Shown: piece by piece, positions 1 to 64,000 of the stretch
Layout: each line of letters opens with the position of its first letter
How positions within the stretch are numbered: the first letter of the stretch is position 1
NCBI GenBank assembly: GCA_963810095.1
Contig: CAWEMM010000006.1
Location: 832,001 to 896,000, forward strand
DNA length: 64,000 nucleotides
Source: an uncultured Chloroflexia bacterium
GTDB lineage: Bacteria > Chloroflexota > Anaerolineae > CG2-30-64-16
Reading direction: 5' to 3'
Made by a program: the position numbers and the translations under genes
The notes under the pieces: generated by a model
What the model was told of the DNA's origin: nothing
Databases searched by the model: none
What the model saw: only the letters and a program-made list of their open reading frames with translations

Positions 1-90
1 CCGATCCCGCAAGAGGTGAAGGATGCGGTCGAGGCGGCCAAGCAGGCGATCATCGCCGGCAAGGTCAACACGCTCGCCCCCATCAAGTAA
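1..90 (+). CDS. 3' end of probable BMP-family ABC transporter substrate-binding lipoprotein (partial)
   Basis: Frame 1 reads PIPQEVKDAVEAAKQAIIAGKVNTLAPIK* (stop at 88-90), resembling BMP C-termini; directly upstream of nucleoside-type permeases. Confidence 0.6.
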   Translation, partial: PIPQEVKDAVEAAKQAIIAGKVNTLAPIK

Positions 91-103
91 TCACTCGAAG
101 TGG

Positions 104-142
104 GCAGTGGCAGGTTGCAGGGCGCCTGTAACCTGCCACTGT
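104..142 (+). terminator. Stem-loop after the binding-protein gene (mRNA stabiliser or partial terminator)
   Basis: gcagtggcaggttgcag-ggcgc-ctgtaacctgccactgt inverted repeat, no U-tract. Confidence 0.5.
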
Positions 143-179
143 GAACGTGGAACGATGACGAGGAGGCATCGAGCACACT

Positions 180-1268
180 ATGACTGAATCTGCCACCCCC
201 GCCCCACGCCAGGCCGTCGCATCACCCCGATGGCTCAGGCAGGCGCGCCGGATCGCCGGTGCGGTGCTCACGCCACTGGCCGCGATCCTGGTAGCCCTTC
301 TGGTCAGCGCGCTCATCCTCCTCTTGACGGGGTACGACCCCGCCGCCGCATTCTCGGCCATGTGGAAAGGCGCATTCGCCGACATGCGCACGATCAGCGA
401 GGTGCTGATCAAGGCGACGCCGCTGATCATTATCGCCGCCGGCCTCTCGGTCGCGTTCCGGGCCTCGATCTGGAACATCGGCGCCGAGGGCCAGTTCTAT
501 GCGGGGGCAGTCGCGGCCACAGCCGCAGGCATCTATCTGCCGGGCCTGCCCATCGCCATCCATATCCCACTCGTGCTTCTCGCTGCGATCGTTGGCGGCG
601 CGCTGTGGGGGATGCTCGCGGGCTGGCTAAAGGTCCGCTTCAACGCTTCCGAGATCGTCACCACGATCATGCTTAACTATATTGCGATTATCGGCACCGG
701 CTGGCTTGTGACGGGACCGATGATCGAAGGCGCCGGCAAATATCCGCAGACGGCGAAGATCTTCGACTCTGCCATGCTGCCCCGCTTCCTCCCGCCGACC
801 CGCCTGCACATTGGCTTCCTAATCGCCCTCATCGTCTGCCTCGTGTTGTACGTGCTGCTATTCAGGACCAGCACCGGCTATGCGATCAGGGCTGTGGGTA
901 TCAATTCGAATGCCGCACGGTATGCGGGAATCAATGTAAGCAAGAATATCCTGCTTGCCATGGCGATCAGCGGCGGTGCGGCCGGCCTGGCGGGTGGCGT
1001 AGAGATTGCGGGCGTCGCATTTCGCCTGTACCAGGAGATCTCGCCCGGCTTCGGGTTTGACGCCATCGCAGTGGCCTTGCTCGCCAACAACAACCCGCTC
1101 GGCGTCATCTTCTCGGGCATCCTCTTTGGGGCGCTCCGCTCCGGGTCCGAGATGATGCAGATCACCGCGGACATCCCCTCCGTGCTGGTCTTTGCCATCC
1201 AGGGGATGGTCATCCTCGCAGTCGTCGCATTCGGCGTCTACCGTGAGCGCTCGGGGCAGGAAGGCTGA
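180..1268 (+). CDS. ABC transporter permease (nucleoside/simple sugar, BPD_transp_2)
   Basis: NIGAEGQ, RLHIGF, GFGFDAIAVALLA motifs; multi-TM. Confidence 0.93.
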   Translation: MTESATPAPRQAVASPRWLRQARRIAGAVLTPLAAILVALLVSALILLLTGYDPAAAFSAMWKGAFADMRTISEVLIKATPLIIIAAGLSVAFRASIWNIGAEGQFYAGAVAATAAGIYLPGLPIAIHIPLVLLAAIVGGALWGMLAGWLKVRFNASEIVTTIMLNYIAIIGTGWLVTGPMIEGAGKYPQTAKIFDSAMLPRFLPPTRLHIGFLIALIVCLVLYVLLFRTSTGYAIRAVGINSNAARYAGINVSKNILLAMAISGGAAGLAGGVEIAGVAFRLYQEISPGFGFDAIAVALLANNNPLGVIFSGILFGALRSGSEMMQITADIPSVLVFAIQGMVILAVVAFGVYRERSGQEG

Positions 1269-1279
1269 AGGAGGCACGT

Positions 1280-2212
1280 ATGGAAATTGCTGCCGTGATC
1301 GCGCTGGTAACGACTGTTTTTGCAGCGACCTGGCGCCTGGCGACGCCGCTCATCTACGCCTCCGTCGGCGAGCTTTTCGCCGAGCGGTCGGGCGTCCTCA
1401 ACATCGGGCTCGAAGGCATCATGTTATTCGGGGCTTTCGCCGGCTACGCAGGCGGCACCGTTACCGGCAGTCCCGCGGTCGGGCTGCTCGCCGCGATCGT
1501 CACCGGCTCGCTGCTGGGCCTCCTCTTTGCCTTCTTCACCGTCACGGTCAAGGCGAACCAGATCGTCGTCGGCGCGGCGCTCAACATGATCGGTCTGGGC
1601 CTCACCGGCTTCCTTTACCGCACCTGGTTCGACGTCAGTGCGAAGGGCGTCAAGACATTTGCGCCCTTGGAGATCCCGGTCCTCAGCCAGATCCCGGTCT
1701 TGGGAGACATGGTCTTCAAACACAGCATCCTGGTCTACGGCACGCTGCTCGTCGTTCCGTTGGCCGCATTCGTGCTCTACCGGACCGGCTTCGGGCTGGC
1801 GGTTCGCTCGGTGGGCGAGCATCCGAAGGCCGCGGACACGGTGGGAATCAACGTCGCCCGCATCCGCTACGCCTGCGTGGTGCTGGGCGCGGCGCTCGCG
1901 GGGGTGGGCGGCGCGTTTCTCACGCTCTCGCACACCAACCTGTTCGTCGAAGGGATGGTGGCGGGACGCGGCTTCATCGCCCTGGCGGTCGTTGTGTTCG
2001 GGCGCTGGAAGCCATGGGGCGTGTTTGGGGCCTCGCTGCTCTTCGGCGTTTTCTACGGCCTCCAGCTGCACCTGCAAGCGATGACCAACTCGTTCATCCC
2101 GTACCAGTTCTGGCAGGCCCTGCCGTATGTCGCGACGCTGATCATATTGGTTGCACTCCGGGGCCGGACGGGCTCGCCGCGCGCGCTCGGCGTCCCGTAC
2201 AATGCGAGGTAA
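1280..2212 (+). CDS. ABC transporter permease (nucleoside/simple sugar)
   Basis: ERSGVLNIGLEG, GEHPKAADTVG, GRGFIALA motifs; AGGAGG RBS. Confidence 0.93.
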   Translation: MEIAAVIALVTTVFAATWRLATPLIYASVGELFAERSGVLNIGLEGIMLFGAFAGYAGGTVTGSPAVGLLAAIVTGSLLGLLFAFFTVTVKANQIVVGAALNMIGLGLTGFLYRTWFDVSAKGVKTFAPLEIPVLSQIPVLGDMVFKHSILVYGTLLVVPLAAFVLYRTGFGLAVRSVGEHPKAADTVGINVARIRYACVVLGAALAGVGGAFLTLSHTNLFVEGMVAGRGFIALAVVVFGRWKPWGVFGASLLFGVFYGLQLHLQAMTNSFIPYQFWQALPYVATLIILVALRGRTGSPRALGVPYNAR

Positions 2213-2215
2213 GCG

Positions 2216-3772
2216 ATGAGCGAACAGCTGAGCCTAGAGACGGCCGCCAACAAGGGCCCGGCCGAACCGCTCCTGAAGATCGACAACATCGTCAAGTCCT
2301 TCGGCCGGGTGACCGCCAACAAGGGCGTGAGCTTCGACGTGCGCCCCGGCGAGATCCACTGTCTCCTGGGCGAAAATGGCGCGGGCAAGACCGTCTTGAT
2401 GAGCATCCTGTACGGGATGTACCAGGCCGACTCGGGGACGATCAGCTACAAAGGGCAGCCCCTTGCCATCCACTCGCCGCGCGATGCCATCGAGCACCGA
2501 ATCGGCATGGTGCACCAGCACTTCATGCTCGTGCCTACGCTCACCGTCGCGGAAAACATCGTCCTGGGGCAGCACAAGCCCTGGTCGGTGCTCAGCGACA
2601 TGGACCAGGTGGCGAAACGGATCCGCGAGCTGGGCCGTGACCTGGGCTTCGAGGTCGATCCGGGCGCACTCGTCGAGACGCTCTCGGTGGGTGAGCAGCA
2701 GCGGGTCGAAATCCTCAAGACCATGTACCATGGGGCCGACCTCCTGATCCTCGACGAACCCACTGCCGTGCTCACGCCCCAGGAGACCGTTCAGCTCTTG
2801 CACCTGCTGCGCGGGCTGGCGGATCGGGGACTCACCGTCATCTTCATCACCCACAAGCTGGAGGAGGTGATGCAGGTCAGCGACCGGGTGACGGTCCTGC
2901 GCGACGGCCGCGTCATCGAAACGGTGAACACCGCAGAGACGAATCCGCGCGCGCTTGCCAGGATGATGGTGGGTCGGGACGTATTGATGACGCTCCCACG
3001 CACCGCGTATAACCCTGGCGAACCCGTTCTTGAGGTAGAGGGCGTGTCGGTGATGAACGAACGGGGGCAGGAGGTGGTCCACGGGCTGTCGTTCTGCGTC
3101 CGAGAGCGGGAAATCGTCGGGGTGGCAGGCGTGTCGGGAAACGGCCAGACCGAACTGGCGTTGGCCCTCGCCGGGCTGCTGCCCACCTGCTGCGGTCGTA
3201 TGCGGCTCGGGGGGAAGGAACTCGAGAAGCTCTCGCCACACGAGTTGGGTCACCTGGGCATGGCGCATCTTCCGGAAGACCGCATCAAGATGGGTATCCT
3301 GCTTCCCTTCTCCATCGCTGAGAACATGATCCTGCACGAGTACAACCATCCGCCCTACAGCCGCAAAGGCTTCCTGGCCTTCGGCGCGATCTCGAGACAC
3401 GCCCGGGCGCTGGTGGACAAGTTCGACGTCCGCACGGCAGGAGTTGACACGGAAATCCAGAACCTTTCGGGCGGCAACCAGCAGAAGGTCGTCGTCGCGC
3501 GTGAACTGCAGCGCGACCCCCGCTTCATGCTCGTGTGCCAGCCGACCCGCGGCATCGACATCGGCGCGACCGAGTTCGTGCTCCAACAGATCCTCGCCCA
3601 GCGGGATCGCGGCTCGGCCATCCTGCTCATCTCGACAGAACTCGAAGAACTGTTCGCCGTCAGCGACCGCATCGTCGTGATGTACGAGGGCCAGATCGTG
3701 GGCGAGACGCCCGCCGACCGCAGCCACGTGGAGGATGTGGGCCTCATGATGGCGGGCAAGCAGGCGAGGTAA
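2216..3772 (+). CDS. ABC transporter ATP-binding protein, tandem ATPase domains (CUT2 type)
   Basis: GENGAGKT Walker A, LSVGEQQR, ILDEPT, LSGGNQQK. Confidence 0.95.
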   Translation: MSEQLSLETAANKGPAEPLLKIDNIVKSFGRVTANKGVSFDVRPGEIHCLLGENGAGKTVLMSILYGMYQADSGTISYKGQPLAIHSPRDAIEHRIGMVHQHFMLVPTLTVAENIVLGQHKPWSVLSDMDQVAKRIRELGRDLGFEVDPGALVETLSVGEQQRVEILKTMYHGADLLILDEPTAVLTPQETVQLLHLLRGLADRGLTVIFITHKLEEVMQVSDRVTVLRDGRVIETVNTAETNPRALARMMVGRDVLMTLPRTAYNPGEPVLEVEGVSVMNERGQEVVHGLSFCVREREIVGVAGVSGNGQTELALALAGLLPTCCGRMRLGGKELEKLSPHELGHLGMAHLPEDRIKMGILLPFSIAENMILHEYNHPPYSRKGFLAFGAISRHARALVDKFDVRTAGVDTEIQNLSGGNQQKVVVARELQRDPRFMLVCQPTRGIDIGATEFVLQQILAQRDRGSAILLISTELEELFAVSDRIVVMYEGQIVGETPADRSHVEDVGLMMAGKQAR

Positions 3773-3839
3773 GCGACCGGAGCGACCCTGGCTGACCGGA
3801 CCTGGCAGGCGACGCTTGCCAGGTCTTCTGTTTTCGGCC

Positions 3840-3868
3840 TTGACGCTTGCGCAAGTTCGGTCTAGAAT
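3840..3868 (+). promoter_or_regulatory. sigma70-type promoter of radA
   Basis: TTGACG (3840-3845), 17-bp spacer, TAGAAT (3863-3868). Confidence 0.7.
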
Positions 3869-3870
3869 AA

Positions 3871-3884
3871 CGAACAAATGAGCG
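3871..3884. promoter_or_regulatory. Possible degenerate LexA box at the radA transcription start
   Basis: CGAAC-AAAT-GAGCG vs CGAAC-N4-GTTCG (2 mismatches), just downstream of the -10. Confidence 0.4.
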
Positions 3885-3926
3885 AAGGCTGTTGCGTGCT
3901 GCTCACGACCAAGAAAGACCCGGACC

Positions 3927-5354
3927 ATGGCCAAGTCAAAGACCCGATACGTCTGCTCGAACTGCGGCAGCGCCCAGCCGAAATGGATGGGCAAGTGCCC
4001 GGATTGCGGCGAGTGGAACTCGCTCGTCGAGACCGTCATCCAGGAGGCTCCGACCGGCCGCCACACAGGCGCGGCCATTGCCGGCGGTGGCGGGGGGCCC
4101 CAGGCCCTGCCCGACATCCCTGCCGACGGTTACGAGCGCGTGCCGGTGCCCATCGGCGAGCTGAGCCGGGTGCTCGGCGGCGGGATCGTGCCGGGCTCGG
4201 TCGTCCTGATCAGCGGCGATCCCGGCATTGGCAAGTCGACCCTGCTTATCCAGCTCTGCGACGCCCTTGCGCGGCCCGGTCAAGACCATTCCGGTGAAGG
4301 TCCCGTGCTCTACGTCTCGGGCGAAGAGTCGGCCGCCCAGATCAAGCTGCGCGCCGAACGCTTGGGTATCGTCTCGCGCGACATCCAGGTGCTGGCCGAA
4401 ACCCACCTCGAGACGATCTCCAACCACATCCAGCAGCTTCAACCGCGCATGGTCGTCGTCGATTCGGTGCAGAGCATCTACTCGGAGGCCATCCAGTCGG
4501 GCGCGGGCAGCGTGACCCAGGTGCGCGACTGCTCGGCGCACCTGCTGCGCCTCGCCAAGGCCCTGACCTTCCCGCTGTTCCTCGTCGGGCACGTGACGAA
4601 GGAAGGCGCGATCGCGGGCCCCCGTGTGCTCGAGCACATGGTCGACACGGTCCTCTACCTGGAGGGCGAGCGGTTTCACTCGTTCCGCCTGCTGCGTTCG
4701 GTCAAAAACCGCTTCGGCTCAACGAACGAGGTCGGCGTGTTCGAGATGGCCGAGAGCGGGTTGGTCGAGGTCACGAACCCGTCCGAGGCCTTCCTGGCCG
4801 AGCGCATCCCGAACGCGCCGGGCTCCGCCATTGCCGTGACGATGGAGGGCACGCGTCCGATCCTGGTGGAGGTGCAGGCCCTATCCAGCGCGACCACTTT
4901 CGCCCAGCCGCGGCGCACGGCGAACGGCGTCGACTTCAACCGCCTGCTCCTCATCACCGCAGTCCTCACCAAGCGCGCTCGCACGCGCCTGGCCGACCAG
5001 GACGTCTTCGTCAACGTCGTCGGCGGGCTGCAGGTGGACGAGCCCGCGGTCGACCTGGCCGTCGCGGCTGCGGTGGCATCCTCTGCACGCAACCGCCCTG
5101 TGGCAGCGGACCTGGCCTTGGTGGGCGAGGTGGGCCTCAGCGGCGAGCTGCGCAGCGTGGGACAACTGCCCCGGCGGCTGAACGAAGCCGCCAAGCTGGG
5201 GTTCACCCGCGTGCTGGTGCCCGCGACCGCCGCGCGTAAGCTCGAGCATCCGCCTGCCGGCCTGCAGGTGCTCGGTGCGCGCACGCTGCGGGAGGCGCTG
5301 GAGATGGCGCTGCTTGGCAGCGACGAGGTCCCGGCGCGCGACCGCGAGGGCTAG
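3927..5354 (+). CDS. radA: DNA repair protein RadA/Sms
   Basis: CxxC..CxxC zinc finger, GDPGIGKST, KNRFG motif, Lon-like C-terminal domain. Confidence 0.97.
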   Translation: MAKSKTRYVCSNCGSAQPKWMGKCPDCGEWNSLVETVIQEAPTGRHTGAAIAGGGGGPQALPDIPADGYERVPVPIGELSRVLGGGIVPGSVVLISGDPGIGKSTLLIQLCDALARPGQDHSGEGPVLYVSGEESAAQIKLRAERLGIVSRDIQVLAETHLETISNHIQQLQPRMVVVDSVQSIYSEAIQSGAGSVTQVRDCSAHLLRLAKALTFPLFLVGHVTKEGAIAGPRVLEHMVDTVLYLEGERFHSFRLLRSVKNRFGSTNEVGVFEMAESGLVEVTNPSEAFLAERIPNAPGSAIAVTMEGTRPILVEVQALSSATTFAQPRRTANGVDFNRLLLITAVLTKRARTRLADQDVFVNVVGGLQVDEPAVDLAVAAAVASSARNRPVAADLALVGEVGLSGELRSVGQLPRRLNEAAKLGFTRVLVPATAARKLEHPPAGLQVLGARTLREALEMALLGSDEVPARDREG

Positions 5355-5420
5355 CGCTCGACTAGGGGACTTGCGGCTTCGGCAGATGCGCAGGGCCCGT
5401 CTCCGGACGTGCCTCCTGGG

Positions 5421-5457
5421 CTTTGTGCACCCTTGGTTCTTCGTGTCTTTGTGGTGA
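5421..5457. repeat. Intergenic ~9-bp-period repeat (right arm of an ACCAC-AAAG / CTTTGTGGT family element)
   Basis: ctttgtgcacccttggttcttcgtgtctttgtggtga; related copies at 5853, 8821, 33020, 58883. Confidence 0.55.
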
Positions 5458-5484
5458 GCCACCAGCTGCGCAAGGAGCACACCC

Positions 5485-5853
5485 ATGAGCGAAATCTACG
5501 GCATCGACCATGTCCAGCTGTCAATTCCGCCGGGCGGGGAGGACCGCGCCCGCGCCTTTTACGGCGGGCTGCTCGGGCTGCGCGAGGTACCCAAGCCCGA
5601 ATCATTGGCAGGACGGGGCGGCGCGTGGTTCGAGTCCGGCTCGCTCAGGCTGCACCTGGGCGCCGAGCCGGACATGACGCCCATGAAGAAGGCCCACCCC
5701 GGGCTCCTGGTACACGGGCTTGCCGGGTTAGTGGCCCGGTTGCAGGCGGCAGGCGTCACGGTCTCCTTCGAGCCGCCCCTCCCCGGCTACGACCGCGCCC
5801 ACATCCTGGACCCGTTCGGCAACCGCATCGAGCTTCTGGAAATCAGCGACTAG
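5485..5853 (+). CDS. VOC/glyoxalase family protein
   Basis: IDHVQL, FYGGLLGL, DPFGNRIEL motifs. Confidence 0.9.
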   Translation: MSEIYGIDHVQLSIPPGGEDRARAFYGGLLGLREVPKPESLAGRGGAWFESGSLRLHLGAEPDMTPMKKAHPGLLVHGLAGLVARLQAAGVTVSFEPPLPGYDRAHILDPFGNRIELLEISD

Positions 5854-5925
5854 CCACGCAGACACAACGACACGAGGGATCACCAAGGCTGTGTAGCACT
5901 TCGTGTCTGCGTGTCCTGGTGGTGA
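5853..5925. repeat. Intergenic imperfect palindromic repeat between convergent genes
   Basis: gccacgcagacacaacgacacgaggg ... cttcgtgtctgcgtgtcctggtggtga. Confidence 0.55.
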
Positions 5926-5928
5926 AAG

Positions 5929-7309
5929 TCACTCGCGCGCGACGACCTTTAGCTTCAACCCACCCTTTGGCCGTAAGGTCAGCAGCGCCTGCAATTCGAT
6001 CTCGGGCTGTTCGACCGTTTCGAAAGCGAAGCGCTGCACCATCATGGGCAGGATGATCTGGCCCTCGAACATCGCCAGGTGGCTGCCCACGCAGACGTGG
6101 GGCCCGCCACCGAACGGGAAGAAGGCGTAGGGAGGCACCCGCTTCTTCCAGTCGCCGCTGAACCGTTGGGGGTCGAACTCCATGGGATTCGGGTAAATGC
6201 GGGCGTCGCGGTGGATCGTCCACATCGGGATCAGCAGCACGCTGCCTTTTGGCAGCGTCGTCTCGCCAAGTTGAACATCCTCGACGACCTGGCGCACCAT
6301 CAGCGACCACGCGGGCGGGTAGATGCGCATCGACTCGTTGAGCACCTGCTCCGTGTACGGCAGCGCCTTGATGTCGTCCAGCCCCGGGACCCGGCCGCCC
6401 AAGACCTCGTCGACCTCCGCCTGCAGCTTCCTTTGGACGTCCGGGTTGCAGGCCAGCAGGTACAGCGTCCACATGAGCATCAGCGCGGTCGTCTCGTGGC
6501 CCGCGCCGAACAGCGTCTTCAGCTCGTTGCAGATCTCCCGGTCGCTCAGCTGCGTGCCGGTCTCCTCGTCCTGCGCCGCGATCAGGTCCGACAGGATATC
6601 GGCGTAATCCGTGCCCTCGGCACGCCGCTGCCGGATCAGGGGTAGGATGAACGCCTCGATGACCTCAGTCGCACGGTTAATGCGCCGGTTGTCGCCCGTC
6701 GGCAGCCAGGCGGGCAGCTGCTGAAATGCGGTCGTGCGTGCGGTGAGCACCTCAAAGACCGCGGTCAGCGCTTGGTTCTGATCGGCCGCGTCCTGCTCGA
6801 TGTTGCGCACGCTGAAGATGATATCGGCGATGATCCCCATGGTGGTCCGCATCATCTCGAACATCATCTCGATAGTCAATCCACCGTCCGCGCTTGCGCC
6901 GGCCTGCCAGCGGTCGAGCAGCCGGGTGGTGTGGATGGTCACGACGTCGAGATAGCGCTTCACCACGCTCGCCTGGAACGAGGGGTTGAGCAGCCGGCGG
7001 TGCCGTTTCCACGGATCGCCCTCCATCGTCAAGGTGGAGGCGCCCACCGCGCTCGACCACGTCGCGGTTTGCCGTCCCCACTTGACGAGCTTGCCGCCCT
7101 GCAGGCTGGGGGTCATCAACTCACGGACGAAGCCGGGACTGTTGACCAGGTAAAAGTGAAATGCCGCCATGCGGAAATAGGCCAGATCGCCGTAGGTCCC
7201 GGCGACGTCGGTGAGGAAGCCGAGCGTGTCGCGCTCGAAATCGGATCAGGTTGAGCACGCCGTACGGCCCGCCGTCAGGACCGGGCGGGCGCGAAATGGT
7301 TGTGGGCAT
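5929..7309 (-). CDS. Cytochrome P450 (frameshift near 7235; N-terminus MPTTISRPPGP)
   Basis: AGHETT I-helix, ESMR (ExxR), PFGGGPHVCVG heme motif; GGAGGT RBS before ATG 7309. Confidence 0.92.
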
Positions 7310-7540
7310 GGGGGCACTACCTCCAAGATGCGGCAGACGTAAGGCCGAGGTCACCTCGCGCCTACAGCCGTATGATACCACAACGCCTCCGTCCCGGACG
7401 CGGTCAGGGAGAGACAGACTCGATAGCCGGCAAACGCGATCTGCGCTGCCCCCCGCCTTCCCTCAGTTCGCGCGATTCGCGGGGCCCCGCCCGAGGTGGT
7501 ATACTCTTCTCATCCTCGTATAACCGTTTGGGAGGTTTGC

Positions 7541-8807
7541 ATGACCGTAACCGCCGTCGTCGGCGCTCAATGGGGCGATGAAGGGAAGGGGCGGATCGTC
7601 GACTACCTGGCCCAGAACGCCCACATGGTGATTCGCTTCCAGGGCGGCGACAACGCCGGGCACACGGTTGTCAACGAGCACGGCACATTCCGCCTGCACC
7701 TGGTCCCCTCAGGCATCTTCAACCCTGCGACGGTTTGCATCGTCGGTTCCGGCACGGTCATTCATCCCCCGGCCTTGCTCGACGAGATGAGCGAACTGGT
7801 GGCCGCGGGCATCAGCCTCGATAACCTTTGGATTTCGGATCGCGCCCACGTGATTATGCCTTACCACCGTGTCCTCGACGGGCTCGAGGAGTCGGCACGG
7901 GGCGGCGCGCAGATCGGCACGACCAAGCGGGGCATCGGCCCGGCATACGCGGACAAGGCCGCCCGCAGCGGCATCCGCATGGGCGACCTGTGCCGGCCCG
8001 GCTACCTGGCCGACCGGCTCGCCCTCGCACTCCCGCGCGTCAACCGCACGGTCACGCAGCTCGGCAGCGAGGAATTCGACCTGTACGGGCTGGCACGGCA
8101 GGCGATGGGCTGGGGCAATGCGCTCGACGGGCGCATCGTGGACACTGGGCCCGTCGTGCAGGCCGCCTATCGTGCGGGCGAAGAAATCCTGCTCGAAGGC
8201 CAGCTGGGCGTGATGCGCGACCTCGACTGGGGCACCTACCCCTACGTCACCTCCTCGAATCCGATTGCCGGCGGCGGCTACGCAGGCGCCGGCCTCCCGC
8301 CGCAGGCCATCCAGCGCGTCGTCGGCGTGGTCAAGGCCTACTGCACCGCGGTCGGCGCAGGGCCCCTGCCCACCGAGCTGCACGACGAGGTGGCCGACCA
8401 CCTGCGCAGCGTGGGTGCGGAGTACGGCGCGACGACCGGCCGCCCGCGTCGCTGTGGCTGGCTGGACGGGGTAGCATTGCCCTATGCGGCGTGGCTGAAC
8501 GGCTTCACCGGCCTCGCGATCACCAAGCTCGACGTGCTGGATGGGCTGCCCGAGCTGAAGATCTGCACGGGCTACCGGATCGGCGACGACGTCGTCGACC
8601 GGATCCCCGACACTTACAACATGGCGCGTGCCGACCCGATCTACGAGAGCTGGCCGCGGCTGGCAAGAGTCGACGCGGCACGCCCGCCGCTGGGGCGAAC
8701 TGCCGCAAGCCGCCAAGGCCTACCTCGACCGCATCTCAGAGCTTGCCGGCACGCCCTTGCAGTACGTCTCCGTCGGCCCCGGCAGGGACCAGTTGATCGT
8801 CTTGTAG
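7541..8807 (+). CDS. purA: Adenylosuccinate synthetase (frameshift near 8660)
   Basis: [39 protein letters not shown]; C-terminus ...[14 protein letters not shown] in shifted frame. Confidence 0.95.
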
Positions 8808-8820
8808 AGCGAGAAGGTCG

Positions 8821-8897
8821 CAAACACAAAGGCACCGGAGGACCGAAGCTTCACAAGAGTCCTTGTGCATCTTTGGTTCTTCGGTTCTTTTGTGTTA
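8821..8897. repeat. Intergenic palindromic repeat (ACACAAAG ... CTTTTGTGTT family)
   Basis: Imperfect inverted arms between purA and purB. Confidence 0.5.
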
Positions 8898-8909
8898 GGA
8901 GAGGGCAAC

Positions 8910-10315
8910 GTGAGCGACTCTTCCTATTCTTACGACACCTATCTGTCCCCGTTCACCTGGCGGTACGGCTCGACGGAGATGCGGGCGCTGTGGAGCGAGC
9001 TGCACCGGCGCAGGCTGTGGCGCACGATCTGGGTCGCGCTGGCCCAGCGCGGAGCAGGCCGCGGGCCTGACCACCCCCGAGCAGGTCGCCGACCTGGCGG
9101 CGCACGCCGAAGAGATCGACCTGGCCGCGCGCGCTGGAGATCGAGGCCGAGATCCATCACGACCTGATGGCCGAGGTGCGCACCTTTGCCGAGCAGTGTC
9201 CGATTGGCGGCGGGGTCATCCACCTGGGCGCCACCTCGATGGACATCGAGGACAACGCCGAGGCGCTGCGCGTCCGCGACGCGCTCGACATCCTCCTCGG
9301 CAAGCTCAGGGCGCTGCTGGCCGCTTTCGCCGGCCAGATCGAGGAGTGGGCCGGTGTCCCGGCGATGGCCTTCACCCACCTCCAGCCCGCCGAGCCGACG
9401 ACGGTGGGCTACCGGCTGGCGCAGTACGGCCAGGACCTGCTGACCGACTACCTCGACCTGGGCCGCGTGCGTGCGGCCGTGCGGGGCAAGGGCCTCAAGG
9501 GCGCGGTCGGCACGTCCGCGTCGTACCTCCAATTGCTCCAGGGCACCGGGATGACGCCGGCAGAACTCGAGGACCGCGTCATGGACACCCTCGGGTTGCC
9601 CGCATATCCGGTCGCCACCCAGGTCTATCCGCGCAAGCAGGACTACACAGTCCTCGCCGCCCTCGCCGGGCTGGCCCAGTCGCTCTACAAGTTCGCGTTC
9701 GACCTGCGTTTCCTGCAGACGCCTCCCATCGGCGAATGGGCCGAGCCGTTTGGCCGCAGCCAGGTCGGTTCGAGCGCCATGCCCTTCAAGCGCAACCCGA
9801 TCCATGCGGAGAACATGGACAGCCTCGCCCGGCTGCTCGCCGGCCTGCCGCGGGTCGCCTGGGACAACGCCGCGCACAACCTGCTCGAGCGCACGCTGGA
9901 CGATTCGGCCAACCGCCGGACGATCCTCCCCGAAGGGTTCCTGATCGCGGACGAGCTGCTGATGCGGGCCACCCGCATTGTCACGGGCCTGCGCTTCGAC
10001 GGGCAGGCCCGCGAACGGCTGCTGGCCGCGTACGGGCCCTTTGCGGCCACAGAGCGGCTGCTGATGGAGCTGGCGCGGCGCGGCGCCGACCGGCAGGCCA
10101 TGCACGAGCTGATTCGCGAGCACTCGATGGCGGCCTGGGCGGCCGTCCAGGCCGGCGGAGCCAACCCATTGGTCGGGGCCCTGTGCGCCGACCCGCGGCT
10201 GGCGGAGTATGCGGACCGGGAGCAGCTGGCGGCGTGGCTGGACGCAACCGACTACCTGGGGGATGCGCCCACCCGGGCGCTGGAGATGGCCGCGACGCTG
10301 CGTCGCACGGTGTAG
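8910..10315 (+). CDS. purB: Adenylosuccinate lyase (frameshifts near 9050-9130)
   Basis: [12 protein letters not shown]-terminus, [29 protein letters not shown] signature. Confidence 0.94.
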
Positions 10316-10346
10316 GGGCGAGGCAAAGCGGGCTTGCCTCGCCCCT
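10312..10346. repeat. GTAG-type REP-like hairpin between convergent genes
   Basis: gtaggggcgaggcaa-agcgggc-ttgcctcgcccct; near-identical arms at 38611-38648. Confidence 0.65.
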
Positions 10347-10367
10347 CGAGGTTGCGGGCTTCGGCCC

Positions 10368-10822
10368 TTACTTCAGCGTCTGCAGGTAGGCGACCAGGTC
10401 GTTGATCTGCTCGGGCGTGAGCTCGTCTTTGAAGTTCTGGGGCATGATGCCGGGCGCGAACCCTTCGACCACGTCGACGCTCGGGTTCACAATCGCCTCG
10501 TGGAGCCATTCGGCCTGGCTCTTGGCGGTGCCCTTGTAACCGGCCTCCTTGAAGGCGCCCTCCGCATCCGTCGCAATGCCGTAGAGCGACGGGCCGACAA
10601 GCTTCTGGTCCTTCACGATCGAGTGGCACGTCTTGCAGCCCGGCAGGTTGTCTTTGCCCAGCGTGGCCTGGTTGAACAGCTTTTCGCCGTTCGCGGCATT
10701 GCCGGCCGCGGCGCTTCCTGTCGAACTCGTGCCGTGCCGCCCGCTGGCGCGCCCTGCCCGCCGCACACGGCCAAAACGAGCGCGCCGATCAGGATCAACA
10801 GGACCCATGACTTCCGCAACAT
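10368..10822 (-). CDS. Monoheme cytochrome c, probable lipoprotein (frameshift near 10770)
   Basis: CKTCH heme motif, GPSL, distal-ligand IMP; signal MLRKSWVLLILIGALVLA in adjacent frame. Confidence 0.85.
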
Positions 10823-10979
10823 AAGGGACCTCCGATACAGTGTGAGGGACGAGGCGTTACCGCCCCGTAAGGATTGCCTGGTGCGTGGGGAGACGCGACG
10901 CCGCAATGGCGAAGACGCCAGGCACGAGCACCGCTTCCAGTATAGAGGTGGCTGTAGGGTCTGTATAGTGTCGGAAAAT

Positions 10980-11016
10980 ACAAAACGCACGGGGCGCTGC
11001 CCCGTGCGTTGTTTGT
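10980..11016 (-). terminator. Intrinsic terminator-like hairpin downstream of the 11054 gene
   Basis: acaaaacgcacggggc-gct-gccccgtgcgttgtttgt. Confidence 0.6.
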
Positions 11017-11053
11017 GCCAAGTCAGGGCCGGGTGGGGCCCTGCAACACGTGC

Positions 11054-11786
11054 TTAGGCGGTCCTGCGGCGGGAGATCATCACGCCGACGACGACGCCCA
11101 GCGCCACCACGCCGAGGCCCGCATAGAGCGGCCAGGCGGTGCGGGTGGCGGAGGCGGAGCTCATGTCGACGGCGTTGGGCTTGGTGCCACTGATTGTGAG
11201 CACGGGACGGAACGCCGGGTTCGCGGTGTACTCTTGGCTGTAGAAGTTTACCTGGCTCGTAGTCGAGCAATTAGCACTGAAGCTCATTGCCAGGGTGACC
11301 ACGTTGTCGCCATCGGCCTGCAGCTGAACATAGTTCTTCAGACCCGCGTCCGCGCCGCCCCAAGTCAAGGGAGTGCCCGCGGTGGTGCTGCTGGCGATGA
11401 CCTTGCTTTCAATCACCGTCGCGCCAGCCGTAGTAGGGGCATTAGTTGCATTGAGCGTGGCAGGATCGAAATCAGCGACGCCATACAGAGTCAGGGTCGG
11501 ATTATTGGCAAGGCCGTTAAGCGTCGCACCATGGGTGAGTGCGAGCGAAGCAGAATTGACCGTGCCAAAGGTGGATGCGTCGAACTGGAAATAGCCGATC
11601 CACGTGTCGTTGCATGTCCCCGTCGAATCGGCGACTACCACTTGCTGCACCGTCGGGTTATTGCTCCCTCCGCTACCGAGAATGACATAAGTATCATAGT
11701 AAGGGCCGGTGAAAGCCGCGGATGCCACTTCCAACACCGACTGCAAACAGCACAAATACCAGGAACAGGTACGAGAAATGCTTCAT
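11054..11786 (-). CDS. Secreted/surface protein, DNRLRE/CBM96-like beta-sandwich with C-terminal PNAV-TM-RRR tail (frameshift near 11735)
   Basis: DTYV, GYFQFD, VNSASLAL, YSQE..RPVLTI motifs; tail KPNAVDMSSASAT...WPLYAGLGVVALGVVVGVMISRRRTA; AAGGAG RBS before ATG 11786. Confidence 0.65.
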
Positions 11787-11815
11787 GGGACGCTCCTTAG
11801 ATCAGGATGACAAGA

Positions 11816-12517
11816 TCAGGGCCAAGTAGTTGGCGCACCGGTTGCGAGGCAGGCGACGTACGGATATCCGATTTTCACCGGGAAATTGGTGCCGCTTCCA
11901 CCAAATTCGTCGACAGTCCAGATATCAAACAACTGAAGCGTAGCGTCCCAGTGCAGGACCTGAGTGGCGCTCAACGCCGTTGCCAGCTGCGTCGCGTTGG
12001 TGATCGTGGACTGGTCCAGCGGGAGCGAGAATTCGTTGAACTTGCACGAGGCCGCCGTAACGAAGGTGAAGTGAGTGCTTCCCTGTGCGGGGACATCGCC
12101 AACAAACGAAACCACTGCCGGGGCCGTCAAGTCGAGGAGCAGCCGATCCGCGCCCCCAACGGCTAGCGGGAACTTGGTCCCCGATCCGCCAAACTCGTCA
12201 ATCGTCCAGATCTGGTAAACCTGGTTCACATTGTCCCACGCCAACGCTTGACGCACGCTGCTGCCGACCAGCTTGGCAAGCCCATCTGCATCAAAGGACA
12301 GGCCCGCAGTGGTGAACTGATTGGCAGAATTGAGAGGCATCGCAATCATGTTGAAGTTCGGTCCGGCCGTCGGCGCATCCGGGTGATACTCCGGCGCGGC
12401 GGCCGATACAGGCGCCCCAGCCAGCGGCGCGTTAGCATTGGGCAACGCCAACACGGCAAGTGCACCCAGCCCGAGGAGCAGGGCCACGGCGAGGACAGTC
12501 GTGAGAACTCGTCTCAT
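11816..12517 (-). CDS. Secreted protein with two tandem ~95-aa repeats
   Basis: Signal peptide; repeats FNMIAMPL..WD..Q..IWTIDEFGGSGTKFP and FNEFSLPL..WD..Q..IWTVDEFGGSGTNFP; AGGAGG RBS. Confidence 0.75.
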   Translation of the reverse strand: MRRVLTTVLAVALLLGLGALAVLALPNANAPLAGAPVSAAAPEYHPDAPTAGPNFNMIAMPLNSANQFTTAGLSFDADGLAKLVGSSVRQALAWDNVNQVYQIWTIDEFGGSGTKFPLAVGGADRLLLDLTAPAVVSFVGDVPAQGSTHFTFVTAASCKFNEFSLPLDQSTITNATQLATALSATQVLHWDATLQLFDIWTVDEFGGSGTNFPVKIGYPYVACLATGAPTTWP

Positions 12518-12599
12518 TGGGGATTCCTCCTTGGTTTGCGACGCGCTGTAGGCAACAGCGGCCGTCTAACTTCAATATCCGTCGGTTGAGGCAGTCAGG

Positions 12600-12629
12600 A
12601 TTATACATCCTCGTGCCAATTAGTGTCAA
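12600..12629 (-). promoter_or_regulatory. Consensus sigma70 promoter upstream of the 12517/11786 genes
   Basis: Minus strand TTGACA (12629-12624), 18-bp spacer, TATAAT (12605-12600). Confidence 0.75.
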
Positions 12630-12731
12630 GCGACAACAAGCGGATTGGAATCTACGGGAAACTACGCAAGCGATTTGGCATCAGGGGCAGGCCGACGACG
12701 GTGAGACGGTCCCGCGCCTGCCCCAAACGCC

Positions 12732-15700
12732 TTAAGGCGCGCCCGGGAACAAGGGTGAAGTCGAATTCCGCCTCCTCCCGCGAGTCGAGCGAGCGTCCGC
12801 CTGCGCCGTTGACCGCTACCACCTTGTAGAAATGGTTCACTGCCGGGTCGCCCACCACGCCCTTGTCGATGTACACACTGCGATCCCCGCCGAAGTCGGA
12901 CGGGTGGACCTCGGACACGAGCGTCATGCTCGCGCCCGCACCCGTCGTGCCGTACGGCGTCTCGCTGCGCCACAATTCGTACCGGTTCGGAAACTCGTAG
13001 CCGTCGGACACGTCACGGATGATCGCCGCCCAATTCACGTTCAGATCGACCGTGTTGGTGATGACGGAGAAGGGCAGCGGCACCTCCGGCTGGTCGGCTT
13101 TGCTGGGCGCCACCAGGACGAGACCCGACTGGGGCGGTACGTCAGCGGTAATCTGGCACACGACGAACGTGTCCGGGTTGCATTGGGTCGTGAACGTGTT
13201 GCCGGTCACGACGTCCATCCACACTTCGTCCTGGAATGAGAGGTAAGGCGCCTTCTCCAGGTTTTGGAACACGATCGTGTGCGTCACCGCATCGCGATTC
13301 AGCGCGATCAGCTGCGGACTTCTGCTCGGCCTCCAGCGTTCGCGCGTAGGCATAGAGCTTGTCGGCGTCCGAGATGACGAGGCCGTGCTGCACGTCGCCA
13401 TACTGCAGCGCCGGGTAACCCTGCCGGGCACTGGTGAGGCTGCGCAGGAAGGGCAACGTGCCGGTGTAGGGCGTGTACGAGCCGGGGGTGTCGTCCCAGG
13501 GGAACGGCGTCCGGTTGTAAGGATCGTCCTGCCACGTCGCGTTGGTGCTGTCCCAGACGCCATCCGCCTGCACCTGCATCTCGTCCCCGTAATAGAGCGT
13601 CGGTGCGCCGGCGTAGGTCAGGTTGAAGAGCCAGTACTCCTTCATGCGCTGCAGCGCCGCCGCATCGTCGTCATTGTTGATCTTCTTCAGGAGGAAACGC
13701 AGGCGGTTTGTGTCGTGCGAGTCGCCCATATTCATCATGGCCTTGAACGCTGCCGGCGGGTAGTCCTCCTGGATCGAGCGCAGGCGGGCGTTGAGCTGGG
13801 AAGGCGTCAACGCGCTGATGGGGCCCGACGCGCTGTTCGCGTTGTCGTCGTTATCCTGGAAACTGGTGCCGCCCGTGCAGCCATCACCCGAGCATCCCGT
13901 GAAGAGCCAGCCGAGCGCGGCCGAGCGCAGGCGGTAGTTCATCGCACTGTCCCACTCGTTGCCAAGCAGCCAGGGCGACGCGTCGCCCCACTCCTCGCCC
14001 AGAACGAGGGGCACCGTGCGAGTCTGCACGCTCGTATCCTTGACCGCAGCACGGAAGCCTTCCCAGTAGGTATTTGGCTGCGCCGGGTCCTCCTGCGTCA
14101 GTCCTGGATCGATGTCGCCGGCCACGTCGAGCCGCCACCCGGAGGCACCTTGCTGCACCCAGTAAGGTCCGATGGATGGCTGCACACCCGTGCCACCGAT
14201 TCCCTTCGCGTACACGAGGTCACGCACGCCCTGGTTCGCGGAATCCAGCTTAGGCAGCGAGCCATAACCGTACCAGGCCGTGTACGTCTGCGTCCATGCC
14301 CCGCCGCGGTCGTCCGTGTCCGTGGGGTCGCAGCGGTCGTCGGCCCCCGAAGCGGGAGAGCCGCCATCCGGGATGAAGAACCACGCCCGGCGCGGCGAGT
14401 TCGGGCTCTCGCAGGCCTGAATGTTGTCGTCCAGGCCGGGACCGGTATTGCTGACCAGTTGGTCCTTGAAGTTGTACCGGCTGTAGCGATCGAAGTACGC
14501 GCTGTCCGACGACGTGTGGTTGAACACGCCATCGAGGATGATGCTGATGCCCTTGGCCGCCGCCGCGGCCTTGAGGTTTTGCCAGGCGGTCGAACCGCCA
14601 AATTCTTGGTCGATGCTGCGGTAGTTCGCCGTGTCGTACTTGTGATTCGACGGCGACGAAAAGATCGGGTTGATGTAGATGGCGCTCACCCCGAGGTTGT
14701 TGAAATAACCGTCGTTGATCTTCTGTGCGATGCCGGCCAGGTCGCCGCCGTAGAGGTTCTCGCCGAACTTGTTCTGACAAGGCCCCGTGCTGCGGGGGTC
14801 GCACAGGGTCGTGTTCCAGGTCATCGTGAACGAACGATAGATGGTGCCGCCGGGCTGATTATAGTAGAAGCGCGACTTGACCGCGTTGTTCACCGATTGG
14901 CCGTCGCGGAACCGGTCGGGGAAGATTTGGTAAACAATGCCCTTCTGCATCCAGTCGGGCGTGGTGAAGTTCTGGTCATAAACCGTGAGTTGATAAGAGT
15001 TGGCCTCGGCGTTGGCCTGGTTATCGTCAGGGGTGCCGTAGCCTCCGCCGTAGAACTTCGGGTCATCGTCCCGATAGAAGACCGTCTTCGTGCCGTCGAT
15101 CAGGCGGAAGGTGTAGTACAGAATCGTGGGGTCGGCCGGCACGGGCAGGTCGTAGGTCCAGAAAGTTACTTCGCCGTGCACCGGGTCGACCAGCTCGGGG
15201 CCGGCAACCATATCGTAGAGCAACTCGGTGTTCGTGCGATCGTCCCAGACCCGCAGCTTGGCGGCGGTAAGGTCGCCCCGGCAGGCGCGTACCCGCAAGG
15301 ACAGCGTCCCCGGCGCATTGCTCACGGCTCCAAGCGGACTGCGGTAGTCGGTGCTGAACGAGTCATGGAGCAGGGCCGACCAGAAGATGTTGTTGTCGGG
15401 CTTGGCGCCCAGGCAGTCGCCCGAGGTCGGTTGGTTGACGGTCAGCTTGATGTTGCCGCTGGACATCGTCGCCCAGTATTTCACGGGCGGCGATTCAGTG
15501 ACGTCAGTGCAGTAGGCCGTGAACTCGTACAGGCCCGAGAGCGGGGAGACCGTGGCGGTGAAACGGTCGCTGTTGCCAACGTCCTCTGACCACGTCATGG
15601 GCGTGTCGAAGGGGGTGGGCTGCCAGGCGCCGCCAAAGCTCGCAACCTTCGACCAGTACAGGTGGCATTCGATCTCATAGCTGTCGCCTGGGATCACATC

Positions 15701-15946
15701 GGTGGTGCCGGCCTTGTAGGCGTCGACCGTCACGGTGAAGGACTGGCCCGAGTTAATGGCGTTGCTCGATCCGCTGGCCGGAATCAGGTTGCCGACCGTG
15801 TTGATGGTTTGCGGGCTGGTAGGTGCCGTTGGGGCCGCGGCGAGTGCTGCGGGCACACAGACCACCGCGGCAACTAGCAGCGATGCCAAAATCGCGTGGC
15901 GGGCGCGACGGAACGCGCTGCGCGGGGTTCGTCGTTGGGTCATCAT
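12732..15946 (-). CDS. Secreted GH13 alpha-amylase/amylopullulanase-like enzyme with C-terminal AEFDF domain (frameshift near 13320, probably another near 12745)
   Basis: YQIFPDRF, YGGDLAGI, HKYDT, LDGVFNH, GWRLDVA, LGEEW, DSHD conserved regions; the C-terminal part lies in ORF 12652..13563; removing one G gives the end LVPGAP* at 12732. Confidence 0.88.
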
Positions 15947-15969
15947 AGCGCACCTCGATGGGGAATCAG

Positions 15970-15983
15970 GTAAAGCGCTTAAA
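15970..15983. promoter_or_regulatory. Possible LacI-family operator upstream of the amylase
   Basis: GTAAAGCGCTTAAA with palindromic AAGCGCTT core, about 25 bp before the start codon. Confidence 0.45.
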
Positions 15984-16240
15984 ACAATCAGGCCGACACG
16001 CCGCAGATGTGCCGGCCTAGCGATGCGGGGACATGGTTGCGCAAGGTCGCGACAGACCGTTCGCGCACGCGGATGCCTTCACCGCGAAGGCCCCGCACTC
16101 GGTCAACAAGCTGCGACGGGGACTGGCAACGCAGCATGCCTCAGTCGGGGTCGAGCCGCCTTGGTCCATCCGGGCTGTCCGCCCCACCTGCAACAGCGGC
16201 GGTCGCATACGCGCCCGCCGGCCGCAGATGGCTGGAACTG

Positions 16241-16369
16241 CTACTTGTTCGTGCCGGCCGGATCAAGCGGATCAGGAATGCTCAACGGTGAACCGGCGCG
16301 TACCTCCAATGCCGACTCGTAGACCACTGCCGGCTCCTCGTATGGCTTGCGTTCCTGCTTCTGCTCCAT
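16241..16369 (-). CDS. 42-aa RiPP-like precursor peptide (absent from the ORF track)
   Basis: MEQKQERKPYEEPAVVYESALEVRAGSPLSIPDPLDPAGTNK*; AGGAGG RBS 5 nt upstream; KPYxxP leader motif; directly downstream of a PqqD gene. Confidence 0.8.
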   Translation of the reverse strand: MEQKQERKPYEEPAVVYESALEVRAGSPLSIPDPLDPAGTNK

Positions 16370-16471
16370 GATATCCTCCTAAAGATGTACCGCTACACAA
16401 CTACTGCGGAACTAGAGCGGCGCTGCGGCGATGTGGCATGGGATGGCAAGGGCATCACCGTGCGCCATGCG

Positions 16472-16744
16472 TCAAGAGTCAAAGGTCAGCAAACCCCGCC
16501 CGACCAGGTCTCGGCAGAAAGCCAGGGTGTCTGATTCGGCCTTGACCGAGCTGACCTCGTACTCTGCGGCGATCACGCGGGTTATATCGCCGATAGTGTG
16601 TTGTCCGTCGGCAAGCTCCCAGATGCGGGCGCCCACCCCGTTCAACACAGTCACCTTCTTCTGCTCCGCGTGAACCAGGACAGCCTCGCCGTCGAGCGTT
16701 CGACTCGCGACTCCCGACATGCGGCGTGGAACAACGTCTAGCAC
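16472..16744 (-). CDS. PqqD-family protein / RiPP recognition element (RRE)
   Basis: DGEAVLV..LNGVGARIWELADG..I..EYEV..D..F..L..GLL pattern; overlaps the stop of the kinase-like gene. Confidence 0.9.
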   Translation of the reverse strand: MLDVVPRRMSGVASRTLDGEAVLVHAEQKKVTVLNGVGARIWELADGQHTIGDITRVIAAEYEVSSVKAESDTLAFCRDLVGRGLLTFDS

Positions 16745-17611
16745 GGCGCCTCTTGAGCAATGACGTCCCAGAAGGCGTCATCCTTCCGAAAGTGCAGCCG
16801 CCGCACGCCGACTGCGCCGGCAATGTCGCGGCAGCGCTCCATCAGGACCGGCAGCAGATCCGGGTGGTCGTTCACCACCGGCGCGTTCGCGAGCAACTCG
16901 GCCGCGCCGGCTAGGCCCGGCATCGGCTCGAGAAATACCTCCCGATCCTGGATCAGTTTGTAAATCCCGGTGACCAAGCCGCTCTCGGCCTCACCTTCGC
17001 GGTCCATGGTGTCAAAATTCCAGAAGGGTGTGCCGTAGGCGCACCAACCGCGTGCGCTGCGGCGCAATAGGATCAGGTCATCACCGAGAGCCACAGCTCG
17101 CTTTGCGGCCTGCGAGAGTGCCACAACAGTCGACTTACCGCTCCCGCTTTGGCCCACGAATAGGGCAACCCGTCGCCGCGTCATCCCTGGTGCAGGTTGG
17201 GTCAGTGCCGGTCGCACTCTCGCGCATGAGCGCCGCACAGTGAAGCAATAATCCATCGCGCCGCAGAGCAAAGAGGGCCAACGCGATGCGCAGAAAGTAC
17301 TCTGCTTCCCGCGCGGGCTCGGCTGAGCGCATGCGCAACTCAGCCCGCCCCCGCAGTGCGTCAATCATACCATAGAACGTGGTGCCGTCAAGTAGGTAGT
17401 CTTCCCCCTTCTTTGTCAAAGACGCGTGCAAGATACTCTCGGACGTGCCCGGGGCGTTCGCCTCGGGCGCCTCGCCGTGTACGACGACGACAAAGTCGGT
17501 CGTCGCGGCGCGGGCACACGCAAAGCGGGCAAGACGCGGTGCGAGGCGGTCGACCAGCGCGGCCGGGCTTAGCTCCAGCTCGACACGCCAACGTGCCAAT
17601 TCTAAGAGCAT
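16738..17611 (-). CDS. HPr-kinase-related P-loop protein (ScmC/HprK-rel-like; frameshift near 17168)
   Basis: LLHCAAL, GQSGSGKST Walker A, LGDD, YGTPFW, LHFRKDDAFW motifs across ORFs 17135..17638 and 16738..17364. Confidence 0.8.
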
Positions 17612-17644
17612 GATAGCATGCCCCGGGGTCTGCCGCAACCGTAC

Positions 17645-18076
17645 TTAACCGCTATCACCGCGCGCCTTTTGCAGGAGCCGGCCGCCTCGCAGCCAGATCA
17701 GCAGGACCAGCACGGCCAGGCCGCCCAGCAGCACCGCATGCTGCCACTGCAAGCCGCCCGCGCGCACGCTGATCGGGCCGAAGCGGTTGACGAGCCCGTT
17801 TCGCTCCACTTCCTGCAACTCGTAGTAATAAGTCACGCCGCCCTGCGCCGTCTTGTCCAGGAAAGTGTATTCCTTCCCGGTCAACGGATCGGCGGATGGG
17901 GGTATCAACTCGTCGTTGACCTTGGTCTCGAACGGCCCATCAGGCGAGGTGCCGCGGTACAGGTTGAAGCCAGCCGTGTTCATCTCGGTTTCGGTCTTCC
18001 ACGTCACGCGCACCGGCGCGCCGCATCCGGCCAGCAAAAAGGTAAGCAGTGTCAGCAGAAACAGACAATTCCGCAT
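17645..18076 (-). CDS. Small lipoprotein with Fn3-like 'W.T.TE...GFNLYR' domain and C-terminal TM
   Basis: LLAGC lipobox; VTWKTETEMNTAGFNLYRG..YTFLD..YYYELQEV; hydrophobic tail followed by R/K. Confidence 0.75.
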   Translation of the reverse strand: MRNCLFLLTLLTFLLAGCGAPVRVTWKTETEMNTAGFNLYRGTSPDGPFETKVNDELIPPSADPLTGKEYTFLDKTAQGGVTYYYELQEVERNGLVNRFGPISVRAGGLQWQHAVLLGGLAVLVLLIWLRGGRLLQKARGDSG

Positions 18077-18198
18077 GGCGCCTCGAAAGACGGATAATGA
18101 CGCGGCCGGCAAAGCGCTCCGGTAGGCGCTCGCCTGATCCCGCGGAACAATGACAAGCGGCGGCCTGGCCGGCGCGATACGCGTGGCAGCCCTGCCCC

Positions 18199-20052
18199 TC
18201 ATGGACACGCAATCCGTGCGTCTGCGCCGAGTGTCACCTGCGTACGGCACTCCCGGAAGCTGAACGTGAGGGGCCAGCCCGCAGTGCCCGCCTGCTTGCG
18301 CACATACAGCTTGTACGGCTCGGCCGGAACTCCGGCCGGCAGCCGGTAGCGGAGCGTAACCGTGTGCGCGGCGCCCGGCGCCAGGACAAAGTCGCCGCTG
18401 AATACTGTGGCGCCGCCCTCGCCCGGCTCTGTGGAGGGCGAGTTCAGCCCTTCGGCCGCCAACAACTCACTCCCCGCGGGTGCGAAAACGCGCACGTAGT
18501 CCCAGTAACAGCGGGCCGCGAGTTCCGCATAGTTGGGGCCATAGTCGAGGCTTCGTTCACATTTGGAGTCGGCCTTGGCGGGGGCGGTGTGCGTGTAAGT
18601 GATGGTGAGGGTCGCCTCCAGCCCGCCTGACAGCTCCTGCACCCGGTAGTCGAGCGCCTGCTGGACGAACATGTTGGCCTTGTCAAAGCCCACGTTGCTG
18701 TCGACGACGGACAGGAAGTCGCTGGCGGCAGGCACGCGCACGGCGCCGTCCCAGCCTTGACGGGCAAGCAGCGCGGCCAGCGTGGGATCGTCGACGGCCG
18801 CCTGGATGTGGCGGCCGTCGAGCGCGGCGTAAAGCGTGCGCGCCAGCCCGACCGTGTCGAGGTCGCCGCCGGCCTGGACTTTAGCCAGGGCGGCTTTGAC
18901 AAGCTCGCCCATGAAGTCCTTGCGCTTGGTCCACCAATCGCCGGCCGCGCCGGTCTCCAGGGCCGCACCGCCGGCAGGACTTTCCCAGGCGGCCTTCATC
19001 CAGCCCAGCGCGTTCTCGCCCGTCACGGGCTCGGCGATGCCCGGCACCTGCAGGGGGCCGACCGCGCCGACCAGTTGGCGCACGGCTTCGAGATCGAGCG
19101 CGATGGCGCCGTCCGTCTCGATGCCCCGATCTTGCGCGTAGAGGGCGCGTGCGACGTCGGCCGAGCTTGGGAAATCAGGAGACCAGTTCGAGTCGCGCAG
19201 TACCCACAGGTCTGCCGCCATGTACTTGCGCAGCGCAGCCGGGGGCTCGGGGTGCGGCTGTTCCCAGTTATCCACCGCGTAGCTGTCGGTGAGCACCAGG
19301 TCCGTGAGCTTGCCCCGGTCGAGGGTCACATGACCCGCACCGCTGATGAAGCCGCCGGTCGCCCGCAGCTCGTCGCTGTTCTGCGCCAGCAGCAGATAGG
19401 TGCGCGGCCCGCCTGCGCCCAGCAGCTCGGGCGCGGCCTCGACCAGCGCCAGGCCGTCCTGGGCGAGCGGGAGCAGCTTGTCCAGCTTCTCTACCTGGCT
19501 GATAAGCCGCGGCTCGGCAAGGGGCGGCAGCTCGGCCCGGAGTTCCGCCGCGTTCGCCAGCCGCGCCCGGGCCTCGGCTACTGCGGGCTGCGCGGCCTCC
19601 AGCGCCTCGACGGCCTTCGGCAGGGTGTCCAGCCCCCCACCGTCTGCGACCAGTTGGCCGACGGGCGCGAGGGCATCGGAGGCGAGCCGGGCGGCCGCGG
19701 CAAACTCGACCGCCAGCTCGACCAGCTTGGGTGCTGCCACCAGGTCGGGCCCGAAACGGGGGGCCCAGCCGAGCGCGGGCGCGATGCGCAGGAATGGCCG
19801 GCCCGCCGCTTGGGCTTCGACGAGATGCGTCTGCAAGCTGGCCAGGTCAGCCTGCGCCTGGGGTAGGGCCGCCGCGGAGGGGTCGGCAAGAAGGCCCTGC
19901 AGACGATCGAGATCGTCCAGCGCGGCCCGGGCATAGAGCGCCGTGCGTGCGGCGCGCCAACCCAGCCATGCCAGGAGAGCAATGGCCGAGATGATCAGCG
20001 CAAGCGCCAGCCAGCGATTCAAGCGGCTTGGTCGGGAAGCAGTTTCGGGCAT
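18199..20052 (-). CDS. DUF4012-domain membrane-anchored protein
   Basis: RTYLLLAQNSDELRATGGFI, RDSNWSPDFP, DSNVGFDK, DYVRVFAP, KQAG motifs; N-terminal TM; the ORF-track extension to 20715 is a frameshift artefact. Confidence 0.85.
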   Translation of the reverse strand: MPETASRPSRLNRWLALALIISAIALLAWLGWRAARTALYARAALDDLDRLQGLLADPSAAALPQAQADLASLQTHLVEAQAAGRPFLRIAPALGWAPRFGPDLVAAPKLVELAVEFAAAARLASDALAPVGQLVADGGGLDTLPKAVEALEAAQPAVAEARARLANAAELRAELPPLAEPRLISQVEKLDKLLPLAQDGLALVEAAPELLGAGGPRTYLLLAQNSDELRATGGFISGAGHVTLDRGKLTDLVLTDSYAVDNWEQPHPEPPAALRKYMAADLWVLRDSNWSPDFPSSADVARALYAQDRGIETDGAIALDLEAVRQLVGAVGPLQVPGIAEPVTGENALGWMKAAWESPAGGAALETGAAGDWWTKRKDFMGELVKAALAKVQAGGDLDTVGLARTLYAALDGRHIQAAVDDPTLAALLARQGWDGAVRVPAASDFLSVVDSNVGFDKANMFVQQALDYRVQELSGGLEATLTITYTHTAPAKADSKCERSLDYGPNYAELAARCYWDYVRVFAPAGSELLAAEGLNSPSTEPGEGGATVFSGDFVLAPGAAHTVTLRYRLPAGVPAEPYKLYVRKQAGTAGWPLTFSFRECRTQVTLGADARIACP

Positions 20053-20057
20053 GCGTC

Positions 20058-21630
20058 CTATTGAGATGAGCCAAGTACGGGCGCCAGGACCCCGGACGGC
20101 GGAACCTTCGCGCCGAGCCGTAGGGGCAGGCCTACGTCCGCGGTAGCGTAGACCGGGCGCCGGGCAAGCCAGCCTGGAATCAGCTCTTCGAGGCCGGTGA
20201 CGTCGTCTCCCGATGGTAACAGATCGGGGTGCCTCTCGGCAAGCGAACGCCGGTACCAATCGAAACCGAAGAGACTGACGTTGACTACAGCCACATCGGG
20301 CCGCGCGTTCAGCCCGTACACTCCGTACCACAATGCAAAGGTCTCGCGGTCGGCGGCGGTGAGGACGACAGCGTTCGGCGCGGCGTCTTGGGCGCTGTTC
20401 GCCGTGGCCCGGGCCGCCAGGTCGTCCGCGGGGCTGTGCTGCTGCCACCGCCCCGCGATGGGGCCAACCACCAGCGCGGCGGCTGCGACGACGTGCGAGA
20501 GCGGCTGCCGGGCGGGGCTTGAGCGCTGCCAGGAGGCCGTCGAGTCCGGCGGCCAGCCACAGCGCCATAACGGCGAAGGCGGGAATCAGGTAAACGTCCG
20601 AGTCGGTCGAGTTGTACCCGATCGCGTAGATCGCGAACGCGGCCCAGATCAGCAGCGTGGTCAGCCACCACTGGGGCAGCCGCCGCTCGAGCCGCCACAG
20701 CCCGCCCAGCGCCACGACCAGGCCCCAGGGGAGGAATTGGCCCGCGGTTGTGGAGACCCAGCCGGCCAGCCGCGGGCAGCTCGGCCAGCGGCAGGCCGAA
20801 GACCAGCGGCGCGTAGAGCCTGCCGGTGACGACCCAGAGGAATCGATCCGGGGTCACCGGGTCGCCCCAGTTGATCGGCGGACGGCCCGACGCGGCGAGG
20901 GGCAGGTAGGCGTAGACCAGCAGCCCGGCCAACACCGCGAGCCCCGCCGCGCCCAGGTCGCGGGCCAGTCGCTTCCGCCCGCGGCCTTTCAGCCAGATCC
21001 ACGCGGCGAGCCCGGGCACCACGAGAGCGATCGTGATGTGGTTGCCAAGTCCAAGGCCGAGCGTTAGGCCGGCCAGCGCAAGCCAGTGCGCGGCCGGGCG
21101 GCCGGCGTCGACCGCTTCTCCCCACCGCCATGCCAACCACAACAGACAGACGCAGAGCAGCGCGTTGAGTGCATACACCTCGACGATGGTGGCCTGCCCC
21201 CAGACGAGGGGCGAGGCGGCCCACGCGAGCCCGCCGAGCAGCGCAGCAGCAGCCGCCGCGCCCGGTCGCGACCCTCCGGTCCGCCAGGGTCCGCCGGGCC
21301 AGGTCGACGAGCAGGGCCGACCGCCAGCGCCGCGCAGAGCGCGGACAACCAGGCCCCGGCCCGGGCGGGTTCGCCGCCGGCGAGCGCGACGAATGCTCGC
21401 AGAAGCAGCTCGTAGGTGGGGTAGCCGGTGGGATGCGGGACGCCGCCGGTCAACGCAGCTGCGAGCAGGTCACCGCCGTCGGCCCCGTTGTGCGCCCACG
21501 TCAAGCCGGGCGGCAACGTCGCGGCATACAGCGCGAGCGCAGGGCACCGCCCAGCATCGGAGCGAGGATTGCGGCGGTCCGCGGGCGGGTCACGCGCGGA
21601 CCGCGCCGGGTCGACCAGGGTTGGCTGCAC
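20058..21630 (-). CDS. DUF2723 / TMEM260-like GT-C glycosyltransferase (several frameshifts)
   Basis: YAATLPPGLTW..DGGDL..GVPHPTGYPTY, EVYALN, GLGNH, YAYLPL..PPINWGDP, DSDVYLIP, FALWY..RPDV motifs over successive frames. Confidence 0.82.
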
Positions 21631-21686
21631 GAACTGGCTACCTTATGGGAGGGATGCGCAGCCGCAACCGCTGCAACTGGCCACGC

Positions 21687-22374
21687 TTACCGCAGGCTCC
21701 CTCCAGTGGCAGGCAGCTGCGCCGGGGGCAGCCCAAGCGTAAGCGAGGCCGTCCGGGGCGGGCAGCCCGCCGCCGCTGCGCTCGCGCGGGCGCTGATGGC
21801 CTTCTCCGGACCCGTCGCCACAACGCGTGCGGAGTAGACCGCCTGCAGCCGGGCGCCTGGGTCGAGCGTGGGCGCGGACACGCGCAGAGTCCGGTCCTGC
21901 CACGTGCCGTTGCCGCTCAGGACGGCCACGGGCTCGAGGCCCGAGGCAAGCACATCTTCGAGCACGACGTCCCTGAACTGCTGCCGCGTCGTATTGGTCG
22001 AGCGTCGCGGTGAAGACGACGGTCGCGCCCGGCCACACGGCCTCACGGTCGGCGACCAGCTTCAGCGCCGATGCGGGCGGGCAGGCGGCGGACGTGGGCG
22101 CGGGCGCGGCGGGCGCAGGCGTGCTGCCGGGCACCGCAGGAACCTGGGTCGCCTGCGGACCTGAGGTGGGCGGCGCACCCGTGGGCGGCACGGCCGTATT
22201 GGCCGGCGGCTCGGTAGGCGAAATGGGCAGCGGTGTTGGCGTGCGGGTCGGAATCGTCTGCAACCATTCAGACTGACCGGGCGTCGCCCAGGCGGCCGGT
22301 GCCGCAAGCGCCGCGAGCAGTAGCACCGCACCTATGGCTCCATAGGCGAGAAAGCGCCATGTTCGTTTCATCAT
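21687..22374 (-). CDS. Secreted PT-rich, DUF11-like protein ending in LPATG (frameshift near 22000)
   Basis: Signal peptide (AWA), Pro/Thr linker, ADREAVWPGATVVFT..TN..DVVLEDVL, C-terminus LPPAQLPATGGSLR*. Confidence 0.75.
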
Positions 22375-22414
22375 GCCAACCTCCTGCCGGAACGCCGTGC
22401 ACGGCGCCCGGCCC

Positions 22415-23340
22415 TTACTTCTCCGGACGGGCAATCACCACCAGCCGGTGAGTGTTATTGGTCGGCGGCCAACAGGTAATGAGCGTGACCCGTTCGTCGC
22501 CCGTCGGCTGGATGTATTGCGCGTTGATTTCCCGCTGCTGCTGCGAGATGCCGGTGTCCTTCAGACGATAGAAATCGGTGATAACGTACTTATACTGCGT
22601 CCCCGAAGCGTCGATAGAGGAAGACTTCACGGCCGTCCAATGCGTCCGACTTGTCGGTGTAGTTGTCGACCTTCACCCGGCCATCGTTCTTCCAGGCCTG
22701 GCTGATCGGCATGAACACCTTCCCGTAGATGTTGTTGTGGCCCGAGATCACCAGGTTGCTCGCCTTGACCGATGCCCGCGCTGTTGAGGTGGTGGCCGGC
22801 GACGTTCTTGGGAATCACCCATTGCGAGACCGGCCCCGAGTTCGTCTGGACCACCTCCCAACCCATCTCCACCACGGGGGTGTCGATCTTCAGGTCGGGA
22901 ATGCTCAGCCGGACAGGAAGCACGGGCGCCGGCGCCGCCGTCGGCGAGGCCGTGGCCGTCGCCGGGACAGACGTCGGTGTCCGAAGTGGAGCAGCCGTCG
23001 TTGCGCGGCGAGTTGCGGGCGCGGCCGGCGAGGGCGCGGGGCTTGCAGGCAAGGTCGCGCTCCGGGTCGAGGTTGGAGCCGGTTTGGCCGAGGCCAACTC
23101 CGCGGCCGGAGTGCCCGCCATGGGGGCGCCCCCTGCCACCCTAGTGCTTGCGGGAGCAGCCAGTTCCAGCGCCATGCGCGTCGCCCGCGCCGACGCGGCC
23201 GCCGAGCCTTGCTCCAATTCAGACCGCACCTGCGCGGCCTGCACCTCAGTCCAGGCGAAATACCCCGCCACGATCAGTATCAACAGCAGGCCGATCCCCA
23301 TCAGGACCGTGCCGACGTTCCGAGTGCCATTCCGTCCCAT
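22415..23340 (-). CDS. Sortase (class D/F-like) with PT-rich linker (frameshifts near 22755 and 22630)
   Basis: N-terminal TM, PVRLSIPDLKID, VISGHNN (His), VTLITCWP (TLxTC), HRLVVIA (Arg). Confidence 0.9.
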
Positions 23341-23500
23341 TAGCAGCCTCAACCCGGCGACCTCGCGGCCCGCCGGCAAGTCAAATACGCGAGAGCATTA
23401 TAGCTTAACGCCCGGGTGTTCCACAACGATACGCGCCCGTGGCGGCGCGGGGCAGTCGAACATTTGACGATAACCCGGGGATATTTGGGGATACGTTCTA

Positions 23501-23529
23501 TTGCCGAACGCGAACAGCTGTGCTATTCT
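23501..23529 (+). promoter_or_regulatory. sigma70 promoter of the FtsK-domain operon
   Basis: TTGCCG (23501-23506), 17-bp spacer, extended -10 TGcTATTCT. Confidence 0.6.
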
Positions 23530-23551
23530 GTGGCTTACGAACAGCTGTACT
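23511..23551. promoter_or_regulatory. Tandem LexA (SOS) box-like sites
   Basis: CGAACAGCTGTGCT (23511-23524) and CGAACAGCTGTACT (23538-23551); each has one mismatch to GAAC-N4-GTTC. Confidence 0.7.
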
Positions 23552-23623
23552 AGTCATACCGTCAGGAGGGCGCGTCGATCCAGTGGCATGGAGCCGCGGG
23601 GCCGGCGTTTGGGAGCGTGAGCA

Positions 23624-24733
23624 ATGGCCAACAAGTACGAACTGCAGGCGGCACGCATCGAGACGGTGCTCGGCGCACACAAGGTGCCGGCGCGCGTGTG
23701 GCAGGCAAAGGTTACGCCCCGGTTCGTACGTTTCGACATCACGACGGCCGTCGGTACCCGCCTTACCAAGGTCAGCAACCTGGCGGAGGAACTCGCATTT
23801 TCGCTTGGCGTCCGCTCGGCCCGGGTCTACCGCGAGGGCGGCGTGCTCCACGTGGAGGTGCCGCGCGACTCCCCCAGGGCGGTAGACCTGGCCGAAATGT
23901 GCGGGACGCTGCCGGCGATGCCTCCGTACTGCGGCGTCCTGGGCATCGACGAAGGCGGCGCTCCGCTCCTGGTGCGGCTCGATAGCCCCGACGTAGCGCA
24001 CTTGCTTCTTGCCGGCACGACGGGCAGCGGCAAGACGGTTCTCCTGCGCACGCTGCTCGCCTCGCTCGCGATGCACAACCATCCCGGCATGCTGCAGTTG
24101 GCCCTGATCGACCCCAAAGGACGCGGTTTCGGGCCGCTGGGCGCCCTGCCCCACGTGTGGCGGGGCGGGGGCGTCGTCCAGGAACCCTCGGCCGCGGCCG
24201 ATCTCCTTGCCGCGCTCGTCGGCGAGATGGAGCGGCGGGATCGCGTCAATCGGAGCCTGCCGCGGATCATCGTCGCGATAGATGAGCTGGCCGACCTGCT
24301 GCAAAGCGGCGGGAAGAGCGTCGGGGAGTCCCTTCAACGGCTGACGCAGCGCGGGAGGGAGGCGGGCCTACACGTCGTCGCCGCGACGCAGCGGCCCGCA
24401 GCAACCCTGGTCGGCGGGCTGGTGAAGGCAAACTTCCCCGTTCGCCTCGTCGGCAGCGTCGTCAGCGCCGAGGACGCCAAGGTCGCGTCCGGCATCGGCG
24501 GCTCGAACGCCGAGCGGCTGCTGGGCCGCGGCGATTTCCTGCTCGTGGCGAAAGGACAGGTCATCCGCTTCCAGGCAGCCTACGCCGACGCCCGAGAACT
24601 GGCCGGCCTGGTAGCGCAGGTTCGGGCCGGCGGGCGCCGGCGCCGGGCGTGGCAGGCCCAGGCCTCGCGGCTAGCGTCGACTCCCCTACTGCCGGCCGGG
24701 AGCCAGAACGCAACGGGTTCGGGCGGCGGGTAG
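23624..24733 (+). CDS. FtsK/SpoIIIE motor-domain protein (alpha+beta only)
   Basis: Alpha domain (VTPRFVRF..EELAFSLG..HVEVP), GTTGSGKT, IDPK, IDELAD, GREAGLHVVAATQRP, AERLLGRGDFL; no N-terminal TM, no gamma domain. Confidence 0.9.
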   Translation: MANKYELQAARIETVLGAHKVPARVWQAKVTPRFVRFDITTAVGTRLTKVSNLAEELAFSLGVRSARVYREGGVLHVEVPRDSPRAVDLAEMCGTLPAMPPYCGVLGIDEGGAPLLVRLDSPDVAHLLLAGTTGSGKTVLLRTLLASLAMHNHPGMLQLALIDPKGRGFGPLGALPHVWRGGGVVQEPSAAADLLAALVGEMERRDRVNRSLPRIIVAIDELADLLQSGGKSVGESLQRLTQRGREAGLHVVAATQRPAATLVGGLVKANFPVRLVGSVVSAEDAKVASGIGGSNAERLLGRGDFLLVAKGQVIRFQAAYADARELAGLVAQVRAGGRRRRAWQAQASRLASTPLLPAGSQNATGSGGG

Positions 24734-24836
24734 GCCGGAGGGACCGCCTCGCTCACGCGGGGTTGGAGGTTTTTCCGGCCGGCCGCCGCCGTGCCCCTAG
24801 AAACGGAGAACGTCTTTCCGGTTTGGAGAGTTCGTA

Positions 24837-25232
24837 GTGAAACGATTGGTACCCTTAATCTTGCTCGGTTTCGGCGTCGCCCTTGCGATCGTCATCGGGC
24901 AGCGGATGAGCACCGACGCAATGGCCGTGGTCATTGGCGTTGCGGTGGGCGTGGCCGCCAGTGTGCCCACGAGCCTGCTGCTGATTGCGCTGCTACGACG
25001 GGAACGCCAGTCTGCGCGTCCGGAGATGCCACACGACATGCCCTACGGGGCCTATCCGCCGGCGCTCCCGCAGCAGCCGAATGTCATCGTGCTGGATCCC
25101 AGCCAGCTTGCGGGGATGCGGGGCGCGCAGATGCATACGCCGCTGCCTCCACCAGAGTATGCGCCCGACGGTGGCATGCGCCGCCTGAGGGTCGTCGGGT
25201 CTGACGACGAATGGAACGGCCGGGAGTGGTAG
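24837..25232 (+). CDS. Small membrane protein (2 TM, Pro-rich tail) of unknown function
   Basis: Two hydrophobic segments flanking QRMSTDAMAV; tail ending RRLRVVGSDDEW; GGAGAG RBS. Confidence 0.75.
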   Translation: MKRLVPLILLGFGVALAIVIGQRMSTDAMAVVIGVAVGVAASVPTSLLLIALLRRERQSARPEMPHDMPYGAYPPALPQQPNVIVLDPSQLAGMRGAQMHTPLPPPEYAPDGGMRRLRVVGSDDEWNGREW

Positions 25233-25283
25233 CGCATCGGGTGCGCTTCGCCCGCCGGGATCGTGATCACAGGAGGTTCTCGT

Positions 25284-25616
25284 ATGGCCGAAACCATCAA
25301 TGAAGTGCGGGTCTGGATGGCTCCGGACGGGTTCTATCCCCAGGCATTCCGCTGGGCAGGTCGCGATGTCCGGGTGCTCTCGGTCGAGGGTATACGGACG
25401 TGCGGGCCTGAGCGGCGCTTCAGCGTGCGCACGGTGGAGGGGGTTTACGAGCTGACCCAGGACACCCGGGCACACTTGTGGCGCATGCGGCGCAGCCCGA
25501 CCTGGTTCAGCCGGACGCTCGCTCACCTGGCCCAGGAGCCCCGCTATACGCTGCCCCCGTCGAGCCGGCGGGCCGGGCACCGGGGCCGCTCGCGGCTGCC
25601 TCGCACCTCAGTCTGA
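25284..25616 (+). CDS. Small protein, DUF6504-like
   Basis: P.AFRWAGR..RV..V...F.V.T..GVYEL..D....W pattern; AGGAGG RBS. Confidence 0.6.
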   Translation: MAETINEVRVWMAPDGFYPQAFRWAGRDVRVLSVEGIRTCGPERRFSVRTVEGVYELTQDTRAHLWRMRRSPTWFSRTLAHLAQEPRYTLPPSSRRAGHRGRSRLPRTSV

Positions 25617-25652
25617 CGCTGTGGCTTGCGAGAGGCGAACCAGGAGGGACGT

Positions 25653-25889
25653 ATGCAGGCAGGGTTGTTGTGGTTCGATAGCGATCCGACGCGTCCGCTG
25701 GCGGCCAAGGCAACGGCCGCCGCTGAACGGTTTACCGAGAAGTTCGGCGTCTTGCCCGACGTGTGCTACGTCAATGCGCGCTCGCTGAAGGAGGAGGAAG
25801 TGGTGATTCCCTTTCACGAGGGCAAGCTGCGACTGACGCCGGCCAGCAACATCCTCGTGAACCATTTCTGGATTGGCTGCGGGAATTGA
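25653..25889 (+). CDS. Small hypothetical protein (GLLWFD..KFG..PDVCYVN..NHFWIG)
   Basis: AGGAGG RBS; coherent ORF at the end of the operon. Confidence 0.7.
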   Translation: MQAGLLWFDSDPTRPLAAKATAAAERFTEKFGVLPDVCYVNARSLKEEEVVIPFHEGKLRLTPASNILVNHFWIGCGN

Positions 25890-25981
25890 GGTGTGCAGAC
25901 GCTAGGGCTTATGCAGATGTGCCGGTTGCTGGGGGACCGTCTCGTAGGTTATCCATGCAACCGGCCGGCTGGCGCAATCTG

Positions 25982-27049
25982 TTAGCCGGTCATAAGCTCG
26001 GCTAGAAGCACGTCCATCGCCTCGCGGTCGCTGAGCTTCCCGGTCTTGACCGCCTCGTCGGCCGCGAGTATATGCCCCAGCGCGTTTTCCAGGCGGGCGA
26101 AACTGTGGCGGTTTGCCTGGCTGACCATTCCCGACATCTTCCACTCGAAAATCCCGAGCGTTCGGGCGATCTCGGATTGCTTTGTCCCGGCCGCCTGCAG
26201 CGCCTTGAGTTGCAGCAGTTGGCGGTAGTGCCGTGCGATCATCGCCAGCAGGCGCAGCGGCGGCTCGCCGTCGATATCGAGGGCATGCGTCATTAGCCGG
26301 CTCGCAACGGCTCCATTCCCCGCGCCCAGGGCATCTACCAGGTCGAACACGCTGGCCACCCGGGTGGCCGGCACGAGCTTCCTCACGTCCTCCCGCGTCA
26401 CCGCCCGACCCCGGGCGTAATCGCCAAGCTTGATCAGCTCCTGGTCCAGCTGCCGCAGCTCGTCGCCCACGAACTCCGCCAGGTCCATCACCGCCGGCCC
26501 TTCCAGATTCACCTTTCGCAGCTGCGCGCGGTTCCGAATCCAGCCCGGCAGATCGTTCCGCTTCAGCTTCTCGCAGGTGATGATCTTCGCGCGCCCGTCA
26601 CGACTGAGGTCCTGCACCTTCCGGAATGCCTGGCCTGCCGCCACATCCTCCTCGACGAGGACAAGCAGCGTAAAGTCGGGAACCTGCTCCAGGTAGTTAA
26701 GAAAGGCCTTCACCTGCCCCTTCGGCAGCTCTGCCGGCGGGCTGTCCGCGTCGTCTGCAGCGCCCACCGCCTCGGCTGCCGCGCCGACCGCAGCTTCCGC
26801 CACCCGCGCTTTGCCTTTGGCCGGCGCGGCGAGGCGTGCGAGCAGGCCGTCGACGATGACCAGGCGCCGGTCGGCCAGGAAAGGCATGGTGCCGCACGCG
26901 TTCTCGAGTTCGCCGGCAGTCGCGATCCGGCCGTCGAGGCGCGTCGTGTTCAGATCGACCAGCTCAGGATCGTCCCCGCACGAGCGCGCCAACTCGTCCA
27001 GCGCTTCTGCGCGGAGGAGTTCGACCGGCCCGTGAATCAGGAAGATCAT
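25982..27049 (-). CDS. holA: DNA polymerase III delta subunit
   Basis: IFLIHG, MPFLADRRLVIV, DQELIKL..Y, SVFDLVDA, ADEAVKTG motifs. Confidence 0.9.
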   Translation of the reverse strand: MIFLIHGPVELLRAEALDELARSCGDDPELVDLNTTRLDGRIATAGELENACGTMPFLADRRLVIVDGLLARLAAPAKGKARVAEAAVGAAAEAVGAADDADSPPAELPKGQVKAFLNYLEQVPDFTLLVLVEEDVAAGQAFRKVQDLSRDGRAKIITCEKLKRNDLPGWIRNRAQLRKVNLEGPAVMDLAEFVGDELRQLDQELIKLGDYARGRAVTREDVRKLVPATRVASVFDLVDALGAGNGAVASRLMTHALDIDGEPPLRLLAMIARHYRQLLQLKALQAAGTKQSEIARTLGIFEWKMSGMVSQANRHSFARLENALGHILAADEAVKTGKLSDREAMDVLLAELMTG

Positions 27050-27124
27050 ATAGCCTTGCTCATGTGTGAGCCTGCCCACGTGGGCGTGTGCACGTTCGCG
27101 TGTGCAGTCCCGCGCTTGCCTAAA

Positions 27125-27240
27125 CCGATCTGCATCGGACGCTGATGTGGCTGATTATACTGATCTGCACTGTGCTCAGTGAAGAGATCGTGATGATCAA
27201 TCAGATCAGTTCAATCAGTGTCCAATTTCGGATCAGTTTA
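27125..27240. repeat. Intergenic CTGAT/ATCAG ~9-bp-period palindromic repeat
   Basis: ctgatgtggctgattatactgatct ... atcagatcagttcaatcagt; shares the exact 15-mer atcagttcaatcagt with 56242-56256. Confidence 0.6.
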
Positions 27241-27251
27241 GGTGCGGCCTG

Positions 27252-27737
27252 CTACCCGATCAGCACCCGGTGCCGCGTCACCGGGCCGTCTTGCTTGACG
27301 ATGCCCGTAATGCTCAGTCCTTCGACGTGAGGACTGGTGGTCACATTCTCCTGCATCCAACGGCCGGCCGGCACGGCCACGATCAGGGCCAGCGTTGCCG
27401 CCAGCAGGGAGGCCGGGATGCGGTCAGCCCAGGAGCGGTTGCGTCCGCTGACGGCCAGCGTCGCCGCCAGGCCGGAAAGCATGCCGGCGGTCACGAGGTT
27501 GGTCCCGCAGTTTGGATGCACGGCAAGGGCCGATTCGCCTGCCTGCAGCCGCGCCAGCGCCTCCGACGACGCCGCTTCCACAAGGCCGGAGTCTACGTCG
27601 CCAAACAGGATGAAGCCCTGGAGATCGCTCCGGCCCACAAGGGAGATGCCAGGCGCCCGCTGGCTCAGCAGCGTGACGGTTCCATGCTCGATCGCGTGAT
27701 TCTGTCGTAACATCTGCCCAAATGAACGCTTCGCCAT
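27252..27737 (-). CDS. DUF6391-like membrane protein
   Basis: RQNHAIEHGT, LAVHPNCGTN motifs, two TM segments. Confidence 0.75.
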   Translation of the reverse strand: MAKRSFGQMLRQNHAIEHGTVTLLSQRAPGISLVGRSDLQGFILFGDVDSGLVEAASSEALARLQAGESALAVHPNCGTNLVTAGMLSGLAATLAVSGRNRSWADRIPASLLAATLALIVAVPAGRWMQENVTTSPHVEGLSITGIVKQDGPVTRHRVLIG

Positions 27738-27763
27738 TACAGTCCTCTCTATCGCGCGCGGCT

Positions 27764-30232
27764 CTAGCGCTGCACTAACTTCGCTACTGTAACGCCTTCG
27801 CCGCCCTCGCTGTTCTCGCCCGAGCGAAACTCGGACACGAGCGGATGGCCGCGCAGTTGCTCGCGCACGGCCTGGCGGAGTGCGCCCGTGCCCTTGCCGT
27901 GGATAATTCGCACGAAGGGCAAGCCGGCCAGGTACGCCTGGTCCAGATAGCGGTCAAGTTCGACGAGCATCTCGTCGACCGTCATGCCCCGCAGGTCCAG
28001 TTCCATCCCCGGGCTCGGCGGCCGCGGCTCCTTGCCAGCCGCGCGCACCTGCACGGCCGGCTGCTCCCCGCGCTGCTGCAGCTCGACGCGGTTCTGGCTG
28101 AGCCGCATGCGGAAGCCCCCGATTTTAACCTCGACGTCGGTGCCGCCCAGGCTCACCACCTCTCCGCTCGCCTGGAGCGACGGCACCCACACCTTGTCGC
28201 CCTGCTGCAGCGGCCCGTCGATCAGGATCGGCTTCGGCGCCTCCACCGGCGGCGGAGCCTTCATTTGATCCTCGCGCCGCGACAGCACATCGCGCGCCTC
28301 GGCCAGCCACTGCTCGTGCACGCTCCGACCGGTCTGCCCGCGCTCGCGGCTGATGCCGGCCAACTGCGTCCGCACTCGCTCAACTTCCTCGCGCACGGCG
28401 TTCAACTCGGCCTCGGCGAGCGCCCGCGTTTCGGTTAAGACCTCCCGCCGCGCCTCTTCCGACTTCGCCAGCCGGTAGTTGAGATCCGCGGCGAGCGCCT
28501 CGTTACGGCGCTGCCCGGCCTTGGCCTCCTGCTCCGCGGTCAGCGCGGCCTCGCGTGCCCGCTTGATCTCGGCCAGCATCGCTTCGGCCTCGAGCGACTG
28601 GGGCGAGACGAGCGCCTCCGCCTGCCCGACGATGGTCTGCGGCAGTCCGAGCCGGCGGGCAATGGCGAACGCGTTGGAACGCCCCGGCAGCCCGATGCTG
28701 AGGTGGTACGTCGGGCTCAGCGTCTCGATGTCGAACTCGACCGAGGCGTTGGCCACGTAGGCCGTGGTGTGCGCAAAAACCTTCAACTCGGAGTAATGCG
28801 TGGTCGCCAGCGTCGTGATGCTCCGGGCCAGGAGCGTCTTCAGGATGGCCTGGGCCAGCGCGGCACCTTCTTCCGGGTCCGTGCCCGCACCCAGCTCGTC
28901 CAGCAGCACCAGCGACCGCTCGTCGGCCTGCCCCAGGATGTCGACGATGTGCGTCATGTGCGACGAGAACGTGGAGAGGCTCTGCTCGATGCTTTGCTCG
29001 TCACCGATATCCGCAAAAATCGCCTCAAAAACGGAAAGCTTTGACCCTTCGTCGGCGGGAATGGACATACCTGACTGGGCCATCAGGGTCAGCAGCCCGG
29101 TCGTCTTAAGCGAAACCGTCTTACCGCCCGTGTTCGGCCCGGTGATCAGGATGATGAAGTACTCGTCCTCGATGTAGATGTCGACCGGGACGACCGTCAG
29201 TGGGTCGAGCAGCGGGTGCCGCGCCTTGATCAGCGCCAGCGTGGCGCCGGGATGGGTCACAACGGGGCCGGTAGTCTCGGCCTCTGCAGCCGCAGCTGCC
29301 GCCTTACGGCGAGAGACGCGCGAGGCGGCCTTCTCAGGCTGCTTGAACGGGATCAGTTCAGGCTCGGTCCCGCGCAAGACGCTGCCATAGCGCGCCTTGG
29401 CGAAGATGAGGTCCAGGTCTGCGAGCGCATCCACGGTGCGAACAATCTGCCCGCCCGCTGCGGCGACAAGCCCGGTAATGGCCGCCAGGATGCGGTGGAT
29501 CTCCTCCTGCTCCGCCAGCTGCGCCTCTCGCCACTGGTTGTTGAGTTCGACGATGGCGAGCGGCTCGATGAAGAGCGTGGCGCCCGAACCCGACTGGTCG
29601 TGGACCAGGCCCGGAATGCGGCCCTTGAACTCCGCACGAAGCGGGATCACATAGCGCCCCTGGCGCTGGGTGATGATGGCTTCCTGCAAGTAGGGCGCAT
29701 TTCCGGTGGAGCCAATGATACGCTGGAGGCGGTCCATCAAGCGGGCGTGGGCCTCCCGCAGCTCACGGCGAACCCGCATGAGCGTGTCGCTGGCCGAGTC
29801 CAGCACCTCCCCGCGCTCGTCAATACAGCGCCCGATCTCGTCAATCAGGTCGGCAGGCACCGCGATCCGCTGCGCGTGGTCGGCAATATTCGGGAACGTC
29901 TCACCCAGCCGGCCCAAGGTGCGTGCGAGCGTCCGCCCGCGCACCAGCGTGGACCGGATGGTTAGCAGGTCTACCGGGAGCAGCGTGCTGCCAATGGCCG
30001 CCTGCTCGACAAACGGCCGCAAGTCGTGGACGCCGCCCAGGTGAACGTCGCTCTTCTCGTCCAGCAGGCGGCGGGCTTCGCGCGTTTCTGCCTGCCACAC
30101 GACCGCCTGGCGGATATCGTCGGTTGGGGCGAGCGCCAGCGCCCGCTCACGTCCGAGCGAAAAAGAAGTGTGCTCCGCGAGCCGTTCGAGGATCTTGTCG
30201 AACTCGAGCACCCGCAATGTCCGTGAATCCAT
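27764..30232 (-). CDS. mutS2: Endonuclease MutS2
   Basis: VLEFDKI, ITGPNTGGKT, SLSTFSSH, DELGAGTDP, Smr domain IIHGKGTG. Confidence 0.96.
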   Translation of the reverse strand: MDSRTLRVLEFDKILERLAEHTSFSLGRERALALAPTDDIRQAVVWQAETREARRLLDEKSDVHLGGVHDLRPFVEQAAIGSTLLPVDLLTIRSTLVRGRTLARTLGRLGETFPNIADHAQRIAVPADLIDEIGRCIDERGEVLDSASDTLMRVRRELREAHARLMDRLQRIIGSTGNAPYLQEAIITQRQGRYVIPLRAEFKGRIPGLVHDQSGSGATLFIEPLAIVELNNQWREAQLAEQEEIHRILAAITGLVAAAGGQIVRTVDALADLDLIFAKARYGSVLRGTEPELIPFKQPEKAASRVSRRKAAAAAAEAETTGPVVTHPGATLALIKARHPLLDPLTVVPVDIYIEDEYFIILITGPNTGGKTVSLKTTGLLTLMAQSGMSIPADEGSKLSVFEAIFADIGDEQSIEQSLSTFSSHMTHIVDILGQADERSLVLLDELGAGTDPEEGAALAQAILKTLLARSITTLATTHYSELKVFAHTTAYVANASVEFDIETLSPTYHLSIGLPGRSNAFAIARRLGLPQTIVGQAEALVSPQSLEAEAMLAEIKRAREAALTAEQEAKAGQRRNEALAADLNYRLAKSEEARREVLTETRALAEAELNAVREEVERVRTQLAGISRERGQTGRSVHEQWLAEARDVLSRREDQMKAPPPVEAPKPILIDGPLQQGDKVWVPSLQASGEVVSLGGTDVEVKIGGFRMRLSQNRVELQQRGEQPAVQVRAAGKEPRPPSPGMELDLRGMTVDEMLVELDRYLDQAYLAGLPFVRIIHGKGTGALRQAVREQLRGHPLVSEFRSGENSEGGEGVTVAKLVQR

Positions 30233-30437
30233 GCCGGCGAGTATAGCACAGGCGGACGAGCGGGCCAATCTTTTATTCGGTTTGGGTTCATGGTAAACTG
30301 CGAGCCAATAGACCGAAGGTCACCACAAAGTCGGAAAGACGCACGGTGGCGCGAGTCGCCGTGGGCAGCCCTGCAGTGCAGCACGGGCTCCAGTGGGGTG
30401 ATGACCGATACCACATTCGGGCTGGCGAGGAAAGCGG

Positions 30438-32993
30438 ATGAAAGCGGTTGTAATGGCCGGCGGCGAAGGTTCCCGGCTGCGTCCCCTCACGCTAGTGCGC
30501 CCCAAGCCTATGCTGCCGGTGGTCAACCGCCCCGTTCTGGGTCACATCCTCTACTTGCTCAAGCAGCACAACATTACGGACGTCGTGATGACGGTCCAAT
30601 ATCTCGCGGCCCAAATCCAGGACTATTACGGCGACGGCCGCAATTTCGGCATGAATATCGAATATGCGGTCGAAGAATCGCCGCTGGGCACCGCCGGCAG
30701 CGTGCGAAATGCGACCGATCGCCTTTGCCCCGGCGAGCCGCTGCTGGTCATCAGCGGCGATGCGCTGACCGATTTCGACCTTACGACCCTGCTGGCCGAG
30801 CATAAACGCCGGGGCGCGCTCCTCACGATGGCACTCACCCGGGTGCCCAATCCCCTTGAATACGGCGTCATCAACATCCAGGAAGACGGCCGGGTCCTCC
30901 AGTTCCTGGAAAAGCCGAGTTGGGGCTCGGTGACTTCCGACACGGTCAATACCGGGATCTACGCGCTGGAGCCTGAGGTGCTGCAGCGCATCCCGCCTAA
31001 CACCCGGCTTGACTGGAGCCAGGACGTGTTCCCGGGCATGCTCAGCAGCGGCGCACCACTATTTGGACATGTGGCCGAAGGGTACTGGTGCGATATTGGC
31101 GCCATACCCGAATACCAGCGGGCGAATACCGACCTGCTCAACGGCCGCCTGAACCTCGGCGATTTGGGGCAGCGCATCGGCGCCGATATCTGGAGCGGCG
31201 GCAATGTCAGCGTGGAGTCGGACGCGCAATTATTCGGACCCGTCTATTTGGGCGAAGAGGTCAAGATCAAGCGCGGTGTCATCGTGCAGGGCCCCTCGGT
31301 GATCCGCGACTACACGATTCTCGATGACCGGGCCCGCGTGCATCACAGTATCATCTGGCGCAACTGCTACATCGGCGAAGGCGTCACGCTGCACGGAGCC
31401 GTCATCGGCCGTCAGTGCAGCCTGAAGGCGCGCGCGATGGTGTTCGAGGGCGCGGTGGTTGGCGACGGGACCGTCGTGGGCGCGGACGCCATCATTCAGG
31501 CCGGCGTGAAGGTGTGGCCCAACAAAGAGGTCGAGAACGGCGCCACGGTCAACCACAGCGTGATCTGGGGGCTGCAGGGGCGCCGGGTGCTGTTCGGACG
31601 CTACGGTGTGACCGGCGTGGTGAACGTCGACCTGACGCCCGATTTCGTGGCGCGGCTGGGCGCGGCGTTCGGTTCCATGCTGCCGCGCGGCAGCACCGTG
31701 ACCATCAACCGGGACCCCCATCGCAGCCCCCGCATGATCAAGCGCGCCCTCATCTCCGGCCTGCCTTCGGCGGGCAACAACGTGCTCGACCTGAAGAGCC
31801 TCCCGATTCCCGTTGCGCGCTATTACACCCGCGCGGTCAAGGCGGCAGGCGGCGTCCACGTGCGGCTGTCCCCATACGATCCGCGGGTCGTAGATATTCG
31901 CTTCATGGGCCCCGACGGATTGAACCTGACGCGCGAGCGCGAACGTGCGATCGAGCGCCTTTTCTTCCGCGAAGACTACCGGCGCGTCTACCTCGACGAC
32001 ATCGGCAATATCGACTATGCGGTCGATGCCATCGACGTCTATGCCAAAGGCTATCTCGAGGCACTGGACGTGGAGGCGATTCGCGATGGCGGGTTCAAAC
32101 TCGTGGTGGACTACGCACATGCCCCTTCGGCCGAAGTGCTGCCCGAACTGCTGAACCGGCTGCAGGTCGACGCAGTGCCGCTTAACGCACGAGTCGACGC
32201 GACCCGGCTGACGCTGGCCCAGGAGGAGTTGCGAGCCGGCCGCGCGCAGCTTGCCCGCATCGTCCGGGCGCTCGACAATGTGTCGCTCGGGATTCGCCTG
32301 GATGTGGGCGGCGAGAAGCTATACGTGGCAGACGACACGGGCACCACCGCTCCTGACCGGGTCATGTCGGCCGCCATGGCCGCCCTCGTCTTCCGCAGCC
32401 ATCCGGGGTGCACGGTCGCGGTCACTACCGACCAACCCGACGTGTATGAGCAGCTCGCCAACAGGTACGGCGGCCAGGTTCGCCGCACGCCGGTAGACCT
32501 GCAGGCGCTGATGTCGGCCGCAACCGAGCCCGACGTGGTCATGGCAACGGACGGCAGCGGCAACTACGCCTTCCCAGACCTCTATCCGGGCATCGACGGG
32601 CTGTTTGCCGTGGGTAAGCTGCTGGAGCTCCTCGCGCGCCAGCGCACGACGCTGTCACAGGTGATCGCAGACCTACCCCCCTTCCATGTGGCGACCGGGC
32701 ATGTAGACGGCGCCTGGGAGACGAAGGGGCGGGTCATGCGCTGCCTGATCGAGCAGTTCAGCAAGCTGCGGCATGAGACGGTCGACGGCATCAAGGTCCA
32801 TCTGGGTGACCATGAATGGGTGCTCATCCGCCCCGACAACGACACCCCACAGTTTCACCTCACCGCGGAGGCCAGGTCGCTGCCTTCCGCACAGGAACTC
32901 ATTGCGGACTACGGCGGGCTGGTCCGGCGATACATTCAGGAGCCTTGCTCAGACGACGAGCCCCCCGGCGGACCAGGCGAACGCTGGGGCTAG
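30438..32993 (+). CDS. Bifunctional mannose-1-phosphate guanylyltransferase / phosphomannomutase-like protein
   Basis: [21 protein letters not shown], hexapeptide (LbH) region, PGM/PMM domains lacking the TASHN phosphoserine motif. Confidence 0.9.
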
Positions 32994-33019
32994 TGGCGTG
33001 CATTTGGGTTACGAGCCTT

Positions 33020-33104
33020 ACCACAGAGACACCAGGACACCAGGGATCGCGAAGGGTCCAGGGATCCCTTTGTGCCACTTTGAGCCTTTGTGTGTCGGTG
33101 GTGA
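33020..33104. repeat. Intergenic ACCACAGAG ... CTTTGTG..GTGGTGA palindromic repeat
   Basis: Same family as 5421, 5853 and 8821. Confidence 0.6.
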
Positions 33105-33132
33105 CGGCGAACTCATAATGAGGTAAACACCG

Positions 33133-34587
33133 ATGGCGATTACGTTTGGGACGGACGGCTGGCGGGCCGTCATCAGCGACGAGTTCACCTTTGCCAACGT
33201 TCGGTTGGTGGCGCAGGCGATTGCGGAAGTCCTGCTCGAGAATGCAGCTGCAAACGGCGCCGCGTTAAGCAACCAGCCACCGCGGGCCGTGGTCGGGTTT
33301 GACACCCGCTTCCTCTCAGACCGCTATGCGCGAGCCGTTGCCGAAGTCTTGGCGGCCAACGGTGTGTGTGTGAGCCTCGCCAAGGGAGACGCGCCGACGC
33401 CGGTCGTCTCATTCGCGATCCCGACCCTTGGCGCAGTGGGCGGCGTGATGATCACCGCCAGCCACAATCCGCCGCGCTACAACGGCATCAAGCTCAAGTC
33501 GGCATACGGCGGCAGTGCGACCGTAGCCGATACCAAGCGCGTTGAGGCGAAGCTCGCCGACGCGCTGGCCGCCGGCCGCGAGCCGCGGCGCTTGGACCTC
33601 GACCAGGCCATGACCGCGGGCATGATCGACCGCTTCGATCCGTTCCCGGGCTATGCCGCGCATCTGGAACGGCTGATCGACTTCGACACCATCCGCCGCG
33701 CACACTTGAAAGTGGCGGTCGACGCGATGTACGGCGCCGGCCGCACCTACTTGAAGAAGCTGCTCGAAGCGGCCGGCTGTGACGTCACCGAGATTCGCGG
33801 CGAGATGAACCCCGGTTTCAACGGCATCCATCCAGAGCCCATCGCCAAGCACCTGGCGCGGCTGATGGAGATGACGCCCGAAGAAGGCTTCGACCTGGGA
33901 CTCGCAACCGACGGCGACGCAGACCGGATCGGCGCGGTCGATCCGACCGGCCGCTTCGTCGACCCACACCGGATCATGACGCTCGCCCTCAAGTACTTGG
34001 TCGAGGTGCGCGGGCTGCGGGGCGACGTCGTAAAGACCGTTTCCACCACGCAAATGCTTAACCGACTGGCGGCGAAATACGGGCTGGGGCTGCACGAGAC
34101 GCCGGTGGGCTTCAACTACATCGGCGACCTGATGCTGGCGAACAACGTGCTGATTGGCGGCGAAGAGTCGGGCGGTATCAGCATCAAGGGTCACATCCCC
34201 GAGGGTGACGGGGTGCTCATGGGGCTGCTGATTGCCGAGTTAGTGGCATATTACGGCGAGTCGCCCGAGGCGCTGATGGCCGAGATCATGGCGGAGATCG
34301 GGCATTTCGACTACGCCCGCAATGATTTCAAGGTTAAGCCGTTCGACAAGAAAGCTTTGGTGGCGAAGCTGGTGGACATGGCCCCGCAAGAGATGGGCGG
34401 CGTCGCAGTTGCCAGCGTGAACACCCGCGATGGGGTCAAGTACCTGCTCGCCGACGATAGCTGGCTGCTGATCCGGCCGTCGGGCACTGAGCCGGTCCTG
34501 CGGGTCTACGCCGAGGCGCACACACCCGAGGCGGTGCAGGCGCTGCTTGCCGAGGGACGGACGCTGGCGGACGCAGCCGGAGTGTAG
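33133..34587 (+). CDS. Phosphoglucomutase/phosphomannomutase
   Basis: FGTDGWR, ITASHNP, DGDADR, GEESGG, RPSGTEP. Confidence 0.95.
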   Translation: MAITFGTDGWRAVISDEFTFANVRLVAQAIAEVLLENAAANGAALSNQPPRAVVGFDTRFLSDRYARAVAEVLAANGVCVSLAKGDAPTPVVSFAIPTLGAVGGVMITASHNPPRYNGIKLKSAYGGSATVADTKRVEAKLADALAAGREPRRLDLDQAMTAGMIDRFDPFPGYAAHLERLIDFDTIRRAHLKVAVDAMYGAGRTYLKKLLEAAGCDVTEIRGEMNPGFNGIHPEPIAKHLARLMEMTPEEGFDLGLATDGDADRIGAVDPTGRFVDPHRIMTLALKYLVEVRGLRGDVVKTVSTTQMLNRLAAKYGLGLHETPVGFNYIGDLMLANNVLIGGEESGGISIKGHIPEGDGVLMGLLIAELVAYYGESPEALMAEIMAEIGHFDYARNDFKVKPFDKKALVAKLVDMAPQEMGGVAVASVNTRDGVKYLLADDSWLLIRPSGTEPVLRVYAEAHTPEAVQALLAEGRTLADAAGV

Positions 34588-34607
34588 ACCTAACCGCTTG
34601 AAGATTT

Positions 34608-34640
34608 AGAAACCAGGTTTCTTCGAGAAACCTGGTTTCT
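34608..34640. repeat. Double palindrome between convergent genes (REP/terminator-like)
   Basis: agaaaccaggtttct-tcg-agaaacctggtttct. Confidence 0.6.
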
Positions 34641-34667
34641 TCATGTGCCGGACCGTTCGATCCCGGG

Positions 34668-35571
34668 CTAGGGCAGAATCTCGATTTCCATCCCGCCCAG
34701 CCGCTCAGCGTCCGCCACGAGCTCGATTGCAGCGACCTTCCCATTCCGCTGCGTGAACACGAACGCCACCCGCGGCACGCCCCCGGTGGCCCAGACCATG
34801 CCGGGAACACCGTCGATCAGGGCGAGTTGCGCGGCCTGGGCCCGGCCGGCGAACTGCTCGGCCACCACCGGTGCACCCCGCAGTTCCCCCGTCAGCCAGC
34901 CCGTGCCGCGCGCCCATCCGCACCGCCGCCTCGTCGGCTCGCAGCGCGACGTCCGGATCGAGCACCTCGAGCAGCGCCCGAAGGTCACCGCCACGCGAAG
35001 CCCTGAAGAACGCCTCGACGATCGCCTTCTGCCGCGCCAAGTCGGCTTGGGCTTCCTCTGCCCGCCGCCCATCGGGCGCTCGCCCACCGGGCGCCCCCTG
35101 CACCCGCCGCCGGCCGCGGCTGGCGAGCTGGCGGGCCGCGACGGGCGAGCGCCCGACGATGCCGGCAATCTCCTCGAAGGGCACGCCGAAGACGTCGTGC
35201 AGCACGAACGCGACGCGCTCGGCCGGGGCGAGGCGCTGAAGCACTGCCAGCATGGCCACCCCGATCGACTCCGCAAGCAGCGCTTCGTGTTCGGGGTCGG
35301 CCGCGTCCGGAATGGCGGCGTGGTCCTCGGCCAGCGGCTCCTCGCGCCGCGACCGCCGCGCGCGCAGCCGATCCAAGCATAACCTCGCCACTACCGTGGT
35401 GAGCCACCCGCTGAGGTTCTCGACCTCACTTGTGTCGGCCCGGCTCAACCGCAGCCAGGCCTCCTGCACCGCGTCGTCCGCCTCGCCGTCCGAGCCAAGC
35501 AGCCGGTATGCGACCCCATGTAATCGGGTTCGATCCGCCTCGAACTGCTCCACCAGCCACGCCTCATCCAT
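34668..35571 (-). CDS. ECF sigma factor, ECF41/SigJ-like with SnoaL-like C-terminal extension (frameshift near 34905)
   Basis: VAYRLLGS..EADDAVQEAWLR, ERVAFVLHDVF, RQLASRGRR, LDPDVALRAD. Confidence 0.9.
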
Positions 35572-35572
35572 C

Positions 35573-35599
35573 TGTCACATTCTCCTGCCCCGGTACGTC
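35573..35599 (+). promoter_or_regulatory. ECF41-type promoter driving the VOC gene
   Basis: TGTCACA-N16-CGTC, an exact match to the ECF41 consensus. Confidence 0.8.
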
Positions 35600-35655
35600 A
35601 TAGAGTTACAAGAGCTACAGAAAGCTCACAGACCCTATGATATAGGAGATGCAAC

Positions 35656-36051
35656 ATGAAGATCAAGCTGACAAGCATTTACGTGAACGACCAGGAGAAG
35701 GCTCTCCGCTTTTATACCGACGTGCTGGGTTTCGTGAAGAAGGCAGACTTCAGCAACGGCCCGTATCGCTGGCTGACGGTGGTCTCGGCCGAGGAGCCCG
35801 ACGGGACGCAGCTGCAGCTGGCGCTCGACGACAATCCGGCGGCGAAAGCCTACCAGCAGGCGATCTTCCAGCAGGGCCAGCCCGCGGCGATGTTTTATAC
35901 TAACGACGTCCAGGCCGATTATGAGCGAATCAAGGCGCGCGGGGCCACATTCACAATGCCGCCAACCCAGGTCACGGGCTCGACCATTGCGGTCGTGAAC
36001 GATGGATGCGGCAACCTGGTGCAGTTGGCGCAGCTGTCCTGGCAGGGTTAG
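35656..36051 (+). CDS. VOC/glyoxalase family protein
   Basis: VNDQEKALRFYTDVLGF, RWLTV, DGCGNLVQL. Confidence 0.92.
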   Translation: MKIKLTSIYVNDQEKALRFYTDVLGFVKKADFSNGPYRWLTVVSAEEPDGTQLQLALDDNPAAKAYQQAIFQQGQPAAMFYTNDVQADYERIKARGATFTMPPTQVTGSTIAVVNDGCGNLVQLAQLSWQG

Positions 36052-36129
36052 TCCCGCCGGAGTCGATGCGTCCCCGCATGCTGCCAGCAACTTACATGCG
36101 GGGACGCTCCACTTTAAAGGGAGGAACGT

Positions 36130-36562
36130 GTGGAAACGAACGCAAGCGAACGGATTGATGAACTGATTACCAACACCCCGGACTGGCGCGGCGCGACCAT
36201 CGCGCAGCTGCGGCGGATCATGCACGAGGCCGACCCGGAGATCGTCGAGGAATGGAAGTGGATGGGGTCGCCGGTGTTCTCGAATCGCGGGATCGTCTGC
36301 GTCGTCACCCTGCTCAAGAACAAGGTCAAAGTGACCTTCAACGACGGCGCCCGGCTGGCAGATCCGGACGGGGTGTTCAACGCGGGGCTGGATGGAAACA
36401 AGTGGCGGGCGATCGACATCGACGAAGGGTACGTGATCGACGAAGCGGCGCTTGGGCGCGCTCGTCCGCACGGCCGCCGGATATAACTCGGCCAAGGCAA
36501 AGCCCACGTCGAAAGCTCGCAGCGGGGGCAAGCCGCCCGCACAGCAGGCCAACTCGCTCTAA
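36130..36562 (+). CDS. DUF1801-domain protein (frameshift near 36455)
   Basis: DWRG..LRRI..ADPEIVEEWKW, DPDGVFNAGLDGNKWRAID; continues ALVRTAAGYN in shifted frame. Confidence 0.85.
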
Positions 36563-36646
36563 CACCCCTCTAACGGGCTGCATACACTCATCTAATGCCA
36601 GAACCTTAAGCTGTTGAATGTAACGCAACTGCGAGGAGTGGATACG

Positions 36647-38578
<1,932 letters not shown>

Positions 38579-38610
38579 GCTCTAGGGGCGCGACTGACAC
38601 GGGCAAGGCC

Positions 38611-38648
38611 GACAGGGGCGAGGCAAAAGCAATTGCCTCGCCCCTGTC
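38611..38648 (+). terminator. REP-like hairpin / terminator after dnaK
   Basis: gacaggggcgaggcaa-aagcaa-ttgcctcgcccctgtc followed by ttgtgtgt. Confidence 0.65.
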
Positions 38649-38745
38649 TTGTGTGTCCCGTCAGGCAATTGTCGGCCGCGTAACAGGTACGTTTAAGGTT
38701 CGCTTGCTATAATGCGTAATGTACAGGCAACCAACAGGAGCTACC

Positions 38746-39429
38746 ATGTTCTTTGATCCGATGTATTTTATCTTCCTGATGCCCGCGCTGCTGCTGGCTT
38801 TCTATGCACAGATGAAGGTGCGGGGCGCGTACGCCAAATGGACAAAGGTGCGCAACGCCCGCGGCATGACCGGTGTGGACGCCGCCCGCGCCATCCTCGG
38901 CCCCGAGGGGCTGTTCGACGTGCAGGTGGAAGGCACGCCGGGCCAACTAACCGACCATTACGACCCGCGCTCGAAGAAGCTGCGGCTGTCGGCCGGCGTG
39001 GCCCAGCAGCCCAGCGTGGCCGCACTTGCCATCGTCGCACACGAAATCGGCCATGCGCTGCAGGACCACACGGGTTATGCCCCGCTGAAACTGCGCGGCG
39101 CCATCGTGCCTGCCGTCACGGTCAGCTCCTGGGTTGCGCCGATCCTGTTCTTCATCGGCCTGTTCCTGGGCTTGACTCAGCTGGCGTGGGTGGGCGTGAT
39201 CCTGTTCGGCATGGGCGCCTTGTTCGCCCTGATCACGCTGCCCGTCGAACTTGACGCCAGCAAGCGCGCGCTGCGGCTGCTCCAGTCGTACCAACTGGCC
39301 GACGGGCCGGAGTTGCGCGGCGCCAAGTCGGTGCTCGACGCGGCAGCTTTGACTTACATTGCTGCCCTGGCGCAGACGCTGCTGACCCTGCTCTACTACG
39401 TGTCGATCCTGGGCCGGCGCCGCGACTAA
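38746..39429 (+). CDS. Neutral zinc metallopeptidase (YugP-like)
   Basis: LTDHYDP, AHEIGHALQD (HExxH), TLPVELDAS, AAALTY. Confidence 0.92.
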   Translation: MFFDPMYFIFLMPALLLAFYAQMKVRGAYAKWTKVRNARGMTGVDAARAILGPEGLFDVQVEGTPGQLTDHYDPRSKKLRLSAGVAQQPSVAALAIVAHEIGHALQDHTGYAPLKLRGAIVPAVTVSSWVAPILFFIGLFLGLTQLAWVGVILFGMGALFALITLPVELDASKRALRLLQSYQLADGPELRGAKSVLDAAALTYIAALAQTLLTLLYYVSILGRRRD

Positions 39430-39533
39430 CGAAGCTTTAGGACCTCCAGGGATGTTGGGACCTCCGAGGTTGCGTCACTTCGGTGACGGCCGCAACCTTG
39501 GAGGTCTGGCCCTATACAACGAGGAGTTTCTTG

Positions 39534-40901
39534 ATGAATCGATCCCGAACGCTCGCGCTCCTTATTGCCCTGGTCATCCTGAGCCTTTCATTGATGGGTT
39601 GCGGGCTGGTCTCGGCGTCCGTCCGCCTGCTTTCCGAGCCGACCCCCACGCGCCTGCCCAGACCGCAGGCGTTGCCATTGGCCACGCGCACCCCCCACGT
39701 TCAGGCCCAACCGCCCGCGACCATGCAGGCCGTGCCCCCAGGACAAGCCACCCTGCAAAAGCCAGCGCAGCCGACCGCCGGGGCCATCCCGGGCCAGGGC
39801 CAGGGCGAGGCCCAACCGGGCCAGAACGGGCAGTCCGTCCAGGTGCCCCAGGTGGCAGACGCCGACTCGCGGGTGTTTACGGCCGTCTACAAGAAGGTGA
39901 GCCCGTCGGTCGTGCGCATCGACAACCTGACGCGCATCTCGACCAACAGCCAACAAACGGACCCGACGGGCGACGCACTCCCTGAAAGCCAGGGCTCAGG
40001 CTGGGTGTGGGACGCTAACGGCTACATCGTCACCAACAACCACGTGGTTGAGGGTGCGGACGCACTGAACGTGACCTTTGCGGACGGCATCGAGCTTCCG
40101 GCGGATCTGGTGGGGACGGACCCCGACAGCGACATTGCGGTCGTCAAGGTTGACCCGACGCACGTTCAGTTGGTGCCGACCGAGCGCGGCAAGCTGGAAG
40201 ACGTGGTGGTGGGCCAGCGGGCGATCGCGATCGGCAACCCGTTCGGCTATGACAACAGCATCACGACCGGCATTGTCAGTGCGCTGAACCGCAGCATCGA
40301 GTCTCAGTCGGGATACAGCATCCCGCTTGCCGTCCAGACGGACGCGGCGATCAACCCGGGCAACTCGGGCGGCCCCTTGCTTAACGATCGCGGCCAGGTC
40401 ATCGGGGTGAACTTCCTCATCAGCTCGCCGGTGCGCAGCAACTCGGGGGTCGGCTTTGCCATCCCGATTAACATCGTCGAGCGGGTCGTCCCCGCGTTGA
40501 TCGAGCGCGGCGAGTACAAGCACGCCTGGTTGGGCGTGAGCGGCCGCACCTACAGCCCCGCATGGGCCGATGCCCTGGGCTTCCCGACGGATGCACGAGG
40601 CGCTTACGTCATGTCGGTCCGGCCGGATGGCCCGTCACGCGCTGCGGGACTGGTCGCGGGCTCGCAAGACACGAAGATCCCGTTGGCGGCTGGCATGGGC
40701 AGCGTCTTGTACCTGCAGAAGGGCGGGGATTTGATTGTGGGGATCGACGACCAGCCCGTGACGACGTTCGACGACATCCTGGTCTACCTGGAGAGCTACA
40801 AAGCGCCGGGAGACCAGGTGCAGCTCCGTATCCTGCGCCCCGGCCAGGGTGATGGGATTCTGACTGTAACGCTCGGCGAACGCCCTCGCTTGACACAGTA
40901 G
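39534..40901 (+). CDS. HtrA/DegP-like serine protease with PDZ domain, lipoprotein
   Basis: LMGC lipobox, TNNHVV, DIAV, QTDAAINPGNSGGPL, PDZ. Confidence 0.93.
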   Translation: MNRSRTLALLIALVILSLSLMGCGLVSASVRLLSEPTPTRLPRPQALPLATRTPHVQAQPPATMQAVPPGQATLQKPAQPTAGAIPGQGQGEAQPGQNGQSVQVPQVADADSRVFTAVYKKVSPSVVRIDNLTRISTNSQQTDPTGDALPESQGSGWVWDANGYIVTNNHVVEGADALNVTFADGIELPADLVGTDPDSDIAVVKVDPTHVQLVPTERGKLEDVVVGQRAIAIGNPFGYDNSITTGIVSALNRSIESQSGYSIPLAVQTDAAINPGNSGGPLLNDRGQVIGVNFLISSPVRSNSGVGFAIPINIVERVVPALIERGEYKHAWLGVSGRTYSPAWADALGFPTDARGAYVMSVRPDGPSRAAGLVAGSQDTKIPLAAGMGSVLYLQKGGDLIVGIDDQPVTTFDDILVYLESYKAPGDQVQLRILRPGQGDGILTVTLGERPRLTQ

Positions 40902-40913
40902 CACCGGGCAAGG

Positions 40914-40968
40914 AAAAAAAACGGATCAACGGACGACGGCCTTTGCGCAGCCATCCGTTGATCCGTTT
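40914..40968 (-). terminator. Intrinsic terminator between htrA and the S8 gene (probably bidirectional)
   Basis: aaaaaaaacggatcaacgga ... tccgttgatccgttt; U-tract on the minus strand. Confidence 0.75.
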
Positions 40969-40994
40969 CGCGCCACAGGGCAGCCGGCGGAGCG

Positions 40995-43900
40995 TTACTG
41001 CCCCTTCACCAGCCCGAAGTCAAACTCTGCAACCCAACCGGAGTCGGCGGTCGACGTGCCCGCGCAGTTGACCGTGCGCAGGGTGTAGAAGTAGTTCGTG
41101 TCGGGATCGCCGACGGTCGGCGCCGGCTGGTCGACAAAGCTCCATGCCTTGCCGCTATACACCTTTTCGCTGCCCGGCGCTCCCGGTCCGGCGTAGGGCG
41201 GCGTGGCCCGCCACAGCTCATAACTGTCGTGCATCGAGCCGGCCCAGCTTGTCAGGGTGAAGACCTTACCCTGTATGGCGATCTTGGGCGACGTCGCCGT
41301 GGCCGGTCCGCAGATGCGTGTGTTGGCCCAGGCCTTGTTCGTCACGCTGCTCACGGTCGCGGTGGCTTCATTCGTGATATTGCTGTTTGCCGGCGCCGTC
41401 GCGTTGGCCTTGAAGCCCAGCGTCGCGGTCGTCGCCTCCAGCCCCACCCACACGTCCTTCGAGCCATCGGGCACAGTGCCCGTCTTCGTGCCGCTGCCGC
41501 TGTAGAAGTAGTACTGGACGCCCTCGTTGCCGGCCAGGTTCTCAGCGCCGATGCCCGCGGTGGGCGACGCCGTGCCTATGGTCGAGTTGAAGCCGGCCGG
41601 GTACGAGAACCAGATATTGTCGGTGCCATCCTCGATCCACAACTGGAACGAGAAGCGCTGGTTGGTCGCCTTAAGCCGGATGTTCTCCCACTCGACGACC
41701 GTGTGCGGCTTGCCGTTGCGGATGGTCAGGACGAGGTACATATTGCCGCCGGTCAGGTCGAGGTCGGCCCAGAACGGCGCCAGCAGGTTCTCCTGCATAT
41801 CGCCCGGATCGTTGGTCGGGAACTTGGTCGGCGTGCCCGTGGGGCAGAGCGGCGAGGTGGGGATGCCCGCGCGGACCACGCCGTTCATCGACACGAGGAT
41901 GTCGGTGTAGTGCGTGTCCAGGTAGTAGAAGTCCATCCCACCGAGCGAGAAGCAGCCGTTGTCGAGGCTTAAGCCGGCCAGGTCGGCAGGCGGCACCTGG
42001 CCCGCCATCTCTTCGTAGCCGCCGAGGTTCTTCTCGCGCCACACAAAAGCCGATGGGCCGAGGCTGACGTTGCCGCTCAGCGTGTTGGTCCCGCTGTTGT
42101 AAGTCCAGCCGCCCGTGGCCGAGTTCGCGACGTACGTCGAGCCCGCGGGCACCACGTCGGAAACGGCGAACGTCTGGCTCGACTTCAGCTTGTTCTTCAC
42201 CGTGACCGTGTAAGTCATCTGCGCGCCGGCGCCCGCACCGGCCGGCGTCACCGTCTTGACGATCTTGCCGGAGTCAGTCGAACCCGCCACCTTGATCGCA
42301 ACCGGCATGTGGAACTGCGGCGCCTTGCCGTCGGCTTCGGTGTAGACGACGGTGCCGAAATACCACTGGCCCGGCGTGAGACCGCTGACGTCCGTGATGT
42401 TCACGCCCAGGGCCTGCGTTGCGCCAGCATTGATGCTGAAACTCGGTACGGTCAGCGTCCCGACCAGGCCGTCGCTGCCCACGAACACGCCGTTCCAGGT
42501 CATCTGCTGGCCCGTCGGGTTGCGGACGGTGCGCGTCCAGCCGCACGACTTGTAGCACGCGTCGTCGCCCATCGAAGGGTAGTTGAGCGTCTTGGGGTCG
42601 CCGGCTGGCGTAGCGGCCGGGTTCGCTGCGGTGTACTCCGCGCCGGTGATGTTCAGCAGCAGGCCGGCGTTGAGGGCATTCGTGATGTTGACCCGGCCCG
42701 CACCCCGGTCGAACGGATCGGTCGGCGTCGCGCCGTCTTCCTTGCGCAGCGAGTTGTCCCACAGGCTGGTCGTCATCATCGCGGACTGGATTTCCGCCAC
42801 CGACCACGCCGGATACTTCGCCTTCATCATCAGCGCACCCGCGCCGGCCATGTGCGGGCTCGACATGGACGTGCCGCTGATAATGTTATACTCGGGTGCG
42901 GTGAACAGCGGGTCGGTGCCCCACGCGGCCATGATGTCCACGCCGGGCGCCGTCATGTCGGGCTTGATGAGGTCGGGCACCTGGTTGTTCTGCCCGCGCG
43001 AAGAGAATGCTGCCATCACGTCGCCGTTGTTCGGCTGGATGTCCTTGACCGTGCCAAGGATGCCGCCTGCGTGGCCTGTACCCGTCGCGAGCCAGTCCTT
43101 GAGCGTGACACCCTCGGCATAGGTAATGTGCACGCCGGGGATCGCATAGCCGTCGGCGATTTCCTCGTCGCCGTTCGACGCAGCGTTGACGAGGATCATG
43201 CCCACCCCACCCGCGGCCTTGACGTTGTCGGCTTTCTCGACGCGGGCATTATTGCCGCGGTCGCAGATGACGAGCTTGCCCGCGAGCGCCGTGGCCGACC
43301 ATACGCCAGAGAGACAGAGCGGATTGTTGTTCACGTTGCCAGCGTAGACGATCGGCGCGGGGCCGAGCGAGGTCGTCACGCTGCGCCCGTAGATGTCGGG
43401 CAGGCCCACGCCGTCAGACCGGGTCAGGTTGATCGCCGCGTTGATAAGCGCCCGGTCGTGGGTGGAGGCAGCCGTAGTGGTGACCCACGGGCTGCCGTGT
43501 GCCACGGTCGCTGCGCCCGGGCCCGAGTTGCCGGCGGAGGCCGAAACGAATGCGCCTGCATTGCGGAGGCCAAGGAAGGCCTGCTCGTCGGCCGCCACCC
43601 AGGGGCTCTCGCCCGAGCCGCTGATCGAATAGTTCACCGCGTCGACCTGGTCGGTCGCGGCCTGGTTGAGGGCAGCGACGAGATCGGTGTTGTTGCAGCC
43701 GCTGGGCGTGCAGGCGTCGTATGCTATGATCATGGCGTGCGGTGCGACGCCGGAGATGGTCATCGGTACGTCGATCGTCGGCGCGTGGAAGGTGACCGCA
43801 CCCACCCGGTTGCCGCCTGCAGTCGAAGCCGTGTGCGAGCCATGGCCCTCGAGGTCTTCGGGATCGTTGCCGCTGTTGGCGTAGCTGTAGAGGCCGATTA

Positions 43901-44624
43901 GCTTGCCGTTGCATTTCGCCAGGGGCGGGTTCTTAACGTTCGGATTGCACCAGCCGAAATACTGCGTATTGGTGCGATCGGGGAAGTCGTAGCCGTCGGG
44001 AGCGGGATCGGCGAACGAAGGATGGTCGGTGTTAATGCCCGTGTCGACCACGCCGATCACCATGCCCTCGCCGCAGTTGCCGCCCGGCGCGCACGAATCG
44101 GGGGCGCCCCACGCCGAGGGTGCGCCGATCCATTGCGGGCCGCGGTCGGTCAGCAGCTGGCGCACCTGCCGGGGCTCCACGAACTTCACGCCGGCAACGG
44201 TCTTGACGATCTCGGCTTCCGAAGCAGTCAACTGGAGGGTCAACCCGTTCAGCACGACGTCGTAAATGTAGCCGACCTCTGGCCGCCGGCTGAGCCGCTC
44301 TTCGGCCCGCTGCATGAACTCGGCGCGCTTCTCGGCGAGGAATGCCAAGTAGGCCTGGGCTTCCGGGCTGTTGACGTCGACCTTCGCAGCACCGGTGACC
44401 TCGGGGCTGGTCGGGGCAAGGTCCCTGATGCCGCCCCCATAGTTGGCAAGGGCGGGATTGTTCAGGGTGATGATATAAACGCCGGGGACACCGAAAGGTT
44501 GAGGTTGCAGCGCCTTGACAGGCGGCGCATCACCCGCGGCAAACGCAACGGCAGGTTGGCCGGTCAGTGCGAGGGGCACAACGAGCGCGAAGAGGACGAC
44601 GAGGAACAGTAGACGCCGAGCCAT
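40995..44624 (-). CDS. Secreted S8 subtilisin-like protease (I9 propeptide, PA, Fn3-like, DUF11) with C-terminal AEFDF domain
   Basis: VVDTG (Asp), GHGSHTAST (His), SGTSMSSPH (Ser), PA motif CDRGNNARVEK; signal peptide. Confidence 0.95.
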   Translation of the reverse strand: MARRLLFLVVLFALVVPLALTGQPAVAFAAGDAPPVKALQPQPFGVPGVYIITLNNPALANYGGGIRDLAPTSPEVTGAAKVDVNSPEAQAYLAFLAEKRAEFMQRAEERLSRRPEVGYIYDVVLNGLTLQLTASEAEIVKTVAGVKFVEPRQVRQLLTDRGPQWIGAPSAWGAPDSCAPGGNCGEGMVIGVVDTGINTDHPSFADPAPDGYDFPDRTNTQYFGWCNPNVKNPPLAKCNGKLIGLYSYANSGNDPEDLEGHGSHTASTAGGNRVGAVTFHAPTIDVPMTISGVAPHAMIIAYDACTPSGCNNTDLVAALNQAATDQVDAVNYSISGSGESPWVAADEQAFLGLRNAGAFVSASAGNSGPGAATVAHGSPWVTTTAASTHDRALINAAINLTRSDGVGLPDIYGRSVTTSLGPAPIVYAGNVNNNPLCLSGVWSATALAGKLVICDRGNNARVEKADNVKAAGGVGMILVNAASNGDEEIADGYAIPGVHITYAEGVTLKDWLATGTGHAGGILGTVKDIQPNNGDVMAAFSSRGQNNQVPDLIKPDMTAPGVDIMAAWGTDPLFTAPEYNIISGTSMSSPHMAGAGALMMKAKYPAWSVAEIQSAMMTTSLWDNSLRKEDGATPTDPFDRGAGRVNITNALNAGLLLNITGAEYTAANPAATPAGDPKTLNYPSMGDDACYKSCGWTRTVRNPTGQQMTWNGVFVGSDGLVGTLTVPSFSINAGATQALGVNITDVSGLTPGQWYFGTVVYTEADGKAPQFHMPVAIKVAGSTDSGKIVKTVTPAGAGAGAQMTYTVTVKNKLKSSQTFAVSDVVPAGSTYVANSATGGWTYNSGTNTLSGNVSLGPSAFVWREKNLGGYEEMAGQVPPADLAGLSLDNGCFSLGGMDFYYLDTHYTDILVSMNGVVRAGIPTSPLCPTGTPTKFPTNDPGDMQENLLAPFWADLDLTGGNMYLVLTIRNGKPHTVVEWENIRLKATNQRFSFQLWIEDGTDNIWFSYPAGFNSTIGTASPTAGIGAENLAGNEGVQYYFYSGSGTKTGTVPDGSKDVWVGLEATTATLGFKANATAPANSNITNEATATVSSVTNKAWANTRICGPATATSPKIAIQGKVFTLTSWAGSMHDSYELWRATPPYAGPGAPGSEKVYSGKAWSFVDQPAPTVGDPDTNYFYTLRTVNCAGTSTADSGWVAEFDFGLVKGQ

Positions 44625-45026
44625 ATGGGTGGACACTCCTTACGGGACGAGTTGGGGAAACTGGAATTGCACTCAACCAAGTACAGACGCACGAAACATT
44701 ATAGCATGCCCCGCGCGGCCTTCAAAGAGCGCCTTTTTCGCCAGAGTGCCAAACGGGACGCGGCGTCAGAGTACATTCCCGTGCAGTAGGAACCTCCCGT
44801 GGTCTGCGAGGCCGCGCGGGCCTTCTTCGCATACGGCAGTGTCACAGCAGCCGGGCTGGGGCGATGTGAACGCAAGCGGCGGCGCGGGCGTTAAGCCACT
44901 GTGGGGTTGAGAGCAAACGGGTGTTGGGTCGCGGCCCGGCAAGATCGATTATCAGTTGTTGGGGCAGGTGCAGACGTGGTTGGACCGGGGAATCTCAGAA
45001 CACGAATCGCTCGAGGCGCCGCGCGA

Positions 45027-46262
45027 GTGGCGAGGGTCCGGCCGCAGGTCGCGAGCATCCTCTCGGGCATCATCTTCCTCCCGCTGCTGCTGGCCGCATC
45101 CAACAGCCTCACTTGGACGCAGGTCAACACGCCTGGCTTTGCCGAGCACGCGCCGCCCTACACAGGGCAGGAAGCCTTCGATCTTACCGTGTTCGACGAC
45201 CGGCTGTACCTGGGGATGGAAGGCTTCGCCTGCGCGCGTGTCTGGCGCAGCCGGGCCGGCGTCGTCTCCCCTTCCATCCAGTCGGACTGGGAGCAGGTCG
45301 TCTCGAACGGCTTTGACGGCGCGGCCGATTGTACGACCACGCCACCGCCCACCGACAACGACCACGTCGACAGCCTCGAACCTTTCCGCGGCTACCTCTA
45401 CGCCTCCACCGCGATGCAGACGGCCGGTAAGCGCGGCACGCAGGTCTGGCGCAGCGCCACCGGCGATGCGGGCACGTGGGTGCGGGTCAACGAACCCGGC
45501 TTCGGCGTGCACGCGAACGAGAACTTCAAGGACATGATCGAGTTCGCCGGGCTGCTGTGCGGCGGCACTGGCAATCCGGGCGCACCTGGCATTGCAGCGG
45601 GCGCCCAGGTGTGGTGCACCGACGGGATCACGCCCGATCCGGTCCATCCGGGCGAGCTCCTGTGGACGCAGCGCAGCCCAAACGGCTTCGGGCACGCCGA
45701 AAATGTGAAGGTATGGTCGTCGGCGGTCTACGACGGCGCGCTCTATTTCGGCGTGGAAGCGCAAGGGGCGGACGGCTCCATCTGGCGCACGCTCAGCATC
45801 GACGACCCGGCCGCGTGGGAGCAGGTGTTCGGGCCGGCCGAGGCCGGTGTCCATGCGACTCGGGTCGACGTGCTGCAGGGCTTCGCCGGCAACCTCTATA
45901 TCGGCTTGGCCGTCCCAGGTCAGGGCGTCCGGATCTATCGGAGCCCAAGCGGCGACCCCGGCACCTGGCAACCGGTCGTGGGCGATGGTTTCGGCACGCC
46001 AACCACGGGCAGATTGATCTCCGATGCCTCGGCCGTCCTGGGCGACACGCTATACGTCGCCGCACTGGACGAAGTGCAAGGCGTAGGGGTGTGGGGCACC
46101 CGCGACGGGGTGTCCTGGGTGCGGGCCGCTCCCTACGGGTTCGGCAGCCCCACCACCTTCGCCGCGGAGCTGGCGGCCTTCCACGACGAGTTGTACGCGT
46201 GGACCAGCGACTACGCGACGGGGCCAGGCGTGTGGCGCGGCCGTCGCCAACCGTGGCCTTAA
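45027..46262 (+). CDS. Secreted beta-propeller protein (seven W.QV...GFG repeats)
   Basis: WTQVNTPGF, WEQVVSNGFD, WVRVNEPGFG, WTQRSPNGFG, WEQVFG, WQPVVGDGFG, WVRAAPYGFG; start codon uncertain. Confidence 0.7.
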   Translation: MARVRPQVASILSGIIFLPLLLAASNSLTWTQVNTPGFAEHAPPYTGQEAFDLTVFDDRLYLGMEGFACARVWRSRAGVVSPSIQSDWEQVVSNGFDGAADCTTTPPPTDNDHVDSLEPFRGYLYASTAMQTAGKRGTQVWRSATGDAGTWVRVNEPGFGVHANENFKDMIEFAGLLCGGTGNPGAPGIAAGAQVWCTDGITPDPVHPGELLWTQRSPNGFGHAENVKVWSSAVYDGALYFGVEAQGADGSIWRTLSIDDPAAWEQVFGPAEAGVHATRVDVLQGFAGNLYIGLAVPGQGVRIYRSPSGDPGTWQPVVGDGFGTPTTGRLISDASAVLGDTLYVAALDEVQGVGVWGTRDGVSWVRAAPYGFGSPTTFAAELAAFHDELYAWTSDYATGPGVWRGRRQPWP

Positions 46263-46274
46263 TCGAAAATTCAT

Positions 46275-46303
46275 TTGACAACGCTCACCGGGAACCATAT
46301 ACT
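46275..46303 (+). promoter_or_regulatory. sigma70 promoter of the C25 operon
   Basis: TTGACA (46275-46280), 17-bp spacer, TATACT (46298-46303). Confidence 0.75.
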
Positions 46304-46425
46304 TGAAACCTGCGACATAACGTCAATCTCGTAGATTCGTGCCAGTGCGTGCCCAGGCACGCTAAGCGCCAGACGCTTTGCTCGGTTGCACGCGTCTGGC
46401 GTACTTGTCCTTAGAGAGTGCTTCC

Positions 46426-48742
46426 ATGCCGCTATCTCCACAGCCCGGGCGTCTCCGCGTCTGGCCCGGCTTGATAAAGGCGTCTTGCATCGCATTCGCC
46501 TTGCTCCTGGTTTCGGTCGCCTACCTGCCACCCGCGCATGCCGCACAGGAAGCGGCCTCGACCGCGGCGCGGGTGCGCATCGGCGTCGTCAAGGACGGGG
46601 TGACGGTCATTGCGCCTGGCGACCTGGCCGCTGCAGGCGTCGACCCAAACGGCGTCGATCCCCGCACGTTCGCGCTCAGCAGCCTCGGGCAGCCGGTTGC
46701 CGTCTACGTAACGGGCGAGAACGACGGACGTTTCGACGGGGCCGACCGGCTGTACTTCTTCGGCGAGAAGTTCCGCGGGCCCGAAATGGACCAGAAGTAC
46801 ACTGACGAGCGCGTCTATTGGCTCGACATGGGCGGCGCGGCCGGCCCGCGCATGACGACGGTGGACGCAAGTCCGCTGTTCGACCGCACGCCGCCGGCCG
46901 ACTTTGCGACCACCCTGCATGCCGAGGAGTCTACCGTCTGGTGGACCCTCTACTCGCTGTCGCTGGCGCAAGAGACACAGGACACGTGGTTCTGGAAGAA
47001 GCTTTCGTTGCTCTCCGGTTCGTCCATCACCGGGACCTTGCCCTATACCGTGCCCTACCCGGCGAATGCCAGCGCCACCTTGCGCCTCGAGGAAATCAGC
47101 AACGCCCACGTGTACGGAGTCGATCCCGACCATCGCACGAAGGCTGCGCTTAACGGCGTCCCGCTGATCGATACAACGTGGGACGGCTTACAAGTGCGGA
47201 AGGTATTCAGCGCGCCCGTCCCGGCCGGGGTTTTGACGCATGGGACGAACACCCTTGCCGTTGGCGCCTGGACGGTGCCGGGAACTTCTTCGGACCTGGT
47301 CTACGTCAACTATTGGGAACTGGATTATCGCCGGCTGTTTCGCGCCTACGAAGACCGGCTTGACTTCAGGGCCGAGACAACCGGAACGCAGGAGTACGAG
47401 GGCAAGGGTTTTTCGAGTGCTGACGTCTGGGCATGGGATGTGAGTGCGCCGGGCGCTCCCGTGCGCCTGCTCGCCCCGGCTGCGGCGGATCTTCGCTTTC
47501 GGGTGAACGCGACGGCGGGCAATCGCTATTGGCTCCAGGCCGCGGGTAGCTTCCAATCGCCCGCGTCCATCCGGCGACGCCTGCCGACCGGGTTGCGCGA
47601 TCCGCAAGGGGGCGCCGACTCCGTCATCGTGACCTCGACCGAGTTGCAGCCGCAGGCCGACCGCCTCGCCGAGTGGCACCGGGCGCACGGGCGCCGCGCG
47701 CTGGTCGTGAATATCCAGGATGCCTACGACGAGTTCAACGATGGCATTTATCATCCCAAGGCCGTGCAGGCGATGATGAAGTGGGCCAGCACACATTGGA
47801 CGAGCCCGGCGCCCCAGTACCTGACCCTTTTCGGCGATGGGCACTGGAACTTCAAAAACTACAACCCGGCCGAGTACCCGGGTGGGCCGAACCACATCCC
47901 GCCCTACCTCGCCTTTGAGGACATCTGGCAGGGCGAAGTCCCGGTCGATGCCCGCTTTGGCGACCTGAACGACGACAAGCTGCCAGACGATTGCGGTCGG
48001 CCGGATCGCCGTCGACACCGTCGCAGAGGCCGCGATCGTGGTCGACAAGATCCTCGCCTACGACGAAAACGCGCGCTTGGCTGGGTGGCAGCGCCGGGCC
48101 ATCTTCGTCTCGGACAACGCCGACCTCGACGGTGACTTCCCGACGGTTTCGGATGAAATGATCGCCAACTACACGCCGAAGGACCTGCAGGTCAGCCGGG
48201 TCTACCTGCCGCCCGCGGCGACGCCGGATCAGATTGCCGCGACTCGGAACGCATTGCGCAGCGCCTGGAACGACGGCGCCTTCATGGTGCAGTTCACCGG
48301 CCACGGTGCGCCCGAGCGGTGGACGCATGAGTTCATCCTGACCACCACGGACGTCCTCAACGGAACGTTCACGAACGGCTCCCGCCTGCCCATCGTCCTG
48401 ACCTTCAACTGCCTGGACGGCTACTTCGCGCACGCCCAGCCGGGTCGGATCAGTATCGCCGAAACGATGCAGCGAGCCCCCGGTGGCGGTTCGATCGCGG
48501 CCATCTCGCCGGCCGGCCTCGGCGCGACAGATGTGCAAGCGGCCTTCCGCCGCGTCCTGCTGACCGTCCTCTTCACTGACAACGTCCGTGAGATCGGCCG
48601 GGCACTCACGATCACCAAGCAGCGCTTCGCCGAGACCTACGGGGCGCACTACCTGACGCAGACCATGATGCTGTTCGGCGACCCGGCCATGCAGGTGCCG
48701 GCGGGAACGCCGAAGCAATATCTGCCCATTATCGTCCGCTAA
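46426..48742 (+). CDS. C25 family (gingipain/PorU-like) cysteine peptidase 1 (frameshift near 47985)
   Basis: YTDERVYWL, YDEFNDG, YLTLFGDG, VGRI, FTGHG (His), FNCLDGYF (Cys), LFGDPA; ends QYLPIIVR. Confidence 0.88.
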
Positions 48743-48798
48743 AGTTTGCAGGTGCGCGCCTCCTGACGCGCTCGCTGCCGTGGATTGAGAGACGCTCG

Positions 48799-49782
48799 AT
48801 GCATCGCAGACAATTGTTGGCCGCTGTCGGGTTGACAGCACTGTGCGCCGTCCTATTGCTCGGCCCGGCCCTGGCGTCGGTCGAGCTGGTGTCCTTCGGG
48901 GCCGAGCCGACGACCAATAACACGATCATGGTGACCTGGGAAACCGCAACCGAGCGGGACATGATCGGTTTCAAGCTGTACCGGTCTCTGACCGGTTCGG
49001 GCGCTGATTGGGTCGACTTGATCCCCGAGGGCGTCCCCGCAGACGGCACGGCGCAGGGCGGCGCCCGATACGGCTTTGAGGACAAAACGGACATTGCCCT
49101 GAACACGAGGTACTACTACCAGCTGAAGGAAATCTCGAACACAGGCGACGTCGTGGAGATTGCCCGGGCATCGACCGGGATCGGCCTTCCTGCCGACACC
49201 GCAACCTCCACCGGCACTCCGACCGCCAGCCCCACCTGGACCAGGGTGGCCGGCTCGGTCGGCGGTGCAGCGACCGCGACGCCGCCCCGTCCGACGGCAA
49301 CGCCGCGTTACACCCTCGCGCCGCCGACCGCGGCGCCGGGCACCCCCGCCCCGCGAGCCGGGACCACGGCAACGGTCCAGGCGGCCGTCAGCACGCGCAC
49401 GCCGCTCGTCGGTGCGCAGGTTGCCACGCCGACGGGCGCCGCGCCGAGGGTCACCCTGCCCGCTCCCGCGAGCCCGGCGGTCCAGCAACCCGTCGACACG
49501 CCCGCGCCCCTTGCCCCCGAAACACCCACCCCCGACCTCGTCGCGATGGCCGAGGGCCCAGGGGCCGAATCGCCAACCCCTGTTCCAACAAAGGACGCCA
49601 CGCCGGTGATCTTCTCTTCGGCAGAGGAAGGCACAGCCTCGCCCACGCCCGCCGGCGCCGAACAGACATCCGGCGAGGGTGCAGAGAGCAGCACACGAGC
49701 CCTCGTGATCGGGGGCGGCGCGCTCGGCATCGGGGCCCTGCTCGCCGCGCTCTACCTGTTCCTGCGATCACGGCGCGGCTAA
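48799..49782 (+). CDS. Surface protein: signal, Fn3-like 'VELVSF..WETATE..GFKLYRS' domain, PT-rich stalk, C-terminal TM + RSRRG
   Basis: Direct reading of the translation. Confidence 0.8.
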   Translation: MHRRQLLAAVGLTALCAVLLLGPALASVELVSFGAEPTTNNTIMVTWETATERDMIGFKLYRSLTGSGADWVDLIPEGVPADGTAQGGARYGFEDKTDIALNTRYYYQLKEISNTGDVVEIARASTGIGLPADTATSTGTPTASPTWTRVAGSVGGAATATPPRPTATPRYTLAPPTAAPGTPAPRAGTTATVQAAVSTRTPLVGAQVATPTGAAPRVTLPAPASPAVQQPVDTPAPLAPETPTPDLVAMAEGPGAESPTPVPTKDATPVIFSSAEEGTASPTPAGAEQTSGEGAESSTRALVIGGGALGIGALLAALYLFLRSRRG

Positions 49783-49786
49783 GCCC

Positions 49787-51743
49787 ATGGTCCAGCGATT
49801 CCGGCGTCCGTTCGCGTGTGTGCTTCTGCTGTGCCTCGTCGTGCTTGCGGTCTCCGCCTGCACCGGCGCAAAAACCCTGCCCCCCGCCAGCAGCAGTGCC
49901 GTCAAGATCGGGGTGGACGAGGACGGCGTGTACCAGGTGACGGCAAGAGACCTCCTGAACGCCGGTTTTGACCTCGCCGCCGCGGAAAGCGAGGGGGTCA
50001 GCCTGTCGGTCGGCGGCGCCCCAGTCCCGTACGAATGGGTAGGTCGCGGGGGCGACCTGGCGATCCGGTTCGAAGGTATGCGTCTCGGCCCTGACAGCTA
50101 CACCCCTCGCAATATCTACTGGCTGACACGCGGAGCGCCAAGCACGGAGGGACCGGCCGCTGCCGAGGCACGACCCTCGCCAACCGCCACGCCCGCGGCC
50201 GGTGTCATCACTGCCACGGTGCGGCTCGAGCAGGATCTCCAATACGACCCGCAGGCCGTCCGCCCTGACCAGCGCTGGTACTGGCAGACGATCTTCGCAC
50301 CCGCCAAGGTTGAAGTCGGGTTCGATGCACCGGGAGTGAAGGACGCGCCCGCCGAGTTGCGAGTCGACGTAATCTCAAAGTCATCGGCCAACGTCGATCC
50401 GGATCACCGCCTGCTCGTTTTCGTCAACGATGCGTTTGTCTCTGACGCCGCCTGGGATGGCGCGGTCCCCCACTTACTCACTGCCGCCGTTCCTGCCGGC
50501 GTGTTGAAGGAGAAGGACAACCGTATCAGGATCGAAGCACCGGGCGACACCGGCGCTCCTGCCGATGCGGTTCAGCTGCACCGCATCGAAATCGCTTACC
50601 GCGGGACCCCGAACGCAGACGGGGCTGCGCCGCGCTCGCCGGCCTCGGTCGAAGTCCCCGCACTCAGCAGCCTGCCGGACTTGCCAGCCGGCGCCGACCT
50701 TGTGATCGTGACCGCACCTCAGTTCCACGACGCGCTCGGCGCCCCTTGTCGAAGCCCGGACGAAGCAAGGACTGCGGGTCGCCGTGCTGGATGTGGGGCA
50801 GGTCTACGACGCGTTCAGCTACGGGCGCCGCGATCCGCAGGCCATTCAAGCCCTGATGCGCTACGCCCGGCAGCACTGGCAGGCGCCCGCTCCGCGCTAC
50901 CTGCTCCTGGCGGGCGACGCGAGCTATGACCCGCTCGGCCGTACGCAGGGAACCGAGGTTGACCTCGTCCCCACCTACGACGTCTATACCACCTTCTCGG
51001 GGTGGACCGGGTCCGACGTGTGGTATGCGCTGCCCGACGATGCCGAGAACGCGATGCCGGCTTTTGCCGTGGGCCGCTTCCCCGCCCAGACGCCCGAGCA
51101 GATGGCGGCGATGGTGCAGAAGACGTTGAGCTATGAGGCGCAGACAGGCGACCTGGGGTGGCGCTCCGCCGCGCTGCTGGTGGCCGACAACGACGAGCCG
51201 GGCTTCGCGGAAGAAACGCAGAGCTTCGCCTCACAACTCAAGGGTTACCAATCCGGGCAACTCACGATCGACGGGGACGGAGCGAACGCAAAGAACGCGC
51301 TGCTCGGCGCGTTCTCGAAGGGTGCCGGGCTGATCGGCTACTTTGGCCACGGCAGCGTCACCCTGTGGGCCAAGGAGAAAGTCCTGGAGGTGGCAGAGGC
51401 GGCCAAGCTGAGCAACAAGGACCGCCTGCCCATCGTCTTCACCGTGACGTGCCTGAGCGGATTCTTCGAGCACCCGTCCACCGTCTCGCTGGGAGAGGCG
51501 CTGGTGCGCAATCCAAACGGGGGGGCTGTCGCAGCACTTGTGCCGAGCAGCGCGGCGGTGCTGACCGACCAGCGACTGCTGGCCCAGGGGCTGGCGGCAG
51601 CGCTTGCCCAGCCGGCGCCGCGCGCCCTTGGAGACACCATCCACGACGCGCAGCTCAGCCTCCCACGCGAGACTGGCGGCGTGCGCGAAATCCTGTTGAC
51701 CTTCAACCTGCTCGGCGATCCGTCGCTCACCGTCAAACGCTGA
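49787..51743 (+). CDS. C25 family cysteine peptidase 2, lipoprotein (frameshift near 50745)
   Basis: AVSAC lipobox, YTPRNIYWL, YDAFSYG, YLLLAGDASYDP, VGRFP, YFGHG (His), VTCLSGFF (Cys), LLGDPS. Confidence 0.88.
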
Positions 51744-51778
51744 GATAGCCCCGCGTCCCCGCTTAGGGGCGCGGGCAC

Positions 51779-54700
51779 TCACTTACACGAATTTAACACG
51801 TCTGGCTGGGGGAACAATGTCCGCGCGTCGGCGCCGTGTGCCCAGATGTTGCTGAAGGTCGGAGCTCCGTCCACGCTGACCCAGAAGTAGAGCCGGTTCA
51901 GCGGTTCGTTCGCCGGGCTCACGTCCACGTCGTTGAAGTCCCACGCCAGGAACTTCACCCCGTTCGCCCCCGTAATCACCCGTGACACACCCGGCCAACC
52001 CGAACCCGGCGCGGCTTCGGGCTCGTTGTTCAGGCTTGCATGCAAGCGGACGGCCGGCGTCCACCCGGACGCCGAGGAAATGTCGGGCGCCAGCGCCTGT
52101 TGCGTTCCAACAGTGAACAGGTAGGCCGTGATGTTCGCCGCCTGCGCCTGCTGCACCGGCAGGTTGTCCTGCGGCCACACAATCTGGATCTTGCCGTCCA
52201 ACGCGCTGGGCCGGACACGCGTCACGCTGGTCGGAACGTCCTGCTGCGGGAACAGGGTGCGCGCGTCGACTGCGTGCACCCAGACATTGCTCAGTGTTCG
52301 CACCGGCACGCCCGGGCTCTCCACCGTCAGGAAGAATGACAGCTTGTTAGCCGGATCGCGGGCCTGGCGCACGTCGACGTCGTTAAAGTCCCACGCGGGG
52401 AAATTGCGGCCCCCACCCGTGACCATGCGCTTCTGCCCCACGCCTGCCAAGCGCGCCGGCTGGTTGTTGAGGGCGGCCCACAGCCGCACTGTCGGCTCCC
52501 AATTGCAGGGGACAGAATCCAGCAGCGTGCGCGCGCCCTGCGTACCATCTCCGGCAAGGAGATAAGCGGTGATATTTGCCAGGTCCGCTTCCTCGACCCC
52601 GGCGCCTCCGTGCGGCCAGACAATCTCGATCTTTGCTCGCACCGTGACCGCCGTGGGAGTCGGCGCGGGCGTTTGTGTCGCGCGCTGAGTCGGGGCCGGG
52701 GTGGGAGTGCGAGTCAGAGCCGCAGTTGCGGTCCGAGTCGCAGTCGCGGTGCGGGTTGCGGTCGAAGTGCGTGTGAAGGTCGCCGTGCGCGTCGGCGCCG
52801 GGGTGGGGGTGCGGGTAACGGCCGTGGCGCCGCCGGGCGTAGGCGTGAGTTGGTTGGCGCAGGTCGCGTCGTCGAAGAAACTCACGCTGTTGGCGGGGTA
52901 ATTCGACACCGCGATCCGGTTGCCCTGTGCCACAAGCCCTTGCCCGCCCTGCGAATCCCCCTGGTCCAACAGGGGCAGGACGTCCACGACGCCCGAGTCC
53001 GGGTCGATCGCAAACAGCCGGTCCCCCTGCGCGTCCACCGCGAAGACGTGGCCCGTCCCCTCGTTGACGGCAACCGCGTAAGCCGGCCCAGGCAGCGTGT
53101 ACCGCCGTACTGGCGTCAGGGCCGGCAGGCTGAGCGCGGCCACCGTCCCGCCCTCGCTGCCCACGTACAACTGCTTGCGCAGCGGGTCGTAGGCCATGCC
53201 GCGCGTGTCGGCCAGCCCGCTGCTCGACCGCCCGAGCACTTTGCCGGAGGGATCGAGCCGGGTGATGGCGCCGTCCAGGTGCAGGACGTACACCTGGTCG
53301 CCCACGACCAGTGCAGTGACCGGCGCCGGGCCAACGCGGGTCGTCGCCAGGCGCTGGCGCGCGGCGAGGTCGACGACCGTCACCGTTTCATCCCCGAAGT
53401 TGACGACGTACGCGGCCCCTGTGCCCGCGGGCCCAGGGCCGGCGCCCACGCCCCACGGCAGGCTGCCGGCAGGAATCACCGCCAACAGCTGGCCGGTCGC
53501 GGCGCGGTGGAGCGTCACGGTCCCGGTATCGCGATTGCTGGCAACGAGGGTGTCACCCCAGACGGCCAGCCCGTTCGTGCGGCCGGGACCCGACGCCTGC
53601 TGCCATGTACGGACTCGGGTGTCGCCGGTGAACCGGACGACTTCGCTCGACTCGAAGAGCGCGGCGTAAAACCCGTCTGGCCCCGCGGCGAGGGCACGAG
53701 GCCCGTTCAGCGCCAGCGAGCCCAGCGGCCGGGGCGCGCAGGCCGACACCGGCGCAGGGCCGGGCGTAAACGAAGGCGTCGCGGTCGGGGCTGCGGTGGC
53801 AGTCGCCGGAACCGGCGTTGCGGTAGGGGTGCGCGCCGGGGTAGCGGTGCCCGTCGAGGTCGCGGGCGCAACCGGGGTGGAGGTGGCCGCAGGCGTGCGA
53901 GCAGCAGTCGCCGTCGCCGCAGCGGTGGGGCTCACGATCACAGGCTGGGTTGCGGAAGCGGCCGGCACGGCCGTGGGGGTCGCGGAAGCCGCTGGCACGG
54001 AAGTTGAAGTGGGCGCGGCCGTGGGCATCGGCGTTGCTGTGGCAGCCAGGGTCGGAACGGCCGTCCGAGTCGCCGTTGGGGTCGCGGTGGGAACCGGTGT
54101 CGGCGTGGGTTCCTGCGTCGCTGTGGCCGACGGCGGCAGAGCCGTGTTCGTTGCAGTGGGCGCCGGCGTCGGCGTCGCGGTCGGCTGAAACGCGCTTTTC
54201 GGGAACCGTGACATACACCTGGTGGAGGTATTCGGGCCCGGCCCCGTCGTTGATGATCTGCAGGAAGTTGTCGCCATCCAGCACGTTGCCGATCGCGACA
54301 TTCTCCACCCACGTCACCTCCTGCCAGATGCGGGTGTCACCCTTGCGAATCGTGTGCCGGGCCGGACGCCCGTTCGCGCCGGGCAGGACGACGTCGAAGC
54401 TGTCAGTCCCGATGTCGAGGTACGAGACGGTGGTCTCCAGCGGCGCAGACAGGCCAAACGCGGGCCAGTCGCCGCTGACCGCGACCCGCAGCGTCTTCCC
54501 CGCGTCGAGCCGGCGGGCCTGGCGGTTATACAGGCGGTTGAGCGTATCGGGGCCCGGGCTGGGGGTCGCCGCGGGCGTAATGATCGGAGTGGGTAGCGAC
54601 TCGGGGCAGGCGGGCGTGAGGCTAAGTGCGCCTCCCGCGGTCGCGGTGGCATTTGCCGAGCGGGCGCTCTTCGCCAGCGACGGCGCGCAAACCTGCGGCG

Positions 54701-56108
54701 CCTCGTCGGCATTCACCGCCCGCAGGTACTTGCCCCAGTCGCCGATGCTCCCGGAAGTCCCATAACCGGGGGTGAAATCGTACGTGGGATACTCCCGGTC
54801 TCGGAACACGAGCCACGCTCGCCGCTCGGAGCCGAGCCAATAGTCGACCACCTGCCACATGGGCTGCGAGAAGCTGCCCTTCCAAGGGCTGTGGTACAAG
54901 ACGAAATTGCCGCCGTTACCCGCGCCACTCAGCACGGTCCAGTACATGCCTTCGACGCTTGGGGTGTGCGCGTCGAACTCGTACAGCATCGGGTAGCCGA
55001 GATCGCGCAGCGCCCGGCCGACAGTCCACTTGTTCCACGTAGTCAGCGCGTTGCCGGGCCGCTCGTCGACGTCGGGCCGGTCGACGTTGATGTTGTTCAT
55101 CGAGACGCCAATGGGCTTCCCGGCCCATTGCTCTTCGTACAGCCACTTGCGGAAGGCTTTGCCGCTCATCGTCGTGCACGGCGAACTGTCGACCATGGAA
55201 AGCACGGCTTTGTCGGGGAAGGCGCGCACGGCCGCTTCGGTCAGGTCGCGCACGTAGATCATGTACTCATTGCATGAGACGGTCTTCTCATGCTCGGTCA
55301 TCACGCTCTTCTGGGTGTCGCTGCCACAGTCGAGATTATCCCTGCCTGCCGGCGGCACCGCGTCCCAGTAAGGCTGGCACTGGACGACCGGCTGACTCTC
55401 GCCCTGCACACCGACATACACCCGCACCGCGGCCACCTGCGGGTTGCTGTTGTAGCGCTGCCCCGCGGCCTGGATGAACTCGATCATCCGCTTCTTGAAC
55501 TCGCCCCCGTAGCGGATGGACTGGTAGACGTTGCCGGAAGCAGGGACGGTGAATGAGAAGCGGTAGGCGTCGTTCTGCATCCAGGGAGGCAAGTGCAGAC
55601 GGATAAACGGGTTGCCGGCGCTGCCCGGTTCGCCGTGCCCTGTCGTGTTGTACCATCGGCTGCCGGTGTCTGAGTACCCGCTGGGCACGGTCAGGATGAC
55701 AGGCTGCGGGACGACCTGCCCGTCGGCCAACTTTACCTTCGCGGCCGCGGCCTGCTTCAGGCAGTAGTCGTAGGGCGACCAGTTGATCGCGGAGCGCGCG
55801 TCCCACACGCCGGTCGCGCCCACGTCGCCGCCCGAGCCCAGATAGCTGATGCAGTCGACGCCCACCATTTCGTTGCCCGGCGCCAGCGGATCGCCCGGCT
55901 CACGGGTCGGGGGGATCGCGTTGCCGGCCGTGCTCCAGGCGACGTACAGCCCGGGAACGCCGGGAACAATCAGCGGCTTGCCGGCGGGCGGTTCGGGAGA
56001 CTGGACGGGCGGGAGTGTGGGGGGTGGGGGTGGGTTATTGAGGCCGCGACAACTCGTCAGCAGGATGACGGTCAAGACGAGAACCAGGGCGATCGGCAGT
56101 CTTCTCAC
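51779..56108 (-). CDS. Large modular lipoprotein: glycoside-hydrolase-like N-terminus, PT linker, YVTN-type beta-propeller, PT linker, two tandem unknown domains (frameshift near 54190)
   Basis: LLTSC lipobox; [20 protein letters not shown] features resemble TIM-barrel GH; [17 protein letters not shown] repeats; duplicated KIx[21 protein letters not shown] domain. Confidence 0.7.
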
Positions 56109-56171
56109 GGGGCGCTCCGTTCGTTGGTTCGTCTAGAATATCATATTTATTTCTGGTTATCAAGAGGGAAA

Positions 56172-56265
56172 TGGGACACTGATTAACAGATTGAACTGAT
56201 TTGCCTGATCTCTCGGAAGCAGCTATGAGAAATCAGGGGCAATCAGTTCAATCAGTCCGATCTGC
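56172..56265. repeat. Intergenic CTGAT/ATCAG palindromic repeat
   Basis: actgattaacagattgaactgattt ... aatcagttcaatcagt; same family as 27125-27240. Confidence 0.6.
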
Positions 56266-56274
56266 GTGCTATTC

Positions 56275-57846
56275 TTACTTCGCCGTTTCGACTGCCCGGG
56301 TCTCCCGAACGACCATGACCTTGATCTGGCCCGGATACTCGAGGTTGTCTTCGATCTTTTTGGCGATGTCCTTCGCCATGCGCAGCGCGCCCAGGTCGTC
56401 CACGTCCTCCGGCTTGACGATCACCCGCACTTCCCGGCCGGCCTGGATGGCGTAGGTCTGCTGCACGCCGGTAAACGAGTTGCCGATCTCTTCGAGCGCC
56501 TGGATACGCTTAACGTAGCTTTCCAGCGCCTCGCGGCGTGCGCCCGGCCGGCTGCCGCTGATGGCATCCGCCGTCGTCGCGATGGCCGCCTCGACGCTGA
56601 GTTGGTCCACCTCGTGATGGTGCGATGCGATGATGTTGACCACTTCGGCCGGCACGCCGTAGCGCTTCGCGATGTCCGCGCCCACCTGTGCGTGTGCGCC
56701 TTCGACCTCGTGACTGACGGCCTTGCCGATGTCGTGCAGCAGCGCACCCATCTTCGAGAGGTGCACGTTGGCGCCCATCTCGGCTGCCAGCATTGCGGCG
56801 ATGTGGGTTGCCTCGACCGCGTGCGCCAGCTGATTCTGGCCGTAGCTCGTCCGGTACTTGAGCCGGCCCAGCAACTTCACCATCTCGGGATGAAGCATCT
56901 GCAGCCCGACTTCCATGACTGCCTGCTCGCCGGCATCCTTGATCGACTTCTCGACCTCGCCGCGCGCCTTCTCGACTTCCTTCTCGATGCGGGCCGGATG
57001 GATGCGCCCGTCCTGCACGAGGCGGCCGATCGCGATACGCGCCACCTCGCGGCGGATCGGATCGAACGAAGAGATCAGGATGGCCTCGGGCGTATCGTCG
57101 ACGACCAGGTCGACGCCCGTGGCCTGCTCGATGGAGCGGATATTGCGGCCCTGCCGGCCGATAATGCGCCCCTTCATTTCGTCTGTGGGCAGGGGCACGC
57201 TGGCCACCGTGGTCTCCGATACATGATCGGATGCGACCCGCTCCATCACCCGGGTGATGATCTCACGAGCCCGGCCTTCGGCCTCAGACGCCGCCTGCGC
57301 CTCTACTTCCCGGATCTTCCGGGCCATGTCCTGCCGGGTCGTCTGTTCGACCGCGGTGAGCAACTCCTGGCGGGCATCCTCCCGGCTCATCTGTGCGATG
57401 CGCTCGAGCTCGGCTGCCCGCTCGGCTTCGACTTTCTCGAGGTCCGTTTCACGCTTGTCCAGCTTGGCCTGGCGCTGGTCGAGCTTGCGGTTGCGCTGCT
57501 CGATCTGCTCCACGCGGCCTTCCAAGGCCTCTTGCCGGCGTTGAATCCGCTCTTCAGCACGATCCAATTCACGCCGCCGGCGGACGATTTCCTGGTCGGC
57601 CTCCTCCAGGAGTTGGACCTTTTGCCCCTGTGCAGCCAGCTCGATGGACTTGGCCTTGTTGTCGGCCTCCGCCACCATGCGCTTCGCCTCGATTTCGGCA
57701 TTTCTAGTCAGCGCTTCAGCTTCCGTATGGGCTGCAAGCTGGCGCGACTTCATGATCAGGTATCCGATCACGCCGCCTGCGAACCCGGCTGCCAGGAAGA
57801 TCAACAGGTCCACGATGATGCGGAGGCCTGTATTTCCTCCAAACAT
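56275..57846 (-). CDS. rny: Ribonuclease Y
   Basis: N-terminal TM, coiled coil, KH motif KGRIIGRQGRNI, HD motif LLHDIGK, SRPGAR. Confidence 0.97.
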   Translation of the reverse strand: MFGGNTGLRIIVDLLIFLAAGFAGGVIGYLIMKSRQLAAHTEAEALTRNAEIEAKRMVAEADNKAKSIELAAQGQKVQLLEEADQEIVRRRRELDRAEERIQRRQEALEGRVEQIEQRNRKLDQRQAKLDKRETDLEKVEAERAAELERIAQMSREDARQELLTAVEQTTRQDMARKIREVEAQAASEAEGRAREIITRVMERVASDHVSETTVASVPLPTDEMKGRIIGRQGRNIRSIEQATGVDLVVDDTPEAILISSFDPIRREVARIAIGRLVQDGRIHPARIEKEVEKARGEVEKSIKDAGEQAVMEVGLQMLHPEMVKLLGRLKYRTSYGQNQLAHAVEATHIAAMLAAEMGANVHLSKMGALLHDIGKAVSHEVEGAHAQVGADIAKRYGVPAEVVNIIASHHHEVDQLSVEAAIATTADAISGSRPGARREALESYVKRIQALEEIGNSFTGVQQTYAIQAGREVRVIVKPEDVDDLGALRMAKDIAKKIEDNLEYPGQIKVMVVRETRAVETAK

Positions 57847-58068
57847 TGATTTCCTGCCTTTCGGTTGTCAAGGGTGGGTAAGGGTAGTGCTTCAAAGGCG
57901 ACTCGAACGACGCTGTCGCCGGGATAATTACGGTTCGGCCGCACAGACCGCCGGGCATTCGGCGCCTCGCCGGCCCCCGCTGCCTCCAGGTATCGATCCG
58001 AGAATTAGCTGGGGCCGGTCTCTGACCGTGCCCCGGCTGGCCCCCTACCGCCGCTGGGGCCTCTGTGG

Positions 58069-58707
58069 CTAATTCTCTTCTTGCATCTCGCGCAGAAGCC
58101 GGTTTGTGACTTCGCGCACCACATCATAACTGAAACCCCGGCGCATCAAAAAGTTGCCGAGTTTTTGTTTGAATCCACTCGCGTCTTCCTGCGCCAGGGC
58201 TCGCCAGCGTTCCGCTTTTGGCTGACCCGCCGCGTAGGCCGCCTCGCTCGCGTTCAGGTCGGCCAGGCTCTCGTCGATGGCCTCGCTGTCCACGCCCGCA
58301 CGGCGCAACTCCTGCCGCAGCGCTTGCTCGCCCTTCGGCCGGAACCGCTGCCGGTTCTCAACCCAGTAGCGGGCGAATTCGGCGTCGTTCAGATAGCCCT
58401 GCTCGGTCAGCCGAGCGATCGCCGCTTCGATCGCTTCCTCATCGATCTCGGATTCCTGCAGCCGGCGGCGCACCTCAACCGTGCTCCGCGGCCGCGTGCC
58501 CAGGAATACCACCGCACGGTCGTACGCCTTGGCGACCGCGTCGACCTGGCGCAGCCGGAGCAGGTCCGCATCCGTGAGGACCTCGCCCACCTTCAGCTGA
58601 GCGGCATCGACCGCGGGCAAGGCCAACGCGAACTCGCCGTCGAGGTAGACGTTGACCCGATCGCCGGTGTGTTTCTGAAACTGCAAACTGGTTATACGGC
58701 CGGTCAT
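58069..58707 (-). CDS. recX: Regulatory protein RecX
   Basis: RVNVYLDGEF, RPRS..EVRRRL, YLNDAEFA, FLMRRGFSY; downstream of recA. Confidence 0.93.
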   Translation of the reverse strand: MTGRITSLQFQKHTGDRVNVYLDGEFALALPAVDAAQLKVGEVLTDADLLRLRQVDAVAKAYDRAVVFLGTRPRSTVEVRRRLQESEIDEEAIEAAIARLTEQGYLNDAEFARYWVENRQRFRPKGEQALRQELRRAGVDSEAIDESLADLNASEAAYAAGQPKAERWRALAQEDASGFKQKLGNFLMRRGFSYDVVREVTNRLLREMQEEN

Positions 58708-58882
58708 ACGCAAGTAGCCCTCTTGCGGCCGCCACGCCAATGAAGAGAGCGCATGCGCCGCAACGACGCTTTAAACCAAAAGAACCGTGGCGATAGGTCA
58801 CCCACGGTGAACCCCGACCACGGTTCCTTGTTCCGAATCACGCCTATAGCAGCGTCAGCACGAATACGAATACCGGCGTCTG

Positions 58883-58970
58883 CGCCACAGAGAGATCAGA
58901 GGCTTGGTCGGGTTCATGAGAGTTCGGATCTCTCAGACTTCCCGCTGAGACCTCTGCGGCCTCCGTGGCA
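58883..58970. repeat. Intergenic GCCACAGAG ... CTCCGTGGC palindromic repeat
   Basis: Related to the ACCAC-AAAG family; lies in the recA-recX gap. Confidence 0.5.
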
Positions 58971-59121
58971 CAGCGCCAGTCTGTCGATTGATCTAGCCCA
59001 TGCGCCTCACGGCCCAGGGTCCTTCGTCGCCAACGCCGCCGTGCGGCGTATCAAAAACAAGGCCGACCATGATCGGGCGCCATCCAGGAGCAGGAACTTC
59101 GCCCTGCCTCCGGCGAGACGC

Positions 59122-60180
59122 TTACTCCTCGCCGCCTTCCTCGTCGTCCTCATCCGGTCCGGCGAGTTGCACCGGCGCGAATGACGCCTTCCCTCGGACG
59201 GCGTCCTCGATCTGCTGCGCGATCGCCGGCTGGGCTTCCAGGAAGTCCTTGGCATTCTCGCGCCCCTGACCAAGGCGGGTGTCGTTGAACGTGTAGAACG
59301 CGCCCCGCTTGTCGATGATCCCCATCGTAGTGCCCAGGTCCAGCAGGTCACCCGACTTGCTGATACCCTTATTATACATGATATCGAACTCAGCCTGCTT
59401 AAATGGGGCTGCCACTTTATTCTTCTTGACCGTAACCCTTGTGCGGCTGCCCACCGTATTGCCACCGGCCTTGATTCCCTCGATGCGGCGCACGTCCAAC
59501 CGGACGCTGGCGTAGAACTTGAGCGCCATGCCGCCCGACGTCGTCTCCGGGTTGCCAAACATGATGCCGATCTTCTGCCTGAGCTGATTGGTGAAGATCA
59601 AGCACGTGTTGCTCGTCTTGATCGCGCCGGTCAGCTTGCGCAATGCCTGCGACATGAGGCGGGCCTGCAGGCCGACATGGCTGTCGCCCATCTCGCCTTC
59701 GATCTCGGCGCGGGGCACGAGCGCGGCCACCGAGTCGATCACGACCACGTCAATCGCGCCCGAGCGAATCAGCGACTCGGCGATCTCCAGCGCCTGTTCG
59801 CCGGTGTCTGGCTGCGAGATGTACAACTCGTCGACGTTGACGCCGCATTTGCGGGCGTAGTCCGGGTCAAGCGCATGCTCGACATCGATGAAGGCCGCAA
59901 TGCCGCCCATCTTCTGGGCCTCGGCGATGATGTGTTGGCAAATCGTCGTCTTGCCGGACGATTCCGGGCCGTAGATCTCCGTGACGCGCCCTCTCGGCAC
60001 GCCCCCGATCCCCAGGGCCAGGTCCAGCGAGAGGGAGCCGGTTGGGATGGCGCCGACCTTGAGTCGCTCCGCCTGTCCCAGCTTCATGACCGTTCCCTCG
60101 CCGAAGCGCTTCTTGAGATTCGCCAGCGTTGTGTCCAACGCCTTGAGCCGTGCGGCATCAGCCATGTCCTTGTTCCCCAT
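59122..60180 (-). CDS. recA: Recombinase RecA
   Basis: [46 protein letters not shown]. Confidence 0.99.
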
Positions 60181-60291
60181 TTCTGCAGGAGTTGTCTCTC
60201 CGGTTCGATTACTTTTTCAAAGTTTGGTGCAGACTTCCACAAGCATCATACCCCATGCCGGTGTAATATGCAAATCGAGCGAACACGATGT

Positions 60292-60303
60292 GAACGGGTG
60301 TTC
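60292..60303. promoter_or_regulatory. LexA (SOS) box upstream of recA
   Basis: GAAC-GGGT-GTTC, a perfect Gram-positive/Chloroflexota-type GAAC-N4-GTTC about 110 bp upstream of recA. Confidence 0.8.
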
Positions 60304-60451
60304 TGAGGGCCTGCCAGCCGGCCTTTTCCAACAAGCGCCACACGTGCTGTAATAGGAGTGTGCAAATGCACCCGTTCTGTGGACAACTTACGGACGCGTT
60401 TTGATATGATGAGTAGATTATACAACATGACCATGACCGTGGAGACCCTCG

Positions 60452-62440
60452 ATGCACGACCTGCCTATTCTGATTAACATCACGCTTGCTCTCATCGTGG
60501 CATTTATCGGAGGAGTCATCGCTAAGCGGGTCGGCCTGCCGACGATCGTGGGATACCTCCTCGCGGGCATCGTTATCGGCCCGTTCACGCCCGGCTTTGT
60601 CGGCGATGTCCACACGATCCAGCAACTGGCAGAACTGGGCGTCATCTTTCTGATGTTTGGCGTGGGGCTGCATTTCTCCTTCGCCGACCTCTGGCGCGTG
60701 CGGGACATCGCAGTTCCCGGCGCCTTGATCCAGACGGCCCTCGCCACCGCGGCCGGCGTGGTCCTCACGCAGTTGTGGGGGTGGCAGCTCTCGGCCAGCC
60801 TCGTCCTGGGCCTATCGATCTCGGTCGCCAGCACCGTCGTCCTGCTGCGCGGGCTGATGGACCACCGGCTGTTGAACACGACGCACGGTCAGGCAGCGGT
60901 CGGCTGGCTGGTCATGGAAGACATCCTGTCCGTGCTCATCCTCGTACTGATGCCCGCGCTCAGTCTCGAGTCGGGATCGTTCGATCTCGCCGGGCTCGCA
61001 TTGACGCTGGCCAAGGCCGCCGCGTTCATCGTCGTCATGGCCGTGATCGGCCGCCGCCTGATCCCCTGGCTACTGGGGCGCATCGCACTCAGCCGCTCGC
61101 GCGAGCTGTTCATCCTCGCAACGCTGGCGATCACCCTTGGCACCGCCATCGGCGCGGCCGAGCTGTTCGGCGTGTCGCTGGCCCTAGGCGCTTTCATTGC
61201 CGGCGCCATCATCAACCAATCGCCCTGGAGCCACCAGGTCGATGCCGACATCTTTACCTTCCGCGAGACCTTCTCGATCCTGTTCTTCGTCTCGGTGGGC
61301 ATGCTGGTCAACCCCGCCTTCCTATGGGCCAACCTGGGCCAGGTGGCCGCGCTGACGTCGCTCGTGGTGTTCGGCAAGCTGTTCATCGTGCTCGTGATGG
61401 GGCTCTTCTTCCCGCGTCCGGCCCGGACATTCCTCGTCGTGGCGGTTGGCCTGGCCCAGATCGGCGAGTTTTCGTTCATCCTGGGGAAGGCCGGCGTTTC
61501 GCTGGGGTTGTTGGCCGGCGACCAATACTCGCTCATCCTGGCCGCCTCCCTGATCTCCATCGCAGTCAATCCGTTCATGTACAAGCTGCTGGGGCCGCTC
61601 GAGCGCGGCCTGCGCCGTCTGCCCGGGGTCTGGCGCAAGCTGGAGGCCAACGTGCCGCTGCCCCAGATCGACGAGGAGACGCTGCGCGACCACGTGGTGA
61701 TCATCGGGTACGGCCGGGTCGGCAAGCACCTGGTCACCGTGCTCCAGACGCTGAACGTCCCGCAGATCGTGATCGAGTCGGACGCCGAGCGGGTCCAAGC
61801 CCTGAATGAAGCCGGCATTGCCACGTTGTACGGCGACGCGGCCAACTCGGAGGTCATGGTGCACGCGGGGCTCGACCATGCACGCGCCCTGGTCGTGACT
61901 GTGCCCGAGGAAAGCCCGGCCGCGCTGATTGTTGCGGCGGCGCGCAAGCTGAACGAGAAGCTGCCCATCATCGTGCGCGCGGCCACTGCGGAAGGGGTGC
62001 AGCTGCTGAGCGATCTGGGCGCGAGCGATGTGGTGCATCCGGAGCTGGAGGGCGGGCTGGAGATGGTGCACGACACGTTGCTGCACCTGGGGTACCCGCT
62101 GCGCGAGGTGCACAGCTATGCGGAAGCCGTGCGTCGCGACGCCTACAATATCGACATCACCTCCAGCGACGAACACCGGTCTCTCCACGACCTGGTAGCC
62201 GCGAGTCAGAGCATCGAGATTGCCTGGATCGAGCTGGGCGACGAGCACCCGCTGGTGGGGCAGACGCTGCAGGATTCCAACATTCGGGCGCAGACGGGCG
62301 CATCCGTGGTGGCCCTCATTCGCGACGGCCACGCGGTCGCGAATCCGAAATCCTCCACGGAGTTCCGGGGCGGCGACCGGGTAGGGTTGATCGGCGAGAA
62401 GGAGCACCTGGAGCAGGCCCGGGCCTGGCTGGAAGGGTGA
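60452..62440 (+). CDS. CPA2 cation:proton antiporter with TrkA-N and TrkA-C domains (YbaL/KefC-like)
   Basis: LAELGVIFLMFGVGLHFS, AQIGEFSF, IIGYGRVG, YGDAAN, RCK_C tail. Confidence 0.93.
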   Translation: MHDLPILINITLALIVAFIGGVIAKRVGLPTIVGYLLAGIVIGPFTPGFVGDVHTIQQLAELGVIFLMFGVGLHFSFADLWRVRDIAVPGALIQTALATAAGVVLTQLWGWQLSASLVLGLSISVASTVVLLRGLMDHRLLNTTHGQAAVGWLVMEDILSVLILVLMPALSLESGSFDLAGLALTLAKAAAFIVVMAVIGRRLIPWLLGRIALSRSRELFILATLAITLGTAIGAAELFGVSLALGAFIAGAIINQSPWSHQVDADIFTFRETFSILFFVSVGMLVNPAFLWANLGQVAALTSLVVFGKLFIVLVMGLFFPRPARTFLVVAVGLAQIGEFSFILGKAGVSLGLLAGDQYSLILAASLISIAVNPFMYKLLGPLERGLRRLPGVWRKLEANVPLPQIDEETLRDHVVIIGYGRVGKHLVTVLQTLNVPQIVIESDAERVQALNEAGIATLYGDAANSEVMVHAGLDHARALVVTVPEESPAALIVAAARKLNEKLPIIVRAATAEGVQLLSDLGASDVVHPELEGGLEMVHDTLLHLGYPLREVHSYAEAVRRDAYNIDITSSDEHRSLHDLVAASQSIEIAWIELGDEHPLVGQTLQDSNIRAQTGASVVALIRDGHAVANPKSSTEFRGGDRVGLIGEKEHLEQARAWLEG

Positions 62441-62448
62441 GCAGAAAG

Positions 62449-62898
62449 ATGCTAAGTGAGGTGATTTCTGGGAAATTATCGAGAAGTTGGATTGGCGGCG
62501 GAGGGCGACGACGATGGTGTGCTGGCCCCCGCCGTTCGAGACCCTTGCCAAACGCCCTAGAGAAGACATAGAAGGCTTCGAGGAACGGCTGGCGCTGCTA
62601 CTTTACCGGCTAGACACGAAAGCACACGCCAGCCACATCGGGCAAGGCTCGTATGATCCGAAGAACGAGTTTGTTTCGCCCGACGAGTTTCTCTACAGCC
62701 GCTGTGTTGTCGTAGCGAACGGCAAAGAATACTACGAAACGGTCTTGCATGATCCCGGGCAAATGCCAAAGGACATGGAGTTCGAGGCCCTGCTGTACCT
62801 GACTTCTAGCGCCTGGGAGTCTGAAGACAGACGGGGCTTTCGAGTACATCCCTAGCGTGAGCTACGAAACGTTTTCCAACGCGGAAGGTTGGACATAG
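62449..62898 (+). CDS. DUF4240-domain protein (frameshifted)
   Basis: FWEIIEKLDW, SPDEFLYSRCVVVANG, EFEALL, SYETFSNAEGWT* across frames. Confidence 0.75.
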
Positions 62899-62936
62899 AA
62901 AGAGCCGTCCGTCTACGTCCTACATGCCCAAGCCCA

Positions 62937-64000
62937 TCACTCGTCTAGCTGCCTTGCCAGGTCGGAGGCGGTCATGACCGGCAGGTTGCACGCGTAGTTC
63001 CGGCAGACGTAGGCGGTGGGCTTGCCGTCTCGCAACGGGCGGTCATGAAGCAAGGCCACCTGTTCGGCTGACTCGCTCTCAGGCGAACCGCCGGCCACCA
63101 CGCTGGTCGGCAGGAAGCGCCGCCACACCTCGGCCAGCAGCTCCTGCGCCTCCTCCGGCTCACCCATCACCGCGATCTCATAGCCCGAATGCACGTTGAA
63201 ATCCAGCGCGCTCAGCAGCCGGCCGAATGCCAGCGGCTGTTCGCTCATGCCGTCGGCCATGAGGTGCAAGGGGCCTTCCCCTGCCGTCACGTAGGCGGGC
63301 CGGTCGAGCAGTTTTGCCAGGCGCAGGAGGAGCTCCGCCGCGAGCGAGTTGCCCGCAGGCACGGCGCTATCGACGAAATCCTTGCGCCGGGCCACCAGCT
63401 TCTCATGGTCGGCCGCGGTCTGGAAGAAGCCGCCGTTTTCCGGATCGTGGAAACGGTCAAGGATCTCGTCCCCGAGGCTGACGGCCGCCTGGAGCCACCG
63501 GTACTCAAAGGTGACCTGGTAGAGCGCCAGCAGCCCGAGCGCAACGGCCGCGTAGTCCTCCAGGTAGCCATTAAGGTGGGCGCGCCCATCGTGGGCGGGG
63601 CCTTCCTTCCAAGTCCGATGCAAGCGCATACCCTCGGCCGAGGTATCGCGCATTTCGCCGAGCAAGAACTCGGCGTTGCGGCGGGCCGCCAGCAAGTAGT
63701 CGGCCCGCCCCAGCACGGCGCCGGCTTCGGCAAAGGCATGAAGCGTCAACCCGTTCCACTCGGCCAGCACCTTTTCGTCCCGCCCGGGGTGCACCCGTTC
63801 CGCCCGCGCCTCGAGCAGAACCTGGCGAGCGCGCAGGATGGCCGAGTCCAGGCGCTCGGGCGTCACATCCAGGTCCGCAGCGACGTCCTCGACCGGCCGC
63901 CGGACGTGCAAGATGTTGGCTCCGAGCCCGCCGAGCACACCCGCGCCCTCCCGCCAGTTGCCCCGCTGCGTTACGCCCCAGTAACCTGCCGCCAGCCGGC
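62937..64000 (-). CDS. Thioredoxin-domain protein YyaL/SPATA20 (DUF255), 3' part
   Basis: RDEKVLAEWNGL, GYLEDYA, DSAVPAGNS, TAYVCRNYAC; runs off the window end. Confidence 0.92.
   Translation of the reverse strand, partial: RLAAGYWGVTQRGNWREGAGVLGGLGANILHVRRPVEDVAADLDVTPERLDSAILRARQVLLEARAERVHPGRDEKVLAEWNGLTLHAFAEAGAVLGRADYLLAARRNAEFLLGEMRDTSAEGMRLHRTWKEGPAHDGRAHLNGYLEDYAAVALGLLALYQVTFEYRWLQAAVSLGDEILDRFHDPENGGFFQTAADHEKLVARRKDFVDSAVPAGNSLAAELLLRLAKLLDRPAYVTAGEGPLHLMADGMSEQPLAFGRLLSALDFNVHSGYEIAVMGEPEEAQELLAEVWRRFLPTSVVAGGSPESESAEQVALLHDRPLRDGKPTAYVCRNYACNLPVMTASDLARQLDE

Follow-up and report, generated by a model that had tools for sequence, protein, structure and literature searches.

A conserved YxxP-leader peptide beside a PqqD-type RRE and an ScmC-family protein in Chloroflexota: a likely counterpart of the linear polyphosphorylated peptide systems

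The window, by which we mean the whole 64,000-nt stretch of DNA that was analysed, carries on its minus strand a trio of genes that encode a kinase-like P-loop protein, a stand-alone PqqD-type protein, and a short peptide (Table 1). The original prediction had singled out the short open reading frame at the end of this trio, with its AGGAGG ribosome-binding site, as a precursor peptide gene; the frame is present and its translation is exactly as had been given. AGGAGG- or GGAGG-like sites also precede the start codon in most of 21 homologous peptide genes. The GTG start of the PqqD gene overlaps the TAG stop of the upstream P-loop gene, so this part of the predicted arrangement stands, but the kinase gene is here split over two frames. 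A scan for promoters and terminators yielded a single promoter-like site, which lies within the kinase gene, and no terminator of any use. Contigs of the RNA run X14 were considered as evidence of expression and rejected, since their likeness over the peptide gene is only 88-95% and they are derived from relatives.

Table 1 Features of the cassette in the window and its candidate partners on other contigs (C9 and C10) of the same genome
Feature	Position	Strand	Basis or remark
Precursor peptide gene, 42 codons plus stop	16241..16369	-	ORF and translation, conservation, purifying selection
AGGAGG ribosome-binding site	16375..16380	-	5 nt upstream of the peptide ATG
Stand-alone PqqD-type RiPP recognition element (RRE), 90 aa, GTG start	16472..16744	-	PF05402 and nearest solved relatives
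ScmC-family P-loop protein, PEPCK/HprK fold, split over two frames	16738..17611	-	Frames, fold of the G007 orthologue, family
Small protein of the c2 family, lipoprotein-like N-terminus and hydrophobic C-terminal stretch (read from sequence)	17645..18250	-	Directly upstream of the kinase gene
C25 peptidase, c2-like protein, C25 peptidase	46459..51740	+	tblastn of G005 orthologues
SipW-like serine peptidase	C9:640802-641266		Only match in the genome
NTP_transf_5 gene	C9:639717-640805		Only occurrence in the genome; adjoins the SipW-like peptidase
Radical SAM/SPASM enzyme	C10:104792-~106060		Accompanied by a separate PqqD and W-type peptide

The peptide consists of a YxxP leader, a conserved LEVRAG-S27-P block, and a short variable tail. 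A search across relatives bore out the original prediction of a conserved small gene next to PqqD: of 61 related genomes (the genome itself counted), 25 have a match to the peptide at E<=1e-4, and the order kinase-PqqD-peptide was syntenic in 15 of 19 non-self related loci, which are spread across genera. Searches of larger collections gave 65 clusters of relatives in a set of 5.8 billion proteins and 489 cluster representatives at E<=0.001 when 1.84 billion proteins were searched. Among 82 distinct homologues, every one has the predicted YxxP motif and 77 have EVRAG, while in 81 the residue directly after RAG (position 27) is Ser or Thr, Thr occurring there in 23; Ser/Thr27 is the last strongly conserved position of the peptide. 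Ser27 and Ser30 had both been put forward as candidate residues for modification; the conservation upholds the first, whereas position 30 is mostly Gly among the homologues and Ser30 is not conserved. The same pattern extends to the best 150 of the 489 cluster representatives, 145 of which contain YxxP; in these sequences the tail is variable, and an E-x-x-[AG]-[GQ] block is followed by Ser or Thr in 132 of the 135 that bear the block. The median dN/dS of the peptide gene was 0.11 (62 unsaturated of 105 pairs), at a mean pS of 0.70 and a mean pN of 0.155, and the gene is under purifying selection. The leader is homologous to that of true lasso precursors found in the same bacterial family (genome G011).

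The product of the PqqD gene matches the Pfam PqqD family (PF05402) with an E value of 3.4e-17 and 63 bits (cut-off 23.4). Its matches to the ScmD model (41.9 bits, equivalog cut-off 100) and to the lasso_PqqD_Bac model lie below the respective cut-offs. Among solved structures the lasso chaperone TbiB1 (5v1u; E 2.6e-14, 56 bits) is its closest relative, and profile matches were also obtained to LppB (9x8z_B; E 6.4e-11, 45 bits) and PbaB1 (9x90; 35 bits); each of these three structures was solved with a leader peptide. The results agree with the PqqD/RRE gene that had been proposed and identify the protein, as judged from its sequence, as a B1-type RRE.

In this assembly the kinase-like gene is read in different frames, with an N-terminal part from 17611 to ~17213 and a C-terminal part from ~17163 to 16738; its orthologues in relatives are single open reading frames of 271-294 aa. 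Position 17176 is covered by only two (X1 and X3, both public) of eight runs, and the extra base at this position is absent from the contigs of both, which are otherwise 99% identical. Deletion of the base yields a single 290-codon frame with no stop. Many other genes of the window are likewise shifted in frame when compared with their orthologues, and an indel introduced in assembly is therefore the most likely cause of the break. The protein contains the motifs GQSGSGKST and LGDD, and the P-loop and the DD motif are invariant in an alignment of its homologues (A4). A model of the orthologue from G007 (pLDDT 92.4) has a PEPCK-like fold overall (Z 14.2 over 240 residues) and an HprK/P fold in its C-terminal domain (residues 116-268, Z 9.9-10.5), in agreement with the HprK-like kinase of the original prediction. 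Three orthologues scored 24-28 bits against the ScmC model, for which the equivalog cut-off is 125, and most of the 120 homologues listed in the Atlas carry a precomputed match to Pfam PF27840 (ScmC). By these family matches, the kinase-like protein belongs to the ScmC family. Its match to an HprK-like kinase of the same class from a lasso cluster was weak (hhalign probability 46%, 66 columns), and the ScmC profile gave no match to PDB sequences at E<=0.01. ScmC and ScmD, a pairing that the original prediction had also named, are the best NCBIfam names for the two proteins.

The enzymes that would make a lasso peptide were then looked for beyond the trio. The window had been said to lack a lasso cyclase, a B2 protease, and a radical SAM enzyme, and none of the three was seen near the cassette, the only candidates being on other contigs; likewise, no radical SAM gene was seen to adjoin the trio, either in the window or at the 15 syntenic loci. 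The B2 protease (PF13471, Transglut_core3) had no match in the genome itself, which is 88.5% complete, and was found in none of the 25 genomes that match the peptide strongly; it is present in five of the 61 related genomes overall. No lasso-type cyclase was found in the genome. A 448-aa Asn-synthase-like gene on contig C8, the only good Asn_synthase match in the genome, was considered as a hidden cyclase and rejected, as it scores as AsnB (325 bits), reaches 86 bits against the lasso-cyclase model (cut-off 525), and stands alone without RiPP neighbours.

The suggestion that maturases may be encoded elsewhere, and might be found among remote partners in the genome, led to candidates on two contigs: a SipW-like peptidase and an NTP_transf_5 gene on C9, where they occur together with an ScmC paralogue, and a radical SAM/SPASM enzyme on C10. 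A search of the genome contigs with the P-loop pattern gave at least two loci. The SipW-like peptidase has invariant Ser, His, and Asp residues that match the catalytic triad S29/H68/D93 described for LppS (PMC13381572), and its family is found inside the peptide/PqqD/ScmC clusters of G045, G047, G048, G015, G112, and G349. At the level of whole genomes its co-occurrence with the peptide is not clean and was discarded as an argument: 29 of 36 family members have the peptidase, some of them without the peptide, and it was not found in the peptide carriers G001, G021, G027, and G033. Cleavage after R24 by an Arg-specific, gingipain-like C25 peptidase was also considered and rejected, the Arg being replaced in G047 (Gln), in G013 (Ser), and in W-type peptides. 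A small residue at -1 and an aliphatic residue at -3 persist, so a signal-peptidase-type cut fits.

The c2 protein had no match in Pfam. Its gene lies next to the kinase gene on the same strand, both in the window and in the loci L027-L030 and L040; the protein has relatives within the clusters of G045, G047, G048, and G432, and recurs both beside the cassette and beside C25 peptidases; we infer that it is linked to the cassette. The two C25 genes of the window have one frame break each, and the Peptidase_C25 domain is matched in the G005 orthologues with an E value of 1e-75. Elsewhere, 8 of the 20 loci retrieved have C25 genes no more than about 9 kb from the peptide, such genes also occur in the clusters of G045, G047, G048, and G349, and on the basis of this synteny the C25 and c2-like genes of the window are possible partners of the cassette in trans. 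The wider set of neighbours comprises a sortase, DUF4012, O-mannosyltransferase-like and polysaccharide genes, and C25 peptidases, with no ABC or MsbA-like exporter among the conserved neighbours of the trio. These neighbourhoods point to a role in the cell envelope and not to an antibiotic.

Taken by analogy with characterised systems, these features suggest, with a probability that we put at roughly 55%, that the trio produces a linear phosphopeptide of the LPP (Linear Polyphosphorylated Peptides) kind: the conserved precursor, whose YxxP leader the neighbouring RRE is predicted to hold, would be phosphorylated at Ser/Thr27 by the adjacent ScmC-family protein. In the pathway that we envisage, the RRE would present the peptide to the kinase, as in the LppA/LppB/LppK/LppS system (PMC13381572). 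One or more phosphates would be placed on Ser27, which would be position 2 or 3 of the core. The leader would be cut next to V23-R24-A25-G26, probably in trans by the SipW-like serine peptidase of contig C9, and the NTP_transf_5 enzyme encoded beside that peptidase may attach a sugar to the phosphate, as has been reported for pseudomycoidin.

A rather improbable alternative is an SCM-type pathway, in which the radical SAM/SPASM enzyme of contig C10 would be the chief modifier, acting in trans, and ScmC would be an ATP-dependent helper or scaffold and not a Ser/Thr kinase. Radical SAM/SPASM genes do follow the ScmC-PqqD pairs of G349, G181, G343, G112, G048, and G015, and because such pairs elsewhere in the phylum adjoin these enzymes, ScmC may do something other than phosphorylate Ser. 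The NCBIfam names of the trio proteins fit this pathway, as does the C10 cluster of PqqD, radical SAM/SPASM enzyme, and peptide, whose leader (RKPWEEP) is similar to that of the trio peptide. The C10 enzyme, however, has a PqqD and a W-type peptide of its own, and Y versus W discriminates between RREs according to PMC13381572. A radical SAM gene lies beside the trio in none of the 15 syntenic loci, and the Y-type peptide is without Cys in 81 of the 82 homologues.

It is unlikely that the peptide is not a natural product at all but an intracellular phospho-switch, that is, an HPr-like regulator of envelope or polysaccharide genes whose phosphate is put on and taken off again. The kinase-like protein has the fold of HprK/P, which acts both as kinase and as phosphorylase; the trio has no adjoining exporter or protease, its neighbours are envelope genes, and in close relatives the core of the peptide is conserved and not hypervariable. 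The tail is nevertheless variable in more distant relatives, the combination of leader and RRE is typical of RiPP processing, and related clusters contain leader-peptidase candidates and C25 peptidases.

We consider it very unlikely that ScmC activates Asp33 as an acyl-phosphate to give a lasso-like macrolactam ring without an AsnB-type cyclase. The homology of the leader to lasso precursors of the same family would fit this chemistry, and so would the first acidic residue, which lies 7-9 positions past Ser/Thr27 in 73 of the 82 homologues; in the remaining nine, however, the spacing is 2-6 or 10-11 or there is no acidic residue downstream, and the spacing becomes more variable in distant relatives. 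The reaction has no precedent, we know of no lasso peptide with Thr at ring position 1, and the published LPP analogue remains linear (PMC13381572). That the trio is a functionless, decaying remnant of a lasso cluster from which B2 and the cyclase were lost is hardly credible: the frame break in the assembled kinase gene and the lasso-like leader would agree with decay, but the dN/dS of 0.11, the retention of the trio in 15 of 19 loci across genera, the hundreds of metagenomic relatives, and the two independent contigs without the frame break all speak against it.

If the trio makes an LPP-like phosphopeptide, the logic of a lasso-type leader, an RRE, and an HprK-fold kinase with no cyclase would reach into an unrelated phylum, with hundreds of metagenomic relatives. 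The orphan ScmC/ScmD pair would gain a candidate substrate, a candidate reaction, and a defined target residue, and its links with envelope genes, SipW-like peptidases, and C25 peptidases would narrow the search for a function of LPPs and of phosphorylated lasso peptides. A bolder extension, which we think unlikely, is that ScmC proteins are the peptide kinases of a Chloroflexota-wide toolkit, born from lasso pathways independently of the Bacillota LPPs, and that their phosphopeptide, once trimmed of its leader, is not a free metabolite but a primer or handle to whose phosphate NTP_transf_5 adds sugar, and which is processed or anchored at the cell surface by gingipain/PorU-like C25 peptidases and c2. 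Were this envelope reading of the C9, C25, and c2 genes true, a ribosomal peptide would be built into the envelope or matrix.

Phosphorylated lasso peptides of the paeninodin type, for which the primary work is reportedly that of Zhu et al. 2016, share several parts with the cassette. According to a review (PMC8498205), a B1-type RRE binds their YxxP/WxxP leader, the linear precursor is the substrate of an HPr-kinase homologue that targets the C-terminal Ser, and an NTP-transferase is found in some clusters. The YxxP leader, the B1-type RRE, the HPr-kinase homologue, and the leader homology to the lasso precursors of G011 all correspond. Those precursors, however, have Thr at -2 and a C-terminal Ser, whereas the peptides described here have V-R-A-G before Ser/Thr27 with no Thr at -2, and none of the 82 homologues ends in Ser, the target of those kinases. 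No B2 was found in the 25 peptide carriers, and no cyclase in the genome itself.

The SynChlorMet cassette (ScmC, ScmD, ScmE, and ScmF; NCBIfam TIGR04248-04251) likewise pairs an ScmC-family protein with a PqqD-family chaperone. It differs in that both of its radical SAM/SPASM enzymes (ScmE and ScmF) are missing from the window, the scores for ScmC and ScmD here are far below the equivalog cut-offs, and a precursor peptide is identified here. Our literature search found no paper on the SynChlorMet cassette, on ScmC with radical SAM, or on an HprK-related kinase, and nothing relevant that links RRE, kinase, and Chloroflexi or PqqD, Chloroflexi, and RiPP.

Among known systems, the cassette is closest to the LPPs (LppA/K/B/S/N/D; Popov et al., Nat Commun 2026;17:6633, PMC13381572, May 2026), of which it would be a counterpart outside Bacillota. 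The authors of that paper call the family restricted to Bacillota and leave the final product and its role open. Their core set includes a peptidase, an NTP-transferase, and an exporter resembling MsbA, and the clusters are located in polysaccharide loci. LppK phosphorylates the core Ser3, just past the leader, and the leader is removed by the SipW-like peptidase LppS in a reaction that needs the RRE; the precursors have a conserved N-terminal part up to the modified Ser, followed by variable C-termini. Set against this description, the cassette agrees in having a discrete RRE, a kinase-like protein of the HprK fold, and a YxxPxV leader without a macrolactam cyclase or B2, in a conserved block whose final Ser lies 2-3 residues beyond the predicted cleavage site and which precedes a variable tail, in a SipW-like serine peptidase and an NTP-transferase within the wider gene set, in its ties to polysaccharide and envelope loci, and in a second, W-type leader system within the same genome. 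It differs in phylum and in its three clustered genes, with the peptidase and the NTP-transferase on another contig and not beside the trio, and the conserved neighbours included no MsbA-like exporter. The kinase-like protein is of the ScmC family, and Thr occupies the site in 23 of the 82 homologues, whereas LppK is reported to leave an S3T variant unphosphorylated. The peptides are short (about 40-60 aa), C25 peptidases and the c2 small-protein family recur, and the RRE scores nearer TbiB1 than LppB. An origin of the cassette separate from that of the Bacillota LPPs is plausible; its leader shares homology with lasso precursors from its own bacterial family, and its RRE is nearer TbiB1 than LppB.

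Re-reading of the 42-residue peptide in the original prediction gave an identical translation, and its AGGAGG site was likewise confirmed (table below). With E ≤ 1e-4 as the limit, 25 of the 61 related genomes (a count that includes its own) had a match to the peptide, rising to 41 at E ≤ 10; 65 peptide clusters, none named, were found in a set of 5.8 billion proteins, and a set of 1.84 billion contained 489 representatives with E ≤ 0.001. Selection was estimated from a gap-free block of 30 codons in 15 loci (105 pairs, 62 unsaturated). The mean pS was 0.70, with synonymous sites near saturation, pN was 0.155, and the median dN/dS was 0.11 over the unsaturated pairs. Strong Shine-Dalgarno sites were present ahead of most of 21 homologous peptide genes. 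We conclude that the peptide is a real gene under selection. Among 82 distinct homologues, YxxP was found in all and EVRAG in 77; the residue after RAG was Ser (58) or Thr (23) in 81, the remaining one being a frame-broken copy, and the C-terminal residue was Lys in 54 and Ser in none. In distant cluster representatives the block through AG[S/T]P was kept and the tail was variable. The peptide motif also stands at the end of two proteins of ~650 aa each (P0289 and P0291), which could be fusions to a surface-repeat protein or run-through gene calls.

Co-location with PqqD and HprK-like genes was borne out: the trio is syntenic, in the order kinase-like gene, PqqD, peptide, in 15 of the 19 non-self loci (all found via the peptide), and the three genes are one unit. 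The GTG start of the PqqD gene does overlap the TAG of the kinase-like gene upstream, as predicted, but the latter is not a single ORF here and occupies two frames. Each of its orthologues is encoded by one uninterrupted ORF (271-294 aa). Contigs from X1 and X3, the only two of eight public sequencing runs covering position 17176, were 99% identical to the window, and both were without one base there; removal of that base gave one 290-codon frame with zero stops. At least 10 frame changes relative to orthologues were found in window 12742-23343 and 46459-51740: the amylase is affected near 13312, the O-mannosyltransferase-like gene at three points, the sortase at two, and the DUF11 protein and the two C25 peptidases as well. 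Because the base is absent from the X1 and X3 contigs and many other window genes are frame-changed, the break in the kinase-like gene is most likely an assembly error. The many frame changes fit an indel-prone long-read assembly, and gene calls for this genome (16 contigs, 88.5% complete by marker genes) will come out fragmented. The window copy of the kinase-like protein has a ~13-residue extra loop directly before the P-loop strand in comparison to its relatives. The envelope gene run upstream of the cassette is kept across the genus.

Features of the cassette, candidate partners, and related loci (- strand where marked)
Feature	Position	Strand	Content
Precursor peptide gene	16369->16241	-	ORF, 42 residues
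AGGAGG ribosome-binding site	16380-16375	-	5 nt ahead of peptide ATG
PqqD-family protein, 90 aa	16744->16472	-	PF05402, E 3.4e-17
Kinase-like gene	N-terminal part from 17611	-	C-terminal part with GQSGSGKST in other frame
Envelope gene run	17645-23343	-	c2 (family of small proteins, lipoprotein-like N-terminus), DUF4012, O-mannosyltransferase-like, DUF11 surface protein, sortase
Lasso-type locus, relative G011	L083:9003-10160		B1-B2 pair, then two precursors
C9 gene run, own genome	L093:1012-10911 = G000:C9:638012-647911		Wzz/tyrosine-kinase-like, NTP_transf_5, SipW-like peptidase, ScmC paralogue, macroglobulin-like
Second RiPP-like cluster, own genome	L094:1495-3275 = G000:C10:104495-106275		PqqD, radical SAM/SPASM gene, 70-aa peptide
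Gene order, G048			c2-ScmC-PqqD-rSAM-peptide-C25-peptidase-c2-C25
Gene order, G047			c2-ScmC-PqqD-...-peptide-C25-peptidase-c2
Gene order, G045			peptide-C25-peptidase-PqqD-c2-C25
Gene order, G349			NTP_transf_5-ScmC-PqqD-rSAM-C25-peptidase
Gene order, G112			rSAM-ScmC-PqqD-peptidase
Gene order, G015			peptidase-ScmC-PqqD-rSAM-W-type (WxxP) peptides

The predicted fold of the kinase-like orthologue from G007 (pLDDT 92.4, pTM 0.90) aligned with PEP carboxykinase over 240 residues and both domains (Z 14.2), and its residues 116-268 aligned with HprK/P catalytic domains (Z 9.9-10.5). The protein had no sequence match among PDB sequences; its sequence matches were solely to ScmC (a SynChlorMet cassette family) and HprK-related kinases A and B, all far under the cut-off, and PF27840 (named ScmC in the Atlas) was precomputed on most of the 120 kinase-like homologues listed. 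The nearest solved relatives of the RiPP recognition element (RRE) were TbiB1 (E 2.6e-14), LppB (9x8z, 6.4e-11), and PbaB1 (9x90, 9.2e-8), each crystallised with a leader peptide. In other Chloroflexota (L055, L058, L059, and L060), more distantly related ScmC/HprK-like genes have as neighbours small, Cys-rich ORFs whose leader reads K-x-Y-x-x-P; these ORFs probably encode thioether-type precursors belonging to SCM-like cassettes.

The absence of a B2 protease and lasso cyclase, noted earlier for the window, extends to the rest of the genome assembly: Transglut_core3 (B2) had no match, and the one good Asn-synthase match was rejected as a cyclase candidate, being a stand-alone AsnB-type protein. 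B2 was found in 5 of the 61 relatives (G011, G023, G025, G032, and G043), none of which has a strong peptide match. The cassette is not a lasso pathway. A true lasso-type locus is present in G011, from the same bacterial family, on a contig that stops ahead of any cyclase or kinase. Because the leader of its precursors (ERKPYAEPQLIEYGDLETLT) is clearly homologous to that of the cassette peptide, the cassette looks, from sequence, to be derived from lasso systems of its own lineage; unlike the cassette peptide, the G011 precursors retain Thr at -2 and have Ser as their last residue.

The best-supported mechanism for the cassette is, by analogy, one like that of the Linear Polyphosphorylated Peptides (LPPs), in which the leader would be held by the RRE, Ser/Thr27 would be phosphorylated by the ScmC protein, and a SipW-like peptidase would cut off the leader. 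A genome search for maturases encoded elsewhere, as the original prediction had suggested, gave the C9 SipW-like peptidase and NTP_transf_5 (E 4e-29) and the C10 radical SAM/SPASM gene as candidates. The C9 ScmC-like gene is the second in the genome and likewise broken into two frames, the macroglobulin-like protein is alpha-2-macroglobulin-like (1923 aa), and no PqqD or peptide gene was found near this run. Ser, His, and Asp are invariant in the peptidase family; an archaeal-type signal peptidase model was matched by three of four aligned members (one over the cut-off), and the C9 copy had zero NCBIfam matches. On C10, where a second PqqD is encoded, the radical SAM/SPASM gene is frame-broken near its 3' end. 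The gene for the 70-aa peptide has a GGAGG site, and the peptide itself starts with a WxxP-type leader (RKPWEEP), continues with a core rich in Gly, and ends in Cys; the counterpart of this cluster in G015 includes a C9-type ScmC and a SipW-like peptidase. Six other Chloroflexota genomes (G048, G047, G045, G349, G112, and G015; table) have such parts grouped in one cluster. Of 20 loci examined, 8 had C25 genes no more than ~9 kb from the peptide, and those of the window are 30 kb away.

LPPs are a Bacillota family, and Popov et al. (Nat Commun 2026; PMC13381572) call them Bacillota-restricted, place them frequently in capsule loci, and leave product and role open. As described there, the precursors share a YxxPxVLxHQxIxFETxxS block with variable C-termini, LppK adds 1-4 phosphates to core Ser3, and the leader is cut by LppS solely when LppB is present. 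Four points argue against a simple transfer of the LPP scheme: unlike in LPP systems, no peptidase or exporter is clustered with the cassette; 23 of the 82 homologues carry Thr at the equivalent of the modified site; ScmC is often paired with radical SAM enzymes; and the kinase-like protein is only weakly similar to a lasso-cluster kinase. In an ungapped alignment from the Tyr, based on the published motif (PMC13381572), V23, R24, and A25 of the cassette peptide would fall on F-3, E-2, and T-1 of the LPPs, which would place Ser/Thr27 at core position 2, or at position 3 if cleavage occurs after R24.

Follow-up and report, generated by a model that had tools for sequence, protein, structure and literature searches.

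The window, a 64,000-nucleotide stretch from an uncultured bacterium of the Anaerolineae (Chloroflexota), carries on its forward strand a trio of genes for predicted surface proteins. C25-1 (46426..48742) is a secreted PorU-like peptidase of family C25 (PF01364) with a C-terminal YLP-box tail, the stalk protein (48799..49782) has a signal peptide, an Fn3 head, a Pro/Thr stalk, a transmembrane (TM) helix and a terminal RSRRG in its predicted structure, and C25-2 (49787..51743) is a lipoprotein-type PorU-like C25 peptidase (PF01364) that starts 4 nt past the stop of the stalk-protein gene. Each protein would thus have its own kind of anchor: the YLP-box tail in C25-1, the TM helix in the stalk protein and the lipobox in C25-2. 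The original prediction for this DNA described a near-consensus promoter, a secreted C25, a stalked membrane protein and a C25 lipoprotein, and all four descriptions stand. The putative sigma-70-like promoter site, TTGACA-17-TATACT (46275..46303, forward strand), matches at 11 of 12 positions, and 7.7 kb hold three sites of equal quality where shuffled sequence would give 0.6; C25-1 opens, at an ATG at 46426, with a signal peptide; and the lipobox of C25-2, VSAC, reads by sequence as LAVSAC-TG, with LGAC, LSGC and LAGC in orthologues. Upstream of the trio on the same strand lies a repeat-rich secreted protein (44901..46262), for which Pfam and NCBIfam searches gave no family match; it is present in only 4 of 80 related loci, a neighbour in close relatives outside the conserved core. 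Beyond it, on the reverse strand, is a candidate cargo protein (40995..44636), an S8 subtilase with Pfam-recognised I9 propeptide, PA, fn3 and DUF11 domains and a GEFDF-type C-terminal domain at 40998-41285.

Both C25 genes had been called intact, yet neither is one open frame in the assembled window. C25-1 is split into two ORFs (46378-48135 and 48038-48742) by an extra base at 47989/47990, and C25-2 into two more (49787-50929 and 50784-51743) by an extra base within a run of C near 50737-50741. Since both genes shift frame by +1, the operon might be taken as decaying, with two pseudogenes, or as read through by programmed +1 frameshifting, but this is scarcely credible. When five intact orthologues are aligned by tblastn, they join between 47988 and 47990 and between 50737 and 50739-50742, leaving no more than one residue unaligned, and the extra base is missing from all five covering short-read contigs of four public metagenome runs (2/2 over 47989/47990, 3/3 over 50737). 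No further indel is reported in contigs of these runs from 46300 to 51800, and each orthologue is one uninterrupted frame, about 650-835 residues when counted from the first start codon. The source genome (16 contigs, 88.5% completeness) also resembles an error-prone long-read MAG, with a third likely frame break close by and several very short ORFs that bear the C-terminal domain. Because the orthologues join exactly at these sites and 5/5 covering contigs lack the base, both breaks are assembly errors and the genes are intact in the population.

Membership of family C25 is clear for both enzymes, as PF01364 scores 93.6 and 136.3 bits on the two pieces of C25-1 (E 1.9e-26 and 2e-39) and 239.5 bits on C25-2 (E 9.3e-71), against a gathering cut-off of 23. 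Both keep the catalytic GHG His and Cys, as had been claimed, and these residues align with those of RgpB and PorU. The His and Cys codons are at 48302-48304 and 48410-48412 in C25-1 and at 51348-51350 and 51450-51452 in C25-2, whose lipobox Cys is at 49859-49861. Within family f1 the His/Cys motifs occur in 7/7 C25-1 rows and 6/6 C25-2 rows; by a simple motif search of distant rows, GHG was not found in 3/4 C25-1-like proteins and the Cys context is missed in 1/3 C25-2 proteins. In PDB searches with intact orthologues from one related genome (G004), PorU (6za2) was favoured over RgpB, with E values of 7e-22 versus 3e-8 for C25-1 and 6.7e-21 versus 1e-12 for C25-2. NF033707, the equivalog model for the T9SS sortase PorU, matches the same C25-1 orthologue in one stretch (model positions 63-733 of 1095; 241.4 bits), the C25-2 orthologue with 191.5 bits and the window fragments with 118.5, 104.1 and 182.9 bits, all far under its curated cut-off of 420. 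The enzymes do not qualify as PorU equivalogs, but by these comparisons they resemble PorU more closely than gingipain, in line with the original prediction of PorU-like C25s. They are only about 30% identical to each other, and C25 genes are multi-copy in these bacteria, at 3 to 9 matches a genome. Asp163 of RgpB, at the base of the S1 pocket, where gingipain specificity for Arg or Lys is set, is paired with an Ala of the G004 C25-2, within a gapped, poorly aligned stretch.

The stalk protein has no Pfam or NCBIfam family match. Its structural model shows a signal helix, a beta-sandwich head (residues 28-127; pLDDT ~90), a disordered Pro/Thr stalk (137-300) and the C-terminal TM helix. The best PDB fold matches of the head (Z 10.6 to 9) are mostly generic Fn3 modules, which points to an Fn3 fold. 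Conservation among its relatives covers residues of the head and a motif in the stalk.

Relatives are encoded in 302 stretches; we kept 80, 79 of them from MAGs with Chloroflexota lineage titles. In 59/64 loci C25-2 is immediately preceded by the stalk gene, and in 47/55 another C25 is found upstream; conservation of the trio thus extends across Anaerolineae. The claim that T9SS genes are missing extends from the window to the whole source genome, where the core genes SprA/Sov, PorV and GldM/PorM gave no match, in an assembly that is 88.5% complete and with a search that is weakly validated, since two of the three models gave no match in control genomes either. One Por_Secre_tail match was seen on a low-GC contig (C5).

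Three C-terminal signals had been proposed for the window, and two of them, the AEFDF domain and YLPxxxR, are real and recurrent tags. The third, a PNAV tail, was not found: no frame of the window has "PNAV" within 8 residues of a stop. The AEFDF/GEFDF-type tail is a domain of ~95 residues, borne mostly by secreted peptidases, with about 19 copies in the source genome; it had no Pfam match at E 0.001 or better, and the one copy scanned against NCBIfam had no match there. Peptidases make up six of the ten GEFDF-domain proteins examined (S8 twice, M4, M28, C39-like and C25), and GEFDF-domain proteins are found no more than 6 kb from the trio both in the window and in 6/80 related loci. We profiled the domain in 36 genomes of the family plus the source genome, whose genera are related rather than independent and may record only two loss events. 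It occurs in 11 of 12 genera with a C25-2 orthologue, reaching 32 copies in the richest genome, versus 1 of 5 genera without, where a single copy in G012 is the only one. The orthologue is missing from genera g14 (three genomes, each 99% complete), g6 (99% and 97%), g3, g5 and g2, and a DnaK tree places g14 and the pair g5 and g6 in separate lineages. Within the family, the GEFDF domain is thus nearly confined to genera that keep the trio. The reverse does not hold: two trio-bearing genomes (G013 and G349) hold no copy of the domain, and the trio is far more widespread, being present in many Anaerolineae without the domain, which therefore cannot be the trio's sole substrate.

The second tag is far smaller. 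The C25-1 of the window ends in QYLPIIVR, which fits the pattern [YF]LP-hydrophobic-hydrophobic-x-[RK] at the protein end, and such tails correspond to the "YLP-box putative sorting motif" of NCBIfam (NF053834 'ultrashort_CTERM' and NF050076 'sort_motif_YLP'). These entries name no sorting enzyme, and the term was not found in a literature search. NF053834 recognises the tails of C25-1 orthologues in G021 (13.4 bits) and G002 (12.9 bits) against a cut-off of 10; hmmscan did not report the window's own tail. Only about 8 residues in length, the tail lacks a TM segment and closes the protein, and 21 of 32 occurrences of the motif in coding-like ORFs lie within three residues of the stop. The source genome has about 20 to 26 YLP-box proteins, mostly adhesin-like or propeller proteins. 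In a phylum sample, tallied by hand, C25 is present in 16 of the 17 YLP-richest genomes versus 41 of 300 overall, and C25-type enzymes adjoining YLP-tailed proteins recur. Across the phylum the YLP tail thus tracks C25 in general, although many C25-bearing genomes have no YLP excess. The pattern also exceeds control matches where the trio is missing (12 versus 4 in G020, 15 versus 4 in G011) and in G263, where no C25 was found at all (15 versus 2). The co-occurrence of C25 and tags that the original prediction expected was therefore borne out in the genus-level and phylum-level counts, but not in the YLP tails without trio or C25, nor in the range of the trio, far wider than that of AEFDF.

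As the best reading of these sequences, we rank first a sorting or processing role, in which the trio would act at the cell surface without a T9SS and process or attach secreted proteins with C-terminal tags; we hold this tentatively, at somewhat less than even probability, with plain surface proteases close behind. Tagged proteins would first be exported by Sec. Acting in the manner of PorU, lipid-anchored C25-2 and tethered C25-1 would then recognise the tagged C-terminus and cut it, either setting the mature protein free or handing it to an acceptor, and the stalk protein may be the scaffold or the acceptor. A more specific version is that Anaerolineae run a PorU-type sortase without a T9SS, in which the lipid-anchored and tethered C25s would cut GEFDF tags, and perhaps YLP-box tags, and transfer the proteins covalently to the stalk protein or a wall polymer. 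We regard that full version as doubtful.

A strong competitor, to which we would give about one chance in three, is that the C25s are gingipain-like degradative surface proteases for feeding, themselves anchored by tags, with the stalk protein as a spacer or holder and no sorting at all. Much as cargo would, C25-1 has the YLP-box and numerous C25 paralogues end in the GEFDF domain; because it bears a tag itself, C25-1 may be cargo and not a sorting enzyme. The neighbours of the trio are other secreted peptidases, the S8 subtilase here and, judged by eye, apparently an M14-like enzyme in G021, which would also fit a plain proteolytic island. The prevalence of peptidases among GEFDF-domain proteins, the multiple C25 copies per genome and the YLP tails found without the trio likewise suit degradation. 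Against this, the enzymes are nearer to PorU than to gingipains, the N-terminal region of PorU included, and a pair of such divergent C25s fixed class-wide around a non-enzymatic anchored protein would be rare for redundant feeding enzymes. The joint absence of the trio and the GEFDF family from separate lineages also speaks against it. Another reading is that the trio is a maturation device that would cut propeptides or C-terminal domains and activate co-tagged secreted zymogens by hydrolysis only: GEFDF-domain proteins include propeptide enzymes (S8 with I9, M4 with FTP), and these co-occur and cluster with the trio. We think this rather improbable, as the trio is common where such tagged peptidases are missing. 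Somewhat less probable again is that the YLP tails need no enzyme and dock as a donated beta-strand in a conserved surface protein, with the trio unrelated to the tag. The short, terminal, TM-free tail and its presence in G263 would suit docking, whereas the high frequency of C25 in YLP-rich genomes and the recurrent adjacency of C25-type enzymes and YLP-tailed proteins do not, and docking would leave the trio's own function unexplained.

To our knowledge, no C25 enzyme other than PorU is known as a sortase, and PorU itself is known only within the Bacteroidota T9SS. If the sorting or processing role is true, PorU-like chemistry arose or persists independently of a T9SS, and tags that appear in databases only as "putative sorting motifs" gain a candidate enzyme in the trio. 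Such a role would also help to explain how filamentous Chloroflexota in sludge and sediments keep their many hydrolases and adhesins at the cell surface. Were the PorU-type sortase itself true, a monoderm-style cell would gain a third, unrelated surface-sorting enzyme beside sortases and exosortases. Should the enzymes turn out to be plain surface proteases, what is left is a conserved trio of genes for proteolysis.

The logic of the proposed system resembles that of sortase/LPXTG and exosortase/PEP-CTERM, in which a dedicated Cys peptidase serves C-terminally tagged surface proteins that have wall-spanning Pro/Thr-rich linkers before the tag. Those enzymes have another fold, and the tags here lack a TM helix and basic tail; the TM/RSRR end of the stalk protein looks like a plain anchor. 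Gingipains RgpB and Kgp of P. gingivalis (1CVR, 4IEF) share the catalytic domain family, the His/Cys dyad and the character of surface-anchored Cys peptidases, but they match more weakly (E 1e-12 and 3e-8 in the RgpB comparisons above), and the N-terminal region here resembles that of PorU rather than a gingipain prodomain. The closest likeness is to PorU (6ZA2, NF033707), a member of family C25 whose role as C-terminal signal peptidase and sortase in the Bacteroidota T9SS is described in PMC4560394, PMC8545088 and PMC4804311. Like PorU, the enzymes combine the C25 fold with a catalytic His and Cys, C25-1 covers the N-terminal and catalytic parts of PorU and bears its own C-terminal tag, and the genome encodes many secreted hydrolases and adhesins that share a C-terminal tag. 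The differences are that the T9SS core genes looked for gave no match in the source genome (88.5% complete), that nothing here corresponds to the C-terminal third of PorU, its last ~360 model positions, and that the YLP-box and the GEFDF domain are unrelated to T9SS C-terminal domains. In place of a single PorU, these bacteria have two divergent enzymes, one of them a lipoprotein, encoded in one operon with a TM-anchored stalk protein.

The two C25 genes and the stalk gene between them follow a promoter-like site, TTGACA-17-TATACT, at the 5' end of 46275-51743 (+), which matches at 11 of 12 positions and agrees with the near-consensus promoter described before. C25-1 starts at the ATG at 46426 (+) with a signal peptide, as expected of a secreted protein; the stalk gene (48799-49782, +) has 327 codons, and C25-2 starts at 49787 (+), 4 nt past the stalk gene stop. 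C25-1 and C25-2 both match Pfam Peptidase_C25. As assembled, each occupies two frames, 46378-48135 and 48038-48742 for C25-1 and 49787-50929 and 50784-51743 for C25-2. Five intact orthologues from related genomes align by tblastn to C25-1 as far as 47988 and continue in the next frame from 47990; on C25-2 the same five end at 50737 and restart at 50739-50742, with at most one residue unaligned at both joins. Contigs from four public freshwater-sediment metagenome runs, mostly at least 99% identical, were compared over 46300-51800: one letter is missing at 47989/47990 in both contigs covering that position and at 50737 in all three covering that one, and no further indels were reported within these 5.5 kb. 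Because the orthologues join so closely and the metagenome contigs do not have the extra letters, we conclude that both genes are intact in the population and that the breaks are assembly errors; the same evidence rules out gene decay and programmed frameshifting. The original prediction of two intact C25s therefore stands for the population, on the orthologues and all five contigs, but not for the window, where neither gene is one open frame.

The genome assembly consists of 16 contigs and is 88.5% complete. Beside the trio, within 51779-56108 (-), two ORFs, 53553-56108 and 51779-54301, share 750 bp and form a single gene in two related genomes (G005 and G021), so a third probable single-base frame error lies near 54190-54198. 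ORF tails with low GC3, a crude proxy for frameshifts, affect 28.5% of the ORFs in this genome versus 21% in other MAG loci. DnaK of a relative, G001, is likewise split across two frames.

In both C25s, the GHG His and the Cys (in TFNCLD in C25-1 and TVTCLS in C25-2) align with the catalytic dyad of gingipain R and PorU, which bears out the claim that both residues are retained. These motifs are kept in all seven C25-1 and all six C25-2 orthologues checked within the organism's own family; a simple motif search for them missed some distant C25 rows. C25-2 is a predicted lipoprotein, with the lipobox VSAC and a lipobox in its orthologues as well.

Relatives of C25-2 were collected from contigs of one genome per species, where 302 of 428 candidate stretches encode a relative, and the best 80 of these 302 were kept. 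Their MAG titles name Anaerolineae, Anaerolineales, Caldilineales, Promineifilaceae, Ardenticatenaceae and Thermoflexales, in keeping with the presumed Chloroflexota affiliation, and one Zixiibacteriota. Among these best 80 of 302, 64 loci extend far enough ahead of C25-2 to include a stalk gene, and 59 of them have it immediately upstream; a further C25 lies upstream of the stalk gene in 47 of 55. The repeat-rich secreted protein encoded upstream in the window (44901-46262, +) occurs in just 4 of the 80 and is common to close relatives only, so the conserved core is the trio itself. A Protein Atlas search with this upstream protein gave nothing usable, and a PDB sequence search nothing meaningful.

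The model of the stalk protein has a signal helix and a confident Fn3 sandwich (residues 28-127), followed by about 160 disordered Pro/Thr-rich residues, a transmembrane helix and RSRRG, and is thus consistent with the proposed stalked Fn3/PT/TM membrane protein. At Z 10.6 to 9, a fold search with the head retrieved generic Fn3 modules; Pfam and NCBIfam have no family that matches the protein, and the Protein Atlas contains only unnamed Chloroflexota clusters of it. Within the otherwise variable Pro/Thr stalk, orthologues conserve the motif PTATRQFTNTP, which in the window protein has diverged to TATPRYTLAP (residues ~160-175) and was not found elsewhere in the genome.

Among the C-terminal signals proposed as substrates of the C25s, the PNAV tail is not a tag, as it ends two ORFs in the whole genome and none in the window. 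The YLPxxxR tail is better founded: of 32 occurrences of the pattern [YF]LP[LIVMA][LIVMT]x[RK] in the genome's coding-like ORFs, 21 are at most 3 residues from the stop, and the pattern corresponds to the NCBIfam 'YLP-box putative sorting motif', a name for which no paper was found in the open-library literature. C25-1 itself ends in QYLPIIVR, and the tails of two of its orthologues exceed the NF053834 cut-off. The AEFDF tail also proved to be a real C-terminal signal, being the end of a domain of about 95 residues (here the GEFDF domain) that has the invariant pattern PY...G...F.F.L, is probably all-beta and has 19 copies in the genome. Ten copies had no Pfam match at E ≤0.001, and the window copy, the only one scanned, had none in NCBIfam; with a mean pLDDT of 56, the structure model of the domain was not good enough for fold searching, and aligning the stalk head with the domain by hhalign gave a probability of 45% and no clear kinship. 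Peptidases make up 6 of the 10 GEFDF-domain proteins examined (S8 twice, M4, M28, C39-like and a C25 paralogue); the 12 YLP-tailed proteins scanned include none, and have BNR, SdrD_B/SpaA, CBM9, PKD, PD40/TIG, RCC1, Kelch, PA14 and InlB-B-repeat domains.

Both tags also occur at related trio loci. Of the 54 upstream C25s, 20 carry a YLP-type tail by the strict pattern, inspection by eye adds about nine, and a single one has a GEFDF domain at its end; GEFDF-domain genes are located no more than 6 kb from the trio both in the window and at 6 of the best 80 of 302 loci. A further GEFDF copy at 12742-13056 (-; G000:C6:844742-845056 in genome coordinates, 63 bits) sits in a 321-codon ORF whose frame continues beyond the domain, and its gene may also be frame-damaged. 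Across several contigs of the genome, 6 of 16 GEFDF-bearing ORFs are merely 107-180 codons long, which suggests that the assembly has further indel errors ahead of these ORFs.

We profiled YLP tails against C25s in 300 genomes of the phylum, each at least 90% complete and one (G302) flagged as unpublished, by counting a back-translated tail-plus-stop pattern against its reversed control and searching with PF01364 at E ≤1e-10. C25s are present in 41 of the 300. By hand tally, 17 genomes in five families have a YLP excess of at least 8 over the control, and 16 of these have a C25; the one without, G263 (97% complete, in 3 contigs), lacks a C25 even at E 0.001. Many C25-bearing genomes have no YLP excess. 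Since YLP tails are also retained by members of the family with other C25s but no trio, the YLP-box tracks C25s generally and not the trio. A second C25 locus in the same genome as the window (G000:C7:76362-79690, +) encodes a protein that contains a segment resembling the stalk head (YYKLEEV) and ends in FLPWIGR, then a 931-codon C25 ORF ending in FLPSVSR; it is this YLP-tailed C25 type, of about 900 residues, that recurs across the phylum sample. In another genome, G108:C1:648090-651970 (+) holds five YLP-type tail-plus-stop matches in 4 kb, two identical pairs among them, and resembles a tandem array of short genes with YLP tails.

The GEFDF domain is far more restricted. Outside the organism's own family, one copy in G108 is the sole match stronger than E 1e-7 in the phylum sample, and eight other genomes each have one weak match (E 4e-7 to 8e-5). 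The remaining 36 genomes of the family were all searched, with 590 bits as the lower limit for calling a C25-2 orthologue; G343 is borderline, with a 548-bit match and 12 GEFDF copies. The orthologue is absent from genera g14 (three genomes, each 99% complete), g6 (99% and 97%), g3 (92%), g5 (80%) and g2 (65%), and from genome G003 (89%). These five genera have no GEFDF domain save one copy in G012, and G003 has three copies, whereas the domain is present in 11 of the 12 orthologue-bearing genera, in up to 32 copies, and absent from g7 (Fisher test on genera, kinship ignored, p ~0.01). A DnaK tree of 30 genomes, with weak backbone support, places g14 and the g5+g6 pair as separate lineages inside the family, which suggests about two joint losses. 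The proposed profiling of C25s against the C-terminal motifs was positive, though with exceptions.

With GEFDF almost confined to trio bearers and the trio widespread without GEFDF, the pattern fits a general surface machine serving lineage-specific tags. The combination of PorU-like enzymes, three different anchors and a divergent pair kept fixed leads us to favour, tentatively, a putative PorU-like role in processing or attachment as the best single reading. An almost equally likely reading is that both C25s act as surface proteases and are themselves cargo of the tagging systems, as they bear the tags and are located among other peptidases. The proposal of sorting by C25s independent of type IX secretion (T9SS) accordingly remains a candidate within the leading reading, closely followed by this rival. 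New here are the demonstration that the window's C25 genes are unbroken in the population, an account of the GEFDF domain family and its carrier proteins, and the two profiles, of YLP tails against C25s in the phylum and of GEFDF against the trio in the family.

Models of SprA, PorV and GldM had no match in the genome (88.5% complete), which extends the earlier statement that T9SS genes are missing beyond the window, although this negative is weakly validated because control genomes gave no signal for two of the three models. The sole Por_Secre_tail match in the genome (G000:C5:61079-61315, +, 48 bits) is on a 62-kb contig whose GC is lower (0.615) and which may be a contaminant. Three papers (PMC4560394, PMC8545088, PMC4804311) present the sortase role of PorU as established in Bacteroidota; the open-library literature yielded no relevant paper on PorU-like or C25 enzymes in Chloroflexota. 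In PDB searches with intact G004 orthologues, PorU (6za2) scored E 7e-22 versus 3e-8 for gingipain R with C25-1, and 7e-21 versus 1e-12 with C25-2. Against the 1095-position NCBIfam PorU model, intact C25-1 aligns in one stretch (positions 63-733, 241 bits) and C25-2 over the catalytic part only (191.5 bits), both well below the cut-off of 420 bits. Closer to PorU than to the gingipains, yet far under that cut-off, C25-1 and C25-2 are PorU-like enzymes but not PorU.
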